From Candidatus Bathyarchaeia archaeon (lineage in GTDB: Archaea > Thermoproteota > Bathyarchaeia > TCS64): a stretch of 64,000 nucleotides of DNA. This document shows, piece by piece, positions 1-64,000 of this stretch (within the stretch, counting starts at the first letter, position 1; every line of letters begins with the position of its first letter). The position numbers were made by a program, and so were the translations under genes. Below the pieces are notes generated by a model that saw nothing but the letters and a program-made list of their open reading frames with translations, was not told where the DNA came from and searched no databases. The stretch is taken from contig JBEKDF010000003.1 in the NCBI GenBank assembly GCA_050014495.1, positions 1 through 64,000 of the forward strand. The letters run 5' to 3'.

Positions 1-84
1 AGTCTTTATGGGTCTATCAGCGGGTTCATGATCCTTCTCGTCAATACGCTCTATTATTGGCTGAAAACGGGAATGTGTATTTAA
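1..84 (+). CDS. 3' end of a membrane protein, possibly YihY/BrkB family (partial)
   Basis: Frame 1 reads SLYGSISGFMILLVNTLYYWLKTGMCI*, resembling the YGS-hydrophobic-LYY segment of YihY proteins. Confidence 0.3.
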   Translation, partial: SLYGSISGFMILLVNTLYYWLKTGMCI

Positions 85-293
85 AACCATTTTACACCAA
101 TAACGGGACAAGGCAGCGCGCGTGATTTCTTCGAGATCCTAATATCCCTATGCTTTGAGTGAGTGTCTTAGACATGTGGACTCTGGAATAGTTTCTTTTT
201 CTAGTAGCATTTTGGATACACACATGTTCTCAGTTTCATGGCTTCGGGCCTAATTCGACTTAGATATAAGCAGCCTCACTCGAGTCTTGATCT

Positions 294-1259
294 GTGAGTA
301 TCCCTGAGGAGCTACGTTACCGCTATGTGAGGCAGCGCTACAGATTAGTGGGAGCCCACAGTGCGGTGAAAAACTGCACTTGGGTAGGTAAAGCGCTTCG
401 AACAAGTGGGATGGAGCACTGCTACAAGCAGAGATTCTATGGCATCCCAACACACCGCTGCCTCCAAATGACTCCAACCCTAGGCCACTGTACACAAAGC
501 TGCGTCTTCTGCTGGCGAGCAACACCAGAGACGCTAGGGATCGGGTGGGAGCAAACCCAGCCCATCAAAGGAGGCGACGATCCAGACATGATTGTAGAGG
601 GTGCAATAGCGGCCCACCAAAAGCTCATCTATGGTTTTGGAGGCAACCCGAAGGTCACCGAGACATACCTTAAGGAGGCCCTCAACCCAATCCATGTGGC
701 TATAAGTCTAGAAGGGGAGCCCACCCTCTACAAACACCTCAGCGATCTCATAAGGAGCTTCAAGTCACATGGATTCCACACCGTCTTCATAGTCACAAAC
801 GGTACAGACCCAGAAGCGCTCCGAAACCTCGGAACCGAGCCGAGTCAGCTATACGTCAGTCTTTGCGCTCCGGATGAGAATACCTATGAGTCAACGTGCC
901 GTCCGATGATTAATGGTGCCTGGGCGAAGGTGATGGAGACCCTTGAACTTTTAAAGAGCTTTAATTGCCCAACAGTGATTCGACACACTCTTGTCCCGAA
1001 GTTGAATATGGGTAACATCAACAGCTATGCAGAGCTTGTCAAGAGGGCTAATCCTACTTACATCGAGCCAAAGGGGGCGATGAGTGTCGGATTCGCGAGG
1101 AAGCGCTTCGCCTACAATGAGATGGCAAGTTATGAGGAAATACTCGCCTTCGGTAAGAAACTCGCAGAGGAAACGGGCTACAAAATTATAGATGAGCAGT
1201 ATGAGAGCAATATAGTTCTGCTCAGCCGCCTAGAGAAGCCAATAAACCTCTACGCATAA
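294..1259 (+). CDS. taw1: 4-demethylwyosine synthase (radical SAM, Taw1/TYW1)
   Basis: HSAVKNCTW, CYKQRFYGIPTHRCLQMTP, CTQSCVFCWR (CxxxCxxC), SLEGEPTLY. Confidence 0.93.
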   Translation: MSIPEELRYRYVRQRYRLVGAHSAVKNCTWVGKALRTSGMEHCYKQRFYGIPTHRCLQMTPTLGHCTQSCVFCWRATPETLGIGWEQTQPIKGGDDPDMIVEGAIAAHQKLIYGFGGNPKVTETYLKEALNPIHVAISLEGEPTLYKHLSDLIRSFKSHGFHTVFIVTNGTDPEALRNLGTEPSQLYVSLCAPDENTYESTCRPMINGAWAKVMETLELLKSFNCPTVIRHTLVPKLNMGNINSYAELVKRANPTYIEPKGAMSVGFARKRFAYNEMASYEEILAFGKKLAEETGYKIIDEQYESNIVLLSRLEKPINLYA

Positions 1260-1292
1260 TGGTTTTAAACCTCCATCCCCTGTAGGGAGCCA

Positions 1293-1772
1293 ATGATAGT
1301 AAAGATAGGCGTTAAGACTCTTGCGAATCAGCTTGTAGCCTACCGAGAGCTTAAGCCAGGTGAGAACGAGGCTGAAGCATTCGCAAAACTCAACGCTGAG
1401 GCCCACGAGAAGGGAGTCAAAGTCAGCGACCCAACAATGATCATTTATTACGATCCCAAGGATACACAAGGCTGCCGAAGGGAGGTACTCGTTCCTGTAG
1501 ACAAGGATGTGCCTAACCTCAAGACGAAGAAACTACCAGAGATCAGAGCGGGGTTCATCGTATACTCAGGCACGACCCATTCTCCTGAGTATTACTACGA
1601 GGAACTCCAAAAACATCTACAGCAGCGCGGGCTCAAACCGGTCACTCATCACTTCTGCCACATGGAAGCAGTCTATCAACCCGACACTTTCGGTCTTAGC
1701 ACAGGGAGTCTCATAGATGAAGATGCCCAAGAGGTCTGGACAACCGAGATCCTTATCCCCATCGAGGGTTAA
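1293..1772 (+). CDS. GyrI-like small-molecule-binding domain protein
   Basis: IIYYDP...EVLVPV, and a C-terminal E.Y...TEILIPI pattern. Confidence 0.65.
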   Translation: MIVKIGVKTLANQLVAYRELKPGENEAEAFAKLNAEAHEKGVKVSDPTMIIYYDPKDTQGCRREVLVPVDKDVPNLKTKKLPEIRAGFIVYSGTTHSPEYYYEELQKHLQQRGLKPVTHHFCHMEAVYQPDTFGLSTGSLIDEDAQEVWTTEILIPIEG

Positions 1773-1805
1773 GCATTTTAACAACCCCCATAATTCTCTT
1801 CCCGG

Positions 1806-1880
1806 GCGACTGTAGTCTAGTGGTTAGGATTCTGGCCTTCCAAGCCAGTAACCCGGGTTCAAATCCCGGCGGTCGCACCA
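1806..1880 (+). tRNA. tRNA-Gly (TCC)
   Basis: Acceptor GCGACTG/CGGTCGC, anticodon arm CTGGC-CTTCCAA-GCCAG, GGTTCAAATCC, encoded CCA. Confidence 0.97.
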
Positions 1881-1928
1881 AAATAAATATTCCAAAAAAT
1901 GTTGAATACCTAAAAAATCCAATAGATT

Positions 1929-3089
1929 TTAGAGGTTCTTACCTGCTACTTTTACAGCTATTTGCTCCTCGTTACATGTGAAGGGCTGCCCCGCCTCATT
2001 CAATTCCACTGCAGCCAATCTCAACCAGTCACCAAAACAACCTGTAGTCTTATTGTCGGGATCGAAAAGGGAAACATCGACCTTATGGACCTTTTTTCCA
2101 AGTGTGCAGAGAATATTCTTGGAAGCCCAATAGTCTAGAGCGACTGGGTCTTCGCAAGCAGCAATTACTCCAGCGTATGTTGCACCGTCGAAAGGCGTTT
2201 TAGGACCAGTCCCTGGTTTGCAGTTAACGTGAATGGCGTCGACTATATTGAGTGCCGGGACCCTTGTTTCCGTCATTAATGTGCCCATTCCCCCCTTTCC
2301 CACTGTCATGTGAGTCCTGAATCCCCTGGCTGAGGTTAGCTTATCGCTTGGTACTCCCATGTAATGCTTCACCGCACCGGTAACTCCGTAAATGAAGTGA
2401 GATTTAAGAACCGGGAGGTTCAGAACTTTTAAAAGCCCTACCTGATAGACCCTCCTTTTTGGGTCCCATATTCCTTTCTTGAAGCTAATACGTGTACCAT
2501 GAAGAGTTTTGAACTTTGGGTAGCTGGGTAGCACCCCCGTAAGGGGATCTGCAGTTTCAGCGATTATGTAGCCATCCTCATCATTTCCCTCTGAGTACTC
2601 CTTCACCTGCTTCTCGGTGATTGTATCCCAGAGGTAGGTCGAGACCAGCCCCAAGCCCTTGAATGAGTCGGCGACAATCCTTACTGACTGACGCCTATCC
2701 TCAGCGTTGTTGACGGTATAGTCGAGGCTTCCGCCATGCCCCGAACTCCCGTATTGGGCTTGCCCATTGTCAGCGATGACTACTTCCCCACTGAACCCAT
2801 CTGGGTGGGCTAGAACTGCAGCCGTAACGGCCTTGACGAGGTCAGTGTTAGTCATTCCATATTCGTCCCATTGGCTGTTAACCTTCACGATGACAACATC
2901 GTCTTCGGCTATCAAGCCTGAGGGGCCTTGCAAAGAGCCATTTCTCTTCGACTTGTAGAACTTGAGCCCCTCGATGTCCATTAGTTCGAGTAACCTGTTG
3001 AGGGAGCCATCGTTCCCATTGGCGCCCTCGACTGCGTAAATCGTCGACACTGGGTTCTCATTCGCGTTCTTAGGAGTCAGGGAGAACAT
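1929..3089 (-). CDS. DUF362 domain protein
   Basis: DVVIVKVN, EVVIADN, NLPVLKSH...GVTGAVKHYMG, DPVALD; start moved to ATG of MFSLT. Confidence 0.75.
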   Translation of the reverse strand: MFSLTPKNANENPVSTIYAVEGANGNDGSLNRLLELMDIEGLKFYKSKRNGSLQGPSGLIAEDDVVIVKVNSQWDEYGMTNTDLVKAVTAAVLAHPDGFSGEVVIADNGQAQYGSSGHGGSLDYTVNNAEDRRQSVRIVADSFKGLGLVSTYLWDTITEKQVKEYSEGNDEDGYIIAETADPLTGVLPSYPKFKTLHGTRISFKKGIWDPKRRVYQVGLLKVLNLPVLKSHFIYGVTGAVKHYMGVPSDKLTSARGFRTHMTVGKGGMGTLMTETRVPALNIVDAIHVNCKPGTGPKTPFDGATYAGVIAACEDPVALDYWASKNILCTLGKKVHKVDVSLFDPDNKTTGCFGDWLRLAAVELNEAGQPFTCNEEQIAVKVAGKNL

Positions 3090-3195
3090 GAAGATAACTT
3101 CGCTTAGGATGCTCTTCAACCTTCCCGCATCCAAAATTTCGAGAAGCTTGATATCCTCCAACCAGAACTAAGCAACCTAATCGGAGCATGATGGT

Positions 3196-4113
3196 TTGAA
3201 ATCAAGGCTTGGTATAGAAGTCGTCGACGCCCACGCGCATTTCATGACTGCGGGGTCCATTAAGGCATGGTCACTAAGGGGACGTACCATGACAAGTTTC
3301 CAGCAGCGTACGCAGACGAGGACAGACATCAAAAACATAGAAATTCCTGATGAGAACTTCGATGCGGCTCAGAGGTGGGCCGACGAACTCGACAGGTATG
3401 GAGTGAGCAGTGCCGGATTCATGATTGGCCCCGAGACCTATGACGAGTTTATGGAGGCCAGACGAAGGTTCCCTGGATATTTCTTAGGCTACCTGAATAT
3501 CCAACCCGACGACTCTGAGGCCACAAAGAAGATAAAGAAAGCTGCAGATGACGGATTTTATGGAATAAAGCTCTATCCAAGTAATTGGAGGGGTATACAC
3601 GTCTACGATGAGCGATTATACCCAATCTATGAGGAGGTACTCAAACATAAGATGCTCGTCATATGCCACTTCGGAGTCAGTATTGGAGGGGACGCAGACT
3701 TACGAAGTGGTAACCCAATGGATATTCAGACACCCGCACGAGACTTTCCTGAACTTAACTTCATGATAGCGCACTTTGGCGCTGGCTGGTTCCGTGAGGT
3801 TCTCCTCCTGCAATATCAGACAGATAATGTCTACATGGATAGCAGCGGAAGTAATGTTTGGATGAAATATTTGCCCCAAGATCTCACTCTGAAGGACATT
3901 TTTCGCCATGCGATACGTGCCGGAGGCCCAAACAAGATACTTTTCGGTACAGACTCGACTTTCTTCCCCCGCGGCTTCCGTTACAATATCCTCGAAGAAC
4001 AATACAACGCTATCCAAAGTCTCAAGAGGGACGGCCTTATAAACGATGAAGGCATCCAAAATATTTTCTGTGGGAATCACAAGCGCCTAACTGGCTACAG
4101 ACCGAGGAAATAA
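3196..4113 (+). CDS. Amidohydrolase_2 family metal-dependent hydrolase
   Basis: VDAHAH, GIKLYP, AHFGAG, KILFGTD. Confidence 0.88.
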   Translation: MKSRLGIEVVDAHAHFMTAGSIKAWSLRGRTMTSFQQRTQTRTDIKNIEIPDENFDAAQRWADELDRYGVSSAGFMIGPETYDEFMEARRRFPGYFLGYLNIQPDDSEATKKIKKAADDGFYGIKLYPSNWRGIHVYDERLYPIYEEVLKHKMLVICHFGVSIGGDADLRSGNPMDIQTPARDFPELNFMIAHFGAGWFREVLLLQYQTDNVYMDSSGSNVWMKYLPQDLTLKDIFRHAIRAGGPNKILFGTDSTFFPRGFRYNILEEQYNAIQSLKRDGLINDEGIQNIFCGNHKRLTGYRPRK

Positions 4114-4802
4114 TGATGCCTAGACGAGGCCGACGCGGATACCCGACCGCAATACTAATCGGCCTCAGTGAGGAAAAAGCCACCTTTTGGACAATTTACA
4201 GCGAATCAGTGAAACCGTCTAAAGAAATCGAGAGAAATGTAGTCGACGAGAAATCAGCTAACAAGTTCCATGAAGCGATAGTGGAAAATATTAGAAACTT
4301 GATAAAACAGGGATTTACAGGAGTTATAATAACCTCTGAAGAAAGAACAAATTACGAATCCCGATTAACGGATTATATTACTAAGCATCATAAATGGTTA
4401 AAAGTTAAGGTGCCTATGAGGCATCTAATAGGTAAAGCAGGAACCAAAATAGAAGTAATCCAGCTAATAAAAGAAAATAAAATTCAAGAAGCTCTCAAAT
4501 ACGTGACTGAAGATACGGAAGTTAAACTCCTTAATCTTCTAGATAAAGCGATTGTAGAAGACACTGTACTTTATACGATAGAAGAATTATATTCTGCTCT
4601 TAACTCTGACAAAAATATCATAGCGATTTTTGTAACTGAAGAATTTAATCTGAGAAACCAGAGAAATCGACGATATCAAAGTATAATGCAGATAGCTAGA
4701 AACTTCGGAGCGAATGTAACTATCTTGAAACAAAACACCCCTATATCTACCCGTCTAGATCAACTCGGAGGATTCGCTTGCGTAATATCCCTTAAGTCAT
4801 AA
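4113..4802 (+). CDS. Pelota/eRF1 domain 2-3-like protein lacking the N-terminal domain
   Basis: C-terminal GANVTIL...RLDQLGGFACV resembles the end of eRF1 domain 3; only 229 aa. Confidence 0.5.
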   Translation: MMPRRGRRGYPTAILIGLSEEKATFWTIYSESVKPSKEIERNVVDEKSANKFHEAIVENIRNLIKQGFTGVIITSEERTNYESRLTDYITKHHKWLKVKVPMRHLIGKAGTKIEVIQLIKENKIQEALKYVTEDTEVKLLNLLDKAIVEDTVLYTIEELYSALNSDKNIIAIFVTEEFNLRNQRNRRYQSIMQIARNFGANVTILKQNTPISTRLDQLGGFACVISLKS

Positions 4803-4952
4803 TTCAGTGAATACCATTTCACTGCAATCCGAGAATAACCCTCTAACAACTAAAAATGAATAATTAGTTATTTACATCAACAGAGAAGAACATCACCGAC
4901 GCCGTAACAGAAAATTTAAGCGATTACTCTCAATTTGAGAGAAGATTATAAT

Positions 4953-6338
4953 TTAAGCTTCATCTAGGAATAAGTGAGCACGTTCTAAAAATTGACTCGG
5001 AATATATGTGTCGGCCATGGGGACACCCAATTTTTTGAGCTTATCTATAGCTGAAGTGGTATAGGGTCTAAATATTTCCTTGTGGGCGAGTGGACTAATC
5101 CCAGCGAATACTCTAATACCGTCATCAAGCATGTTTCGGATTACTTCATAATTCTTTCTATTTTCATCGTCCTCTTTACCAGGATTAGTTAATACAAAAT
5201 CGCTGAAGTAAAAGCAGATACGGTCACTTCGCTCTGAGGCCTCTGTCAGTTGGTCGTAAGCCCATTGGATACTTTTATTTGGGATAGTGCCACCCCAGGT
5301 GGAGCCGTCTATTGTTCCCCTGAACCGGAACTCCATCTGCGTTGTTGTCATCGTTATCATATCGAGGAGTTGCTCAAGAATAGGTTCTAGGTCAATTTCG
5401 TCACTCAGTTCCTTGATTATATGACTGTTACTCTCATAGAGGATTAATCCCCACTTGTCGTTACGTAATCCCCACATAAGCGGAATAAGGCTTAGAATGC
5501 TGTAGTTTACAGAGTTGATACCCTCAAAGTCATAGAACATAGTGTTACTGATATCCTGTATGTATATGATGCTCCTGTTCTTTTTCTTCCTCTTGAGCAT
5601 CATGAAGTCCTCGGGTCTTATCTCCTCAAGTTTCCGACCAAGGTCTAAGATGTTCTCGAGGCTTCGATCCTCGTCAATCGAGTCAGTATCATCACCAGGT
5701 TGGAATGGTCGAATGGATGCCACTCTACTCCAGTCATCCTTCCTCTCCAACTCTCGACCTAATTTTAGAAGTTTCTCCTTAAGGAGGTAAGCGAGGAGTT
5801 TCCTCATCTTTTCATCTCGTTCCTCCTTGAACGTCTTTGCACCAAACTTGAGTATTCGGTCCTCCCCAGGGCCCACACCAATATCAGGCTTGTTCTTGAA
5901 CTTGGTAAATTGTTCCGGACCTGTTATACTGGGGTTATCATTCACTATATTCTGCTCAAGCCCTTTAGCATGGGGGGTGACATATACTTCCTGACTCTTC
6001 TTACTTAGGAGGCTAAGCAGCTGGTCTGCATCCATATCCTCCTCTGTTTCCTCCTCGTCTTCGTTGACGTTCGTCAGAATATCTAGGGCGATCTTCTCCG
6101 CCATCCTCTGATTATCTACTTGACTTGTGATGATAGCGGCCCTTAGAAGGTCGCTGAAGGTTAAGCATCCATTTCTCATAAAGCCTGGGAGGAGTATCTT
6201 TCCCATGTTTATGCTCTGCCTAGGGCTTGGCTTCTCGACGACCTCCCTGCTCTTCCTCATACGCTCTATAAACTCCGGTATGAAGTAGTTCGCGTAATGG
6301 AAGGGATACTCCAAGGAGGAGTTGGACATCTTAGCCAA
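4953..6338 (-). CDS. VWA (von Willebrand A) domain protein
   Basis: IYIQDISNT (MIDAS-like), GGT, FYFSD; RPFQPGDD; directly downstream of a MoxR ATPase. Confidence 0.7.
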   Translation of the reverse strand: MAKMSNSSLEYPFHYANYFIPEFIERMRKSREVVEKPSPRQSINMGKILLPGFMRNGCLTFSDLLRAAIITSQVDNQRMAEKIALDILTNVNEDEEETEEDMDADQLLSLLSKKSQEVYVTPHAKGLEQNIVNDNPSITGPEQFTKFKNKPDIGVGPGEDRILKFGAKTFKEERDEKMRKLLAYLLKEKLLKLGRELERKDDWSRVASIRPFQPGDDTDSIDEDRSLENILDLGRKLEEIRPEDFMMLKRKKKNRSIIYIQDISNTMFYDFEGINSVNYSILSLIPLMWGLRNDKWGLILYESNSHIIKELSDEIDLEPILEQLLDMITMTTTQMEFRFRGTIDGSTWGGTIPNKSIQWAYDQLTEASERSDRICFYFSDFVLTNPGKEDDENRKNYEVIRNMLDDGIRVFAGISPLAHKEIFRPYTTSAIDKLKKLGVPMADTYIPSQFLERAHLFLDEA

Positions 6339-7230
6339 GTACCTTCTTTATTATCTCATCGACGACTTTCGCCACTGTCTTGCTTTCCTCGCCTCGGACC
6401 TTCATTTCCTTGGCGAGAACGGCAGGGGCAAAAAACCTTATAGCTGCGTCTTCTGACTCGAAGCGTTCGAGGTATTTATTCACTAACCTCGTGAGGTATA
6501 TTCCACTTCGGGGTGAAGCAGGGATCTCAAGTACTGAGCTCTCTCGTGTGGTCTTGACGATCTCGTAAATCTTGTCGAGGGTACTTACTGGGAGACTAAA
6601 TGCTGGTGTATTCTCCTTGAGGATTTCAAGCTCGGTTTCCTTTGTAGGGTAGGTGAGCCTTATCCAGCAACCGATTCGGTCAACCAGAACTCTGCTGAGT
6701 CTGTAGGTTCCGGATGTCTCGATTGGGTTCTGAGTAGCCACGAAGGCGAAACTTTCTTGAGCCTTCACCATGCCGAGGGGAAAAAGGTGGTAGTGTCTCT
6801 CTTCGAGAGGGGCAATAAGGCTGTTCTGGCAGAACTCCGTTGCTCGGTTTAGCTCGTGGGCGACGAAGAGGCCCCCCTCCACCATAGCCCGAATTAGTGG
6901 GCCTGGCTCGAAGCTACTGATATTTCTTCCACTACGGACCACCAGTGCCGGATCGAAGCTGCCGATGAGGCGACTCGGCGTCACGTTTTCGTCAAAGAAG
7001 ACTTCATGGAAGCTACGCGCCGTATCCTCTGCGACTTTGCGGGCTAAAAGACTCTTACCAACACCTGGTGGCCCTATGAGGCACGGTGTTATCCCTGTGT
7101 CTAGAGCATCCTTAAGTAAACTGTATGCAGTTTCGTACTGACCCTTTAGAACGACTGGGTGTTCAATGCGAATGTTCTCGACTATGCTCTTCTCTAGCAT
7201 CTTGCGGAAACCCTGCTCCTTCTCCGCCAT
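6331..7230 (-). CDS. MoxR-family AAA+ ATPase
   Basis: GPPGVGKS, ELNRA, ATQNP, GTYRL...DR, SPR. Confidence 0.88.
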   Translation of the reverse strand: MAEKEQGFRKMLEKSIVENIRIEHPVVLKGQYETAYSLLKDALDTGITPCLIGPPGVGKSLLARKVAEDTARSFHEVFFDENVTPSRLIGSFDPALVVRSGRNISSFEPGPLIRAMVEGGLFVAHELNRATEFCQNSLIAPLEERHYHLFPLGMVKAQESFAFVATQNPIETSGTYRLSRVLVDRIGCWIRLTYPTKETELEILKENTPAFSLPVSTLDKIYEIVKTTRESSVLEIPASPRSGIYLTRLVNKYLERFESEDAAIRFFAPAVLAKEMKVRGEESKTVAKVVDEIIKKVLG

Positions 7231-7637
7231 CAAGCTTGGTCCACAAACCATTAACAAACGCTAATTTAAATCTTCAACCAAAATGAGTTATAGAAATTTT
7301 TGGCTTAAGTATATTTGTTTAGTTTTATTTGTTTTACATAAATAGAAAACATGTATAAATTGGAGATAATTACCATATTTTCGATTCAATCTAAATATAT
7401 ACTTCCGTATATTGAGTCGAATGATTGAATTAAAACCAATTTCTTGAACATTTTTAACTTAATACTCGTTATTATTACTCATTATAGACATTTTGATTGT
7501 TGCTAACCCTTTTTTTCATCAAATGAAGATTTCTTAGTCAAGCTTTAAATCCTTCTTAGTTGACTCATTACGGAATCGTTACTCTTCTAACAGTCAAGAG
7601 TTAAGGTGGTAACGAATCACTGAGGGAAAAATGACCC

Positions 7638-8462
7638 GTGATTGAAATAAGGTTGCACGGCAGGGGCGGCCAAGGGGCCGTCACCGCCTCTAGGATCATC
7701 GCCACGGCAGCCTATGAGGAGGGCAAATACAGTCAGGCCATCCCCATGTACGGCACCGAGAGGCGTGGAGCACCCCTAACCGCCTACGTCCGCATTGATG
7801 ATGTGCGTGTCAGGGAAAGGGAGCTAGTACATAACCCGAATATCAGTCTCTGCTTCGACCCACTTATCAGCCTACAGCAGGCTGTAGCTAATGACTTGAA
7901 GCCAAATGGACAGGTACTGCTGAACGTACAGTTCGCACCTGAGAAGAGCGAACTCGCGGGCGACATAAACATCGCTACTGTAGATGCTACCAGCATCGCG
8001 CTGGAGACTCTCGGTAGGCCCATCACGAATACTGCGCTTCTCGGCGCCTTCGCCAAGGCAACTGGTGTTGTCAAGCTCGAGTCCGTGGAGAAAGCTATCA
8101 AGAAGTACTTCCCGGGTAGGCTTGGCGATATGAATATAGCCGCTGTCAGGATGAGTTACGATAAAGTCTCGTCTTGGGTTCCCGCGAAGAACAGGGTCGC
8201 TCCTAAGATGAAGGTCGACCTTGAAGTCGGTGGGTATGGTACTCTTAAGGATGTCAGCAGCTGGCGTGTCTTCTACCCCATTATAAATGAGGAGAAGTGC
8301 ATTGGATGCAAAACGTGCTGGATCTTTTGCCCCGAGGCCGCTCTTGAATGGAAGGCGAACAATAAGCCCTCCATGATTGACCGCGCCTGTAAGGGCTGCG
8401 GAGTTTGCGCTAACGAGTGTCCAGTCAAAGCTATCGAGATGAAGAGGGTCGAGGGCTCGTAA
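7638..8462 (+). CDS. porC: 2-oxoacid:ferredoxin oxidoreductase gamma subunit fused to delta (ferredoxin) subunit
   Basis: EIRLHGRGGQGAVT, YGTERRGAP; C-terminal WR..P, CIGCKTCWIFCP and CKGCGVCANECP. Confidence 0.92.
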   Translation: MIEIRLHGRGGQGAVTASRIIATAAYEEGKYSQAIPMYGTERRGAPLTAYVRIDDVRVRERELVHNPNISLCFDPLISLQQAVANDLKPNGQVLLNVQFAPEKSELAGDINIATVDATSIALETLGRPITNTALLGAFAKATGVVKLESVEKAIKKYFPGRLGDMNIAAVRMSYDKVSSWVPAKNRVAPKMKVDLEVGGYGTLKDVSSWRVFYPIINEEKCIGCKTCWIFCPEAALEWKANNKPSMIDRACKGCGVCANECPVKAIEMKRVEGS

Positions 8463-8475
8463 GGAGGATAATGAA

Positions 8476-9642
8476 ATGTCATACGAAGTAATGGTCGGTA
8501 ACAAAGCAACGGCAACAGCTTGTAAACTAGCTCGCGTAAAGGTTGCTGCAGTTTTCCCCATCACACCACAGACCACGATCACCGAGTACCTCTCGGAGAT
8601 CTATGCGTCCGGAGAGCTGCCTGGTTTCGAGTTCGTGAATGCTGAAGGCGAGCTTAGCTCTCAGGTAATCGTCCAAGCCGCGGAGGCTGTTGGGGCACGT
8701 AGCTTTACATGCACATCAGGCCCAGGCCTCCTCTACATGCACCATCCAATGCAGGAGACTGCCAGTAAGAGGCTACCTCTAGTTATGGCGGTTGTCCACC
8801 GTGGAGTGAAGAGCATGCAGCCTGACCACAGTGATTTAATGTCACAACAATGGCAGGGTTGGCTCCATCTTTATGTGGAGAACGCACAAGAAATCCTCGA
8901 CAGTGTGGTAATGGCTTACAAAATCGCTGAGGATAAAAGAATCCGTCTCCCAGTCGCTGTTGGCTACGACGGTTACGTCCTCAGCTACACTGCTGAGCCC
9001 GTAGAGATCCCTGCGCAAGAGGACATCGATAAATTCCTCCCACCCTACAAGCCAATGCCGAGCATCCTACCCGATGAGGCTGATCCTAAATCTTTCGCAA
9101 GAGGCTGGGGTGAAGGAGACCCAATGAAGCCATGGCAGATGCACCACCAGGCAGCTCTCAACGGTGAGACCGTAATCAAAGAGGTCTTCGCCGATTGGGG
9201 CAAGAAATTCGGTCGCACATATGGTAATGGAATGATCGAACCGTACCGTGTTGAGGGCGCAGATTGCGTCATCACAGCGATGGGCACGATCGCAGGAACC
9301 ACGATGGCAGCGATCGACAAACTCTGGGCTGACGGCAAGAAGGTTGGGTTAATAAAGATCAGGAGCTTCCTGCCCTTCCCAAGAAATGACTTCCAGGAGA
9401 TCGCTAAGAGTGTAGGCGCCATCGGTATTTTCGACCGCAGCTGCCAACCGGGAATGGGGGGCCCAGTCTTCCACCAGATGAGGAGCACACTCTACGATGA
9501 GGCTAAGAAGACACCAATCCTTTGCTTCATCGGAGGTCTCAGCGGAAAGGAGGTACGTATCGACGATATGTACAAAATCGGGGAGAAGACCCTGAAGGTA
9601 GCGAAGGGTGAGAAGCTTGATGCTTCCATCCAGTGGGTTTAG
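8476..9642 (+). CDS. porA: 2-oxoacid:ferredoxin oxidoreductase alpha subunit (substrate uncertain)
   Basis: FPITPQT, TCTSGPGL, ENAQE, GYDGYVLSYT. Confidence 0.9.
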   Translation: MSYEVMVGNKATATACKLARVKVAAVFPITPQTTITEYLSEIYASGELPGFEFVNAEGELSSQVIVQAAEAVGARSFTCTSGPGLLYMHHPMQETASKRLPLVMAVVHRGVKSMQPDHSDLMSQQWQGWLHLYVENAQEILDSVVMAYKIAEDKRIRLPVAVGYDGYVLSYTAEPVEIPAQEDIDKFLPPYKPMPSILPDEADPKSFARGWGEGDPMKPWQMHHQAALNGETVIKEVFADWGKKFGRTYGNGMIEPYRVEGADCVITAMGTIAGTTMAAIDKLWADGKKVGLIKIRSFLPFPRNDFQEIAKSVGAIGIFDRSCQPGMGGPVFHQMRSTLYDEAKKTPILCFIGGLSGKEVRIDDMYKIGEKTLKVAKGEKLDASIQWV

Positions 9643-9655
9643 GAGGTAATATGAA

Positions 9656-10552
9656 ATGAGTACTGAGAGAATGACGAGAGCCCAGGTTCCCATGGAAGAG
9701 AGGATCATAGCGCCTGGCAGCACTTGCCAGGGTTGCGGTGCCGCCATGGCTGCGAGGCTCACCTTCAAGGTCCTTGGCGCAAATATAATTCGGCACGGCA
9801 TTCCGTGCTGCCCAGACCACGTCACAATGCAACCAACCGCCGGCTCAGTTTTCGAGGGCGGAGGCGCGTCCCTGACTGGTACATCACGTGGCCTAAAGGC
9901 CCTCGGCAGAACGGACGTCAAGGCCGTCGCCTTCTTCGGAGATGGCGGAACATACGACATCGGCTTCCAGGGCCTATCAGCAGCCGCTGAGCGCAATGAG
10001 AACATCCTCGTTATCACAAAGGACAACGAAGCATACATGAACACAGGTGGCCAGAGGAGTGGAGGCACCCCGAAGTACGCGGAGACAACCACGAACCCGG
10101 TTGGTCCGAACAGCAGAGGCAAGGCTGAACCAAAGAAGAACATACCGATGATATTCGCAGCCCACTACGTTCCATACATAGCAACTGCCTCTGTAGCCTT
10201 CCCCGAGGACCTCATGCAGAAGGTCAAATACGCCAAGGACATCGAAGGCTTCAGATTAATACTTATACAGAGTCCATGTCCAGTTGGATGGCGCTTTGAC
10301 CCAGCAAAGACGGTTGAACTCGCTCGCGCCGGCGTCCAATCGGGTATGTGGCCTCTCTACGAGATCGAACACGGTACATCCTTCAAGCTTAACTATAAGC
10401 CGAAGGAGCTTAAGCCCGTTAGTGAGTATCTGAAGCCCCAGTCGCGATTCCGCCATATGACAGAGGTTGAGGTCAACGAGATCCAGACCACCGTCGCAAC
10501 AAACTGGCAGAGGCTACTCAAGGCGGACGAGATGAAGACTGTAGTCCTGTAA
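9656..10552 (+). CDS. porB: 2-oxoacid:ferredoxin oxidoreductase beta subunit (TPP-binding)
   Basis: CQGCG, GDGGTYDIGFQ...DNEAYMNTGGQRS, SPCPVGW. Confidence 0.92.
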   Translation: MSTERMTRAQVPMEERIIAPGSTCQGCGAAMAARLTFKVLGANIIRHGIPCCPDHVTMQPTAGSVFEGGGASLTGTSRGLKALGRTDVKAVAFFGDGGTYDIGFQGLSAAAERNENILVITKDNEAYMNTGGQRSGGTPKYAETTTNPVGPNSRGKAEPKKNIPMIFAAHYVPYIATASVAFPEDLMQKVKYAKDIEGFRLILIQSPCPVGWRFDPAKTVELARAGVQSGMWPLYEIEHGTSFKLNYKPKELKPVSEYLKPQSRFRHMTEVEVNEIQTTVATNWQRLLKADEMKTVVL

Positions 10553-10571
10553 GACTACTCAACCCTTTTTT
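10541..10571 (+). terminator. Putative terminator of the por operon
   Basis: GTAGTC-ctgtaa-GACTAC hairpin over the stop codon, followed by a T7 tract. Confidence 0.4.
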
Positions 10572-10881
10572 AAAATTTCACAAGACAGAATGAATGCTAG
10601 CCTAAAATAGGCTAAAATTTTCTCTTAAAGTTTATCAGCCGTGGGACACCCGTCTCAGCATATTGTCGGCTTTGGATAGGTTGAAACGCTTTCTTAGGCA
10701 CCTTCTAGTCTTGCTCGGCGTATTTCTCGCCCTGACTGTGCGCACGCTAGTTCATCCTGAGCAGCCTAATGCTTGTCGGCACAGCTTTAATAGCCTTGAT
10801 AAGAATTACCCGCAAATGAAATGTTAATCTATAGCCTTTTAAGCGGAGGCAAATTCTCACAGATTGAATAGGTGAAGTATT

Positions 10882-11415
10882 ATGCCATACTGCCCGAAGT
10901 GCGGTAAAGAGGTCAAAGATGACGCAATTTTCTGCCCATACTGCGGTCAGAGTATAAAGTCTGAGGAAAAGGTAGTCTACAGACGCCCCCACGACGAGAA
11001 GAGCGAAAAGGGGGAGAAGAATGAGAAGGACTCTAGGGGGGAGAAAGACGAGAAGGGTGAAAAGAATGAAGGCTCAGGCTCCATGTGGGGCGCCCTCATG
11101 GGTGGCCTAATAGTACTATGGTTGGGCATCACTTTCCTGCTTCAACAGTACAATTACATAGTCGATAATCGATGGTGGAGCTGGTTCATGGCGGGGCTCG
11201 GAATCATCATGATTCTCCGAGGCCTCATGCTTTATATCCAGACGAGTAACTGGCGCGCCTCAAGTGGGCTAATAATAGGGGGAGTCATAGTCACAATGAT
11301 TGGCATAAGCTCATATCTGGGCTTAGCTAATTGGTGGGCTTTACTGATAATATTGATTGGTGCCTGGATCATTGTGAATGCCCTCATGAGTAGGGGTGGG
11401 CACCCGCGCACTTAG
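10882..11415 (+). CDS. Zinc-ribbon membrane protein
   Basis: CPKCG...CPYCG, EKxEK linker, four hydrophobic segments. Confidence 0.85.
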   Translation: MPYCPKCGKEVKDDAIFCPYCGQSIKSEEKVVYRRPHDEKSEKGEKNEKDSRGEKDEKGEKNEGSGSMWGALMGGLIVLWLGITFLLQQYNYIVDNRWWSWFMAGLGIIMILRGLMLYIQTSNWRASSGLIIGGVIVTMIGISSYLGLANWWALLIILIGAWIIVNALMSRGGHPRT

Positions 11416-12557
11416 AGGCCCCAGCCAACCAGCAATTGCCAGATACAATGCTCTAGCACAACGCTCCGTTTATCCCTGCCAAAAATCTGGAAGTAGTTTT
11501 TCCCCATCGCCTCGACCAAGTCACCCTGACGATACCGGGGCAACATCGAAGTAGAGATAATGATCCTCCCCCACTCACCACGCCGCATCTCATGCAGCAT
11601 CTTAAAACCAGAACCTGTCTCGACCTCGAACAGATAGACGTCGTAGTTTGGGGATATGTAGGGTAAGTCGTCTCTCTGCTGGGCGAAGGCCCCCTCTGTG
11701 GCGGTGTACATCTCAATGACAGGCACCTGACCGTACATTATTTTCAGCTTGGGCGCGTAGTTTTGTTGAATCTTAGCGACGCTGGTGCTATATATTACTT
11801 TGATTTTCCAAAGGTCCCGAGGGTAAATCCCATGTTTCTTCTTAACATATCTTGCGAAACCAGTCTGGACGGGTGCTACGCCTATTATGCTGACGACCTC
11901 CTTCTCCTTAGCCTTCTGGTAGATGAACTCGTAGCGTTTCTCCCATCCTTCGGGTGTGAGGTCCGTCTGGAGGGCGTCGATCTCCTCCTGGCGTGGGATG
12001 AGACCGAGCCCCGCCATCATAGGGTTCAGTTTTGCATATGTTCCGGAGCTGAATCCGTAAACGACCTCCTTTTCACCTTGGGTTAAGATACGTATATTGC
12101 TAGGGAATTGGAGATTAAGAACGCCTCCGGATAGGAGTGAGAGCTCCCCGTTTCTCATGGCAAAGTTAAGGACACCTCTCGACCCGCACCTTATGAGGTC
12201 CTGCAGGTGTCTCTGTGTGACAGGGATTACCTTCGACTGCCCTGTTGTTCCCCTGGTCATAACCCAAGTTAGAGGTTCCTCGTCAAGGAAGGCCTCATAG
12301 CCCTCGTTTCGGACCTTCTCGAACCAGGGCTCAAGGTCTTTGTATGAGACTGATTGAAAGTTCCTTCTGTAATTCTCTATCGAAGATACTTCAGCTGCAT
12401 CGTGACTTCTCCCGTATTCGGTATTGCAGTATCCCCTGAGCAGGTCACGTAACACTTTCCCCTGTGCTGCCTGCGGATCCTTGAGCCCTGCCTTCCAAGC
12501 CTCAAGGTTACTGTTTATCCTACCTATTGGGTCCTCAAACATCTCTCGACGAGGCAT
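11412..12557 (-). CDS. GH3 family acyl-adenylate/amido synthetase-like protein
   Basis: TRGTTGQSKVIPVT, YTATEG, RYRQGD, FGR. Confidence 0.8.
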   Translation of the reverse strand: MPRREMFEDPIGRINSNLEAWKAGLKDPQAAQGKVLRDLLRGYCNTEYGRSHDAAEVSSIENYRRNFQSVSYKDLEPWFEKVRNEGYEAFLDEEPLTWVMTRGTTGQSKVIPVTQRHLQDLIRCGSRGVLNFAMRNGELSLLSGGVLNLQFPSNIRILTQGEKEVVYGFSSGTYAKLNPMMAGLGLIPRQEEIDALQTDLTPEGWEKRYEFIYQKAKEKEVVSIIGVAPVQTGFARYVKKKHGIYPRDLWKIKVIYSTSVAKIQQNYAPKLKIMYGQVPVIEMYTATEGAFAQQRDDLPYISPNYDVYLFEVETGSGFKMLHEMRRGEWGRIIISTSMLPRYRQGDLVEAMGKNYFQIFGRDKRSVVLEHCIWQLLVGWGL

Positions 12558-12635
12558 ATCTCAAGCGTCCATGTTATAGGGGTTCCCACGGGAATCCCTT
12601 TTATTCATGAGGCTCCCGGTGCTAGTGAAAGCAAA

Positions 12636-13379
12636 ATGAAGAAGCAGGTTATTCTTACCGTAGCAGAGTCAAAGAGGCTTATCGCGAAGGGTGTTGCTGC
12701 TCTACCCGAGGTTCAAGGAGCCATGCAGGATGGTATAGTAGTCGTCGCAACTGGGACCACGAACGCCTACGTCCTGCAAGAGCTATGGGGAGAGAAGTTT
12801 GACATTCGAAGGTACAGAAGCGGAATAACGACGCCTAATGTCCCCGATAAGGCGAAGGAGCAGCAGGGGGAGCTTATACCTGATGTCGTTTTCAGGAAGG
12901 GAGAAATCGCCAAAGAGTTGGATCGTTACAACGCTGTCCAATACATGGGCAAGGGAGATGTCTATATCAAGGGTGCTAACGCCCTCGACTATGTTGGGCA
13001 GATGGCGGGCGTCCTCATCGCGGGAGGAACCGGTGGTACCGTAGGCGCTGTACTAGGTACAATAATTGGTAAGAAGATCACTTTGGTCATCCCAATTGGA
13101 CTTGAGAAGCTAGTCTACGAGGACATTAACGAGCTTCACAGATTAACCATGGACCCAGACAACGATGGACCCACTATATGGCCTATCACCGGAATTGTCT
13201 TCACGGAGATCGAGGCGCTTGAGGTATTATGCGGTGTTCAGTCGACACTAATCTCCGCTGGCGGAGTTGCTGGTGCTGAGGGCAGCGTCCGTCTCCTAAT
13301 CGAAGGTATGGATGAAGATGTAGAAGCAGCATCTGAGATCGTGAAGAGTGTTAAAGGAGAGCCCAGATACCTCCTTTAA
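12636..13379 (+). CDS. Conserved hypothetical protein
   Basis: Long ORF with LTVAESKRLIAK, GTTNAY, KGANALD, AGGVAGAEG. Confidence 0.75.
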   Translation: MKKQVILTVAESKRLIAKGVAALPEVQGAMQDGIVVVATGTTNAYVLQELWGEKFDIRRYRSGITTPNVPDKAKEQQGELIPDVVFRKGEIAKELDRYNAVQYMGKGDVYIKGANALDYVGQMAGVLIAGGTGGTVGAVLGTIIGKKITLVIPIGLEKLVYEDINELHRLTMDPDNDGPTIWPITGIVFTEIEALEVLCGVQSTLISAGGVAGAEGSVRLLIEGMDEDVEAASEIVKSVKGEPRYLL

Positions 13380-13384
13380 TCGGT

Positions 13385-14239
13385 GTGCTTAAGGTGTTAA
13401 GAGACCAGACCCTCGAACTCCTAAGTAGATTTGGTTTAACTGCTGAGGCCTCCATAGATGAGCAACAGCTTATTGACTCATCATCCATCAAAGCACTCAT
13501 CGATGCGTCCAACCCCAGAGCATCCGATACTGTACTGGAAATTGGCCCTGGTGCTGGCAATATAACCGCGGAGCTCGCAGCTCGAGTTACCAAGGTATAT
13601 GCCATCGAGAAGAACCAGAAATTTATTCCTCTCTTAGAGGAGAGGTTTTCTAATTCAGCAAACGTCGAAGTAATTTTTGGGGATGCTCTCACAGTCTATC
13701 TACCCTTTTTCGATGTACTAGTCTCAAACCCACCTTATGCCATAACTGAGGCTATTCTACACAGGTTGAAGAGATTGAAATTCCGTATCGCCTCCTTAAT
13801 CGTCCCATCGACTCTAGCACATAGCCTCACCGTCGACAGGGGTGACCCTGATTACACCAAGTTGACCCTAGAAGCACGCCTCTTCTACGAAATAAAGATA
13901 ATCAGAGAGGTAAAACAAGAATCCTATCACCCTAAGCCAAAGACAACTACTTTCATATTAGCGATGTCGCCCAAGGAGGGTCTAAAGCCATTTGAGGCGG
14001 TGATGAAGCAGTTATTAAATCAAAGGGACAAAAAGAGCAGGAACGCGTTGAGGGAAGCGATGATATCCGCCTCATTGGTGGAGTTTCCGTCGACGAAAAA
14101 GGCAGCTAAACGTGCAGTGGATCAGCTTGGACTAAGTGAGGCCATTCTAAATGAAAGGGTCGCTAGGTTAAACCTGGGAGAAATTATGCAAGTCTACGAG
14201 AAGCTGGAACATTTTTCTAATCTGTTGAACACTATATAG
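13385..14239 (+). CDS. ksgA: KsgA/Dim1-family rRNA adenine dimethyltransferase
   Basis: VLEIGPGAG, AIEK, GDAL, VSNPPY. Confidence 0.75.
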   Translation: MLKVLRDQTLELLSRFGLTAEASIDEQQLIDSSSIKALIDASNPRASDTVLEIGPGAGNITAELAARVTKVYAIEKNQKFIPLLEERFSNSANVEVIFGDALTVYLPFFDVLVSNPPYAITEAILHRLKRLKFRIASLIVPSTLAHSLTVDRGDPDYTKLTLEARLFYEIKIIREVKQESYHPKPKTTTFILAMSPKEGLKPFEAVMKQLLNQRDKKSRNALREAMISASLVEFPSTKKAAKRAVDQLGLSEAILNERVARLNLGEIMQVYEKLEHFSNLLNTI

Positions 14240-14498
14240 ATATGACTTAACTATCTTTGTGGTCTCAAACCTTCTAATGTGTCCTAGTTATTTGCCAAGC
14301 CAAGATCAATACAACTGGAAGACACATAGACCCCAACACAATCACAAGTATAGTAAGACCCTTTCTTAACATTACGAACACCAGTACTAATGTGTATAAC
14401 GCATTCGTTTAATCCTAGAGAAACGAACAGTTGTTCGAAAACTTAGAACGCATGACGAGATTGAAATAGTACAGAAGCGAAGTTGATATCGAAGGACC

Positions 14499-14744
14499 TT
14501 GAAGGCATACGTTTTATTGAACACTGAGTTGGGTAAGGAGCCGGAGGTCATCCAGGCGATGAAGGGCGCCAAGGAGATCAAGAACATATACAGTCTCTAT
14601 GGCATCTATGACATCATCGTCGAGGTTGAAGCCGACACTATGGAGAAGGTGAAGGAGGTTGTCTTCAACAGGATAAGGCGCCTCGACAACGTGAAAAGCA
14701 CCATCACCCTGATCACCTACGGCGAGCCTATTAGAAATCCGTAG
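14499..14744 (+). CDS. Stand-alone Lrp/AsnC ligand-binding (RAM) domain
   Basis: KAYVLLNTE.G.E, LYGIYDII, IRRLDNVKSTITL. Confidence 0.88.
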   Translation: MKAYVLLNTELGKEPEVIQAMKGAKEIKNIYSLYGIYDIIVEVEADTMEKVKEVVFNRIRRLDNVKSTITLITYGEPIRNP

Positions 14745-14922
14745 GGTTCCAATTTAGGCTACGCCCATTTTCCCAGTTTGGAATTGAATACTATCAGGAA
14801 CTGGAGCATGCATGTGTCTCAATCACACTCTAGGGTGGCAGGTCGCACTAACAAGCGTTTGTGAACATTTTTAGGCAACGTTTTTATGTTCAACAGTTAC
14901 AAACTGTCGGGAGATTTCCGCA

Positions 14923-15405
14923 GTGTCAAGGGAATTCAACTATATAGTAAGGCTACACGGAACGAACCTCGACGGTACGAAGTCAGTTCCGTACGCCATC
15001 TCCGACATCAAGGGGATGGGCATACGCATGGCCTTATCCTTGACCAAGGCGGTAGGCGTAGATCCGACCCACAGGTTGGGGAGCCTCTCCGACGCCGAGG
15101 TTAAGCGTCTGGAGGAATCACTTGAAGACCCCGTTAAGGTGGGGTTACCCAAGTGGATGCTCAATCACAGAAAGGATCCCATAACAGGTGGTGACCACCA
15201 CCTGCTCGCCTCCGACTTGGACATGAGGACCAAGGACGAACTAGAGCTCATGAAGGAAACTCGGAGCTGGAAGGGAGAACGCCACGCAAGAGGCATAAAA
15301 GTCCGTGGACAGCACACTAAGACCACGGCCAGGAAAGGCCGAAGCGTAGGTGTAACAAAAAAGCAGCTGCAACAGACATCTGCAGCCGCGAAGAAGGAGG
15401 AGTAG
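14923..15405 (+). CDS. rps13: 30S ribosomal protein S13
   Basis: YIVRL.GTNLDG, WKGERHARGIKVRGQHTKTT. Confidence 0.97.
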   Translation: MSREFNYIVRLHGTNLDGTKSVPYAISDIKGMGIRMALSLTKAVGVDPTHRLGSLSDAEVKRLEESLEDPVKVGLPKWMLNHRKDPITGGDHHLLASDLDMRTKDELELMKETRSWKGERHARGIKVRGQHTKTTARKGRSVGVTKKQLQQTSAAAKKEE

Positions 15406-15409
15406 GAGC

Positions 15410-15961
15410 ATGGGAGACCCCAAGAAGCAACATAAGAAATACACAACTCCCCGCGTCCCCTATAACACCGAGATGTTCATGGAGGAGCTAAAGCTCCTCG
15501 GCGCCTATGGGCTACGTAACAAGCGCGAACTCTGGCGTATGAGGACTAAGCTCAGCAGTCTACGCCGCAGGGCTCGTGGCCTCCTCGCCCAGACAGCAAC
15601 GGAGCGCGAGAAGCAGGAGAAAGAGATGATAGGAAAGCTCTACAAGATGGGGCTCGTCCAGCCTAATGGAACGCTGGACGACATCCTTACCCTGAGTATC
15701 GAAGACATCATGGAGCGTCGACTCCAGACCTTCATCTTCAGGAAGGGAATGGCTAAGAGCCTCTGGCAAGCGAGGCAGCTCATAGCTCATGGTCACATAA
15801 GCATCTCAGGTAAAGAGGTAAGAGTGCCCGGCTACCACGTTCTCATCGATGATGAGAAGACGATCGATTACACCGACGTGAGCCCATACAGCAATAAGGA
15901 TCATCCACTCCGCCGAGAGATGGCGGTTAACGAGATCGCTGGAGGAAATAAAGTTGAGTAA
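15410..15961 (+). CDS. rps4: 30S ribosomal protein S4
   Basis: [32 protein letters not shown]. Confidence 0.97.
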
Positions 15962-16412
15962 TGAAACTATAATCCCAACAACGGCCCCGGCACCTACGCC
16001 TGCAACGACCACAAGCCCTCCGCCATCAGCTGATAAGTGGGCGATAGTCCACGTCTTCAGTAGCTTCAATAACACGATCATCCACATGACAGACCTCACT
16101 GGCGCCGAGACCCTCGGCTTTGCCACGGGTGGTATGTTCGTCAAGGCTGATAGGCTCAAGCCAAGCCCCTACGCCGCGATGAAGGCCGCCCAGCAGATAG
16201 CTGACTGGGGCCGTGACAAGGGTGTCACTGGCATACACATCAAAGTACGCGCACCCGGAGGCAGCGGCTCCAAGACGCCGGGCCCTGGAGCGCAAGCCGC
16301 AATCCGTATCCTAGCCCGAAGCGGGTTCAGGATCGGGCGCATCGAAGAGGTCACCCCCGTTCCCCACGACGGTACAAGGAAGCCCGGGGGAAGGAGAGGC
16401 AGAAGGCCGTAA
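15954..16412 (+). CDS. rps11: 30S ribosomal protein S11
   Basis: [43 protein letters not shown]. Confidence 0.97.
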
Positions 16413-16427
16413 GCTGGTGGTGCTGCA

Positions 16428-17366
16428 ATGAAGGTAACCGTACTAAGCGTAAACGAGGACACCATCCGTTTCATCGTAGATGGGATAGACAACGCCTTCG
16501 CCAACGCACTACGTAGAACCATGATCAGCGAAGTCCCAACAATGGCTATCGAGGATATCTTCTACTATGATAATACAAGCGTCGTCCCAGATGAGATTCT
16601 AGCTCATCGTATAGGGCTTGTACCTCTCAAGACCGATTTGGAACACTACAAGCTGCCAGCGGAATGTGATTGCAAGGCCGACCTTGGCTGCCCGAAGTGC
16701 CGTGTAACCCTCAGCCTAAGTGTAAAAGCTGAGGATGAGAAGAAGACAGTCTACTCCGGTGATCTACAACCAGTCGATCCCGCTATTACCCCGGTGACTC
16801 CGTACATCCCCTTAGCTAAACTTGCACCTGGCCAATCCATAAGCCTTGAGGCATACGCTCAACTAGGGAAGGGTCACAACCACACAAAGTGGAGTCCTGT
16901 CGCTATGGCGATATACCAGAATGCCGCTGACATAAAGACTGACTCTACGACCGCCGCTAAGTGTCTCGAGGAGTCACCTAAGGGCGTCGTACTAGCCAAG
17001 AAGGACACAGTAAAAGTCATAGACATCCAGGCATTCAATCGAAGCCCTACTTGCTCTAGCCTCTTAAAGGAAGACACCCTCAGAGACCACATGAAGATGG
17101 ATGAATTCGTCTTCACGGTCGAATCAACGGGTGCACTTCCACCAGAGAAGATCGTCACAGAAGCGGTGAAGGTTCTCAATTCTAAGCTCGAGGAATTTAA
17201 GCGAAAAATCGATGCAAACGAGCTCCACGAAGAGATAGAGGATTTCGAGGCACCAACCGAGGTGGGCCGCCACCTCTACAGCATTGGCTCCGGCGAGTTT
17301 GAGGAGGAGGAAGAGGGAGAAGAGGGTGGCGGAACAGGAAGTGAACCAACCTTTGATGAACAGTGA
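16428..17366 (+). CDS. rpoD: RNA polymerase subunit D (Rpo3)
   Basis: ANALRRTMISEVPTMAI, DEILAHRIGLVPL, VESTGALPP. Confidence 0.96.
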   Translation: MKVTVLSVNEDTIRFIVDGIDNAFANALRRTMISEVPTMAIEDIFYYDNTSVVPDEILAHRIGLVPLKTDLEHYKLPAECDCKADLGCPKCRVTLSLSVKAEDEKKTVYSGDLQPVDPAITPVTPYIPLAKLAPGQSISLEAYAQLGKGHNHTKWSPVAMAIYQNAADIKTDSTTAAKCLEESPKGVVLAKKDTVKVIDIQAFNRSPTCSSLLKEDTLRDHMKMDEFVFTVESTGALPPEKIVTEAVKVLNSKLEEFKRKIDANELHEEIEDFEAPTEVGRHLYSIGSGEFEEEEEGEEGGGTGSEPTFDEQ

Positions 17367-17700
17367 ACTTGAGAAGACTATAAGAGAGCTAAAGACTGCG
17401 AAGAAGAAGACAGGTCAGCCCATCTGGGGTGCCCTCGCCGAGGAGCTCAACAAACCGAAAAGGATCAGGGTTGACGTCAACCTGAGCGCTATAAACCGGC
17501 TTACTAAGGAAGGTGAGATAGCCGCCGTACCCGGTAAGGTCCTCGCATCCGGCAGCCTTGAACACTCTGTAACTGTCGCGGCTTTCTCCTTTAGCGAGGA
17601 GGCTAAGGAAAAGATCAAGGCAGCTGGTGGTGAGGTGAAGTCCTTAACACAGTTAGCTGCCGAAGGCGTTGAGCCCTCAAAGGTCAAATTAATCAAGTAA
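17356..17700 (+). CDS. rpl18e: 50S ribosomal protein L18e
   Basis: VNLSAINR, VPGKVLASG, VAAFSFS; start set at ATG of MNSELE. Confidence 0.94.
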   Translation: MNSELEKTIRELKTAKKKTGQPIWGALAEELNKPKRIRVDVNLSAINRLTKEGEIAAVPGKVLASGSLEHSVTVAAFSFSEEAKEKIKAAGGEVKSLTQLAAEGVEPSKVKLIK

Positions 17701-17771
17701 TCTCCTCATTTTTAAGAACCCAATGTGGCTGAAACCTTTAAATTTGAATGCTTGCATGAGTGTTGGCGACC

Positions 17772-17848
17772 GGGTTCGTAGCTCAGCAAGGTAGAGCGGC
17801 GGCCTCTTAAGCCGTTGGCCGAGGGTTCGAATCCCTCCGAACCCGCCA
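17772..17848 (+). tRNA. tRNA-Lys (CTT)
   Basis: Acceptor GGGTTCG/CGAACCC, anticodon arm GCGGC-CTCTTAA-GCCGT, GGTTCGAATCC, encoded CCA; TATA-like tttaaa about 35 nt upstream. Confidence 0.97.
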
Positions 17849-17870
17849 GTTTTAATTAAATAAAACACTT
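17830..17870 (+). repeat. att copy 1 (attL-like): tRNA-Lys 3' end plus right arm
   Basis: AATCCCTCCGAACCCGCCAGTTTTAATTAAATAAAACACTT, 41 bp identical to 28258-28298. Confidence 0.92.
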
Positions 17871-17959
17871 ACGGCGCGCGAACCTGAAAAATCATTTCCA
17901 AAAAGAGTATTAATAGACACCTTTATTTTATAAGTGTGAAATCGGAGTGAGACCAAGTT

Positions 17960-18733
17960 TTGCCGCTTCCTTTAGTTGAAAGATCAGAGAAAGAAATCGC
18001 GAAAACAATAAAGAAAAGAGTCGAATCATTAAACGACGTCAAGAACTGCCACCAGATTAGCGTCCGAGTGATCGGGAAAAACTACGAGGTCTCCATGCAC
18101 GTCTCAATCGACAGAAACCTCAGGTTCGAAGATGTCCACAAAATAGCATCACACGCCGAGGAGGAGGTGAGAACCATTCTGCCAAACGCTAGGGTAACGG
18201 TTCACACGGAGCCCGTCGGGAGAAACACGCATGATCTCTCGGATCTCGTAAAGGAAGTAGCTGAGGCGGCGCCTGGCTGCAGGGGTGTTCACAACATCCA
18301 TATACAGGAGGTCGACGGGAAAACGTATCTTGACTTTCACCTCGAGGTAGCTGCCAACAGGACCGTGAAGCAGGCGCATGAGATAGCTGATGGCGTCGAG
18401 AAAAAGCTAAAGGAAGCTAGCCAAGGCATCTCGGGGATAACCGTGCACATAGAAAGCGCTTCAGACATAGTTTCTAGGGAGTTGACTGAGACTGGGACAG
18501 AGATGAGGGGCTATATTGAGGATGCCGCCAGGGGTTTCACGGAGATCAGGGACGTTCAGGGCATAGAAATTAGGAGGGTCGGTGACGGCTTGCACATCAT
18601 TCTCAAATGCTTTTTTGACCCTGACCTGAGTATAGAACAGACGCATGCGATATCTGAGAAGCTTGAGGCGACCATAAAAGGCGCTTATCCAAACATTAGC
18701 AGAATAGACATCCACGAAGAACCCTACCTCTAA
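17960..18733 (+). CDS. Soluble protein of three tandem cation-efflux dimerisation (ZT_dimer-like) domains
   Basis: Three repeats each ending in H...E...V/IH.EP/S; no TM segments. Confidence 0.75.
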   Translation: MPLPLVERSEKEIAKTIKKRVESLNDVKNCHQISVRVIGKNYEVSMHVSIDRNLRFEDVHKIASHAEEEVRTILPNARVTVHTEPVGRNTHDLSDLVKEVAEAAPGCRGVHNIHIQEVDGKTYLDFHLEVAANRTVKQAHEIADGVEKKLKEASQGISGITVHIESASDIVSRELTETGTEMRGYIEDAARGFTEIRDVQGIEIRRVGDGLHIILKCFFDPDLSIEQTHAISEKLEATIKGAYPNISRIDIHEEPYL

Positions 18734-18892
18734 AAAATATTCAGATCTCTACATTAAGAGATAAAACCTCAAACTTTTCCAAGTTGTCTTGTAAAGCTTC
18801 TCGAAGAGATACAACCCGTTCCCACTAGTCTTTGCGTAATACCTAAATCGGGCTTCACGCGTAGTGGTGAACTTTGAGGCGGATTCAGACCC

Positions 18893-21472
18893 TTATCAGC
18901 GAAAACAGTTTCCTCGGAGCGCAAAGACTACTGGTCAACCACCCCAGCCGACCTCTACCAGGCCCTCGAAACAGGCTCCAGCGGATTATCTGAACAGGAA
19001 GCCCAAATCAGGCTAAAAAAATACGGATACAACGAGTTTGAGAGACAGCAATTCAGCTGGACCCCAATCCTCGTCAGGCAGTTCAAAAACCCGATCTTCG
19101 CCATCCTAGTCGCATGCGCCGCGGTGTCATTCTTCTTCCAACAGCCCGAGCAATCAATCTCCATACTCGCGATGATCGCCGTAGCCGTGACTCTGGGCTT
19201 CGTCAACGAGTACAGGGCGGAGAAGACCGTCGAGTCCCTGCAGAAGCGGGTATCCATCAAAGCCGTCGTGACTAGGGATGGGAAGCCCTCAGAGATCAAC
19301 TCAAACCAGCTTGTCCCCGGCGACCTCGTCTCGGTGTACGTCGGGGACATCGTCCCAGCCGACATCAGGATAGTGGACTCCAAGGATCTTCACGTAAACG
19401 AATCTGCCCTCACCGGGGAATCGTTTCCCGTAGAGAAGAGCTCTGAGAGCCTAACTCTTCAACGCCCAACGCCCCAGCAGCTAACCAACTACCTGTTCAT
19501 GAGCAGCGTTGTGGCGAACGGGACTGGCCGAGGCATCGTCATCTCCACAGGGAAGAACACGGACTTCGGGGCAATATCGAGGAGCCTGATCCGGTCACAC
19601 CCCGAGACGGAGTTCCAGAAGGGCATCCGGAAGTACGGGTCCCTCCTCATGACGCTTACGCTTGCGCTGACGGTTGGGATATTCGTAATCAACGCCGCTC
19701 TCGGTCACCCACTGGTTGACTCCCTGCTGTTCAGCCTCGCCGTCGCGGTGGGCCTGGTGCCGGAGCTCATGCCCGCAATCGTGACGATCAGCCTCTCCCA
19801 GGGTGCGAGGAACATGTCGAAGTCGAAGGTCATCGTGAAGCGCCTGGTTTCGATCGAGGACTTCGGCAACATGGATGTGCTCTGCACCGACAAGACGGGG
19901 ACGCTTACGGAGGGTAAGATCGTGCTCAAGGACTACTACTCGCTGACGGGGGACAGGGATCCGCGGATCATGTCCTATTCTCTGCTCTGCAGCAACGTTG
20001 TGCAGGGAGAGAAGGTCACCGGCAACCCTATGGATATAGCGATCTGGGAGTTCGCTGACGGGAACGGGGTGAAGGGAAACGTGGAGCCCTACGACAAGGT
20101 GGATGAGGTCCCGTTTGACTACCAGCGGAGAATGATGTCTGTTGTAGTAAGGAGAGACGGCGAGTATACGCTGATCTCTAAGGGCGCACCGGAGTCGGTT
20201 GTTTCCAGGTGCAGATATGCGCAGACGTCGGGGAACATTGAGCCCATCGACGGTTACCTGGGGTCGATTAACGCGAAGTTCTCCAGCCTCTCACTGCAGG
20301 GCTACCGCGTCCTCGCGGTGGCGTATCGTGGTGTGGAACTCAAGAAGTCCTTCAGGGTCGAGGATGAGATGGATCTAACATTCCTCGGGTTCCTCGTGTT
20401 CACGGACCCCGTTAAGGCGGATGCCCATCAGGCCGTCACGACTCTGAAGGAGATGGGCGTCAATGTGAAGATACTGACGGGGGACAACGAGCTTGTGGCT
20501 AGTAAGATCTGCGAAGAGATCAAGGTGTCATCAATCGGCGCTGTTTCTGGTTCGGATCTCTCCGGCATGAGCACATCTGAGCTCCGCTTAGCGGTGGAGA
20601 AGTTCACCATCTTCTCCAGGATCACACCCGATCAGAAGCTGGACATCATCAAGGCTCTGAAGGCTAACAACCACTCGGTCGGCTTCATGGGGGACGGAGT
20701 CAACGACGCCCCGGCCCTGTATGAGGCGGATGTAGGCATATCCGTCGACACGGCGGTCGACGTCGCGAAGGACGCCGCGGATATCGTGCTCCTCGACAAG
20801 GATCTACTGGTACTCGCCGGCGGAGTTGAGGAGGGGCGGAAGATCTTCGGCAACACGATAAAATACGTGTTGATGGGGACGAGTTCGAACTTCGGTAACA
20901 TGTTCAGCGCCGCTGCGGCCTCCATCTTCCTCCCGTTCCTCCCGATGCTGCCGATACAGATTCTGTTCATGAACCTGCTCTACGATATGTCGAACATGAT
21001 GATTCCCACCGATAACGTGGATGAGGAGTACACGAAGATGCCGAGGAAGTGGGACATAGACTTCGTCAGAAAATATACATTGTTCTTCGGCCCATTCAGC
21101 TCCATCTATGACTTCCTCACATTCGGCATCATGCTCTTCATCTTCGGCAGCTCGGTTGGTGGGGCTCACGCGGCTGCGATATTCCAGAGCGGGTGGTTCG
21201 TGGAGTCATTCTGGACCGAGGTATTGATCATGTTCGTTATCAGGACGAGGCGTCTGCCCTTCTTCACTAGTCGCCCAGGGAAGTGGATGACGGCGTTCAT
21301 TTTGGCGTTCGTCGCGTTTGGGACGATCTTCCCCTTCACGCCTTTCGGCGCGTTCATAGGTATGGTTCCGCTTCCGACGGGGTATTGGGTATTACTGATC
21401 CTTATGGTTGCCACGTATCTTTTGCTGGTGGATGAGGCGAAGGTGTTCTTCTACAAGATCTGTAGGTATTGA
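18893..21472 (+). CDS. mgtA: Mg2+-transporting P-type ATPase (MgtA-like); true start uncertain
   Basis: TGES, PELMP, DKTGTLT, GDGVND, SSNFGNMFS, NLLYD; the conserved N-terminus GLSEQEA..RL.KYG.NE is in frame upstream of 19124. Confidence 0.88.
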   Translation, partial: LSAKTVSSERKDYWSTTPADLYQALETGSSGLSEQEAQIRLKKYGYNEFERQQFSWTPILVRQFKNPIFAILVACAAVSFFFQQPEQSISILAMIAVAVTLGFVNEYRAEKTVESLQKRVSIKAVVTRDGKPSEINSNQLVPGDLVSVYVGDIVPADIRIVDSKDLHVNESALTGESFPVEKSSESLTLQRPTPQQLTNYLFMSSVVANGTGRGIVISTGKNTDFGAISRSLIRSHPETEFQKGIRKYGSLLMTLTLALTVGIFVINAALGHPLVDSLLFSLAVAVGLVPELMPAIVTISLSQGARNMSKSKVIVKRLVSIEDFGNMDVLCTDKTGTLTEGKIVLKDYYSLTGDRDPRIMSYSLLCSNVVQGEKVTGNPMDIAIWEFADGNGVKGNVEPYDKVDEVPFDYQRRMMSVVVRRDGEYTLISKGAPESVVSRCRYAQTSGNIEPIDGYLGSINAKFSSLSLQGYRVLAVAYRGVELKKSFRVEDEMDLTFLGFLVFTDPVKADAHQAVTTLKEMGVNVKILTGDNELVASKICEEIKVSSIGAVSGSDLSGMSTSELRLAVEKFTIFSRITPDQKLDIIKALKANNHSVGFMGDGVNDAPALYEADVGISVDTAVDVAKDAADIVLLDKDLLVLAGGVEEGRKIFGNTIKYVLMGTSSNFGNMFSAAAASIFLPFLPMLPIQILFMNLLYDMSNMMIPTDNVDEEYTKMPRKWDIDFVRKYTLFFGPFSSIYDFLTFGIMLFIFGSSVGGAHAAAIFQSGWFVESFWTEVLIMFVIRTRRLPFFTSRPGKWMTAFILAFVAFGTIFPFTPFGAFIGMVPLPTGYWVLLILMVATYLLLVDEAKVFFYKICRY

Positions 21473-21783
21473 TGGGGGTGACTTGTTTGCTTCTTGACCT
21501 TTTCACTTGGTGGATCATCAGCATCTCTTGGAGCATCGTTTTCCTTGTTGTGGTTGGGGTTTACCTGTATGTTGGGAGTAGGTCTAAGCGTAGGGAGAGT
21601 GTTCAAGTGAAGTCGAATGCGATCAGTGTTGCTGGGAGGTTTATGGTGCTCTGGATCCTGCTAGGTCTCCTAGCTTTTTACATCGTCTCAGTCTACTTTG
21701 GTTCCTCGACCTTCTTCGCTGTGGGGAATATCGTTGTGGAAGTTATCTTGATCATTCATGTCGTTAAAAATAGGACTAAGTAA
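21469..21783 (+). CDS. Small membrane protein
   Basis: Three hydrophobic segments; overlaps the mgtA stop. Confidence 0.65.
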   Translation: MMGVTCLLLDLFTWWIISISWSIVFLVVVGVYLYVGSRSKRRESVQVKSNAISVAGRFMVLWILLGLLAFYIVSVYFGSSTFFAVGNIVVEVILIIHVVKNRTK

Positions 21784-21859
21784 TGAATATAATCACACGT
21801 CACGCGAACACGACCTATGACTTCTCGGTATTACAAGCAATAAACACCATGTTAATGTA

Positions 21860-22378
21860 TTAGGGCGGTATAGCTGTCCCAATACTCGAGGCATCATCGG
21901 ACAATACCTTAATTATAAGATACCACCCGAGTAGGGCAAGCAGTGAAAGTGTCTGGATGGAGACAGATGTATCCTCTATGCTTACATTTCCACTAACTTT
22001 ACTAAAGCCATCAAGTTGAATGCTCATAATTTCCTTTTCATCGTTAATCATCAGCGTCCATTTAGTGTGCCAAATATTAGGAACCCACCGGAATCTTCCT
22101 TGATCAGGCAGCCATAATGTTGCTTCTCCATTCCAGCCAATGTTAGCGGTATAGAGATCATTGTCCTTGCCATATTCTCGAATGGTGATTTTAGGCCGTA
22201 GGAAGCCACCTCTCTTGAATGTCCACTTTCCATCGGCAGATTCGGCTGTCACAAGGGACCTCAATTTGCTTGTCCATTGTAACTTTCCCAGAACTTCTTT
22301 TCCGGAGACGAGCTCATCGTTTCTGCTGTCTCGTTGAACCCACTTCAGTTCCTTGAGGTCCATTTTAAGCGACTTCAT
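21860..22378 (-). CDS. Hypothetical protein (beta-rich, scramblase/tubby-like possible)
   Basis: 172 aa ORF, WTFKRGGFLRPKITI, C-terminal helix LLALLGWYL. Confidence 0.7.
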   Translation of the reverse strand: MKSLKMDLKELKWVQRDSRNDELVSGKEVLGKLQWTSKLRSLVTAESADGKWTFKRGGFLRPKITIREYGKDNDLYTANIGWNGEATLWLPDQGRFRWVPNIWHTKWTLMINDEKEIMSIQLDGFSKVSGNVSIEDTSVSIQTLSLLALLGWYLIIKVLSDDASSIGTAIPP

Positions 22379-22479
22379 CTTTCTCTATAATTTGTTGGAA
22401 AGTTGAGAAAGATAAAGCCATCATCAAATTTCAAACGACGACCAGCTTCTCGACTACCAGCAATACGCTCGCTACTATG

Positions 22480-23919
22480 CTAGGTAAGGCTGGAGGATGA
22501 CGAGGCACGCTCGCGACTTTTTACTTTCGCAGTTATCTTCCTGTACGCCGCCGCGAGAAGCCTCACGAAGTTCGCAAGACCCTTGTTCTGCCTCTGTAAA
22601 TTCATTGAAAGCACAGCTTCCTCAGATATAAACTCCCGATTGAGTTCACGCACGTCAGTCTTCTTAGAGAAGTAGAGGTAAACAGGGATCCCCAGAAGGA
22701 TCACAAACGACCCAACAACCTTGTCGAAGAGGGAGGTTGAGTAGAGTAGGTAGAGGCTTACCCCGACCCCTAGCCATGGAAGTATCCTTTGACCTGGAAG
22801 TCCACGCTCGTCACTACTCTTCAGAACAGATAGGGATAGGCAGACAAGGAGATAGCAGATCCCGAGGTTGAAAACTGCAAACGATATGAGTGTTGATAAT
22901 CCGGAGAAAGGCGCGAGCGCCAAGGCAATCACGCCCTCCATGATTATTGCGACGTGGGGTGTCTTAAAACGGGGATGAACCTTACCGAACGCCTTTGGGA
23001 GCAACCCCTCACTAGACATCGCGTAAATGAGGCGAGCGGTCCCCATCACCTCCGTCTCATCGGTGCCGGATACGCTGGCGAGGGCTCCAAGGCTTGTGAT
23101 CACTGCACCAACTGTTCCGAGGAGAACTGTGCTGACCAACACGAGTGGAATTGGGCTCTGTGAGAGTTCGGTCGAGTTAACTAGCCCGAAAACTGAGACG
23201 TTCGTCATTACGTAGAAGAATATCACTATCCCCATTCCGGTGATCATGGCCCTAGGGATGTTCTTTTTCGGGTCGGCGACTTCGCTGCTGGGGAGGCTGC
23301 CGAGTTCGAATCCGACGTAGGCCCAGAAAATCAGAACCAAAACGGTGTTGAAGTTTGTTAGACCCATGGGCGCAAATGGGGTGTAGTTGGCGAGGAGGCT
23401 GGGTCTGAGCAGAATAGATCCAACGCCGAGAATGATTATGATTAGGAGGGGCGTGAGTTTGGCTAGGGTCAGCACATCGTTGAGTCGTCCAGCTGCTTTG
23501 ACGCTGAATACGTTGACTGCCGTGAGGGCCACGATGAAGATGACTCTAACCAGTAGCTGCGCCCAGTAGGTTAACGGAACGAAGAACTGGAGGTAGCTGG
23601 TGAACACTATGGCGAAGACGGGGAGCGCGATGATCTCCGCGATACACATACTCCATCCCGCGATGAAGCCGTAGAAGTCGTCGAAGGCCTTGGAGACGAA
23701 GGCGAATGAGCCTCCCACGTTTGGGACGTAATAGCTGCAGTAGGCGAACACCATCGCCAGAATCATGGAGATTGCTCCACCTATGATCCAGATGCCTATT
23801 GCGGCGGGTCCGATCAGGCCAGCGACGAGGCCGGGGACAATGTAGATGTCGCTGCCGATGATTGCTCCGATTACGATGTTCATGAGGTCGAAGTATGAGA
23901 GGTCCCGCTTTAGCCCCAA
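22480..23919 (-). CDS. APC-family amino acid permease
   Basis: GAIIGSDIY, GGSFAFV, FWAYVGFE, about 12 TM segments. Confidence 0.9.
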   Translation of the reverse strand: MGLKRDLSYFDLMNIVIGAIIGSDIYIVPGLVAGLIGPAAIGIWIIGGAISMILAMVFAYCSYYVPNVGGSFAFVSKAFDDFYGFIAGWSMCIAEIIALPVFAIVFTSYLQFFVPLTYWAQLLVRVIFIVALTAVNVFSVKAAGRLNDVLTLAKLTPLLIIIILGVGSILLRPSLLANYTPFAPMGLTNFNTVLVLIFWAYVGFELGSLPSSEVADPKKNIPRAMITGMGIVIFFYVMTNVSVFGLVNSTELSQSPIPLVLVSTVLLGTVGAVITSLGALASVSGTDETEVMGTARLIYAMSSEGLLPKAFGKVHPRFKTPHVAIIMEGVIALALAPFSGLSTLISFAVFNLGICYLLVCLSLSVLKSSDERGLPGQRILPWLGVGVSLYLLYSTSLFDKVVGSFVILLGIPVYLYFSKKTDVRELNREFISEEAVLSMNLQRQNKGLANFVRLLAAAYRKITAKVKSRERASSSSSLT

Positions 23920-24079
23920 ATAAATTACCTTGGTGAATCCCCGCGATTTTTATTTAAAAGGATTCTTGGGAATTGAACGAACATCCATAATGGTGTACGC
24001 ATATTCATAGTTTTCCTGAACTTATATCGGTTCGCGCACACGTTGATCATATAGCCAGTAGAAGGATGCGCTGACGCAG

Positions 24080-24799
24080 TCACACTGGTATGGCCCCAAT
24101 GAGATGCCCAATCAAATATCCCGCGAACCCAGCTGAAAGCCCGATCAACATCATCTGCAAGGCACTCCTCCAAATCGAGCCCACCGTTATCCTCGCCTCG
24201 TATGCGCCTATCAAAAAGAGCAACACTCCACTCAGAATCACCGATGCGATCGTACCGGAGGATATTGTAGCTGCCGTAACGAAGAGGAACGGAATCAGAG
24301 GTATGATCGAGCCAAAAACGGTGGCGGACAGTACAACGGCGAAGCTGCGCCTCGCTTCGCTCTCCTCAACCGGTGGGAGTTTTAGTTCGAATGACATCAT
24401 GAACTCCAGCATCGCCTTCGGGTTAGACGCGATCTGACTAGTTAGAGTATCAAGCTGCATACCCTCGTAGCCTAGGCTCTTCAAAATCCTCCGTACCTCT
24501 TCGAGCTCCACATCGCCGTATTTCTTCATTTCAAGCTGCTCCCGGGAGACCTCCTTCAGATACTGTTGACGCCTGGCTAGAGTTGATGTGTAGGCGACTG
24601 CGCCCATCGAAATCGATTCTGCGCCCAGTGCTGCGAGGGCGGCGACGTAGATTATCTTCACGTTGCTTGTTGCTGCAGATACTCCCAGTAGAATACCTAG
24701 AACGTTTACAAGCCCGTCTTGGCTTCCAAGGACGAAATCCGACAAAAACGAGCGCGAAGAATGGGGCTCCTTATATGGTTTTTTAGATTTGGCATTCAC
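24080..24799 (-). CDS. VIT1/CCC1 family Fe/Mn transporter
   Basis: DFVLGSQDGLV, SISMGAVAY. Confidence 0.9.
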   Translation of the reverse strand: MNAKSKKPYKEPHSSRSFLSDFVLGSQDGLVNVLGILLGVSAATSNVKIIYVAALAALGAESISMGAVAYTSTLARRQQYLKEVSREQLEMKKYGDVELEEVRRILKSLGYEGMQLDTLTSQIASNPKAMLEFMMSFELKLPPVEESEARRSFAVVLSATVFGSIIPLIPFLFVTAATISSGTIASVILSGVLLFLIGAYEARITVGSIWRSALQMMLIGLSAGFAGYLIGHLIGAIPV

Positions 24800-25226
24800 T
24801 TCTTTTCCCGCCTCTTATGCATAGCATTTACCCTTAACAAGGCTGTGAATTTATTTAAAAACTCTCAAAAACCCTTGCATATATGCAAATGAGGCTTTAA
24901 AGAGTTTAAAATAATATTCAAATTTAAAACTAGTCTCATTGTTCTTCAGCTATTAAAAAATCCATTATGATTTTATTATTGGTTAGATCATGGGGTGTTT
25001 TTCCACTGCAGAGATAAGTGATCTTTTTTACATTTCTCGCATCTTTCAATACACTTGCACCACATAATGGACAGCTCACTCCTTGGACATCTTGATAAAT
25101 TCGTTTAAAAGACATGGTATATAATTTGATAAAAATATATATAAATTTAATTGCTATTGCACCATAATCATTTATTCGTTTTTGACTCCTAACTGGGAGG
25201 TTGCTAAACGTACGAGGTTTTATCTG

Positions 25227-28007
25227 TTAGGTTTGTCGATGGATTGCACCTAAGATTAGTTTCGTAGCCTCATCGATGAGTAGTATCACTAGGGCTAGTG
25301 CGAACATGATCCCCCAATCGTACAATGCTAGAGGCGCCGTCCCGAAGACCAGCTGAAGGATTGGCACATAGACTATGGATAATAGGAGAAGAAGCATAGC
25401 CACTATCCCTGCGGGGATCCATTTGTTCCTCGACGGGTTCGATGAGAGGATCGAGTGAGATCCAGTCCTCGTGGAGAGCACGTTTCCAAGCTGCCCTAAC
25501 ATTATTCCAGCGAGCACAGCGGTCGTACCAATCGCGTAGAGTGTCGGGTCATTTACTGTGCTGATCCCGAGGTGCCATCCTCCCCGGCTCCAGATCACGA
25601 AGGCGTAGAGCATGGGCAAGGCCCCCTCTATTGTGCCTACGAAGGTCGCTCGACCAAGAATCCCGTAGTCTAATAGCCTAACGTCGCGTGCTCTTGGTGG
25701 TCTATCCATTATGTCCTCTTCCGGAGGCTCAGCGATCAGAGCTAATGCGATTGGTATCTCAAGGATCACCTCGATGGCGAGCACCCCCATCACTGTGAGT
25801 GGGAGTGGAACCAGCAGTAGTATGAATGCCACGAATGTCACCAACTCGGCGAAGTTGTGGGTGTAGATGTAGTAGGCGAACTTACGGAGGTTGTCAAAAG
25901 TAGCCCTCCCGAGTCTCACGCCCTCAATGATAGAGGTGAAGTCGTTATCGAGGAGCACCATATCAGAGGATTCGCGGGCAACATCGGTGCCACCTCCCAT
26001 GGAGATCCCGACGTCCGCCTCGATTAGGGCTGGGGCGTCGTTGACGCCGTCGCCTGTGACGGCGACGATCTCTCCCCCATTCATGAATGTCTTCACTATT
26101 CTTAGCTTGTGTTCTGGTGAGGTGCGTGCAAACACCACCTCGCCTTTCGTAACCTCAGCCAACTCATCGTCAGTCATCTTGTTGAGCTCAGGGCCTGTAA
26201 CGATCCTATAGTCCGTTCCCGTGATTATGCCGGTCTTTTTAGCGATCGCTGCTGCGGTCAGCTCGTGGTCTCCGGTAATCATAACGACCTTAATCCCGCC
26301 CTTCTTTGCGTGGCTTACGGCGGCCTCCACTTTCGGCCTTGGGGGGTCGTGGAGGGCCGCGAGGCCGAGGAGGGTCATCTCCCTCTCGACGTTCTCGGAT
26401 TCCATCTCTATGCTAGCTGGTAACCTCTTGGAGGCTAGGGCGAGAACCCTATAGCCCTCGGCTGCGAAACGGTCAATCTGCTCCCTTATTCCGTCTCTCA
26501 TCTCATCCGTTAGTGGAGTAACTCGGCGATCGAAGTAGACTTCGGTGCATCTTTCGAGTACATCGTAGCTAGATCCCTTAGAGTAGGCCTTCAACCAGCC
26601 TTCTCCATCCCGGTGGATCACCGTCATCATCCTCCTCCTCGTGTCGAATGGCAGGAAACCTACACGCGGCTTCTCCACAGAGGCGAGGGCTGAGTTAAAG
26701 TCCCCCTTTCCGGCGAACACGAGAAAGGCCCCGTCAGTTTGGTCACCCAGGATAGACCACCTGCCTATCCGGTCTGTGGGGGCGACGATTCTGGCGTTGG
26801 TACAAAACGCGGAGACCTCGAATAAGCTAGTGATGTGAGATCTCTCCTCCGGATTCACCCTCCTGCCCTGGATGGTGACGAATCCCTGTGGACTGTACCC
26901 GTCGCCGCTGACGTCGAAGACCCTCCCGCTAGCCCAGAGCCTCTCAACCATCATCTCCCCGCTTGTTATAGTGCCTGTTTTGTCAACGCAGAGGACGGTT
27001 GTGGAGCCCATGGTCTCGATCGCGGAGAGACGCTTCACGACGACGTTCCTCTTCGCCATCTTGACAGCCGTTATGGCTAGGCTGAGGGAGATGCAGAGCT
27101 GGAAGCCCCAGGGGACGAAGGAGAGGATTACACCTATCGCGAATAGGATATTCGCCACGATTGTTAGGTTGACTAAGACCCTGGCGATGAGGAAAAAGAT
27201 CGCTCCAACTATGAAGGCGAGTATGAGAGTCAGCCTTGCGGTTCGTTCGATCTCTTTTTCGAGAGGGCTGGGTGATTCACCGATCTCGCTTGAGAGAGCT
27301 ACGATTCCACCGAACTGCGTCTCCTTGCCCGTGGCTAGTACTACACCTCTAGCCACACCTGATACCATTGTGGACCCAGCGAAGAGGAGGTTCTGGTATT
27401 CAGTAGCGGTGTTCGCAGTCAGACCAGGGGTCGTATCCACGAATCGCCGTTGAGCCTCCGACTCGCCCGTGAGAACTGAGTTGTCAACAGAGACCTCGAA
27501 GGCACTCACTAACCTTACATCAGCGGGGACCTTATCCCCCTCATCGAATAACACGAGGTCCCCGAGAACCACCTCGGAGACATCCACCTGCTCCTCGACT
27601 CCTGATCTGAGCACCTTCGCTTTAGTAGGTATCAGCCTCTTAATTGTCTGGACAGCTTGCTCAGCTCGGTATTCTTGGAAGATGCTGAAGGCGATGTTGA
27701 TGGCGACCACAGCGATTAGGGCGAAGCCCGTCTGCACAGATCCTATGTCCCCATAGACGAAGCCAGTGAAGAGTGAAAGCGCGGCGGCAAGTAGTAGAAG
27801 GATACAGAAGCCATTCTTGAGCTGTTCCGCTACCCGGCTCGCTAGACCTCTTTTCTTAGCAGTAGGTACTGTGTTTGGCCCATTTTTTTCGAGCCTAAGT
27901 GTAGCCTCATCTCTAGTAAGCCCGTTTGGACCCGTGGCGAAGCGCTTGTACACCTCGTCTACCTTTGATAAGGCAAAATCCTCGTATTCTATTCGACTCC
28001 CCCCCAC
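25227..28007 (-). CDS. Type II cation-transporting P-type ATPase
   Basis: TGESE, DKTGTIT, TGDH, GDGVNDAPAL. Confidence 0.92.
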   Translation of the reverse strand: MGGSRIEYEDFALSKVDEVYKRFATGPNGLTRDEATLRLEKNGPNTVPTAKKRGLASRVAEQLKNGFCILLLLAAALSLFTGFVYGDIGSVQTGFALIAVVAINIAFSIFQEYRAEQAVQTIKRLIPTKAKVLRSGVEEQVDVSEVVLGDLVLFDEGDKVPADVRLVSAFEVSVDNSVLTGESEAQRRFVDTTPGLTANTATEYQNLLFAGSTMVSGVARGVVLATGKETQFGGIVALSSEIGESPSPLEKEIERTARLTLILAFIVGAIFFLIARVLVNLTIVANILFAIGVILSFVPWGFQLCISLSLAITAVKMAKRNVVVKRLSAIETMGSTTVLCVDKTGTITSGEMMVERLWASGRVFDVSGDGYSPQGFVTIQGRRVNPEERSHITSLFEVSAFCTNARIVAPTDRIGRWSILGDQTDGAFLVFAGKGDFNSALASVEKPRVGFLPFDTRRRMMTVIHRDGEGWLKAYSKGSSYDVLERCTEVYFDRRVTPLTDEMRDGIREQIDRFAAEGYRVLALASKRLPASIEMESENVEREMTLLGLAALHDPPRPKVEAAVSHAKKGGIKVVMITGDHELTAAAIAKKTGIITGTDYRIVTGPELNKMTDDELAEVTKGEVVFARTSPEHKLRIVKTFMNGGEIVAVTGDGVNDAPALIEADVGISMGGGTDVARESSDMVLLDNDFTSIIEGVRLGRATFDNLRKFAYYIYTHNFAELVTFVAFILLLVPLPLTVMGVLAIEVILEIPIALALIAEPPEEDIMDRPPRARDVRLLDYGILGRATFVGTIEGALPMLYAFVIWSRGGWHLGISTVNDPTLYAIGTTAVLAGIMLGQLGNVLSTRTGSHSILSSNPSRNKWIPAGIVAMLLLLLSIVYVPILQLVFGTAPLALYDWGIMFALALVILLIDEATKLILGAIHRQT

Positions 28008-28229
28008 CCGCCCATGAAGTTTTTTTCTTTCGCCTTCTGTGGTTTTCCTCCTTTTTTCAGTTTTTTATTACTATGTTACTTCGCTATAGTGGATATTAGA
28101 AATTTAAACTTTGATGTTTGGACATACTTGCGAATTATGGATTAAAGGCATTAAATCATAAACTTCGAGGCCGCGAGGTCTGAATACTTAACGGTTTAAG
28201 TCCCTCCGGTCTCCTACCGATATGAAAAC

Positions 28230-28298
28230 AAATACGAATGGAATAAAATTTTACGCAAATCCCTCCGAACCCGCCAGTTTTAATTAAATAAAACACTT
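28230..28298 (+). repeat. att copy 2 (attP-like junction: left arm, core, right arm)
   Basis: Left arm AAATACgAATGGAATAAAATTTTAcGCA shared with copy 3; 19-bp core; right arm shared with copy 1. Confidence 0.9.
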
Positions 28299-28527
28299 TA
28301 ATGCCGATAAAATAAAATTTTAGGTTGACACCCCAATCGCGCGCGCGTATCTGCGGAAGACGCGAGAGATCAACCGATTCTCGAGGCCCTTATGTTTTGT
28401 CCTCTGAGTTTTTTTCACACATTCTAGAAATGAGCACATATAATCACTAGTAGAATGTTAATTCAAATTTGTCACCAATTTCAGAATCAATAGTCTTCAC
28501 GGGAATCCCCGCGCGTGCTGATTACCA

Positions 28528-29118
28528 CTATTTTTCTTTTCCCAGTATACTTAGAGACAAGTCACTTAGAATATGCACCAATTCTTCATCAGACTTTGCG
28601 AAAGGTGCTTGGAAGAGATGTCTATGAACAAGCGCATCGACTAGACCATAAACCCTGAGGTATTTTTCAACAAGCTCACTTAACTGAGCCGGTGAGCTAA
28701 TCTCCGTGAAGTTAGCTCGAATCTTGGTTTCGATCAGCTCCGCTCGACTCCGTTTTAGCCCCTCGAAAAGGTCCTTCTTCTCCAGGATTGCCTGATCGAA
28801 AGCTCTGTACATCGCCTCGTTTTTACGATGGTTTTCCAGGTGAAGCGTTATCTCCCTCTTAACGTCCTCGTCAGAACCCTTGAGTACGAAGATCGGATCC
28901 ATCATAACGTTGAGAGACTCCTCCCAAAAACCAGCCGCTATCTCCGGCTTACCCTCGGTGAAGTAGTGATAAATTATACCGATGCTGATACCAGCGTCTT
29001 CAGCTATCTTGCGGGTGGTGACTTTCTCATATCCTTCGGAGTTGACGAGGCGAGAGAAGGACTTGTAGATTAGCTTGATCTTCTCGTCTTTGTCACGGGT
29101 TATGACTCGTGTGACCAT
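28528..29118 (-). CDS. TetR/AcrR family regulator
   Basis: GYEKVTTRKIAEDAGISIGIIYHYF; start set at ATG of MVTRV. Confidence 0.9.
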   Translation of the reverse strand: MVTRVITRDKDEKIKLIYKSFSRLVNSEGYEKVTTRKIAEDAGISIGIIYHYFTEGKPEIAAGFWEESLNVMMDPIFVLKGSDEDVKREITLHLENHRKNEAMYRAFDQAILEKKDLFEGLKRSRAELIETKIRANFTEISSPAQLSELVEKYLRVYGLVDALVHRHLFQAPFAKSDEELVHILSDLSLSILGKEK

Positions 29119-29130
29119 GACCACTAGTTG

Positions 29131-29196
29131 TTGAATGTTGTTCATAAAGCTTTTATATTGACTAATGTTCAATAGTTTATTGAGGGATGTTCAATA
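29131..29196. promoter_or_regulatory. Tandem TetR-type operators
   Basis: TATTGA-N7-TCAATA at 29156-29174 and 29178-29196; degenerate TTGA-N7-TCAT at 29131-29145. Confidence 0.7.
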
Positions 29197-29221
29197 AATA
29201 TAACGGAGGGAGGCGTGTAGG

Positions 29222-30064
29222 TTGACAAAAATTATGATCGATGACCTAGAGATGTATTACGAGATTCATGGAGAAGGCTTCCCACTAATAATGATACAGG
29301 GATACAATGGAACCACAGAGAGTTGGGATACATTAGTCCCAAGGCTAAGTGATCTGTCAAAACGCTTCAGAGCCATAGTAATCGATAACCGGGGAACCGG
29401 GAGAAGCAGTGCTCCCGAAGGGGAATACTCCATCAATACGATGGTGAAGGACGTAGTTGGATTGCTAGACGCTCTGAAAATACGTGAGGCACACATACTA
29501 GGTGTCTCTATGGGTGGAATGATAGCCCAGGAACTCGCCATCAACCACCCAGAGAGGGTGAAAAACCTTGTTCTAACCTGTACTTTCCCCGGCGGCCACA
29601 CTCTAGACTCGATCCCTGGACAGAGAGCGGCCCTCGAGAAAAACGCTTGGCTCTATTCTCCCCCACCGGGTGTAACGCAAGAGGCAGTGAGGGAGCAGAT
29701 GCTCCGCATGGTTTATCGCCCAAAGTTCCTCGAGGAGAACAGAGCTAAGATCTTATCCGCCTCAGTGAAGTATCCGACTTCATCCTCGACGCTGGAGAAG
29801 CATTTTGATGTCATATTGAAGTTCAACACCTACAGTAGGCTTGGGAGGATCCGTTCAAAGACACTCATTATCCATGGCGAGGATGACGAGTTAGTGATGC
29901 CCGAGGGTGGGGAGATCCTCGCGAGGTTGATTCCTAATTCTAGGTTGTTGATGTGTAAGGAGGCCAGCCATTGTGTGCTCGAGGAGAAGTGGAGCGAGGT
30001 AAAACCCGTCATATTGGATCATCTCTCAGAGCCGTGTCTCGAGAGCATAGGAAGCGTGTTTTAA
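29222..30064 (+). CDS. Alpha/beta hydrolase
   Basis: DNRGTGRS, GVSMGG, HGEDD, ASH. Confidence 0.92.
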   Translation: MTKIMIDDLEMYYEIHGEGFPLIMIQGYNGTTESWDTLVPRLSDLSKRFRAIVIDNRGTGRSSAPEGEYSINTMVKDVVGLLDALKIREAHILGVSMGGMIAQELAINHPERVKNLVLTCTFPGGHTLDSIPGQRAALEKNAWLYSPPPGVTQEAVREQMLRMVYRPKFLEENRAKILSASVKYPTSSSTLEKHFDVILKFNTYSRLGRIRSKTLIIHGEDDELVMPEGGEILARLIPNSRLLMCKEASHCVLEEKWSEVKPVILDHLSEPCLESIGSVF

Positions 30065-31081
30065 ATGTTAATTAGATGCCCCTACTGTAATGAGACTCTA
30101 AGAGAGAAGAGGGACATTTGCCCATACTGCAAGGCATACATAAAAAATGAGATGGATAAGATAAGCGAAGTCGAAGCCAAGCCAAAATATTCAACACTTT
30201 TTTTCATAAAAGAAGCCATCATGAGTGAGCTGAAACCCGAACCGATCGAGATGTTACCCAGCAAGGTCGCTTACCGGAGAAGACCCCGCAGCTCGCTGAG
30301 GAAGTACCTCATATATGGCACATTAATGATAATTCTCGGCTGCTGCCTTATTTTCGGTGACCTTTGGGTTCAATATATTGGATTAACAATCAACTGCTTC
30401 ACCGTTCCCATCGTCATCGTAGCCTGGTTTCTACAGAACGACCGCTACGACCCCGAACCGATTAGCCTCGTAGTTTACCTATTTGGTTGGGGTGCAATAG
30501 CCGGTTTGCTCTCATACCTCATTAACCCCCTACTTTACCCCTACCTTGGAGTCGCTGGAGGCGCATTTGTGGAGGAGCCCCTCAAATTATTTGGGGTATA
30601 TCTTTTTGCCAAAGGTAAGGTCTTCGGCTCTGGGATTAACAGCCATCTTGACGGCATGATCTATGGGGCATCAGTTGGGGCTGGTTTTGCCTCCCTTGAA
30701 AACATGCTTTACCTCTTCTACGGTAACCCCAGCAGCATTCCCCTCGCCCTATTGGCGAGAGTCACAACGACGTTCTGTCAAATTGCCTGGACCGCCATCG
30801 CTGCTAGGACACTTGGATTAGCTCTGGCTCTCCGAGGCAATATGAAGGTGACGGACCTTCTCCCCGGTCTCCTTGTCGTCATCCCGCTTCATTTCCTCTG
30901 GAACAGTTTCCCAGATTTCATGAGAGGATGGTTCATGCTACCAATTATGCTGCTGATTCTGTTCAGAGAAGTGAACATGGCTGTCAATGATGAGGTGAGT
31001 TGGGGCTTCAAACTCGTGGGGCCAAATGCAAATAGGGTACGACGAAGAAACCTATACGAACAAGTTCGCCACGGGAAATAG
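30065..31081 (+). CDS. PrsW-family intramembrane protease with N-terminal zinc ribbon
   Basis: CPYC...CPYC, EP, EEPLK, GFASLEN, HFLWN. Confidence 0.85.
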   Translation: MLIRCPYCNETLREKRDICPYCKAYIKNEMDKISEVEAKPKYSTLFFIKEAIMSELKPEPIEMLPSKVAYRRRPRSSLRKYLIYGTLMIILGCCLIFGDLWVQYIGLTINCFTVPIVIVAWFLQNDRYDPEPISLVVYLFGWGAIAGLLSYLINPLLYPYLGVAGGAFVEEPLKLFGVYLFAKGKVFGSGINSHLDGMIYGASVGAGFASLENMLYLFYGNPSSIPLALLARVTTTFCQIAWTAIAARTLGLALALRGNMKVTDLLPGLLVVIPLHFLWNSFPDFMRGWFMLPIMLLILFREVNMAVNDEVSWGFKLVGPNANRVRRRNLYEQVRHGK

Positions 31082-31137
31082 TCAAAATATCAATGAAATC
31101 AAACGAGTTAGAAACCTTTTTTCTGAAAGTAACTGGC

Positions 31138-31830
31138 TTACTGGATTTTAACAGCAATCGCCTTTATGATGTCAGAGGTGTTCTTGCACCAGTCTGAAAC
31201 TAACTCAAGTGAGTCCACAAATTCAATCAATAAATATAGAGGCCCCGGCTCCCAATCGACGAACTTGAGTTTTCCGAAGTTAATCCTCGATTTAGCGTGG
31301 AGCATATCGACTTCTTCCTCAATGTTTTCAACCTTTTGCGTCAACTCAATGCATTTTTTTGGGTTAAGCCTCATATAACTGAAGCATTCAGTGAGGGCCT
31401 CGACGCACGCATAATCCGTCTTACCCATATCTAAGATAATGTCCTTCAACTCTACTGGTACCTTTTGTAAATCCAACACGCTCAGGAGTGAACCCGCCTC
31501 ATGGCCGCTATCCGCAATATAGTCGATTGCCCTGGTTAGATCGATTATATCCATCTTCTCCTCGGGAAACATCTCACTCACAGACATTTTATCTATCAGC
31601 TCTTTTCTTATTAAGTCGGCTTCATGTTCCTCTTGATGCAGATCCCAAAAGTATTTTTCAATTTCCTCCGAATTTCCCTTCAATGACGCCTCGATCATTC
31701 TGTTCAGATTCCCGATTACATCTTTAGTCAGCGCGAAATGTTTCCTAGCTAATTCGATGATCTGATTACCCCTCTTCTGAGAAAACCAGCTAAACAGAAC
31801 TTTAGACAACTCATCACCCCAATTATTCAA
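31138..31830 (-). CDS. DUF47/PhoU-like phosphate transport regulator
   Basis: EHEADLI, DYIAD, ENIEEEVD, ELVSD. Confidence 0.85.
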   Translation of the reverse strand: MNNWGDELSKVLFSWFSQKRGNQIIELARKHFALTKDVIGNLNRMIEASLKGNSEEIEKYFWDLHQEEHEADLIRKELIDKMSVSEMFPEEKMDIIDLTRAIDYIADSGHEAGSLLSVLDLQKVPVELKDIILDMGKTDYACVEALTECFSYMRLNPKKCIELTQKVENIEEEVDMLHAKSRINFGKLKFVDWEPGPLYLLIEFVDSLELVSDWCKNTSDIIKAIAVKIQ

Positions 31831-31946
31831 TTAACTGACGATATATTTATCGCGCATGCAATATTGGGTTAAGACCTTATTCTAATTCGATAACTAATTT
31901 TTAAAAAAAATCAGGGAGAAACGCGCGCACTTATTTCCTTCTATCT

Positions 31947-31993
31947 AAATACTAATGGAATAAAATTTTAGGCAAATCCCTCCGAACCCGCCA
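31947..31993 (+). repeat. att copy 3 (attR-like): left arm plus core
   Basis: AAATACtAATGGAATAAAATTTTAgGCA followed by AATCCCTCCGAACCCGCCA (31975-31993). Confidence 0.9.
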
Positions 31994-32043
31994 TAATACT
32001 CTTAATGATCTTTTCTAAGAATCCGTATTAGATAATAGCGAGG

Positions 32044-32982
32044 CTAGCTGACCATCTGTGGTTCCTCATCCGCTTTCTTATCTCTGAAGAAGAGGGAAAT
32101 TAATATGAAAAACCCGATGATTCCAAGCACTATACCCATATTCCAAAGTATTGGCACCTCAATTCCAAACAATGTAGCGAATGTTTTCACACCTAGGTAT
32201 GCGAGAACCAAGGCGAGACCTTTACTCAGGTACTTAAGTTCACTCATAGCGTGAGCAACTACAAAATAAAGGGCTCGTAACCCTAAGACCGCCATTATAT
32301 TGCTCGTATACGCTGTGAAGAACTCACCTGTAATCGTAAGTACTGCTGGTACCGAATCAAGGGCGAACAGAATGTCCGTCGTCTCTATGACGAGCAGGAC
32401 AATGATGAGAGGAGTGCATTTTAGAACCCCATCGATTTTAACCAAGAACTGGTCATCATGGTATTCTTCACATATTGGTAAGAATTTCTTTGCGAACTTG
32501 ACAACGAAGTTGTCACCAGGGTTCGTCGCCTCATTGCCTCCTCTGAGAAGCTTGTACGCTGAATAGAGAAGGACTACTCCGAAGACGTATATTATCCAAT
32601 TAAAGTTCTCGATGAGGTCGACGCCCACGAAGATGAAGGTAGCTCTTAATAAAATGGCCCCAAGTATCCCGAAGAATAGGGGCTTATGCTGCTTCGCAAA
32701 AGGGACACCAAAATAACTGAAGATCACTATAAAGACGAATAAGTTATCGACGCTGAGAGCGAGCTCTGTGACATAAGCGGTTACATACTTTATACCCTCC
32801 TCCTGCCCAAAGTTTAGGTAAATATATCCACCTAGTGAGACAGCGATACCAATTATTAGTATACTCCAGATAATATTACTATGAAGCGTTGGTTGTTTCT
32901 TCTTTGGCAGGAGGTCATATACAAGTAATAATATGATAATGAGATGAAATAGGACCCAGAACAGCAGGGGGACTTCAACCAA
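32044..32982 (-). CDS. TerC/Alx family metal homeostasis membrane protein
   Basis: LSVDNLFVF, ETTDILFALDSVPA, LGLRALYF. Confidence 0.92.
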   Translation of the reverse strand: MVEVPLLFWVLFHLIIILLLVYDLLPKKKQPTLHSNIIWSILIIGIAVSLGGYIYLNFGQEEGIKYVTAYVTELALSVDNLFVFIVIFSYFGVPFAKQHKPLFFGILGAILLRATFIFVGVDLIENFNWIIYVFGVVLLYSAYKLLRGGNEATNPGDNFVVKFAKKFLPICEEYHDDQFLVKIDGVLKCTPLIIVLLVIETTDILFALDSVPAVLTITGEFFTAYTSNIMAVLGLRALYFVVAHAMSELKYLSKGLALVLAYLGVKTFATLFGIEVPILWNMGIVLGIIGFFILISLFFRDKKADEEPQMVS

Positions 32983-33095
32983 ATCAAATAGTCCTCCAGA
33001 TTGAATTCTCCGTGCTAAATAACCCGACCTCCTAAAAGGATTTGGGTGACTCTAATAGATGTTAAAACCGAGAAGGTCATTTTTAAACGATTGAT

Positions 33096-33758
33096 TTGTT
33101 CAAGAAGGGTAAGGTCGATCTTCAGTTTATCCGGGAGAGGCTAAACTCAAGTTTACTAAGCGACGTCCTCGATGGAATGGGAATAAGGAATCAGTGCATG
33201 GCGGAATCGATACGCCCGATGTACCCTGGAGCAGTCATAGTTGGGAACGCCCACACGATGCTTATGGTTGACATTCACGAACCTGAACAGGACACTTTCA
33301 AACTTCAGCTCGAAGGAATAGACGCTCTGAAGAAAGATGACCTCATGGTAGTCGCCTCTAATGGCTCAACATCAGCTGCCCTCTGGGGTGAGCTGCTCTC
33401 CACCGCAGCACGAATCAGGGGGGCTTCTGGCGCTGTCATCGATGGTCTCTCCAGAGATATTGGACAGATCGAGGAGATGAAATTCCCTGTTTTTGCTGCT
33501 GGCGTACGCCCGATAAGTAGCAAGGGGCGGGTAGTTTCCATTGGCTACGGATGTAGGATCAGGTGCGGGGGAGTCAACGTCGAGGAGGGGGACCTCATAG
33601 TAGGCGATATTGACGGGGTCACAGTGGTCCCTGACACTGCAGCAGAGGAGGCGGTGGAGCGTGCCCTTGAAAAAGCTACTAGCGAAAGAAAAACTAGAAA
33701 GGAGCTACTAAAGGGTTCCACACTCAGCGCTGTATATGCCAAGTATGGCACAATCTAG
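33096..33758 (+). CDS. RraA/HMG aldolase family protein
   Basis: SDVLD, ALWGELL, VIDGLSRD, GDIDGV. Confidence 0.88.
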   Translation: MFKKGKVDLQFIRERLNSSLLSDVLDGMGIRNQCMAESIRPMYPGAVIVGNAHTMLMVDIHEPEQDTFKLQLEGIDALKKDDLMVVASNGSTSAALWGELLSTAARIRGASGAVIDGLSRDIGQIEEMKFPVFAAGVRPISSKGRVVSIGYGCRIRCGGVNVEEGDLIVGDIDGVTVVPDTAAEEAVERALEKATSERKTRKELLKGSTLSAVYAKYGTI

Positions 33759-34069
33759 TGATACTCCTGTAGATTTAGCAAACTCCAAAGTAACCCCTAG
33801 GGGGCTAACGGAGCGAGCGCGATATAAAGGATGACAGAATAGCAGGACGAGGGTAAAGATAAACATCTTTTTCGATGTAAGGTATTTCTCTCTTGATATT
33901 AAAGAAGCTAAGAATAACACGAGTTAGTTCCTTTCTCAACTCGCAAAGATTAGAAAATGCCCTTGCGCATGATACCAGAGGAGGATCGTAGAACTTGACA
34001 TCTACTTTCTCAGTCACTATGGTTTTAGAATCTTTGTGAATCTTAAAATAGTCTAACCAATTATGAGAA

Positions 34070-35113
34070 TCAAGCAAGGCTGAAGAGGAACCGTGGCGTC
34101 TTTGCGGTGCAACCTTCACGGCGGTAGTCGATGCTTTTTTTGACTTTGCCCGATTCGATAAGTTCGTCTAGGGTATCTATGAGAGGGTTTACGATACTAA
34201 CTCCATAGTCACGGCATAGGACATCCCATTCCTCTTGGTCTAGACCGTAAGCCTTCGCCCAATGAGTCTTATCTAGGGAGTACCATAGGCGATGGAAGTC
34301 TAGATCTGATACGCCGAGGATGCTAAGGATCCCCTCCTTGAGTATCCTCTTATTCAGCTTCAAATCAGCGACCTTGTAATCAGGGTCGAGGACTTCGACG
34401 TCGGATTTGCCACGAGTAAGCTTTATGAGGGAGTTCTTCGGTGTCTGGTAGATCTTTTTCAGGTCACTCTTGACAGGTTCGAGGCCAACCTTGCTGCTAG
34501 CCCACATAACTTCATCCTTGCCGATGCCTATGTAGCAGGGCTGCCACCTGTTTGCGAGCCAGATCGTGTCGGATTCCCTTTCGCTTATGAGGCAGAGTAA
34601 GACTTGACCTGTTAACTTTGGCATGACAATGCGTAGTGCCTCGTCGAATCCGGCGCCTTTCTTCACTTCCTCATCAATCATGTGGACAGCTACCTCGCTG
34701 TCAGTTATCCAGTCGACAGAGGGATTGTAGCTCTTAAATTTATGACCGAGTTTGAGTTTAGCCCAATGTTCCTTAAAGTTGGCGATATTACCGTTGTGCA
34801 TCATAGCAATATCTCCAGCATCATTCGTGAAGGGGTGGCACATTGTGTCAATGTCGCAGCGGGGGTCCTCGCGGGCTATGGAACTGTACCTACTGTGGCC
34901 GATACCTACATTTCCCTTGAGTTTTGTTATAATGGTAGACTTCTTCACTGAGATGACTGGTCCCGTTGCCTTCTGAATCTGTATTTTACCTTTGGGATCA
35001 ATAACACCCATACCTGTGGCGTGTGCGCCGAAGTAACCTTCCTGTAGCTCGAGAGCGTTGAGTATGAGCGGCGCTATCGACCTATAGCCAATATACCCGA
35101 CAAGCTGGCACAT
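34070..35113 (-). CDS. Class II glutamine amidotransferase domain protein
   Basis: N-terminal MCQLVG (Cys2), GIGHSRY, CHPF, HNGNIAN, TDSEV. Confidence 0.85.
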   Translation of the reverse strand: MCQLVGYIGYRSIAPLILNALELQEGYFGAHATGMGVIDPKGKIQIQKATGPVISVKKSTIITKLKGNVGIGHSRYSSIAREDPRCDIDTMCHPFTNDAGDIAMMHNGNIANFKEHWAKLKLGHKFKSYNPSVDWITDSEVAVHMIDEEVKKGAGFDEALRIVMPKLTGQVLLCLISERESDTIWLANRWQPCYIGIGKDEVMWASSKVGLEPVKSDLKKIYQTPKNSLIKLTRGKSDVEVLDPDYKVADLKLNKRILKEGILSILGVSDLDFHRLWYSLDKTHWAKAYGLDQEEWDVLCRDYGVSIVNPLIDTLDELIESGKVKKSIDYRREGCTAKTPRFLFSLA

Positions 35114-35204
35114 GGGGGGAGATTAATGCGCCGCTTGTATTAAGAACTGACGATTATAGTAACAAACAATCCATCAGAATGGCTGAGAAATGAGCGATTG
35201 AAGC

Positions 35205-35699
35205 CTAGGCGAGTTTAACGTTTCCCCTCTCGATGGCGGCTGCCCCAGTCCTACTCATCTCCTCTATCCCAATTGGAGCGATCCGCTTCAGGAACTCATT
35301 AATCTCATCGGTGGGTCCAGTGACCTCGGCTATTAATATCTCAGGCTCAACGTCGAGTATAAGACCGTGGTAAGCGTTCACCGTGTTAACAGCTTCGATT
35401 CGCGCAATTGGGTCTGAAGTCTTCAATTTAATCAGGAGAAGTTCCCTACTCAGCGTCCTGATGGGGTCGAGGCGCTTTACCTTGACAACATCGACCATCT
35501 TGTCGAGTTGCTCCACTATCTGGTTGAGGACACGACTTTCCGCGTCGACGACGACAGTCATTCTACTTAGAGGGCTCCCCTCGACTGGACCGACTGTTAG
35601 GCTAGTAATGTTGTATCCTCTACGCCTGAAGAGGTTGGAGACCTTGAAAAGGACGCCAGGCTTATTCTCGACAAGGAAGCTGACTGTATGCAGCGGCAT
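35205..35699 (-). CDS. ilvN: Acetolactate synthase small subunit (copy 1)
   Basis: VENKPGVL, RRGYNITSLTVG, RELLLIK, SRTG. Confidence 0.93.
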   Translation of the reverse strand: MPLHTVSFLVENKPGVLFKVSNLFRRRGYNITSLTVGPVEGSPLSRMTVVVDAESRVLNQIVEQLDKMVDVVKVKRLDPIRTLSRELLLIKLKTSDPIARIEAVNTVNAYHGLILDVEPEILIAEVTGPTDEINEFLKRIAPIGIEEMSRTGAAAIERGNVKLA

Positions 35700-35700
35700 A

Positions 35701-37386
35701 TCATGCGCCTCCTAGGAGGATATCTTTGAGTCCCATGCCCGGTGGGATCATAGGGTAGACATTCTCCTCGGGGTCTATCGGAACATCGATTACTGTTGTC
35801 TGCTTCTCTTTGACGCTTCGCCTGATGGCTACTTCTATCTCCTTTATAGAGTCCACCTTTACCCCCGTTGCCCCATAGGTCTCGGCGAGCTTCGCGAAAT
35901 CTGGGTGCATTGGTCTCTTTATAGTGCTATATCTACGGTTGTAGAATAGGCGCTGCCACTGGGCGACCATTCCTAAGACGCCGTTGTTTAGTATTACGAC
36001 TGTTATGGGAAATCCCTCATCGACGGCTAGTGCTAAGTTGTTCTCCGTCATAGCGAAACTGCCATCTCCCGAGATGTTGAGGACAGGGAGATCCGGCCTC
36101 GCAGCCTTAGCCCCGATGGCTGCTGGTGTGCCCCATCCCATCGTGCCTAGTCCCCCACTTGTGAAGAACTCACCTGGGCCTCGGACATCGTAGTGCTGCG
36201 CCGCCCACATTTGGTGCTGCCCCACATCGGTGACCACAATGCTATCTGGTGGCATCGCCCTTCTGATAGCCTTGATTACCTCTGGACCCGAGAGTGGTGA
36301 GTCGCTGTCCAAGATGTTTGTTTGTGCTCTGAGCTCCGCTATACGCTTCACAAGAACGACATCAGTTGGCATTGTAGATCTCTGCTGGGCGATCTTCTCC
36401 CTAATTCCCCTGATAGCTATCTTAGCGTCCCCAACTATGCGGGTGATGCTGTCAACGTTCTTGTCTATCTCACTCCGATCGACGTCGATGTGAATTATCC
36501 TCGCGTTTGGAGCGAAGCCACTGAGGGCACCTGTTGTGCGGTCGCTGAAGCGTGCCCCGACTACGAGGAGGACGTCGGCTTCTGGTACTATGTAGTTTGC
36601 CTCGATGCGTCCATGCATGCCACAGAGACCGAGGCATAGTGGATGGTTGCTTGGTATAGCCCCCTTACCCATTAAGCTGTGAGCTACAGGCGCTTGGAGC
36701 ATTTCAGCGAGTTCAACTAACTCCATCGTTGCTCCCGAAGCTATCGCTCCCCCGCCCGCAATAATGACGGGTCTACGCGCCTTCGAGAGTAGAGTCGCAG
36801 CCCAATATATCTCCTGAGGATTAGGGTCAGTACCAGGGTGGTAACCACGGAACTCGACCTTATCTGGGAAGATCATATCTGCCCTGTCAGTCTGAGTGTC
36901 CTTTGGGATGTCGACAAGTACTGCTCCCTTCCTCCCCGTAGAAGAGAGATAAAATGCTGACTTGATGGCGTGCGGTATCTCCGCAGCCTCCATGACCTGT
37001 ATATTATGCTTGGTGACGGAGGCGGTGATACCTATTATATCAACCTCCTGGAAGGCGTCTGTGCCAACCATGTTTAATGGGACCTGCCCAGTGAGTGCAA
37101 CGACGGACGAAGAGTCGAGTTGTGCAGTTGCGAGGCCTGTTACTATGTTCGTAGCTCCCGGGCCACTCGTAACCTGCACTACGCCGGGTCTTCCGGAGAC
37201 GCGCGCGTAGCCGTCCGCCATGTGAGTGGAGCCTTGCTCATGGACTCCGCCGACGTAGCGGATCTTCGAATTAAGCAGTTCGTCGCATATTGGCATGATC
37301 GCAGCGCCAGTAATACCGAAGAGATACTCGACGCCCTCCCTCTCAAGCGCCTTCACATAAGCCTCAGCGCCAGTCATTTCAGGCAT
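35701..37386 (-). CDS. ilvB: Acetolactate synthase large subunit (copy 1)
   Basis: HEQG, TSGPGATN, GTDAFQE, GQHQMW, SGGLGTMG, GDGSF; start set at MPEMT after AGGAG. Confidence 0.95.
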   Translation of the reverse strand: MPEMTGAEAYVKALEREGVEYLFGITGAAIMPICDELLNSKIRYVGGVHEQGSTHMADGYARVSGRPGVVQVTSGPGATNIVTGLATAQLDSSSVVALTGQVPLNMVGTDAFQEVDIIGITASVTKHNIQVMEAAEIPHAIKSAFYLSSTGRKGAVLVDIPKDTQTDRADMIFPDKVEFRGYHPGTDPNPQEIYWAATLLSKARRPVIIAGGGAIASGATMELVELAEMLQAPVAHSLMGKGAIPSNHPLCLGLCGMHGRIEANYIVPEADVLLVVGARFSDRTTGALSGFAPNARIIHIDVDRSEIDKNVDSITRIVGDAKIAIRGIREKIAQQRSTMPTDVVLVKRIAELRAQTNILDSDSPLSGPEVIKAIRRAMPPDSIVVTDVGQHQMWAAQHYDVRGPGEFFTSGGLGTMGWGTPAAIGAKAARPDLPVLNISGDGSFAMTENNLALAVDEGFPITVVILNNGVLGMVAQWQRLFYNRRYSTIKRPMHPDFAKLAETYGATGVKVDSIKEIEVAIRRSVKEKQTTVIDVPIDPEENVYPMIPPGMGLKDILLGGA

Positions 37387-37428
37387 AAATGGATACTCCT
37401 TGATACTTTTCTCGTTTCGATGATCCAT

Positions 37429-37540
37429 AAATCGTAGTCTCGGATGGATATCTAGTGGCTAAGAATACGATTCCCCATTCAACTATCCCCCATATTCGGG
37501 GGCTCAACAAAGCAATACCCCATGTTTCATCCTCCCAACA
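37429..37540 (-). promoter_or_regulatory. Conserved ilvB leader copy 1 (tandem uORFs, hairpin, CCGAGACTACGATTT)
   Basis: uORF 37523-37479 MGYCFVEPPNMGDS*, uORF 37478-37452 MGNRILSH*; same architecture as 57346-57507. Confidence 0.6.
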
Positions 37541-37590
37541 GGGATGTAAGCTATCCAAACAATGATTCGAATAAAAGGGTTTGGAGAAGA

Positions 37591-39246
37591 CTACTTCTGG
37601 GCTAAATTAATGACCGCGGAGACGAGCGCCTCCTCTGTGTCTGAGTGAATGATCCTTATGCGATAGAGCTCGGCGAGTCTTAGTTCCTCAGTCTTGATGG
37701 GCATGAGGGAGGCGATGAGGTATCTCGCAGAGGCGATGTCGGGGATAACATTGCTCTTCTCAATAATCTTGTTGTAGATCGGCTCATTTAAGACGACATC
37801 TATACAGAGGCGACTATCCTCGATGGTGGGGTCCATGGCAAGGATGTCAAAGTCATAATTCTTGGATGATTTCCCGATGACAATACCTGGGGCCTCAGCT
37901 TCCCAACCAGCCTCCTCAAATCCAACCTTGATCTTCTTTGATAGAAGCTCGGCCCTCCTCCGTTGGGCTGCGAGACGAAGTCTCTCCTGCAGAGGCTTGC
38001 CAAGTTCCCAGTAGTCCTTGAAAACAAGCATCATCGTCCCCACATATGCAGACATATTGGACCAGATGGTGCGATTCTGCGATACGGCGTATGGCACGTT
38101 GAGGAGGACCTCCTTTCCGTCAATTGCTACGAATACGAGGTCGGTAACGGCAGCGTTCTCCGAGACAACTATCGGGGTGTCTGCGATTCTACTCACCTCC
38201 GGTAAAGTTTCATTATCTGTTCGGGTTAATAGCCTCATTTTGATACCATTTCTCGCCATATCCTCAAGCATGGAGAGCGGTACAGGGAGCGTTGTCGCGT
38301 TCCTAGCGATAATGTCTATTGATTGACTGGCCTTAGCTATCATCTCACTGAAGATTGTCGCATACTCCTCTCGCGTAGTATAAGTCCTGATTTCAGGTGT
38401 AGCTTCCCCCGTCTTGATTGACTCTATAACGAGCTCTGCATCTGGGGCAAGGCTCCAAAGTGCATCATAGAATATCCCCAGGGCTTCCACATAGCTTGGC
38501 GCGTCTGTCCAAAGGCCTGTGTCGGAATTCGTAGTCATGCTCATGGAGTCGTCCATGGCGACTGTTGTGAGGGCTTCCCCCTTATCGATTATAGCGAATC
38601 TTATCGGATTCTGGAGGGTTATGTGACGGGTCTCAGTAAAGCTACTGTATGGCTCAACTTCCTTCCAGTTCTCTATATCAATTTGGGTGAGAATCCTGAT
38701 CTTCTTCCCTTGCCTGTTTAACGCTTTCAGTTTGTCATCAAGCCCCCATAGACTGAGGCGAGCGAGGTCACTTGTCGTTGTGACAAGCCTGACTGTCTCA
38801 TGGGTCCTGTCGTACATTTCAAGGAGAAGTTCGAGAACCTGCTGTCTACCCTGGAATATGCGGAACCTCGGCTCCTCTGGACGCTGCTCCGAACCACGGG
38901 CAAGGTTCTCCCACTCCCTTATGAAGGTGTCCTGATTTACCTCGAGATCGGTGAGCGTCTGGCGGAGACCCCCCAATTGACGGTCTATGACACTTCTCAG
39001 TGGGGCAGCGATGAACTTGACAGGCCTCCCCATGACTCGCTGGACGAACTCCTTCTCTTCTAACACCTTTAGGCTCCTGTAAGCCTTCATGCGGTTTAAG
39101 TTGAATCTCCTGGCGACAACTCGCGCGGGTGTTGGACCCGATGCTGAAAGGAAGACGTAAATTTCTGCCTCCTCCTTTTCGAGTCCAAAGCTCTTTAGCT
39201 TGCCTGCGAGCCTCTCGGTAGCCATGGTTTTGTTCTTTCCATCCAT
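37591..39246 (-). CDS. TrmB-family regulator with two effector domains and a C-terminal endonuclease-like domain
   Basis: FGLEKEEAEIYVFL...AYRSL..L.EK.FV...GRPVKFIAAP; two R.L / FAIID-type domains; GKSSKNYDFDI. Confidence 0.8.
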   Translation of the reverse strand: MDGKNKTMATERLAGKLKSFGLEKEEAEIYVFLSASGPTPARVVARRFNLNRMKAYRSLKVLEEKEFVQRVMGRPVKFIAAPLRSVIDRQLGGLRQTLTDLEVNQDTFIREWENLARGSEQRPEEPRFRIFQGRQQVLELLLEMYDRTHETVRLVTTTSDLARLSLWGLDDKLKALNRQGKKIRILTQIDIENWKEVEPYSSFTETRHITLQNPIRFAIIDKGEALTTVAMDDSMSMTTNSDTGLWTDAPSYVEALGIFYDALWSLAPDAELVIESIKTGEATPEIRTYTTREEYATIFSEMIAKASQSIDIIARNATTLPVPLSMLEDMARNGIKMRLLTRTDNETLPEVSRIADTPIVVSENAAVTDLVFVAIDGKEVLLNVPYAVSQNRTIWSNMSAYVGTMMLVFKDYWELGKPLQERLRLAAQRRRAELLSKKIKVGFEEAGWEAEAPGIVIGKSSKNYDFDILAMDPTIEDSRLCIDVVLNEPIYNKIIEKSNVIPDIASARYLIASLMPIKTEELRLAELYRIRIIHSDTEEALVSAVINLAQK

Positions 39247-39348
39247 CTTTTAAATTGTTCGTTCATTTGTTACAATCAATATGTACGTTCTATTGTTACT
39301 GATCTAAGGTTATCCCTGCGACACCGGAGCTAAGTTCAGGCGTGTGTC

Positions 39349-39615
39349 ATGAAGAGGCTCATACTAAGGAGCAAGGACAATTTGTGGCCGACTGTAGTGT
39401 GGCAGGGATCGCAGCTCGTCGTCTATTATTTAGGCGAAGACGAGGACGATGTCGAGATAAGGGAGACGCGCGAGTTAGATTTCGAGGAATTCTTCCTACA
39501 TCTCGACCGTGGTGGCTCAGTGTTTGTAACCATGAACCCCCACTCGGAGTTACCTTATCTCAATTGTCCTCTAGTATCAGAGCCAGGGGATGAGCTTCTT
39601 CAGGACAATTTTTGA
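39349..39615 (+). CDS. Hypothetical protein upstream of TFB
   Basis: 88 aa ORF ending about 20 nt before tfb; operon-like spacing. Confidence 0.6.
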   Translation: MKRLILRSKDNLWPTVVWQGSQLVVYYLGEDEDDVEIRETRELDFEEFFLHLDRGGSVFVTMNPHSELPYLNCPLVSEPGDELLQDNF

Positions 39616-39634
39616 ACTATGGAGCGTGTGAAAA

Positions 39635-40585
39635 ATGGAAGAAGCGTTTAGTCACGTATGTCCGAAGTGTCAAAGTACTCGTATAATCAGGGATCAGGAA
39701 GCTGGCGAAGAGGTCTGCGCGGAGTGTGGGCTCGTCATTGATTCGATTATAGATTCCGGAGCCGAGTGGAGGGCCTTCGAGTTCTCCGAGATTAGCAGAT
39801 CTAGGGCTGGCCACGCCCTAACCCCCTCCCTCTGGGATCAGGGTATGTCGACAAGCTTCAACTGTCTGAGGGACGGAACTGGGAAACCCCTGAACATGAA
39901 GGCGATCGACAAGATGTACCGGCTGAAGAAGTATGACAACCGGTCGAAGGTGAACGATACCCAGGCGAGGAACCTGAGCATCGCCATGGCTGAGCTTAGC
40001 AGACTCTCCACAGCTATTCACCTTCCTGAGAACGCGAAGAATAATGCCGCGACTCTATACAGGAAGGCCTTGAACAGGGACATGATAAGGGGTAGAAGCA
40101 TCGACTCTTTCGTCGCGGCTTGCATCTACGCCTCATGTCGCATGCATGGGATACCTAGGCCGCTTAAGACCATATCAGCTGAGAGTCATCGTGACGTCGG
40201 AGATGTGGCGAGGACCTATCGACTGCTACTTAAGGACCTGGGAATGAAGATGCCTCTCAATGAATCGGAGAAGTTTGTGCCGGGGATCGCCTCCAAACTT
40301 AATCTGAAGAGGGTAACTGAACAGATCGCGGTCGAGATACTCAGGGAAGCGAAGGCTAGACAGGAATTATCTGGGAAGGACCCCAGGGGTCTCGCAGCTG
40401 CCGCCCTCTACCTCAGCTGTGTGAAAAACAGGGACAAGAGGACACAGAAGGAGGTCGCGGAAGCTGCGGGTACTACAGAGGTTACGCTCAGGAATAGGGT
40501 TAAGGGACTCGAGGACGCCGTAGTAGCGAAGACGTTCGACCTACCTTCGATGGCTTACAACCCTATTTTAACCGCCGGAAAATAA
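39635..40585 (+). CDS. tfb: Transcription initiation factor IIB (TFB paralog)
   Basis: CPKC...GEEVCAECGLV, EWRAF, RNLSIA, IRGRSI, GKDPRGLAAAALY, TEVTLRNR. Confidence 0.96.
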   Translation: MEEAFSHVCPKCQSTRIIRDQEAGEEVCAECGLVIDSIIDSGAEWRAFEFSEISRSRAGHALTPSLWDQGMSTSFNCLRDGTGKPLNMKAIDKMYRLKKYDNRSKVNDTQARNLSIAMAELSRLSTAIHLPENAKNNAATLYRKALNRDMIRGRSIDSFVAACIYASCRMHGIPRPLKTISAESHRDVGDVARTYRLLLKDLGMKMPLNESEKFVPGIASKLNLKRVTEQIAVEILREAKARQELSGKDPRGLAAAALYLSCVKNRDKRTQKEVAEAAGTTEVTLRNRVKGLEDAVVAKTFDLPSMAYNPILTAGK

Positions 40586-40587
40586 CT

Positions 40588-40630
40588 GGGATAGCTATCT
40601 ATCCCTTAGGCGATCCGGGTTTTTCTATTT
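40588..40630 (+). terminator. Putative terminator between convergent tfb and LLM genes
   Basis: GGGATAG-ctat-CTATCCC hairpin and downstream T tracts. Confidence 0.4.
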
Positions 40631-40658
40631 ATTTTGTTATGTGAATATTGATCGCAAG

Positions 40659-41591
40659 TTACAGTTGCTGGAAAACCTCATCCCTGAGGGTGGCGCAGGT
40701 CTCCTTAATCTCGCTCGGAATGCTGCTATGTGGGATCACAATCATCATCTTTAGTCCGAGGTCGCTGCAGGCACGAAGCTTCTCAACCAATACATCAGGG
40801 GTCCCAATGAAGACGTCTTCCGCCACATCTTTGATGATCTTATCCTTCGCGATCTTCTTCAGGATCTCGTCAGTTACCGCCTGTGTCTTCGTCGGAGTTA
40901 TGGTCGTGAAGCCGTGGAGGTAAAAGTCCCTCATCCGTCTTCCGTTCTTCTCTAGCTCTGGTGTGAGAGTCTTCAAATAGCCTCTGATTGCGTTCATATT
41001 CCCGCTCCCATTCATGCCATCAGCGAACTTCGCGGCGATGCTGATCATCCTTGGTTGTCTGGCTCCCACGCTGAGCCTCATTGGCCTCTGAACAGTGCTC
41101 GGTACATTCACCGCCTCCTTGAGCTTCCAGTACTTGCCCTTGAAACTGAAGACCTCGTTGTCGAACATGCCCCTCAGAATCTGGGTGGCTTCCTTGAGTC
41201 GAGTAACTCGCTCACCGGCCTCAGGCATTCCTGCGCCACCTCCCATGAGGTCATAGCCTAGGTACTCTGGTTCATTCCATCCCGCCCCAAGTATTGTCTC
41301 GTATCGTCCGCTCGTCATCACGTCTAGCGTCGTTATCATCTTAGCTAGGACAGCGGGGTTCCTCATGCTATTAAAGAGGGTTATGTGTCCGATCCTGATC
41401 TTTCTAGTCTCGACGCCTATCCCCGCTAAGGCGGTGAAGGCCTCGAGGTAAGGTTCCCTACGATCCCCACTAAGCCCCTCTATGTGATCGTTCAGGAAGA
41501 CACCGAAGAGGCCAAGTTCCTCGGCGTACCTTGAAAGCTCCAGCATGTCCGGATATGTATTTGCTGGTCTGATGTAAAGACTAAATTCCAT
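40659..41591 (-). CDS. LLM-class flavin/F420-dependent oxidoreductase
   Basis: VFLNDH, RNPAVLAK..TLD..SGR...LGAGW. Confidence 0.9.
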   Translation of the reverse strand: MEFSLYIRPANTYPDMLELSRYAEELGLFGVFLNDHIEGLSGDRREPYLEAFTALAGIGVETRKIRIGHITLFNSMRNPAVLAKMITTLDVMTSGRYETILGAGWNEPEYLGYDLMGGGAGMPEAGERVTRLKEATQILRGMFDNEVFSFKGKYWKLKEAVNVPSTVQRPMRLSVGARQPRMISIAAKFADGMNGSGNMNAIRGYLKTLTPELEKNGRRMRDFYLHGFTTITPTKTQAVTDEILKKIAKDKIIKDVAEDVFIGTPDVLVEKLRACSDLGLKMMIVIPHSSIPSEIKETCATLRDEVFQQL

Positions 41592-41922
41592 GCAGGCATG
41601 AAGTTCTCCCCGTATTTAGACGTAACCGAAATAGATTTCCAATACCTTTCACCGATCCTGAATCTCTTTAAATTCACATATCGAGGGTCCTTACGCGATG
41701 TGCCATGTGTAACACCGACGTTTACCGCATCTATAGAGCTGGAAAGGATGAGTCTGAAGAAGAGAAGAAGAAGGTTGACATCAAGCTTGTATGCGCCTCG
41801 ACGAGTATCCTAGCGGCTGTTGTCAGCCCAGCGAAATAGATACTTGATACTCACCTTATCTATGCCGTGAGAACCGTCATAGATATAGCCCCTTAGAGCC
41901 TCACATAGAAACCAGATTAACC

Positions 41923-43323
41923 TTGGCTAAGAAGCCTCACCCATACATACCTAATTCCGTCCCAGAGATAAGGGCGGAGATGCTCAGAATCGTTGGCGCG
42001 GAGAGCACGGATCAGCTCTATGCTGAAATGATCCCTGATAATCTCCTTTTAAAAAGAAATATGAATTTACCCGAGTCGTTGCCTGCTGAGCAAGACCTCA
42101 AGAAACACGTCTCAGATATTCTGGATAAGGACAGGTCCTGCTGGGATACCCTCAGTTTCCTCGGTGGAGGCTGCTGGAATCACTTCATACCACAGGTATG
42201 CGACGAGATAGCACGCCGTGGCGAGTTTCTGACCGCCTACGCAGGTGGCTACTATAGTGACCTCGGCAGATTCCAGGCGAACTGGGAGTTCCAGAGTCTC
42301 ATCTGCGAGTTGGTAGGTATGGAAGTAAGTGGCATACCGACATATGATTGGGGGAGCGGTGCTGGCAACGCGGTCAGGATGGCTTCGCGTCTCACTCGCA
42401 GAAAGGAGGTTCTTGTACCCGCGAGTATGAGTCCTGCTCGCCTATCTGTCGTAACCAACTTTTGCAATCCAACCGAATTACCCGGAGCAATCAAGGTAAT
42501 AAAAATAGACTATGATAAGAGGACTGGCGCACTCGATCTTAAAGACCTCAGGAATAAGATCAGCTCGTCGACAGCATGCGTCTACTTCGAGAACCCCGGT
42601 TACCTCGGCGTTATCGAGGATCAAGGAGAGGAAATAGCTGATATAGCGCATAAGGCTGGTGCGGAAGTCGTCGTAGGAGTCGACCCAATAAGCCTTGGGA
42701 TCCTCGCTCCACCAAGTGACTACGGTGCTGATATCGTATGTGGGGAGGTCCAGCCACTCGGCGTCCACATGATGGCGGGAGGCGGCCTCGCTGGATTCAT
42801 AGCAAGTCGGGACGAGGAACGGTATGTCGCCGAATATCCGATGCGCATCATTAGTATAACTGATACCGTCGAGAGTGGTGAACGTGGTTTTGGGCAAGCA
42901 GCGTATGAGCGGACAAGTTATATGGCCCGCGAGAAGGCGAAGGACTGGGTCGGCACAACCACCGCCCTCCACGGCATAATAGCCGCCGTCTATATGAGTC
43001 TGCTCGGTCCCCAGGGAATGAGAGATGTTGGTGAGGCAATACTACAGAAGAGCCACTATGCATTTACGAAGCTATCCGAGATCGACAATGTAGATGTAAA
43101 ATTCCCTTGCTTCTTCACCGAATTCCCTCTATGCATCGACTCCACTAGTAAGAAAGTCAACCAGGTTAACCGGATACTCCTCACTAAGAGCATCCTCGGC
43201 GGCAAAGACATCTCTAGAGAGTTCCCTGAACTTGGACAATCCGCACTGACCTGCGTAACCGAGGTTCACAGCAAGGGAGACATAGATAAGTTTGCTGAGG
43301 AGTTGGAGGCGATTCTTCGATGA
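41923..43323 (+). CDS. gcvPA: Glycine dehydrogenase subunit 1
   Basis: HPYIPN, FLGGG..H, EFLTAY, EFQSLI.EL.GM, GADIVCGE.QPLG. Confidence 0.88.
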   Translation: MAKKPHPYIPNSVPEIRAEMLRIVGAESTDQLYAEMIPDNLLLKRNMNLPESLPAEQDLKKHVSDILDKDRSCWDTLSFLGGGCWNHFIPQVCDEIARRGEFLTAYAGGYYSDLGRFQANWEFQSLICELVGMEVSGIPTYDWGSGAGNAVRMASRLTRRKEVLVPASMSPARLSVVTNFCNPTELPGAIKVIKIDYDKRTGALDLKDLRNKISSSTACVYFENPGYLGVIEDQGEEIADIAHKAGAEVVVGVDPISLGILAPPSDYGADIVCGEVQPLGVHMMAGGGLAGFIASRDEERYVAEYPMRIISITDTVESGERGFGQAAYERTSYMAREKAKDWVGTTTALHGIIAAVYMSLLGPQGMRDVGEAILQKSHYAFTKLSEIDNVDVKFPCFFTEFPLCIDSTSKKVNQVNRILLTKSILGGKDISREFPELGQSALTCVTEVHSKGDIDKFAEELEAILR

Positions 43324-44861
43324 CTGATGTTAATGTGCGTCCATATCATGCCCCGGTCTGGAGCGAGCCATTGATACATGAACTTGGAGCAAAAGGTGAA
43401 CGGGGCGTCATCTTGCCAAGGGTGGAGCCTGAGATACAAGATGTGGTAGGAGAAACGGACTCACTCATACCAAAGGGGATGAAACGCAACACGCCACTGA
43501 ATCTTCCCGAGATCAGCCAACCCCAGGTCCTGCGACACTGGCTCCGCTTGAGCCAGATGACTCTCGGGATGGAGATGGAGATAGACCTCGGTGTAGGGAC
43601 CTGCACTATGAAATACAGTCCCAAGGTCAACGAGGAGCTCGCTGCCATGGTAGCAGGGATTCACCCTGACCAACCCGAGGAAACGATACAGGGCCTCCTA
43701 GAGGTCGCGTGGCGTTTTGGGGACATCTACCTCCGAGAGATAAGCGGGATGGATGCCTTCACATTCCAACCACCGGGTGGATCTGCAGGTGCATTCAATA
43801 ACGCTATCATAATGCGGAAATACTACGAGGAGCAGAACGAACTCGTTCAGCGCAACGAAGTTATAACGACTATTTTCAGCCACCCCTGCGACGCTGCGTG
43901 CCCTGCGACGGCTGGCTTCAAGGTGATTACACTTTATCCCGATGACGAGACAGGTTACCCCAGCATCGAGGCTCTCAAGGCAGCTGTCTCGAAGCACACA
44001 GCAGGAATATTCGTGACTAACCCCGAGGACACGGGTATCTTCAATCCACATATAGACGAATGGACGAGGATTGTCCATGAGGTAGGTGGACTTTGTGCCT
44101 ATGACCAGGCGAACCTCAATGCTCTAATGGGTATCACGCGTGCACGAGATGCTGGCTTCGATATGAGTTTCTTCAACCTCCACAAGACGTTCGGTAGCCC
44201 ACATGGGAGCAGCGGCCCAGGATCCGGTGCCGTTGGGGTTACAAAGGATCTGGCGAAGTATCTCCCGATCCCCGTCATAGTGAAGAGAGGTGATAAGTAC
44301 CATCTCGACTACGACCGCCCACACAGCATTGGTCGAGTGCGAGACTTCCTAGGCAACCTACAGGTTGTGGTCCGTGCCTACGCTTGGGCCGCAGCCATGG
44401 GGGCAGACGGTCTCAGGGAGGCTGCGGAGATCAGCATGCTGAACAACCAGTACCTCAGCGAGAGGATGAAGGAGGTCCCAGGCGTCACAAAGCCCTACGG
44501 CGGTAGGCGTCTCGACCAGGTCCGGTGGAGCCTCGACAAGCTGAAGGAGGAGACTGGCTGCGGAATAAATGAGGTCAATAAACGAGTTGTCGACTTTGGG
44601 GTCCAGAGCTTCTTTACTAGTCACCACCCGTGGGTGGTTCCCGAGCCATTCACACCTGAGCCATGCGAGACCTACAGCAAGGCGGATATCGACTACTGGA
44701 TCGCTGTGCTGAAGAAGGTCTGCCAGGAGGCATATGAGGATCCGGAGATCCTCAAAAAGGCGCCTCACAACTCTTCGATACATTCCGTAGACTCAACGCC
44801 TTTCGATGACCCGAAGAGGTGGGCGATGAGCTGGAGGGCGTACAGGAGGAAGATAAAGTGA
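43320..44861 (+). CDS. gcvPB: Glycine dehydrogenase subunit 2
   Basis: LG.GTCTMKYSPKVNE, NLHKTFGSPHG.GPG, EPCET.SK. Confidence 0.9.
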   Translation: MTDVNVRPYHAPVWSEPLIHELGAKGERGVILPRVEPEIQDVVGETDSLIPKGMKRNTPLNLPEISQPQVLRHWLRLSQMTLGMEMEIDLGVGTCTMKYSPKVNEELAAMVAGIHPDQPEETIQGLLEVAWRFGDIYLREISGMDAFTFQPPGGSAGAFNNAIIMRKYYEEQNELVQRNEVITTIFSHPCDAACPATAGFKVITLYPDDETGYPSIEALKAAVSKHTAGIFVTNPEDTGIFNPHIDEWTRIVHEVGGLCAYDQANLNALMGITRARDAGFDMSFFNLHKTFGSPHGSSGPGSGAVGVTKDLAKYLPIPVIVKRGDKYHLDYDRPHSIGRVRDFLGNLQVVVRAYAWAAAMGADGLREAAEISMLNNQYLSERMKEVPGVTKPYGGRRLDQVRWSLDKLKEETGCGINEVNKRVVDFGVQSFFTSHHPWVVPEPFTPEPCETYSKADIDYWIAVLKKVCQEAYEDPEILKKAPHNSSIHSVDSTPFDDPKRWAMSWRAYRRKIK

Positions 44862-45664
44862 AGAGGCTAGAGGGTAAGGTTGCTGTTGTCACCGGTGCAG
44901 CTCAAGGGATTGGGGCGGGCATCTCGAAGGTTCTGGCGGCCAATGGTGCCACCGTATGTTTGGCGGACATTCAAGAAACTGTCGAGAAGACAGCGGAAAC
45001 GATCAGGGCGGTCGGCGGTGAGGCAAGTGCATATCGGATGGATGTCACTAAGTCAGTGGATGTTGAGCAGGGCTTCGCCAATATTGCTAAGGATCATATG
45101 CTTGTAGACATCCTCGTTAATAATGCGGGTATTTATCCAAGGCGCAAGCTGGTAGAGATGGATGAGGAGTTCCTCCATCGCCTCTTCGAGATCAACGTCT
45201 TCGGTATGTTCAGGTGTACTAAGGCGGTTCTGCCTGGCATGATGGATAGGAGGTATGGGAAGATTGTGAACATGAGCAGTGTGACAGGGCCGATGGTTGG
45301 GACACCGGCAGGTGGGCAGACAGCTTATGGCTCCTCTAAGGCAGCGGTAATTGGATTTACAAAGGCGTTGGCACTCGAGATGGCGCAGTACATGATAAAT
45401 GTGAACTGCATTCTACCCGGCTACGTTTACAGTCCCAGTGCCTTTGTGATTAGGGGGAGCCTGGGTGATGTGAACGCGGAGGCTGCGATGAGGGAGTTCG
45501 GGAGGAAGATACCTATGTGCCGACAGGGAAGTCCAGAGGATGTGGGTAATCTAGTCCTCTTCCTCGCAAGTGACGAGTCAAGCTACTTGACGGGCTCAGA
45601 GATAGTGATCGATGGGGGAAATATTCTGCAGGAGGAGTTCCTAGGTCCATACAATCCAAGATAG
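44858..45664 (+). CDS. SDR family oxidoreductase
   Basis: TGAAQGIG, NNAG, YGSSK; GTG start overlaps the gcvPB stop. Confidence 0.92.
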   Translation: MKRLEGKVAVVTGAAQGIGAGISKVLAANGATVCLADIQETVEKTAETIRAVGGEASAYRMDVTKSVDVEQGFANIAKDHMLVDILVNNAGIYPRRKLVEMDEEFLHRLFEINVFGMFRCTKAVLPGMMDRRYGKIVNMSSVTGPMVGTPAGGQTAYGSSKAAVIGFTKALALEMAQYMINVNCILPGYVYSPSAFVIRGSLGDVNAEAAMREFGRKIPMCRQGSPEDVGNLVLFLASDESSYLTGSEIVIDGGNILQEEFLGPYNPR

Positions 45665-45725
45665 AATCCATCGTGCACACTCGATTAAGTCAACGATCCA
45701 TAGCATAATAATCCGGATGCTATGG

Positions 45726-46841
45726 TCAAACCTCTTTGATTCTATAGACAACGCGTCTACCATAGTCGGTGACGACACGAGTGTAGCCGGACAGCTCCCT
45801 GTCGAGCGTAGGATCCCCCGTGTCAACCAGTAGCGGTTTACCATGGAGAGTAGCTAGCTTCGCTGGAGTCGCGACTATTACTATATTATCCTTCCCGATC
45901 GCACGGATAACTTTGGGGCTTATTTGCTGGTTGCCACGGCCGAAGACGAAGCCCTGCCCGCCGATTACGGTGACTATAATCTTCGCCCTCTTCCCGGTGA
46001 CAATGTTAATGATCTGGTCCTCATTAACGTCCGAGGCAACAATTTTTCCTCCCTTGACAACGTCGACACCAAGGAGGGTCTTAGCTAAACGGAGGTGTTC
46101 CGTTACACTGCTTATGGTGGAGCCTGGCCCTAGAACATAGAGTGTATCAGGGTCCATTTCGTCGGCGAGGTCTGCGGCTATTGCCTTGAGGTTTTCATCC
46201 TCCTGGGTTGGGCTTGCTTCCTTCGACCCCTGCACATAGGACTCCTCACTAGGGACTCGTAGGTATCCATAGAGGCGTGCACTCAGCCTATTTTCGCGGA
46301 ACGCCTCCTCGTCGATGTCCATGACCTCTGACTGCTGAACCGATGTGACCTCTCCTCTGAGGTACTTTGCAGCAAGCTCACCGGCTGCTGCTGGTGAGAC
46401 TGCGAAGACACCCGAGTGAATCTTTACTCCTGTTGGGATACCGAGTGCGGTAACCTTCCCGTCGATGGCCTCAAAGACGTCGCGGGCGGTTCCATCGCCC
46501 CCCGCGAATAAAATGAGGTCTACGCCTAAGCGAGCCATCTCGGACGCTGCAGCTTTCGTGTCTGCTGAGGTAGTCTCACCCGGTTTGATCTTCCCTAATA
46601 CTCTTGGCTCGAACCCAGCGGACAGAGCCTCGTCTTTCCCCATCTCCCCCGGATAAGTAATAAGCTCAATCTCCCCCTTTAGGGAGGTAAGGTGCTTGAG
46701 TGTCTCAACGGCCCTGGCGGGGGACGTCTCGGTGGCGCCAAGTTCCTTCGCCTTCCTCAGGGTCCTTATACCGTCGCTACCCTTCAACCCTACTCGACCA
46801 CCCATCCCCGCCACGGGGTTGACGATAAAACCGAGGCGCAC
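45726..46841 (-). CDS. ATP-NAD kinase family (AcoX-like) protein
   Basis: VNPVAGMGG..GLKGSD, GGDGTARD, GIPTGVK.HSGVF, GRGNQQ. Confidence 0.85.
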   Translation of the reverse strand: MRLGFIVNPVAGMGGRVGLKGSDGIRTLRKAKELGATETSPARAVETLKHLTSLKGEIELITYPGEMGKDEALSAGFEPRVLGKIKPGETTSADTKAAASEMARLGVDLILFAGGDGTARDVFEAIDGKVTALGIPTGVKIHSGVFAVSPAAAGELAAKYLRGEVTSVQQSEVMDIDEEAFRENRLSARLYGYLRVPSEESYVQGSKEASPTQEDENLKAIAADLADEMDPDTLYVLGPGSTISSVTEHLRLAKTLLGVDVVKGGKIVASDVNEDQIINIVTGKRAKIIVTVIGGQGFVFGRGNQQISPKVIRAIGKDNIVIVATPAKLATLHGKPLLVDTGDPTLDRELSGYTRVVTDYGRRVVYRIKEV

Positions 46842-46967
46842 TACTAACCCTCACTGAAAAACGAGGTCGAGGATTTAAACTGAATCTAGAAATTTCGATT
46901 ATTGATAATATGTGCGCGCGACGCTCCTAAAGTCAAAGAAGACGGACACGACCAAGTAAGGGTGGAA

Positions 46968-47462
46968 CTAAACTTTCTCTGCCCTCGGTGGCTCTCCCAA
47001 AAAGACATTGGCGCCCGCAACGGGGTTACCGGCGAGTCTCCTGAATGAGTTTATCTGCCCTGTGTGCGTAAGGGCATCGGAGAACGGCCCATTTATCAGG
47101 TTCCAGAAGGGCTTATCGCGTATACGCAGCTTCCCTAGATCCTCTTCGCTCATCGCGAGCATCGCCTCCCTGAGGTCATGGATTATGCTTAAGGTCTCCT
47201 CACTCGCGGTTGGGCCATCCTTGGGCTTCTCGTAGGGCCTGTTCAATGCCGAGCTACTCACCCAATTCATGAGAGACCAGACATGGGTTACTAGCTCCTC
47301 GACGCTCATTGTGCCTTTAGCAGGGCGGAAGGTGTAGTCCTCCGCTCTAAGCCCCTCCGTCGCCCAGTAGAAGCGGAATCCGAGGCCGTCCAGCATCCTC
47401 GCTAATACTGTCGTGCTTGAGAGATGATCTGGATAAGCAGGTATCCGATAGTATTCATCCAA
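46968..47462 (-). CDS. DinB-like hypothetical protein
   Basis: ELVTHV and DALTHTGQI..FRR. Confidence 0.7.
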   Translation of the reverse strand: MDEYYRIPAYPDHLSSTTVLARMLDGLGFRFYWATEGLRAEDYTFRPAKGTMSVEELVTHVWSLMNWVSSSALNRPYEKPKDGPTASEETLSIIHDLREAMLAMSEEDLGKLRIRDKPFWNLINGPFSDALTHTGQINSFRRLAGNPVAGANVFLGEPPRAEKV

Positions 47463-47514
47463 CTCAATATCGCCTTACGTAATAGGTTCTTCACTCGTCT
47501 CTAAAAAAATGCGT

Positions 47515-48780
47515 TTAATTTGGCTGGTTGCACCAGCGGAGGATTGCTAGGGTGTAGGTCTTCGCCGCCTTTTCTAGGTTCTCTACACTAACTGACTCGT
47601 TGGCTGAGTGGGCCTCCCGCAGCTCCCCAGGACCGAAGATCATCGTTGGAGTGGAGCCGAGGTTGACGAGTAGACGCATATCGCTGCTGTAGGTCTTTCC
47701 CTCAACTTTTGGGCTGGAACCGGTAACTTCTCTGTATGCTGTTTTCACGGTCTCCATTATTGGGTGGTGGGCAGGTATCTTCGCTGGGTCAAAGCGATAC
47801 CCGTTCCAGTCGACTCTTGGCTGGTGCACCTTGAGCCATGGGTCCGCCTCCGCTGCCACCTTAATGGCGTCCTCAACCTGCCACTTAACAAGGTCGCAGG
47901 TCTCATCGGTGTGGACTCCAACGCGCCCCTCGAAGTAGAGGTTCTCGGGGACTGTCCCCGGCCATTCGCCGCCCACGATCTTACCTATGCTCACGGGGGA
48001 GGGTATGTCGTAGCCAGCGTATAGTGGGTCTTTAATGCGGGTGTTCCTCTTCGCCTCAAGCCTCTTCAAAGCATCATAGAGGGGGAGGAACTTGTCGATG
48101 GCGCTTACGCCGTCTGTGCGTATGCTCGCATGAGCCGCCTTGCCCTGGACTGTTACCCTGAATGCCATAACACCGGCATGGGCCGGGACCGCACTGAGCT
48201 CACTTGGCTCGGGAACTATCGCTGCATCAGCCCTGTAGCCCCTGAGAACAGCATCGAGGGCACCGACGCCTCCATCCTCCTCGCCGATGACGGTTTCGAG
48301 CATCACTTTACCTTTCATTTGGAATCCCGTATCAACAATCGCCTTTATCGCGTAGAGTGCCGCGACTATGCCACCTTTCATGTCGGAAGAACCACGCCCA
48401 TAGATCCTACCGTCGGAGACCGTCCCCTTCCATGGCGGATACCTCCACTTCGACTCGTCACCAGGGGAGACGACGTCAATGTGACCGTTGACTATCAGAC
48501 TCTTCCCAGACCCCTCACCGTAGCTGCCCACGACACCAATGCCCTCCATACGAGGTATGGGCATGCTGAAGGCAGGATGGCTCCTGAGTTTCTCGAAGTC
48601 GACATTCCAAGTCTCGACGCTGAGGCCTATAGCCTTCATCTTTGCTGCTATGTTTCTCTGTGCAGGGGACTCTTGCCCGCCCAAACTGTGAAATGAAATC
48701 AACTCACACAAGTATTTGACTAAGCCATCAACATCGACCGCATCGAGCACTCGTTTCTCAGCATCCTCCATAGACTTCAA
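47515..48780 (-). CDS. ArgE/DapE family M20 deacylase
   Basis: NGHIDVV, GRGSSDMKGG, GEEDGG, PEP, AHSANE. Confidence 0.92.
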   Translation of the reverse strand: MKSMEDAEKRVLDAVDVDGLVKYLCELISFHSLGGQESPAQRNIAAKMKAIGLSVETWNVDFEKLRSHPAFSMPIPRMEGIGVVGSYGEGSGKSLIVNGHIDVVSPGDESKWRYPPWKGTVSDGRIYGRGSSDMKGGIVAALYAIKAIVDTGFQMKGKVMLETVIGEEDGGVGALDAVLRGYRADAAIVPEPSELSAVPAHAGVMAFRVTVQGKAAHASIRTDGVSAIDKFLPLYDALKRLEAKRNTRIKDPLYAGYDIPSPVSIGKIVGGEWPGTVPENLYFEGRVGVHTDETCDLVKWQVEDAIKVAAEADPWLKVHQPRVDWNGYRFDPAKIPAHHPIMETVKTAYREVTGSSPKVEGKTYSSDMRLLVNLGSTPTMIFGPGELREAHSANESVSVENLEKAAKTYTLAILRWCNQPN

Positions 48781-48873
48781 GATTAGGATGCACCGCAGGG
48801 AATTAGAGCATTGCCCGTCGGGGAAGCGTTTAATCCGGGATCAGTGTCCCATAGCTGTGTAAAGGTGCCTGTG

Positions 48874-49899
48874 ATGAGAGCAGTCGTTAAAAGTAAACCA
48901 GAGCCCGGCGTTGAATTCGCTGAGGTGCCCAAACCCAAACCCGCTACTGACGAGGTGCTGATAGAGGTCAAGGCTGCCGCTATCTGCGGTAGTGACCTTG
49001 GGATCTATGACTATTCGCCGGCTTACTCGAAAATGAGGCTCCCTGTTGTGATGGGTCATGAGTTCTCGGGGAGGGTTGCGGAAATCGGACCACAGGTAAA
49101 GGGCTACGCTGTCTGTGACCGTGTCCTCTCCGAGTCCGTAAAATCCTGTGGGGTCTGCGCTTACTGCCACTCGGGTCACGAGAATCTTTGTGATGCCTCC
49201 ACCCTCTTCGGAATCCACACCGATGGAGGGATGGCCGAATACGTTACCGTACCCTATAAACTCCTACACCGCCTCCCCGAAGAGCTCAGCTTCGAGGAGG
49301 GTGCTCTCATCGAGCCCCTCAGCAACGCACTTCATTTCGTCAAGGATTGCACACCCATCAGACTCGGTGACTTCGTGGTTGTCCAAGGCTGTGGACCAAT
49401 AGGCATCTTCAGTGCCCAGCTCTTCCGCCTAGCAGGGGCCCAGGTGATGATAACCGGCGTCAACGTAGATATGGAGCGTTTTAAGATAGCCGAGAGAATG
49501 GGGCTTGAAACCTTCAATGTGGAGAAGGAGGACCTTGCTAAGCTAGTCCTTGAGAGGACTGGGGGTCGTGGCGCTGACATAGCCTTCGTTGCTACAGGTG
49601 CACCCTCCGCTGTGGCGCAGGCCATTCAGATAGTGAAGAAACGAGGACAAGTGACAGTGATAGGTATCTTCGGGCGCTCAGTAGAGGTCCCCATGACTCA
49701 GGTGGTCCGCAGGGAGATAACTCTGAGTGGTGCATATGACGCGAAGCCAGAGAACTTCGACCAATCCCTAAGGCTGGCGAGCAGTGGCACGATTAAGGTT
49801 AGAGAGTTAATAACACATAGGCTATCCCTTGAAAAGGCAGGGGAAGCCTTCGAGACGGCGAAGAGTCGCGTAGGATGCAAGGTCGAGTTCATCCCCTAA
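48874..49899 (+). CDS. Zn-dependent alcohol dehydrogenase (threonine/sorbitol DH-like)
   Basis: ICGSD, GHEFSG, CGVCAYC...C, GCGPIG. Confidence 0.92.
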   Translation: MRAVVKSKPEPGVEFAEVPKPKPATDEVLIEVKAAAICGSDLGIYDYSPAYSKMRLPVVMGHEFSGRVAEIGPQVKGYAVCDRVLSESVKSCGVCAYCHSGHENLCDASTLFGIHTDGGMAEYVTVPYKLLHRLPEELSFEEGALIEPLSNALHFVKDCTPIRLGDFVVVQGCGPIGIFSAQLFRLAGAQVMITGVNVDMERFKIAERMGLETFNVEKEDLAKLVLERTGGRGADIAFVATGAPSAVAQAIQIVKKRGQVTVIGIFGRSVEVPMTQVVRREITLSGAYDAKPENFDQSLRLASSGTIKVRELITHRLSLEKAGEAFETAKSRVGCKVEFIP

Positions 49900-50164
49900 T
49901 GATACACCGTGTGTGCGCATCTTAATCGCTCGCCTATTGGGCAAGGTATAAACAGTGAGTAGCAAGCGCGAGGTCTATTTTGTTAACGAAACTAAGCTAC
50001 GCATTCTACCATTTATGAGCCATTTAGCCCTGTTTCTGTCCCACCAATACGCGACTATCACGCTTCGACGCGAGCATAAGCCTTTGGAAAACCTTTATAA
50101 TTATAGACGTGATGTAGGCTGGGTGCATCAGGCAGCCTGAGCCGATGAATAGGTTGAATCAGAG

Positions 50165-50602
50165 ATGAGCACAAGGACAGTCATAGACGCCGACGGCCTC
50201 ATTCTTGGTAGGATGGCCAGCGTCGTCGCCAAGAGGCTCCTAGCCGGCGAAACAATAGTGCTAGTTAATGCGCAGAACGTCGTAATCTCCGGCAACAAGA
50301 AAAAGTTGGTCGATGATTGGAAGGAATTCATAAAGGTCGGAGGCTTCGGCAAGGGCCCCGTCCATCACAGGAGGCCCCACGAGATCGTTCGCCGAACCGT
50401 CCGGGGGATGCTTCCTTACAGGATACCAAAGGGTGCCGCTGCCTACAAAAGACTGCACGTACACATTGGCGTTCCCGATGAGTTAGAGAAGGTGGAGAAG
50501 CAGAGCCTAACCGAGTGCCATAGCAGCAAGCTCAACAATAGATCGGCAACCGTCGGCGAACTCGCCGAGGGCATCGGCTGGAATAAGAAGGGAGTAGATT
50601 AA
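50165..50602 (+). CDS. rpl13: 50S ribosomal protein L13
   Basis: IDADGLILGRMAS, RRTVRGMLP. Confidence 0.96.
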   Translation: MSTRTVIDADGLILGRMASVVAKRLLAGETIVLVNAQNVVISGNKKKLVDDWKEFIKVGGFGKGPVHHRRPHEIVRRTVRGMLPYRIPKGAAAYKRLHVHIGVPDELEKVEKQSLTECHSSKLNNRSATVGELAEGIGWNKKGVD

Positions 50603-50603
50603 A

Positions 50604-51023
50604 TTGTCAGCGCCCGTAACTAAGAAAAAGCCTGTACTCGCAACTGGTAAACGTAAGACCGCGAAGGCACGTGTCACAGTCGAAGAGGGTAAAGGCAGGG
50701 TAAGGATCAATAATGTCCCAGTGCAGTACCACGAGCCCCTAATGGCTCGCGAGATGATTATGGAGCCCATACTCATCGCCGGCGACGTAGCCAGCAAGGT
50801 CGATATAAGTATCGAAGTGGCGGGTGGAGGTCCACTAGGCCAGGCTGAAGCGGCTCGCATGGGTTTAGCTCAGGGACTCGTCAAGTACACGAAGAGTAAG
50901 AGACTCAAGAGTACATTCATCGAGCACGACCGCACCATGCTCAGCGGTGACGCCCGTAGGAAGGAGCCTAAGAAGTTTGGTGGCCCAGGCGCACGCAGGC
51001 GAAAGCAGAAGAGTTACAGGTGA
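50604..51023 (+). CDS. rps9: 30S ribosomal protein S9
   Basis: [28 protein letters not shown]...QKSYR. Confidence 0.97.
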
Positions 51024-51352
51024 CCCCCATGTCCCGCTTCATTTCACCAATGGTCTTCCGTTCCGACACCATTAGGGAGGGCCGCGGCTTCAGCGTCGCT
51101 GAGGTACAGGCGGCTGGCTTGAACCCTGGAGAGGCAGAAATCCTCGGTATCCCCGTTGACCTCCGCAGGAAATCGACTCATGAGGAGAATGTCGAGATCC
51201 TCAAGGAGTATGTTGCCTCAGCTAAGGAGAATAAGTTAAAAATTTCCAAGCCAAAGCAGACCTCTAAGGGTCAGAGGGGTAGGGCCGCCCGCAGCGTCAC
51301 GAAGGCAGGTCAGAAGTCGAGGGGCCTCGTTAGAAGCATCCGTAAGAACTAG
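51020..51352 (+). CDS. rpl13e: 50S ribosomal protein L13e
   Basis: REGRGFS..E...AGL...A..LGIPVD.RRKS.HEENV. Confidence 0.9.
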
Positions 51353-51432
51353 TCACATCGATCCTTCTAACAAATTATAAGTATAAACCTGCGCTAGGTT
51401 GTATAAAATGAAAAAAGAGCCTATTCTGGGCT

Positions 51433-52596
51433 CTACTTCTTCTTGACGGTCTTGAGGGACTTCTCGATCCTGTCGAGGGCCTCACCAAGAATGGCCTCGC
51501 TCGTTGCGATGGTCATTCTCATATGCATTTCGCCTTCGGGGCCAAACTCCGTGCCTGTTCCGAGGCCGACCTTCGCTTTTTCCTGCATAAGTTTAGCGAG
51601 CTCCTCGTGGGTCATCTGCACGTTGAACTTGGGGAACATGAGGTAGGTTCCCTGTAGCTCGGGTACGGTGCATCCCATCTCTGTGAACCGCTTTGTTGCG
51701 ATTCCCCTTATCTTCGTTAGTTGGTCAATGATATCCTTGATCCAGTACTCACCGTGTCTGTCGAGTGCCGCAATGGCGGCGTCGAGGCTGAGGGTCGAGG
51801 ACCCGCGCAGCACTCCCTTTGCGTGCTTCTTGAGTCCCTCCCTCATTTTAGGCGTCGCGGTGAGATACCCGCACTGAAGACCGGGTAGGCCCCAAGTCTT
51901 GCTTATGCCCCAGCTCGTCACTGTTAGGTCAGCGACCTCGGGACTGAGGGTGGCGAGGCTGATGTGCTTCTTTCCGTCGAATACTATGTCGTCCCATAGC
52001 TCGTCGACCATGATGTTGATCTTGTGGTCTACTGCGACGTCGGCGATGCCCTTCAACTCTTCCTTTGTCATGACGCGGCCGGAGGGGTTGTGGGGATTGC
52101 AGACGAATATGAGCTTGGTCTTCTTGTTCACTAGCTTTTTCAGGCCTTCGATGTCGAACTTGTAGCCGTCCTCCTCGTTAATCTTCCAGTAGGCGGGCTT
52201 CATTTGGCAAGTTTCGACGGCGGTGAAGAATGGAAAATACATGGGGTTAGTGACAACGATTTCGTCGCCCGGCTTAGCCCCGCAGTTCTGGATGGCTAGC
52301 CACATTGCGGGGATGACACCCTGGGTGACGTAGATATCATCCTTCGTGATCTTGAAGCCGTTTTTCCTATTGACTCTCTCCGCCATGACCTCTCTGGCCT
52401 TATCGTCGGTTCCATAGAGTAAGTCCTCGTCTTGAACTGCGTTGATTAGTGCCTTCTTTATGAAGGGTGCTGTCGGGAAGTCTGGGTCAGCGAGCCACAT
52501 GCCGATGACATCTGGGGGGTCGCGGTGCCATTTGATTCCCGGCGCCGCAAGCATGCCCTCAATAGTAGCTGAGTTGAGAACATCTGCATTATACAT
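51433..52596 (-). CDS. PLP-dependent MalY/PatB-like C-S lyase/aminotransferase
   Basis: MWLADPDF, CNPHNPSGRV, DELW.D, SKTWGLPGL. Confidence 0.88.
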   Translation of the reverse strand: MYNADVLNSATIEGMLAAPGIKWHRDPPDVIGMWLADPDFPTAPFIKKALINAVQDEDLLYGTDDKAREVMAERVNRKNGFKITKDDIYVTQGVIPAMWLAIQNCGAKPGDEIVVTNPMYFPFFTAVETCQMKPAYWKINEEDGYKFDIEGLKKLVNKKTKLIFVCNPHNPSGRVMTKEELKGIADVAVDHKINIMVDELWDDIVFDGKKHISLATLSPEVADLTVTSWGISKTWGLPGLQCGYLTATPKMREGLKKHAKGVLRGSSTLSLDAAIAALDRHGEYWIKDIIDQLTKIRGIATKRFTEMGCTVPELQGTYLMFPKFNVQMTHEELAKLMQEKAKVGLGTGTEFGPEGEMHMRMTIATSEAILGEALDRIEKSLKTVKKK

Positions 52597-52659
52597 AATC
52601 TGTCACTTCGACATGGAAGGGTCCACCAGATGGTAATAATGGTTTTGATGAGCGCGCGC

Positions 52660-52866
52660 GCATGGCAAACACTACATAAAGTCGTTGGCTTTAGTTCACA
52701 CAAATTCAGAAAGTCTAGAGCCAACTGGTTTGCTTCACAACCAGATGTTGATTTAAAGGGTATGCTTCAGTGGTTTGGCTGGGCTAGAATTGCGACAGCC
52801 GATTCTTATGTTGCACCAGCAAGAGAGGCAACCAAGATGAGAAAGATACTGGATAGGGTTTCGTGA
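52660..52866 (+). pseudogene. Tyrosine recombinase/integrase C-terminal remnant
   Basis: SHKFRKSRA (HxxR), QWFGW (LG[H/W]), TADSYV (catalytic Tyr position). Confidence 0.7.
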
Positions 52867-52875
52867 TGGTTTACC

Positions 52876-54535
52876 CTAACCCAATTTCTTCTGTATTACC
52901 TCTTCCTTCCTGATTATTTGTGGGGCTTCCCTGAACATATTAGATGTAGGTGGGATGTCGGGTCTTGCATTGTGAAGCAACTGCTCAATAGTTAAAATCT
53001 GAATTTTAGGATATTCGTGATTCCAGTTAGGGGCAATATATGGGTCTGTGGCTTTAACTTCTTTAACCATCTCATCTGTTGGCTCTTCAAGGGTAATGAA
53101 TAGCCCCATTACAGCACCCTGTCTTTGAACAACATCCCTTAGTTCACGAATATCCTTCATTCCAACGTGTCCAGACTTTACCTGTACAACAATTCTCTCA
53201 ACTTGAGATTCAGAGATGGGGAATCTTAGCCAACCATCAATTCCCTCATCTGCCCCCTTTCTGCCAACTCTGGGTGAAGAACTTGTTGAGCCTACTGGTC
53301 TAGCACCAATCAAAGATAGTGCCCACCACTGGAATTGATACCTATCTTTAGAAAGTTCTCTTGCTGATTCAACATCCTTTGGTTCTCCTGTGACCTGAAA
53401 ATCTGCATTAGGAAAAGACTCTATAATTCGATTCTTGATCAGATTGATGGCTAAAAACGTAATATCAATGCCAATCCAATGTCGATGTAATGTTTCTGCG
53501 GTAATAGTGGCTGTACCACATCCACAGAATGGGTCTAAAACAATATCCCCTTCATTACTACTTGTTTTGATTATTCGTTCAAGTAACTCAACTGGTTTTT
53601 GAGTTTGAAAGCCCATTCGTTCAGAACTATGTGATTGTATTGGATTTATATCAGTCCAAATATCCTGAAGAAGAACACCTTTACCTTCATCTTTATACCG
53701 CTTATATCTTGGGACACCACCAATCTTCTTTGGAAAATAAATTCTTCCTTTTCTATCTAGTTCTTCTAAATTTTCTATAGTAAATTTCCAATGATTACCT
53801 CTAATATTGGGGTCGATTCCTTTCCAAACTTTTCCGCTTTCTCCTTTTCGTGTTCCTGATGCCATAAGGTCGGATGATGTCCATTCTCTTCCATCTGGGT
53901 CTTTATTTTTATAGAATTTATCAAGATAGTCTTTATCATAATCAGAATATTGTGGATTAAATGTATAATCATTTGACTTTGTGTAAAATAGGATAGAATC
54001 GTGTATTCTACCATATTTAGTAATTTTACCTTCTCCTGAATGTGCTGATGTTCTCTTCCATATTATTTCATTCCTAAAATTCTCTATTCCAAATATTGAA
54101 TCCATTATCAATTTGAGATAGTGACTAGCGGTTGAATCACAGTGAAGATAAATAGAGCCTGTTGATTTGAGAACTCTATGAAGTTCTAATAACCGAATAT
54201 CCATCATTACTAGATATGCTAACATATCATTGATTCCTAGAAAATGTTGTAGTGCAAGAATCAAGTTAGCGACATCGTTAGGGGTTTCAAGTGTGAGATA
54301 ATCAAAGGCTTTTCTTGCCTGTGTCCCAATGCCAAGTATCTGTGAAAGCCTGAATCTGTGCTTGTGATTGTTCTCCTGTTACTTCTTTGAAAAGAATATT
54401 ATAATCAGCTTGACTGTTGAAAGGTGGGTCTAGGTAAATCAGGTCAATTGACTCATCCTGAAAGTATTTGGGATTGCGAAGAACCGCAAGATTATCCCCA
54501 TAATATAGGGTGTTTTTAAAATCTGGATGAGCCAT
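52876..54535 (-). pseudogene. Amino-methyltransferase fused to an Mrr-like endonuclease domain, frameshifted near 54320
   Basis: YGDNL, YLDPPF in the 5' piece; TQKP, LDPFCGCGT, GIDG...VQVKSG in the 3' piece; the second frame runs open from about 54319 (ARKAFDYL...) into the large ORF; AT-rich. Confidence 0.85.
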
Positions 54536-54736
54536 AAAGACAAATCATCATAATGGCTTAAAACAATTAGGGCAAATATTAGTTTCTTAATATCCTATAT
54601 CTAGACCACTCATTTTATATCCGACTACCCTACCACTTCCGTGAGCAAAATTGACACACAATGAAAGGGGCAAAGGTATGAAAATACGCTTACGCCTAAC
54701 CTTTTCATTATGGCAAACGCTTACGGGAGAAAATCT

Positions 54737-55015
54737 ATGATAATACTCCTCTACTTCGATTGGGTTGGTAGCAAAAAGGAGCTGAAGGAGCACGATAAGC
54801 GTATGCAGAAAGCCTGTGAGGAAACTGGGGTTAAGTACATGGGGATCCATGGTTCTATGAACCAGAAGTGGAACTACTGCTGGCTGTTTGACACTCGCAG
54901 CTATGATCACTTCATGGAAATGACAGCAAAGGTGCCGCGCCCACCACAGATGACCCATTACATAACCGAACACCTGATTCCAGTGCAGCTCCCAACCGAG
55001 CAGCCCCATCTTTAA
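54737..55015 (+). CDS. Hypothetical small protein
   Basis: 92 aa ORF with GGGAG upstream of MIILLYFDW. Confidence 0.7.
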   Translation: MIILLYFDWVGSKKELKEHDKRMQKACEETGVKYMGIHGSMNQKWNYCWLFDTRSYDHFMEMTAKVPRPPQMTHYITEHLIPVQLPTEQPHL

Positions 55016-55029
55016 GATAGGACAAATAT

Positions 55030-55944
55030 CTAGTTTCTTCTAGAAATCACTTTAGCGCCGTCGTCATCGATCCCGACAACTACAGCTTCGTAGCTGGGGA
55101 AAGCGGTTTCGATCGCTCTAGCTGCCTCCTCTGCTTTTTCCCTTAACATGACGCTGAATGCCACTTCGCCGAACATCGCCATAGTAAACATGTAACCAGC
55201 TGATTCCATCTTATCGAACAATGTTCTAAGCTTCGGGGTCACGAGGCCTACATGCTCCGTGAATTGGCGGCTGGATCTCATGAAGTGAATAGGTGTAGGG
55301 TCTTCGGTGAGTTCATCGACGAACTTACCTCCCATCTCATTGATTCTTGCCCTTAGAGCGAGGTTAGCGAGGGCTTCTCTCGTCTTAATGGGGCCAAAGT
55401 GGACGTATACGACGCGCAGTTCCTTTGTATTTGGATATGAAATTGCTTCGCCGATACCTGGGGCGCCAGGTTTGGTGAGTATCCCGAATCCACCGCGCTC
55501 CGAGGCGAAGACGCTGCCTAATCCCGTTTTGCACTCAATTTCGGCGATATGAGCTATCTGAGCTGCTTCCACCCTCGTTAATCCTGAGCCAGCTGCTTCA
55601 TTCATGGCCAGGGCTAGGCTAAGTGCGCCTCCACCGCTGCTACCAAAGCCAGCGAAAATTGGCGTCTCTACGTAATGCTCGACGGAAATGACCTGCGGTA
55701 TAATCAGCTTCGAGAACTTCGTTAACACATTCTCTGAGACGAAGGCCTCTTCAGTAGTTTTCCCGTTGATCATTATCTTCCATTTCATTACTTTTGCGGG
55801 TTCGGCAGTAACCTTAGTGTAGACACCTAAAGCAAGACTTACACCCGAACCCCTCGATCCCTTCTTCAGTGGGTCGGTAGGTTGGTCACATATCTGGAAT
55901 AGGCCCGTTATGTGCCCTGGTGCGAAAGCTGTGGCGGTGGCCAT
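55030..55944 (-). CDS. pok: Pantoate kinase (archaeal GHMP kinase)
   Basis: AFAPGHITGLF, GSRGSG, GFGSSGG, AHIAEIECKTGLG.V, MAMFGE. Confidence 0.88.
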   Translation of the reverse strand: MATATAFAPGHITGLFQICDQPTDPLKKGSRGSGVSLALGVYTKVTAEPAKVMKWKIMINGKTTEEAFVSENVLTKFSKLIIPQVISVEHYVETPIFAGFGSSGGGALSLALAMNEAAGSGLTRVEAAQIAHIAEIECKTGLGSVFASERGGFGILTKPGAPGIGEAISYPNTKELRVVYVHFGPIKTREALANLALRARINEMGGKFVDELTEDPTPIHFMRSSRQFTEHVGLVTPKLRTLFDKMESAGYMFTMAMFGEVAFSVMLREKAEEAARAIETAFPSYEAVVVGIDDDGAKVISRRN

Positions 55945-55987
55945 GGCGAATCGCGTCAGGGGTGTGGCTTGCCCGTGATAAGTCTTA

Positions 55988-57208
55988 CTACCTTAGAGAC
56001 CCATAGTCGAAGGGTCTCTTAGGGTCAGCAACGGGCGCCTTGACTGTGAATAGATCCGTGTACTTGAGGCCGGAGCCTGTGTTGAAGATGACGACGCGCT
56101 CGTTTCTTTCAACCTCCCCCTCTTCCACCATCTTCCTGAGAGCGGAGATGGTTGCAGCGCCTTCGGGGCACGCGAAGATTCCCTCTAGGCGACTTATCAG
56201 GCGGACGTCAGCCATAAGCTCATCATCAGTTACCGCGATGGCGGTTCCGCCACTTTCTCTCACCGCCTTAAGGATTAGGAAGTCGCCGAGGGCCTTCGGG
56301 ACTCTCAAACCGGACGCTAAAGTGTGTGCGTTTTCAAAAAACTCGCTCTCATCCTTTCCCTCCACAAAGGCCTTGATGATTGGGCTACAACCTTCTGCTT
56401 GGACGCTCACCATTCTGGGTCGCTCGCTCCCTATCCAACCCATCTCCTCGAGCTCGTCGAAGACCTTCCACATTCCAATGATTCCCGTGCCTCCGCCAGT
56501 GGGATAAATGATGACATCCGGCAGCTTCCAATCAAGCTGCTCCGCGACCTCGAGGCCCATCGTCTTCTTACCCTCAATCCGGTAGGGCTCTCCGAGAGTG
56601 GCTACGCTGAACCAAGCCATCTCCTGCTCACCGTCGCGGACGAGCTTCCCCGCATCGCTTATGAGACCCTTCACATAAACAACTTTAGCGCCAACAACGT
56701 CAGATTCTACAGCGTTGACCTTTGGAGCGTCCTCTGGCATGAAGACGTAAACCTCTAGACCCGCACGTGCCCCGTAGGCAGCCATCGCACCCGCAGCGTT
56801 ACCAGCTGATGGGAGTGCAACACGCTTAATTCCAAGCTCCTTCGCCCTGCTGATGGCGACGCTAAGGCCCCTCGCCTTGAAGCTACCGGTGGGGATGACT
56901 CCCTCGTCCTTGACAAGGAGGTTAGATAGACCCAGGGACTCACCTAAACGTGGTGCTGGGGTGAGTGGGGTCCACCCCTCCCCGAGGGTAACGATGTTCT
57001 GCTTTCTTTTCACCGGAAGAATCTCCATGTATCTCCACATCGAGGAGACTCTCCCAACGAGTTCCCGTTTCGTAATCGTCTCTTTCGCTGCCTCTAGGTC
57101 ATATCTAGCGAAGAGGGGTTTACCGCACTTTCTACAGACTGTCTGAACCTGATCGGCGTCGTGGAGTTCACCACACTTCGAGCACTCTAGGTGAGTTAGG
57201 TTACTCAT
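55988..57208 (-). CDS. thrC: Threonine synthase (family)
   Basis: TLGEGWTPL, PTGSFKARG, SAGNA, EGKKT, TGSGLK. Confidence 0.85.
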   Translation of the reverse strand: MSNLTHLECSKCGELHDADQVQTVCRKCGKPLFARYDLEAAKETITKRELVGRVSSMWRYMEILPVKRKQNIVTLGEGWTPLTPAPRLGESLGLSNLLVKDEGVIPTGSFKARGLSVAISRAKELGIKRVALPSAGNAAGAMAAYGARAGLEVYVFMPEDAPKVNAVESDVVGAKVVYVKGLISDAGKLVRDGEQEMAWFSVATLGEPYRIEGKKTMGLEVAEQLDWKLPDVIIYPTGGGTGIIGMWKVFDELEEMGWIGSERPRMVSVQAEGCSPIIKAFVEGKDESEFFENAHTLASGLRVPKALGDFLILKAVRESGGTAIAVTDDELMADVRLISRLEGIFACPEGAATISALRKMVEEGEVERNERVVIFNTGSGLKYTDLFTVKAPVADPKRPFDYGSLR

Positions 57209-57329
57209 GAATCCACTCCTATGGTTTACGGGTCTCGGCGGTGTTAAGTTTAGCGTGGTACAAACATCATACTGTAATTATCTTCACAAACTTTTTATTT
57301 AGTGCCGCTTATTTCTTGGCTACATACAG

Positions 57330-57514
57330 TTTGGAGATTGGTTTCATGGGGTATCGTTTTATCATTGCCGCCGAGTTGAGGGTGGCGTAGATGGGGTATC
57401 GCTTTATTCGGTAGTACAACACCCGTGGAGTGTCCCCAGTTCTTAATTTGGTTTAGTTCCTCAGTGATGGGCTTAGTCGCTTGGCTTGGTCCCCGATTCT
57501 ACGATTTGGAGGAG
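57330..57514 (+). promoter_or_regulatory. Conserved ilvB leader copy 2 (tandem uORFs, hairpin, CCGATTCTACGATTT next to the RBS)
   Basis: uORF 57346-57390 MGYRFIIAAELRVA*, uORF 57391-57414 MGYRFIR*. Confidence 0.6.
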
Positions 57515-57521
57515 TTCAAGT

Positions 57522-59213
57522 TTGGTTGAGATGGCTGGTACTAAGGCATTCGTAAAGTCCCTTGAGTTGGAGGGTGTGAAACACGTCTTCGGGCTACCTG
57601 GCGGAGTAGTCATCCCGTTATGCGATGAGATTCTTAACGGAGACTTCCGTTTCATCCTTGCCCGGCACGAACAGGGAGCAGCACATATGGCTGATGGATA
57701 TGCCAGAGCCACTGGGGGGGTGGGTGTTTGCCTCGCGACGTCCGGCCCAGGTGCCACTAACCTCGTCACCGGGGTAGCGTCTGCCAATATGGACTCAAGC
57801 GCAGTCGTCGCCTTCACGGGGCAAGTGACTCGTGCAACGATCGGCACCGATGCCTTCCAGGAGGTAGACATCATCGGGTGTAGCGCTTCTGTGACCAAGT
57901 ACAATATGCAGGTGAGGAAGGCCTCTGAGATACCGAGAGCGGTTAAGGTCGCTTTCCAGATCGCCTCGACGGGGAGGAGGGGTGCAGTCCTCGTAGATTT
58001 ACCTAAGGACGTCACGACCGACGTCGAGGACATCAGCTTCCCCGAGACCGTGAAGCTCAGGGGGTATCACCCCAACTATCAACCGGACCCACGCGAAGTT
58101 GAGTGGGCCGCGACGCTCCTCGCTAAGGCTCAGCGCCCCGTCGTTGTAGCCGGGGGCGGGGTCGTGAACTCCGGCGCGACACGCGAACTCGTTGCCCTTA
58201 GTGAGTACCTTATGGCGCCTACCGCAACTACCCTCATGGGCAAGGGCTCCTTCCCAGCCGACCACCCACTCAGCCTCGGCCTATGCGGGATGCATGGCAC
58301 ACAGGCAGCTAACAACCTCGTCCCCGAGGCGGACGTCCTCTTAATTGTCGGAGCGCGCCTCAGCGACAGGACGACGGGGGCAGTGAAGAGCTTCGCGCCC
58401 AACGCTAAGATTATCCACCTCGATATTGACAGGAGCGAGATCGACAAGAACGTGGAGACAGTGACTCGCGTCGTCGGGGACGCTGCCCTAGGCTTACGTG
58501 GCCTTCTCTACAACGTGAGCAAGCTCCGCGCGGGTGGTGAGGTGAGCTCCGAGTGGAGCAAGAAGGTGGCGGAATTCCGCTGCCAAGTCAACTCGAACGG
58601 TAATGGACATAAGGAGGGATATCTAAGAGCCCCCGACGTCATCAGAGCGCTCCGCAAATCACTCCCCCGTGAGTCGATCGTCACAACCGAGGTGGGGCAG
58701 TGCCAGATGTGGGCCGCGCTCCACTACGACGCCTACGACCCGAGGACCTTCTTCACTAGTGGTGGCCTCGGCACGATGGGTTGGGGTTTCCCAGCCGCCA
58801 TCGGCGTAAAGGCTGCGAGGCCCAAAGTCCCGGTCGTGGATATAGCTGGGGATGGCAGCTTTGGCATGACGGAGAACAGTATGGCGACGAGTGTCGAGGA
58901 GGACCTGCCTGTCGTAGTAGTTGTGTTGAATAATCAGATGCTAGGCATGGTCGCCCAGTGGCAGCGTCTCTTCTTTGACCACCGCTACTCTGCGGTGAAG
59001 TTGAAGGGTAACCCTAACATGGTGAAGCTTGCTGAGGCGTATGGGGCTGAGGGTGTCAGGGTAGACACCTTGGAGGCTTTCGAGTCCGCAGTGAGGCGAG
59101 CGATTAAGAGCGACGTTTCGACAGTCATCGATGTTCCGATAGACCCGGAGGAGAACGTATACCCGATAGTTCCACCTGGTGCGGGATTGAAGGACGCGCT
59201 TCTGGAGGCTTAG
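57522..59213 (+). CDS. ilvB: Acetolactate synthase large subunit (copy 2)
   Basis: FGLPGG, RHEQGA, TSGPGATN, GQCQMW, GDGSF; TTG start after GGAGGAG. Confidence 0.95.
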   Translation: MVEMAGTKAFVKSLELEGVKHVFGLPGGVVIPLCDEILNGDFRFILARHEQGAAHMADGYARATGGVGVCLATSGPGATNLVTGVASANMDSSAVVAFTGQVTRATIGTDAFQEVDIIGCSASVTKYNMQVRKASEIPRAVKVAFQIASTGRRGAVLVDLPKDVTTDVEDISFPETVKLRGYHPNYQPDPREVEWAATLLAKAQRPVVVAGGGVVNSGATRELVALSEYLMAPTATTLMGKGSFPADHPLSLGLCGMHGTQAANNLVPEADVLLIVGARLSDRTTGAVKSFAPNAKIIHLDIDRSEIDKNVETVTRVVGDAALGLRGLLYNVSKLRAGGEVSSEWSKKVAEFRCQVNSNGNGHKEGYLRAPDVIRALRKSLPRESIVTTEVGQCQMWAALHYDAYDPRTFFTSGGLGTMGWGFPAAIGVKAARPKVPVVDIAGDGSFGMTENSMATSVEEDLPVVVVVLNNQMLGMVAQWQRLFFDHRYSAVKLKGNPNMVKLAEAYGAEGVRVDTLEAFESAVRRAIKSDVSTVIDVPIDPEENVYPIVPPGAGLKDALLEA

Positions 59214-59215
59214 AA

Positions 59216-59725
59216 ATGAGCGAGATGCATGTAGTCGCGTTCTTGGTCGAGAATAGGCCGGGTGTGCTGTTTAATATAAGCAACATGTTCCGTCGGAAGA
59301 ACTTCAACATCCACAGCATCACTGCTGGGACAGTGCTCGACGACGAAACGGTGAGAATAACCATCGTCGTTCAAGCAGACTCCAGAGGCGTCAACCAGGT
59401 TGTGGAACAGCTCGATAAGATGGTTGACGTGGTGGAAGTAAAGCGCCTTGACCCGCTTCGTACAGTGAACAGAGAGCTGGCACTTGTGAAGCTAACGACG
59501 ACAGACCCGATGGCGAGAGAGGATGCCCTACGGTTAGTGAACGAATACCACGGTCTGATCCTGGATATCGAGCCGGACAACCTTATAGCCGAGGTCACGG
59601 GTGAGTCTGAGGAGATAGACGCGTTCATAGAGGCTGTTATGCCCATAGGGGTGGAGGAGATCTCGAGGACGGGAGTGACAGCTATCGAGAAGGGACGGCT
59701 AAGACTAGAGAAGGGTGAGTACTGA
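59216..59725 (+). CDS. ilvN: Acetolactate synthase small subunit (copy 2)
   Basis: VENRPGVL, FNIHSIT, RELALVK, SRTG. Confidence 0.93.
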   Translation: MSEMHVVAFLVENRPGVLFNISNMFRRKNFNIHSITAGTVLDDETVRITIVVQADSRGVNQVVEQLDKMVDVVEVKRLDPLRTVNRELALVKLTTTDPMAREDALRLVNEYHGLILDIEPDNLIAEVTGESEEIDAFIEAVMPIGVEEISRTGVTAIEKGRLRLEKGEY

Positions 59726-60714
59726 TGGTGAAGGTATACCACGATAAAGACATAGATGACAAGGTTCTGAAGGGGAAGACCGTGGCCGTAATCGGCTACG
59801 GTAGCCAGGGTAGGGCTCAGGCCCTCAACATGAAGGATAGCGGAGTTAATGTCGTAGTGGGTCTCCGCCCCGGAGGGAAGAGTTGGAAGCAGGCCCTAGC
59901 AGATGGCGTTAAGGTGACGACGGTCCTCGAGGCCGCACAGCAGGGGGATATAGTCCTCATGCTTGTCCCCGATATGGCGCAGCCCACAGTGTGGAAGGAA
60001 GAGGTCGCCCTAGCTATGAAGAAGGGGAAAACCCTCCAGTTCGCCCATGGATTCAACATACTGTACGGCGCTATCAAACCGCCTAAAGACGTCGACGTAA
60101 TAATGGTGGCCCCAAAGAGCCCCGGTGCAGAGCTCAGACGCCAATACGAGGCCGGCTTCGGCGTTCCATCACTTGTAAGCGTCCACCAGGATGCTTCTGG
60201 AAAGGCGTTACAGACAGCACTCGCCCTCGCGAAGTCGCTGGGCAGCGGAAAAGCAGGGGTCCTAGAGAGCACCTTCAAGGACGAAACTGAGGAGGACTTA
60301 TTTGGAGAGCAGGCTGTCCTCTGTGGTGGGGCTGACCAGCTGATCCGTAGGGGATTTAAGGTCCTCATTGATGCGGGTTATCCGCCAGAGCTAGCTTACT
60401 TCGAGGTCTGCAACGAGTTGAAGCTAATCGTTGACCTCATCTACAAGTCGGGGATAGGTGGGATGTACCGCGCTGTAAGCGACACAGCGAAGTGGGGTGG
60501 CCTCACTGTCGGCCCCGTTATCGTCGACGACCGCGTCGAGGAAAACATGAGGAAGGTGCTCAAGGACGTGCAGAGTGGTAAGTTTGCGAAGGACTGGATT
60601 GCCGAGTACAAAGATGGCTCGAAGCACTTTAAGGTCCTCATGGACGAAGTCGACGCACTGGAAATTGAGAAGGTCGGTAAGCAGATCAGGAAGATGAGTG
60701 GTCTCGAGAAGTAG
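59725..60714 (+). CDS. ilvC: Ketol-acid reductoisomerase
   Basis: GYGSQGRAQALN, FAHGFNI, DLFGEQAVLCGG, ELKLIVDL. Confidence 0.97.
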   Translation: MVKVYHDKDIDDKVLKGKTVAVIGYGSQGRAQALNMKDSGVNVVVGLRPGGKSWKQALADGVKVTTVLEAAQQGDIVLMLVPDMAQPTVWKEEVALAMKKGKTLQFAHGFNILYGAIKPPKDVDVIMVAPKSPGAELRRQYEAGFGVPSLVSVHQDASGKALQTALALAKSLGSGKAGVLESTFKDETEEDLFGEQAVLCGGADQLIRRGFKVLIDAGYPPELAYFEVCNELKLIVDLIYKSGIGGMYRAVSDTAKWGGLTVGPVIVDDRVEENMRKVLKDVQSGKFAKDWIAEYKDGSKHFKVLMDEVDALEIEKVGKQIRKMSGLEK

Positions 60715-60823
60715 TCCCCTCTTTAGCCGTCTCGTTTTCTTACCCACAGCGATTCTTATGAAGTAATTTTTCTTCACCTTTACTAGGTATCAGTTATATT
60801 CGGCTTGGACTTTTGGTGTATTC

Positions 60824-61471
60824 ATGCCAGAGAGGGGCCTCCACGCCGAGTTGAAGGAGTGGCTAAGGGAGCCTGGGGACCTCGTCGAGGGGACGGTCTG
60901 GGGCTACAGGGCGGACATAATCCGGGGGGACCTTCTCATCGAGATCCAGACTGGGAACTTCCCTCAGATCAGGGCGAAGCTGGTAAAGCTGCTGAAGGGG
61001 TACAGGGTCAGACTCGTGCATCCAGTCCCCGAGAGGCGGTGGGTCATTAGGGAGGTGGACGGGAAGAGGCAGCGCCGGATCTCCCCCCGTATCGGGCGGG
61101 TCGAGGAAGTCTTCAACGAGCTCATCTATTGCCCCACGCTGCCTCTGGACCCGAACTTCTCTCTTGAGGTGCTGCTCGTCCACGCCGATGAGGCGCAGTC
61201 GGTCAGGTGGAGGGGAAAGAGAAGGACTCGGTACACAGTGAAGGAGAGGCACCTCGTGAAGGTTGTCAGTAGCACCGTCTTCGAGAAGCCTGAGGCCTAC
61301 TTGAAGCTGATACCCGACATGCATGGCGCGTTCACAGCCCGCCAGCTGAGCAAGGCCACGGGGCTGAGGATCACACTAGCTCGTCGGATGGTCTACTGCC
61401 TCGCCAAGATGGGGATGTTGGAAGAGGTGGGGATTGTGGCACGCGCTAAGCTCTATCGGGTGAAAGCTTAG
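60824..61471 (+). CDS. Hypothetical PD-(D/E)XK-like protein with a C-terminal HTH
   Basis: LHAELK, ADI...LIEIQT, C-terminal FTARQL...ARRMVYCL. Confidence 0.65.
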   Translation: MPERGLHAELKEWLREPGDLVEGTVWGYRADIIRGDLLIEIQTGNFPQIRAKLVKLLKGYRVRLVHPVPERRWVIREVDGKRQRRISPRIGRVEEVFNELIYCPTLPLDPNFSLEVLLVHADEAQSVRWRGKRRTRYTVKERHLVKVVSSTVFEKPEAYLKLIPDMHGAFTARQLSKATGLRITLARRMVYCLAKMGMLEEVGIVARAKLYRVKA

Positions 61472-61840
61472 CGAGGGATACTTAATGAGTCAGTGTGCGT
61501 CTCGTATGGGCCCGAGTGCGTGAGGTAAGTTTTAACCTACGCGCTTAGATTCTAATCAAGCATAATGGTACCATTAATTTTGTTATTTATTTGATATTCA
61601 TACAGGAGAAGCCACAGGAGCCAGTACCTCCTAAAATCAATTCCTGACTTTGTAGGTAGGTTGGAGAGTGATGTTGCTGACAGGGAGTTCCTGCAAAGCA
61701 AGGGGGTGACCCTGCATGACTTTGGCACTGATGGTGAACTACGGTGATGATGACTCTGCTGATGAGTCTGGCATCAATTGAGATGTTGCAGAATGTGTAC
61801 CGTCACCACAGGCTAGTACTGTAGTAGCTAACCACACTTT

Positions 61841-62200
61841 GTCAGGTACACCCATCGACAGTCATCGACACCCATCAGCAGTCACCCACAGCCACCCACC
61901 AGCAACACCCATTGCAGAGCCATCAACAAAGCCATCGACACCCATTGCAGAGTCATCGACAGCCATTGCAGAGCCATCGACAGTCACTGAAAGCCAGCGA
62001 AAGAAGCCAACAAAGAGGTCAAAGGAAGAGCCACCCGCAGTCATCGACAGTCATGGACAGTCATCGACACCCACCAGCAACAGTCAAAGAAGAGTCACCA
62101 GAGGAATAACAGACTGTCAAGGAAAGTCAGCAGAAGAAGTCATCAATAGTCACCGACAAGTCACCGAAGAAGTCAAAGGAAGACCCAGCGTCACCCATCG
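61841..62200 (+). repeat. Degenerate tandem array of about 30 units of 10-12 bp, consensus (G/C)YCATCGACA
   Basis: GTCATCGACA at 61861, 61952, 62040, 62060; GCCATCGACA at 61931, 61973; CCCATCGACA at 61851; many variants. Confidence 0.85.
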
Positions 62201-62762
62201 TCGCGCACGCACCAAGAGAGCAAACACCTGTCACCATCAGTGTGGTCGCTACGAATCTATCAATAAAATGGTACCAATCATAAAATCTGACTTCATGAAA
62301 CAAGCACACCAAAACTCACCACGCTTGTCGAAACGATAAGGATCATAAAGGCAAATAACCCGAAGAAGAATGGTACCATTGTCTGAGAGGAGGCGCTGCT
62401 TGTACCAGTCAGAGATCCCGAAGGTGATCCTGGGACTAAGGCTTCGATTGTTGGAGTTGATCATTATTAAGGAGGAGGCTGAGAAGGCCTGAATCGCGTA
62501 TAGGTTGTCTCACATGCCTACTCGGGGATAAACCCGGTCGGCTCAAATACTCTGATTTCAACTGGGACGCCTTATCTTACTTTCTCGACGAGGGCGAGGA
62601 CCACATCAACCATCGGTTGTACAATATGGCATACAGACCGCAAGCAAAAGTAAATCAAGAATGAAAAACTAAAAGTACCCGAATGACACTCATTTTTTTG
62701 GTCTTGAATTATTAACCTATAATTAAGCTGGTTTAATTAGACATCTTAGCATTTCTAGTTAT

Positions 62763-63485
62763 GTGGGCAACATTTTATCGTCAGTCGACTGGGGCTCCTG
62801 TCCGCTTAGCCTCCTCAAAAGTGTGAAGGAACTCAAGCCGAATAATCCAGCAATAATCCACATTAGACATACCGAGCGACCCGGCCTATCTGGGCCAAAT
62901 AGCAACAAGCTTCTGAGCACATCGAGGGGGAAAGATGCAGCCATCGAGTTTGGCGAACGCCTATCCGATGATAGGAGCTACCGCGTCTACCATACCATCG
63001 TTGATAGGTCGAAGCAGTCAGCGGAATCGATCGTCGAAGGAATAAGGAGGAGTGGAAACAAGGCAGAGATCAGTGGGGTGTTTCCCTTCCGAACATCCTA
63101 CGACCCTAAAGCTATGGACAATTATATAGACAAAGTCTTCAAAAAATGTGGAGACGAGGATTTAGCGGTTGCGGAGATGATGAACCGCTGGCTCGCAGGC
63201 TTAGCTCCTCTGGAGATATTCCGGCCCTCCAGTGAGTTCGCTAGGATGGTAGCTGAGTATACTTTGCTCCGCCTAAAAACAGCTGAGCCAGATAACATCG
63301 ATCTCTACGTCACCCACGACACATGGGTCGGAGCCACACTCTTCCACTGGTTCGGCTTACCAATTCCCCTCGATGGGATTAGGTTCCTCGATGGATTCAT
63401 ACTCCAACCCCTCGATGAGGAGATGGCGGTTTGGTTCAGGGCAAAGGCTTTGAGGATAGAGTACCCGCATTGGTGGGGTGGGTAA
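62763..63485 (+). CDS. Histidine phosphatase superfamily protein
   Basis: IRHTER, L.S.G...A, RSKQSA, YVTHD. Confidence 0.8.
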   Translation: MGNILSSVDWGSCPLSLLKSVKELKPNNPAIIHIRHTERPGLSGPNSNKLLSTSRGKDAAIEFGERLSDDRSYRVYHTIVDRSKQSAESIVEGIRRSGNKAEISGVFPFRTSYDPKAMDNYIDKVFKKCGDEDLAVAEMMNRWLAGLAPLEIFRPSSEFARMVAEYTLLRLKTAEPDNIDLYVTHDTWVGATLFHWFGLPIPLDGIRFLDGFILQPLDEEMAVWFRAKALRIEYPHWWGG

Positions 63486-64000
63486 ATAGCTGTTTACTTA
63501 TCTCCTCGACGTCAGCGGGTGGATATCCAGAGTAGTACTTGCTGAAGTAGGCGTAGACATCACGCCCTGACTCGAGGTATCTCTTCGCCTTATTGGCCCA
63601 TTCAGCTGTCTCTATCCCCCTTTCCACCTCGACAATCCCCCTCTGTCCATTCACGGCTTTTCTGTCTCCTTCGAGGCGAATATAAGCGAAGCTGGCGGTC
63701 TCGACATTTGCAGCGTCCGACCTGTTTGTCAACGCGAGGGCGACGCCATGGTCTCTGAGTAACTTGTAGGTCTCCTCGGTGAACCAGCGCTTATTCCTGA
63801 ACTCGGCGGCGATGAGCCTCTTCTTAGGGATCTTCTCCAACAGGTCGTTGAGGGCAGTGTGAGTGGGCTTTAGGAATGGTGGAAACTGGAGGAGCATTGG
63901 CCCCAACTTCGCCCCGAGAATATCTATGTGACTGAGGAAGACCTCAAGCTTCCCCGAGTCGTAGACGAGGCCGGGGACATGGGTCACTGTCTGTGGGAAC
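63436..64000 (-). CDS. DUF72 domain protein (5' end outside the window)
   Basis: KLGPMLLQFPP, AEFRNKRW, YIRLEG, YAYF. Confidence 0.88.
   Translation of the reverse strand, partial: FPQTVTHVPGLVYDSGKLEVFLSHIDILGAKLGPMLLQFPPFLKPTHTALNDLLEKIPKKRLIAAEFRNKRWFTEETYKLLRDHGVALALTNRSDAANVETASFAYIRLEGDRKAVNGQRGIVEVERGIETAEWANKAKRYLESGRDVYAYFSKYYSGYPPADVEEISKQLFTHPTNAGTLSSKPLP

Follow-up and report, generated by a model that had tools for sequence, protein, structure and literature searches.

Introduction

Integrons combine IntI, attI and attC, and hold tandem units with shared ends at one site. In Streptococcus, CIMEs and microCIMEs are deletion derivatives of integrative elements that keep attL and attR and lack integrase or transfer genes; as far as the sources are drawn on here, they span 1.2-13 kb with cargo or persist in micro forms that carry no genes, accumulate as tandem arrays through site-specific accretion, and have a reported hot spot at tRNA-Lys(CTT) in S. 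agalactiae (PMC7563491, PMC5704250). Among archaea, the cryptic integrated elements of Thaumarchaeota and other tRNA arrays are described, in the portions of the reports used here, with att repeats of median 17 bp and with one site re-used by tyrosine recombinases (PMC6563490, PMC8371274), and the tycheposons of Prochlorococcus are outlined as cargo-carrying elements of the flexible genome with tandem junctions (bioRxiv 10.1101/2020.12.28.424599). Islander-type searches, in the account consulted, discard candidates without an integrase, so integrase-less units would be missed by design (PMC4383910).

Here we analyze a window of 64 kb, the whole stretch of DNA under study, from a sediment archaeon of the Bathyarchaeia, in which two units stand in tandem at a tRNA-Lys(CTT) gene. 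We consider it probable that these units are decayed tRNA-3'-end elements, inserted successively; it is likely that they were then emptied and given new cargo at joints where (GC)n runs now stand. The array would provide an archaeal example of the accretion known from bacterial CIMEs, of a kind that escapes island finders built around the presence of an integrase.

Structure of the array

Matching and shuffles confirmed the three 19-bp cores, the shared arms and the units of 10,428 and 3,717 bp that a preliminary description of this DNA had put forward. The core, AATCCCTCCGAACCCGCCA, is the tRNA 3' end and occurs at 17830, 28258 and 31975, its three copies bounding the two units; no further match was found at up to three mismatches, and shuffled sequence contained a mean of 0.03 matches, with 0 of 100 shuffles reaching three. 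Core copies 1 and 2 share 41 bp of exact identity (core plus a 22-bp right arm), and between copies 2 and 3 the match extends over 47 bp at 96% (a 28-bp left arm plus core). The array comprises the following features:

17772..17848, +: intact tRNA-Lys(CTT), the integration target
17830..17848, +: core copy 1 (attL)
17849..17870, +: right arm P' of unit 1, 22 bp
17849..28276, +: unit 1, 10,428 bp, G+C 0.51
28177..28219, +: relic of another att type ('arm2' plus a degenerate tRNA 3' core)
28230..28257, +: left arm (arm1) of unit 1
28258..28276, +: core copy 2, the P-core-P' junction between the units
28277..31993, +: unit 2, 3,717 bp, G+C 0.45
28277..28298, +: right arm P' of unit 2, the same sequence as in unit 1
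28300..28337, +: gene-less micro-remnant of about 40 bp, with a degenerate arm1 (5 mismatches in 25) and a partial core
31947..31974, +: left arm (arm1) of unit 2, in the variant most frequent in the family
31975..31993, +: core copy 3 (attR)

Upstream of the units lie rpl18e and the tRNA, and beyond core copy 3 the chromosome resumes with its original flank, TAATACT and terC. The tRNA is intact and its 3' fragment is displaced downstream in the same orientation, the geometry of a 3'-end-type tRNA island of tyrosine recombinases. The preliminary description lacked the micro-remnant, the arm2 relic and the (GC)n runs by the arms; the relic is stacked just inside the left arm, and has the same placing in many relatives.

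The attL / P-core-P' / attR order supports the two successive site-specific integrations that had been proposed, and the empty site predicted for them (tRNA, TAATACT, terC) was found exactly in G002, G008 and G012, three of the 14 congeners examined for their tRNA-Lys flank. Other cargo at this tRNA, also anticipated, is present in G011 and G005, where the right arm (19/22 and 18/22 positions) follows tRNA-Lys and leads into different DNA. A tree of the 1.7-kb ribosomal operon does not place the three arm-bearing species as sisters, and G009, the sister of G011, has no arm; in all three, the cut in the right arm falls at one place, give or take a few bases.

An assembly artefact at the 41-bp repeat, named earlier as a possible refutation, is extremely unlikely. 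Graph contigs do break at this repeat, leaving copies 1 and 2 unphased, but depth is even across the flanks and both units in contigs of 4 of the 24 public runs listed (two of the four may be the source of the present DNA), loci L103, L129 and L138 carry the same junctions at 99.98-100% identity (perhaps not independently), and the empty site of congeners fits exactly. No empty-site or excision joint was listed in the four runs, a weak negative, as contigs drop rare forms. A Logan joint of 17838-19346 had sides of only 20 bases and was taken to be another organism's. No RNA holder was among the matches listed.

Absence of an integrase

The units were said to contain neither an integrase nor a split SSV-type integrase, and every search agreed. 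PF00589 gave 13 matches in the genome and none in the window, profiles of the integrase family described below scored <0 bits against all six frames with stops masked (positive control, 710 bits), and no int fragment or SSV-type split integrase was met at any core; the decayed integrase that would have marked ordinary degenerate islands was thus not found. SSV-like arrangements are present at other tRNAs of the genome. No integrase of the arm1 type was found in the 96%-complete assembly, whose only full-length family member (best 39% identity) belongs to the other arm clade and lends no support to the earlier proposal of mobilization in trans by one recombinase. The complete arm1-bounded units seen are all without an integrase (n=5: both units here, one at tRNA-Ala in G011, one at tRNA-Arg on C10 of G000, and L144 with a degenerate core); the G011 unit is a complete 2.3-kb unit of the same anatomy.

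The left arm and its probable recombinase

The left arm is present in 15 of 71 family genomes (none for a reversed-pattern control), and in 50 metagenome and 4 genome-collection loci, the four titled records being Bathyarchaeia. It occupies 66 distinct contexts, preceding the 3' ends of several tRNAs in 26 and degenerate cores in 40; a tRNA 3' 15-mer (at most two mismatches) follows it in those 26, against 1 in 20,000 random positions. Its conservation is far above that of the DNA on either side, although the search pattern itself selects for such a profile. Judged by these comparisons, the left arm is the end of an element family of Bathyarchaeia. An origin in integrase coding sequence was rejected by eye, as wobble positions are invariant and one codon is radically changed; a viral source was likewise set aside, the long pattern having 0 matches in viruses and the short one 2, in AT-rich, core-less virus contigs, attributed to chance.

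In relatives, the left arm lies inverted between a tRNA and a tyrosine recombinase of about 440 aa, in one case in a related genus, at tRNA-Lys(CTT). When reverse-complemented, the left arm scores 27 against integrase-preceding arms, a value that 0 of 1000 shuffles reach; two tRNA-Ala flanks resembling family remnants score 21 and 19, and other tRNA flanks at most 17. The recombinase has no Pfam or NCBIfam match, and a PF00589 survey of the family genomes accordingly returned many tRNA-linked integrases and missed the cognate one. There are 135 homologues at E <= 1e-20, and the recombinase family is present in 48 of 401 genomes of the class. Sequence searches of solved structures returned no relative; fold search alone gave matches, the predicted fold resembling XerA, IntI and Cre (top Foldseek E about 2e-6). 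R152, R281, H308 and Y316 are near-invariant, and no viral relative was found.

Arm type tracks integrase clade on a quick tree, and family members carry the integrase directly behind the tRNA-side arm, starting about 55-135 bp past the tRNA in intact ones. Intact integrases of the arm1 type are present in the same genus in G013 (at tRNA-Ala) and G004. No complete element with both integrase and left arm was found, because contigs end too early, and the link between them is therefore a chain of matches rather than a single sequence. Among 106 ORFs upstream of left arms in de-duplicated metagenome and genome loci there was no integrase, a weak search in that most loci stop short of the tRNA end. 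L064 has the order left arm, core, right arm, and its right arm starts like one before the tRNA-Lys integrase of G026. The Lys-type right arm matches family right arms no better than shuffles do (576/1000); for the G011 variant the figure is 44/1000. The array thereby leads to a recombinase family for which both the tRNA targets and the att sites, short and symmetric, would be readable from sequence.

Arm sequence stops at tRNA position 61 and target-type sequence spans positions 62-76, exactly 15 bp. Because of this boundary, we propose that the recombinase would bind inverted sites around tRNA positions ~62-68 and exchange strands there. Casposons can make a 15-bp duplication at a tRNA, so that insertion by a casposase-type (Cas1) enzyme, with the tRNA 3' end as the duplicated 15-bp target site, would produce the same span, and six solo cas1 copies or fragments occur in the genome. 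Against this, no examined cas1 locus has a credible adjoining arm, the inverted arm precedes a tyrosine recombinase instead, and no upstream duplicate of the non-tRNA cores was found, most loci being short; we regard this origin as highly implausible.

The left arms of units 1 and 2 differ at two positions, and each variant is separately present in other populations, that of unit 1 in other metagenome loci. This, together with the scatter of arm-bearing species on the tree, speaks against a single ancestral island that lost its integrase once and whose cargo then diverged in separate lineages, the tandem arising through recombination between relatives, by crossover of a donor attR with the resident attL inside repeats of 19-41 bp. 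The identity of the two right arms and the resemblance of the cargo to related Bathyarchaeia genes would suit such a history, which we nonetheless consider very unlikely.

Cargo

The 11 ORFs of the units (seven in unit 1 and four in unit 2, on both strands) encode transport proteins, a regulator, enzymes, or products without a match:

17960..18733, +: protein of three CDF zinc-transporter dimerization domains (PF16916 x3)
18878..21472, +: Mg2+-translocating P-type ATPase (TIGR01524, above cut-off)
21469..21783, +: 104-aa protein, no family match
21860..22378, -: 172-aa protein, no family match
22480..23919, -: APC-family amino-acid permease
24080..24799, -: VIT1/CCC1-family transporter
25227..28007, -: second cation P-type ATPase
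28528..29172, -: TetR-family regulator
29222..30064, +: alpha/beta hydrolase
30065..31081, +: PrsW-family intramembrane protease
31138..31830, -: PhoU-like DUF47 protein

The Mg2+ ATPase gene may be clipped at its 5' end, since its frame is open from 18878 and its first common start codon is at 19124; an ORF similar in size to the 104-aa one also follows it in G002, G011 and G012. The second P-type ATPase shares 67-70% DNA identity with a gene of many congeners and with the genome's own copy on C4, and on that basis is likely a foreign extra copy. The tetR gene is 89% identical in DNA to a G002 gene in another context, and the prsW-phoU pairing recurs in G013 and G005. Cargo genes turn up singly and elsewhere in congeners, making the cargo a mosaic, and neither unit was found whole in any of 70 family genomes. 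No relaxase or transfer gene, no cas1 or polB, and no backbone fragment of a parent element was found in either unit, though the arms look fresh; the 104- and 172-aa ORFs are the two small ones without a family match.

(GC)n runs at joints

Several joints of the array carry short (GC)n runs:

17874..17880, no strand: run 3 bp past the right arm of unit 1
28338..28347, no strand: 10-bp run that cuts the micro-remnant
28510..28515, no strand: run near the end of tetR homology
31851..31855, no strand: short CGCGC where prsW-phoU homology to relatives ends
31922..31928, no strand: run lying ~18 bp ahead of unit 2's left arm

The first of these is likely the joint at which the original interior was removed, and in four of the five attL sites of integrase-less units the right arm is cut at a GC run 17-30 bp past the tRNA. 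Genome-wide, runs of 6-10 bp stand at 18 of 102 ends where a gene is truncated partway; 11 shifted windows gave 0-3, and among intact ORF ends 2.3% have a run. Runs are also present at 7 of 93 indel junctions, where they are absent from both parent ends (two of the seven are one pair); most truncation ends and indel junctions lack a run (84/102 and 86/93, respectively). A first test on paralog ends (389/2260 against 65 +/- 8) was confounded by gene ends and replaced. Since runs stand at truncations and are missing from intact copies of the truncated genes, the sequences suggest non-templated end-joining.

The number of (GC)n sites per genome ranges within the class from 0 to >600. The genome has a Ku/LigD operon (C3:64.2-67.5 kb), which we rejected as the source: by hand count, Ku is present in 9 of 21 genomes with at least 100 runs and in 36 of 180 others, and some Ku-positive congeners have only about one run. 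Extra primases do not sort run-rich from run-poor genomes either. A literature search confined largely to open-access papers listed none that describes such a footprint. The joints resemble traces left by a DNA-joining process not yet described, which, if real, would explain piecewise gene gain and loss in uncultured archaea of this class.

Origin of the units

Under the reading that we consider probable, unit 2 would have inserted first and unit 1 second, because an arriving element restores the tRNA and displaces its predecessor away from it. Loss of the integrase would be due to the illegitimate joining that also leaves GC runs, and host-type genes would have refilled the hollowed-out remnants at (GC)n-marked joints. 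Such remnants could now move only if an intact relative supplied an integrase or integrated alongside, as for CIMEs.

The missing backbone and the identical, similarly cut right arms are explained at least as easily by units that travelled already stripped. Non-autonomous cassettes, built elsewhere without an integrase and inserted through one supplied in trans by an intact family member, are possible, if rather unlikely. The lack of an integrase in all five complete units, the repeated cut at a GC run, the conservation of the arm above its flanks (for which the pattern selects) and the intact arm1-type integrases in the genus favor them; that no whole unit recurs in the family genomes, that the assembly has no cognate integrase and, weakly, that the four runs list no excision joint tell against them, and the T-rich right arm could persist merely as the tRNA terminator. 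More tentatively still, and on balance doubtful, gene capture in some Bathyarchaeia may proceed in two steps, in which end-joining with short, self-complementary (GC)n linkers splices gene-sized foreign pieces and deletes integrases, and the resulting non-autonomous cassettes, bounded by the ~25-bp arms of a multi-tRNA integrase family, circulate and stack at tRNAs.

Comparison with known systems

The array resembles an integron in that tandem units with shared ends are added at one site, the newest likely first. The label 'integron-like' given to it earlier does not hold, however: no integrase is resident or adjacent, the window has no tyrosine recombinase, the target is a tRNA, and each unit has several genes, on both strands, with intergenic regions of their own. 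No site of attC type was seen (the 25 longest inverted repeats listed include none that spans an arm), the ends have the look of double-stranded att arms, and these arms are those of elements whose integrase lies directly behind the tRNA-side arm. Unlike 3'-end-type tyrosine-recombinase tRNA islands, the units hold no integrase of their own; unlike SSV-type elements, they show no int gene split by an att site; and unlike casposons, they have no cas1 and polB inside, solo cas1 elsewhere being without an arm.

Short att repeats, tRNA targets and array formation by site re-use are shared with archaeal tandem elements, whereas integrase-less arrays with shared arms are not described in the portions of those reports drawn on here (PMC6563490, PMC8371274). 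Tycheposons are likewise cargo-carrying integrative elements with tandem junctions, but are defined, in the text consulted, with integrases and hallmark genes, of which the units have none.

By analogy, the array appears to work like bacterial CIMEs, with att sites kept and tandem accretion, and not like an integron. As in CIMEs, attL and attR are retained without integrase, relaxase or transfer genes, in tandem at tRNA-Lys(CTT), and the remnant at 28300..28337 corresponds to the gene-less micro form. As far as the CIME reports are drawn on here, the differences are that the host is archaeal; that the parent, an ICE or IME for CIMEs, would here be a tRNA-3'-end element with a recombinase missed by Pfam; that both tandem members are stripped, including the one adjoining the tRNA; that joints carry apparently non-templated (GC)n runs; and that one arm type serves several tRNAs.

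Anatomy of the array at tRNA-Lys(CTT)

Direct inspection of the window sequence reproduces the three cores, the two common arms and the unit sizes reported in the preliminary description, and the tandem array described there is real. Its components, in window coordinates, are as follows:

17830, 28258 and 31975: three copies of the 19-bp tRNA 3' core, with a 22-bp right arm after the first two and a left arm of about 28 bp before the last two
17849..28276: unit 1 (10,428 bp), with ion and amino-acid transport genes
28277..31993: unit 2 (3,717 bp), with a TetR regulator, a hydrolase, PrsW and a PhoU-like gene
28300..28337: micro-remnant within unit 2 (degenerate left arm and partial core)

The tRNA-Lys(CTT) gene is intact and lies downstream of an rps13-rps4-rps11-rpoD-rpl18e cluster (names assigned by eye). 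As previously claimed, the units lack an integrase, and no remnant of one was found in either. Contigs from four public sequencing runs show even depth over this stretch and end, as expected, at the 41-bp repeat; no empty-site joint is listed among them. At 18878-19124 the Mg-ATPase frame is open and homologous for some 80 codons before any common start codon occurs, and the true start of the gene seems to have been lost.

The cargo of the units is mosaic, and the original interior was probably replaced. Congeners and the source genome (G000) keep elsewhere a gene to which the second P-type ATPase is 67-70% identical, tetR neighbours a different gene in three compared genomes (G002, G011 and G012), and the prsW-phoU pair also occurs in G013 and G005, with alternating-GC runs near its ends. 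Neither unit recurs as a whole among 70 family genomes.

The same site in related genomes

The DNA following tRNA-Lys was inspected in 14 of 17 congeners. The predicted empty site, continuing into terC, is present in three of them. Two others carry the same right-arm type, followed in G011 by unrelated cargo with no integrase across 10 kb and in G005 by a contig end 0.6 kb downstream; one (G016) has another island of 3.1 kb with different ends, and in the remaining eight the flank is of another kind. Across 401 class genomes, the right arm was found together with the Lys core in just 3, which are not sisters. It follows that the insertion is accessory and that the site is re-used.

The left arm and its candidate integrase family

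Of 71 family genomes, 15 carry the left arm (none with the control pattern), and it was also detected at 50 metagenome loci; titled records with the same arm are Bathyarchaeia. Its register relative to the tRNA is fixed, with arm sequence through position 61 and target-type sequence from position 62. Among 66 distinct contexts, 26 run into a tRNA 3' end (mostly Ala, Arg and Lys) and 40 into degenerate cores, and the arm is frequently stacked with two other att types, as at window 28177-28219. At sites of the Ala type, positions 61-68 are flanked on each side by 8 bp that form imperfect inverted repeats, an arrangement that would correspond to tyrosine-recombinase core geometry.

At G000 contig C61:2063-4902 and at five further loci (L093, L102, L118, L124 and L131), two or three different att arms are likewise stacked with degenerate tRNA cores in a span of about 100 bp, which suggests that element families insert beside each other's ends. 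The coding sequence of an SSV-type integrase at tRNA-Ser (L251, G072:C28) contains 17 bp that match part of the left arm exactly; this may be due to chance. Past the tRNA-Met at 8266 of G000 C28, 13 bases in register common to the Lys right arm precede a GC run, possibly another remnant.

When the flanks of tRNA-Ala were surveyed across the genus (25 matches, 18 genomes), the left arm appeared in inverted form directly behind the tRNA, and in G013 an integrase-like ORF comes next. Homologues of this ORF were identified in 48 of 401 class genomes, and 135 proteins were matched in a large collection; in nearly all of 30 loci inspected, the gene starts about 55-135 bp past the tRNA 3' end on the same strand. 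Pfam and NCBIfam returned no match to the integrase, its predicted model (pLDDT 81) matches XerA, the integron integrase and Cre, and the R-R-H-Y set is near-invariant across the family. Arm type tracks integrase clade in a quick tree, and the reverse complement of the window left arm strongly matches the arms of one clade (0 of 1000 shuffles), which includes the G026 integrase at tRNA-Lys(CTT). At one locus (L064), the left arm, a Lys-like core and a right arm of the G026 tRNA-Lys type are joined. The window left arm likely belongs with this tRNA-adjacent, tyrosine-recombinase-like family. Two points count against the link: the right arm in the window has diverged too far to score against those of the family, and no complete element with integrase and both ends was recovered.

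The main rival reading, under which the units were already stripped and moved in trans, appears possible but rather unlikely. G000 holds only one full-length family integrase (C48, at tRNA-Val), which falls in the other arm clade, so a helper acting in trans was not found in G000. We consider it probable that the array is an archaeal tandem akin to CIMEs, derived from the newly traced integrase family.

Other integrase-less units were observed. A second stack in G000 (L096, C10:45278-52509), at tRNA-Arg(CCT), has three displaced cores and two arm types, and its contents include TBP-like and CoA-transferase-like genes (named by eye). A complete 2.3-kb unit at tRNA-Ala(GGC) in G011 (L373, C40) consists of a 17-bp arm, a GC run, one molybdopterin-oxidoreductase-like gene, a second GC run and the left arm. 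ARAGORN reads a tRNA at G000 C37:27995-28088 with a TTA anticodon and a 7-base intron; it resembles tRNA-Lys and is probably tRNA-Lys(TTT) with the intron misplaced.

Alternating-GC runs

The most surprising part of the locus is its GC-linker footprint. A (GC)n run lies 3 bp past the right arm in unit 1, while in unit 2 one follows the micro-remnant and another stands just before the last left arm; such runs also truncate the right arm in G005 and, twice, in G011. No hexamer of G000 is more over-represented than GCGCGC (1.75-fold), which is 13 times denser outside long ORFs, and the runs have a sharp upper limit of 10 bp. GC runs mark 18 of 102 mid-gene truncation ends, versus 0-3 in shifted windows, and intact copies of the genes lack the run; at 7 of 93 indel junctions, a run separates two parent ends, neither of which contains one. 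Such runs would be non-templated linkers from some joining process. Across 201 class genomes they number from 0 to over 600 per genome (raw counts, not adjusted for G+C).

Ku is present in 45 of the 201 class genomes, and its distribution does not track run counts; nor do extra primases. In total, some 890 alternating-GC runs, each 6-10 bp long, lie between the genes of G000, including window positions 116, 39467, 46914 and 52652. A cluster of LigD-type polymerase, Ku, ATP-dependent ligase and one further gene lies at the right-hand end of the window (63439-64000) and at G000 C3:64209-67463. G000 also has six related solo cas1 copies (C80:1669-2646, C18:49659, C46:1576, C6:94716, C79:2411 and C24:45648), with no other cas genes noticed nearby; five are 5'-truncated, beginning at GCGC-type motifs, and close homologues in congeners often lie behind an ORF of about 200 aa.

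Comparison with known systems

Set against the generally known features of integrons, the array does not warrant its earlier label of integron-like, as neither an integron integrase nor integron cassettes were found in it. Among the papers listed by our literature searches, none deals with such elements of Bathyarchaeia or with the GC footprint. In the excerpts of the sources drawn on here, island finders reject candidates without an integrase (PMC4383910), and tandem re-use of one site is already known for archaeal elements (PMC6563490, PMC8371274). CIMEs and microCIMEs are portrayed, in excerpts likewise, as decayed integrative elements in which cargo and att sites persist and which form tandem arrays by accretion (PMC7563491, PMC5704250), and the anatomy of units 1 and 2 is that of these elements.

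Follow-up and report, generated by a model that had tools for sequence, protein, structure and literature searches.

The stretch of DNA analysed here, 64,000 nt long and referred to as the window, carries two ilvB paralogs, both encoding acetolactate synthase large subunits with proteins that are 60% identical. Copy 1 heads an ilvBNC gene order and copy 2 an ilvBN order. As originally predicted, both leaders share one layout consisting of a TTTTAT box, a GGAG, a 14-codon uORF, a hairpin and a second occurrence of the opening motif exactly 45 nt on (Table 1). The window contains four exact matches to this 15-mer motif, all within the two ilvB leaders, and allowing up to 2 mismatches yields 6 matches compared with 1.06 +/- 1.00 in shuffled sequences. 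The motif belongs to an 18-nt cassette made up of a start codon, RGG, two codons, NTT and a sensed codon (codon 6). The zero frame of the cassette ends within about 10 codons and the +1 frame is open. This +1 frame, read from codon 6, is the feature that the original prediction had missed.

Table 1 Features of the two ilvB leaders and the genes behind them (window positions).
Feature	Position	Strand	Basis or remark
BRE/TATA-like putative promoter, CAAAC-TTTTTATT	57287..57299	+	sequence
SD of unit 1 (copy 1), GGAG	57333..57336	+	sequence
Unit 1 uORF (copy 1), 14 codons	57346..57390	+	sequence; kept in relatives
Unit 1 cassette (copy 1); predicted shift site TTT ATC (Phe, Ile) 57358-57363	57346..57363	+	
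Hairpin GCCGCC/GGTGGC (copy 1), begins 3 nt past the sensed codon	57367..57386	+	computed fold
TGA in unit 1 +1 frame (copy 1)	57377..57379	+	found in copy 1 alone among 29 protein-picked loci
Unit 2 uORF (copy 1), 7 codons; predicted shift site TTT ATT (Phe, Ile) 57403-57408	57391..57414	+	
+1 leader frame (copy 1), 40 codons, ends with TGA 57527-57529 within the ilvB start	57407..57529	+	
SD of ilvB copy 1, GGAGGAG	57508..57514	+	sequence
ilvB copy 1, acetolactate synthase large subunit	57522..59213	+	TIGR00118 above cut-off
ilvN and ilvC, downstream of ilvB copy 1	59216..60714	+	putatively same operon
Unit 1 uORF (copy 2); predicted shift site TTT GTT (Phe, Val) 37511-37506; hairpin 37502-37487	37479..37523	-	
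Unit 2 uORF (copy 2); predicted shift site ATT CTT (Ile, Leu) 37466-37461	37452..37478	-	
+1 leader frame (copy 2), both units open to TGA 37381-37379 within the ilvB start	37379..37507	-	
ilvB copy 2 and ilvN copy 2	35205..37386	-	

Conservation in relatives places the start of ilvB copy 1 at TTG 57522 or ATG 57531. A third uORF proposed to overlap this start (57467-57529) does exist, but is the tail of the longer +1 leader frame, which has no Pfam match. The 3' arm of the copy 1 hairpin doubles as an SD-like element for unit 2. In this leader unit 2 is intact, and the TGA that closes the +1 frame of unit 1 is predicted to block the unit-1 route. All units are open in 28 of 29 protein-picked ilvB loci, the window's copy 1 being the sole exception. 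Losing one unit is plausible here because both units of copy 1 sense Ile; alternatively, the TGA is possibly a consensus error. The window's genome is listed at 7.5% contamination and its cimA-type gene, described below, carries an in-frame TGA as well. Between them, the paralogs would sense Ile (copy 1) as well as Val or Leu (copy 2), and so the full set of branched-chain amino acids.

A threonine synthase gene (55988-57208, - strand) is divergent from ilvB copy 1, and a 551-aa protein with an N-terminal TrmB-type domain (37591-39246, - strand) is encoded directly upstream of copy 2. Elsewhere in the window, a low-GC stretch holds a DNA methylase fused to an Mrr-like/inactive restriction-endonuclease domain (52876-54264, - strand), and a TerC/Alx-family gene occupies 32044-32982 (- strand). 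The TerC/Alx family is riboswitch-linked in bacteria. No Rfam riboswitch was found in the window at gathering score, and the leader searched at E up to 10 returned only a snoRNA model (E 6.8, below its gathering score), so that the Rfam check gave nothing relevant. Between 57200 and 57560 a scan built on the bacterial consensus, which does not cover archaeal terminators, found no terminator-like site, and a promoter scan on the bacterial consensus also found none. Whole-cassette folds gave z values of -1.82 and 0.04, indicating no large conserved structure. A structure closing over the ilvB RBS, as had been suggested, was not borne out, the region around the ilvB SD folding no better than shuffles (z 0.23). 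The downstream motifs CTTAGYCRCT and CCGAnnCTACGATTT are indeed present in both window copies, but they are not conserved: among 92 leaders they recur exactly nowhere else, and a relaxed search recovered 9/92 with 1 mismatch and 6/92 with 2.

The cassette itself is retained widely. It was expected to persist in ilvB relatives, and did so at 29/29 protein-picked loci with upstream DNA (30 fetched, 1 without upstream DNA). Its tandem form was found in 91 stretches of public genomes. Names were listed for 80 of these: 76 belong to Bathyarchaeia, and four have bacterial labels (L040, L044, L094 and L105) although their ilvB leaders are of the Bathyarchaeia type, so that they are probably mis-binned contigs. 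The 45-nt spacing holds for 60 leaders, but 31 have 42 nt instead (36-54 allowed), and the stop of unit 1 lies directly, or 3 nt, before ATG2 in 90/91. Since 87/92 leaders have a TATA-like box 50-59 nt upstream of ATG1, we infer that the cassettes are transcribed. Three ilvB leaders (L013, L016, L017) keep the first uORF and its hairpin and have lost the cassette of that uORF.

Single units occur in 66 of the 151 genomes of the class (155 matches versus 5 in a reversed control), and among the 150 matches listed codon 6 is always Ile, Val or Leu, though Phe was allowed. Beyond the ilvB leaders, the window's own genome has two further units, at valS and at a cimA-type gene; no cognate cassette was found there at leuA-type, leuS, hisS or four ilvA-like genes. 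Outside the class, 5 of 20 matches read were real. In a second class of the phylum the cassette is present at 15/15 cimA-type 5' ends and 0/11 leuA-type ones, with some in-frame start in 10/15 of the former. Variant patterns added little: GGK+TTT with a non-T second base gave 38 matches against about 24 in the reversed control, with trpE the only cognate one among 30 loci read; AGG+TTT gave 64 matches, of which 30 were read and two were cognate, both Ile/cimA-type; and a pyrimidine-start pattern gave 176 matches, 150 of them listed, and the 50 loci read from this list yielded cognate cassettes for Trp, His and Leu only. Cassettes for Thr, Lys, Met, Arg, Pro, Phe or Tyr were not found with these patterns. 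Two Val-type matches (L143, L279) precede long +1 frames of 317 and 455 aa and may be chance; the 455-aa frame matched no NCBIfam family.

The reading-frame check that had been proposed for these leaders points to the +1 frame. In 90/90 leaders with a located gene (91 found), the +1 frame from both units stays open and stops -7 to +10 nt from the gene start, whereas frames 0 and +2 reach the gene start in 0/90. The last unit's +1 frame is open in 29/29 protein-picked ilvB loci. Using one representative from each of 34 leader clusters, the probability of an open +1 frame in shuffles was 0.09-0.51 per leader and the summed log10 -21.7, a value that is overstated since kin are not independent. 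The +1 leader frames comprise 20-60 codons, differ in sequence and in 86/91 cases have no SD-led start of their own. Their closing TGA is provided by the conserved ilvB start M-x-E-M, and their overlap with the gene is mostly 8 nt, compared with the usual 1 or 4. In one exceptional leader (L170) the +1 frame falls short by about 65 nt. Occlusion of the ilvB SD does not exceed that in control genes (unpaired probability 0.36 vs 0.35), so the frameshift model does not account for a low state of ilvB without coupling.

At other genes the +1 frame is the coding sequence itself. Among 30 single-unit loci taken from other families, this holds for 29, in which it encodes an enzyme of the IPMS/CimA family. 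The family model spans IPMS, CimA and HCS. Paralogs without the cassette share the HTFIATS motif of a solved IPMS, and the cassette-bearing paralog has HLVVPTS, which we take to mark CimA; on the strength of this motif and the difference from the solved IPMS we tentatively call it cimA-type. At cimA-type genes the Ile cassette lies one base out of the coding frame in 69/69 (50 pattern-picked, 19 protein-picked), and the zero frame stops within 10 codons. The 19 protein-picked orthologs, which fall outside the pattern, all bear a variant with TTT ATY. No in-frame ATG, GTG or TTG exists at all in 42/69, and none with an SD-like 4-mer in 55/69; some in-frame start is present in 27/69, which counts against the frameshift model. 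The leuA-type paralogs have the cassette in 0/21. A similar arrangement is found at trpE, for which 79 orthologs were identified in 201 genomes: 28 of the best 30 have the cassette with TGG and two lack it, the +1 frame is the coding frame in 28/30, and 16 of those 28 have no in-frame start.

Several individual cimA-type and leuA-type genes deserve mention. Two cimA-type genes (L202, L204) have an in-frame TTG with an SD and a decayed cassette, one with a TGA at codon 4, an apparent escape from the switch. A bacterial-type citramalate synthase (L371:3-1518, - strand; TIGR00977 above cut-off) is fused to an Ile cassette, and as it belongs to a different subfamily from the usual archaeal gene, this suggests that the cassette was recruited to an acquired gene. 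The window genome's own cimA-type gene (G000:C32:6008-7499, - strand) combines an Ile cassette with an in-frame TGA near codon 148. In-frame stops were also seen in a cimA-type ortholog (G081, one TGA) and in two leuA-type genes (G058 and G092, one TAA each).

Codon identity within the cassette was expected to be conserved. It varies among Val, Ile and Leu at ilvB, but it matches an amino acid of the pathway. The pairs at ilvB are Val/Ile (37), Val/Leu (36) and Ile/Ile (18), with ilvA-like genes contributing five of the loci counted. In one genome three consecutive units read Val, Leu and Ile, and at three loci belonging to another family Leu and a second site share one uORF. At valS the codon is Val in 13/13 fetched loci, one further locus being masked, as well as in the window genome's own copy, and the +1 frame runs into the opening codons of valS and stops there. 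In the window genome (G000:C44:5401, + strand) this Val cassette has a hairpin, and the +1 frame closes 11 nt past the gene start. The five ilvA-like leaders (threonine-dehydratase family; one gene checked, below cut-offs) are Ile/Ile, a leuS locus has Leu and a trpD locus has Trp. His codons stand at eight hisG and two hisS-like loci (L351-L360), which were chosen from His-codon matches; two other His-codon matches are not at his genes. Nine of these ten his leaders have another cassette 34 nt further along, within the +1 frame of the first, the next frame being open for 40-57 codons to the gene start, and one has a single cassette. Sensed Ile, Val and Leu codons all end in C or T, and the GAT, GAC, GAG and GAA anticodons are each represented by a single tRNA gene in the window genome. 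The proposal of a new regulator of branched-chain amino-acid synthesis thus gains support, but it was too narrow, as the cassette extends beyond ilvB to cimA-type, valS, leuS, ilvA-like, trp and his genes.

The codon preceding the sensed one follows a rule of its own. Before Ile or Val it is TTT and never TTC (68/69 cimA-type, the odd one being a script mis-pick, and 13/13 valS), while before Trp, His and Leu the first base can vary; at trpE (n=28) it is CTT in 13, GTT in 9, ATT in 5 and TTT in 1. Under this rule the shifted pairing has at most one mismatch, as +1 re-pairing of the P-site tRNA predicts, and the protein of neither frame explains it. Re-pairing from TTT to TTA or TTG requires a wobble mismatch for tRNA-Phe(GAA), which counts against the model. 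The 16S rRNA of the window genome ends in GGAUCACCUCCU, and the computed duplex of nt 1-12 with the genome's own 16S end has a median energy of -8.15 kcal/mol compared with -3.4 kcal/mol for 501 ORF starts. Most of this energy comes from nt 1-6 (-8.06 observed versus -7.24 with nt 7-12 replaced). In 48 of 80 distinct cassettes the predicted helix extends to nt 10, leaving 2 nt between it and the P codon. Cassette nt 11-12 show an R-Y bias that the frameshift model leaves unaccounted for. The hairpin of Val-type units is 89% paired, with 0/500 shuffles as high (29 sequences, the structure being derived from these same sequences), and covaries, with 3/6 pairs changed on both sides. In Val units the +1 codon TTG is preceded by an SD-like element, making de novo initiation possible there. 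The hairpin could act by stimulating the shift, by gating the unit 2 SD or by preventing initiation at this TTG.

Given these patterns, we consider it likely that the cassette is an amino-acid-sensing switch in which a programmed +1 frameshift takes place at a hungry codon and then leads either to fusion or to translational coupling. A ribosome would initiate at the uORF and, with NTT in the P site, nt 2-10 would pair with the 16S 3' end, forming a helix that, as in prfB, stops 2 nt short of the P codon. If the A-site tRNA arrives fast, the ribosome would remain in the zero frame and terminate; in tandem leaders it would then presumably restart at unit 2 and test a second amino acid. If the A-site tRNA is slow because charged tRNA is scarce, the P-site tRNA would re-pair in +1. 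At cimA-type genes and trpE the shifted ribosome would already be in the frame of the enzyme, and at ilvB, ilvA-like genes, valS and hisG it would follow the leader frame to the stop overlapping the start codon and restart there. Shortage of the sensed amino acid would therefore raise expression of the gene. Tandem units in frame with each other would form an OR gate (Val or Leu for copy 2; Ile for copy 1, where unit 1 is blocked), and the nested his leaders would need two shifts in series, a double-shift gate. The uORF idea of the original prediction survives in this model; its plain reinitiation switch does not.

Ribosomes might instead enter the +1 frame directly by initiating at the TTG, TTA, TTC or TTT formed by nt 14-16 via the internal SD, while the uORF modulates this by stalling or occlusion and no frameshift takes place. 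We rate this as highly improbable. The internal SD does lie at normal spacing from nt 14, the Val-unit codon TTG is an ordinary start, and hairpins sit right behind most Val codons, single valS units included, as if blocking such starts. However, TTA, TTC and TTT are to our knowledge not efficient starts, the second His cassette lacks a start and sits within a frame that can be entered only through the first, and the P-codon rule (TTT ahead of purines, no constraint ahead of pyrimidines) would be meaningless for initiation. Less probable again is a shift that senses nothing, occurring either at a fixed ratio giving a low constitutive level or right after the start, where it would make the +1 peptide W-G-I-[AV]-[FL]. 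The free motif positions 7, 10 and 13 are third codon positions of the +1 frame, a point in its favor, but codon 6 tracks five different end products, and in the +1 frame each gene has its own fixed codon (TTA, TTG, TTT). We therefore rejected both a shift at codon 2 and a conserved +1 peptide: ATG AGG variants place a TGA in the +1 frame at nt 2-4, and the peptide becomes WGGTL in the second class.

Classical stalling attenuation, a riboswitch or a site for an RNA- or DNA-binding regulator, to which we assign a yet smaller chance, would also suit the strong conservation at nucleotide level, the covarying hairpin and the promoter-like box ahead. None of these mechanisms can explain coding sequences without a start or the open +1 frames, and a DNA or protein-binding site would not need the conserved 42/45-nt spacing, the open +1 frame and a gene-specific codon 6. 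With no Rfam family, no terminator-like site in the bacterial-type scan and no conserved downstream motifs, the riboswitch, DNA operator pair and RNA-binding-protein site originally put forward are unsupported, and the conserved signal is a reading-frame pattern. Least probable of all is the loss of one base at the RNA level, by polymerase slippage or editing at the T run. It would likewise join the frames, but the run is only 2-5 T long, Trp and His units have C/G/A-TT, and the codon match and the two-step His design would need another explanation.

If the frameshift reading is right, CimA and TrpE of these archaea would be made only via frameshifting and their starts would be mis-annotated. 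A single codon would set the amino acid that is sensed, such that a codon swap changes it, and the dozens of natural test cases come with a predicted shift site and built-in logic. The cassette would show one way in which amino-acid synthesis is controlled across a large group of archaea, and could find use as a small biosensor for amino acids. On the basis of sequence comparison, it is likely that it represents a third general way, beside attenuators and T-boxes, of coupling amino-acid supply to gene expression: a portable 18-nt cassette used regulon-wide in at least two archaeal classes, with OR and double-shift gates. A literature search, mostly of the main text of papers open without subscription, found no description of frameshifting used as an amino-acid-sensing switch.

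In bacteria, leader-peptide attenuators (ilvL, trpL, hisL) and T-boxes make operons and synthetases respond to the charging of the cognate tRNA, and the cassette follows the same regulon logic. The original prediction that it is neither of the two agrees with our results. Unlike attenuators, it has one sensed codon per unit rather than runs, its output is a change of frame, no terminator-like site was found in the bacterial-type scan, and the downstream leader is not conserved; unlike T-boxes, its leader has no match to an Rfam covariance model. Sensor frameshifts are a known class, according to parts of a 2016 frameshifting review (PMC5009743), which also state that no hungry-codon frameshift product with a starvation-specific function was known. 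The hungry-codon frameshifting of Gallant and that of yeast Ty1 at CUU_AGG_C, as outlined in the same parts (PMC5009743), resemble the cassette in a +1 slip at a slow A-site codon under aminoacyl-tRNA limitation, but as described there they represent an error or a set ratio, whereas the cassette is conserved and predicted to control a pathway. In the ermC leader, a telithromycin-induced frameshift activates the downstream gene by unfolding an SD-hiding structure, and frameshifting at pheL is incidental to transcription attenuation, again as summarized in parts of that review (PMC5009743). Seen against these accounts, the likeness is that a uORF ribosome shifts frame and crosses the leader to the gene start, which for the cassette is a matter of architecture only; the trigger, however, is not a drug, and a stable SD-hiding structure was not seen at ilvB.

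Termination-reinitiation coupling in Haloferax volcanii needs overlaps or very short distances, according to parts of the report describing it (PMC10666635). By that account, the cassette's +1 frame, ending few bases from the start codon, falls within working range, but its upstream frame is a non-conserved leader of 20-60 codons entered only by the predicted shift, and in most cases the overlap measures 8 nt. For cellular genes of archaea, the parts of a 2021 archaeal recoding review that cover programmed frameshifting (PMC8211752) name a single case, fucA1, and give its regulatory purpose as unknown; as presented there, it is a -1 shift in a single gene. The closest likeness is to bacterial prfB (release factor 2), described in parts of the 2016 review as an autoregulatory +1 frameshift at CUU_UGA with an internal SD (PMC5009743). 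Both systems have a short zero-frame ORF leading to the shift site and an activating or product frame in +1, an internal SD-like element 2-3 nt before the P codon (for the cassette, in the predicted duplex), and imperfect P-site +1 re-pairing with a slow A-site codon as sensor, the latter again predicted for the cassette. By analogy, the cassette appears to work like the prfB shift yet is not a member of that system, having no stop in the A site and serving other genes. Where prfB has UGA in the A site after CUU_U, the cassette has an Ile, Val, Leu, Trp or His sense codon; it is archaeal, serves many unrelated biosynthetic and tRNA-synthetase genes for five amino acids, and would often act by coupling rather than fusion, with units arranged in tandem and nested.
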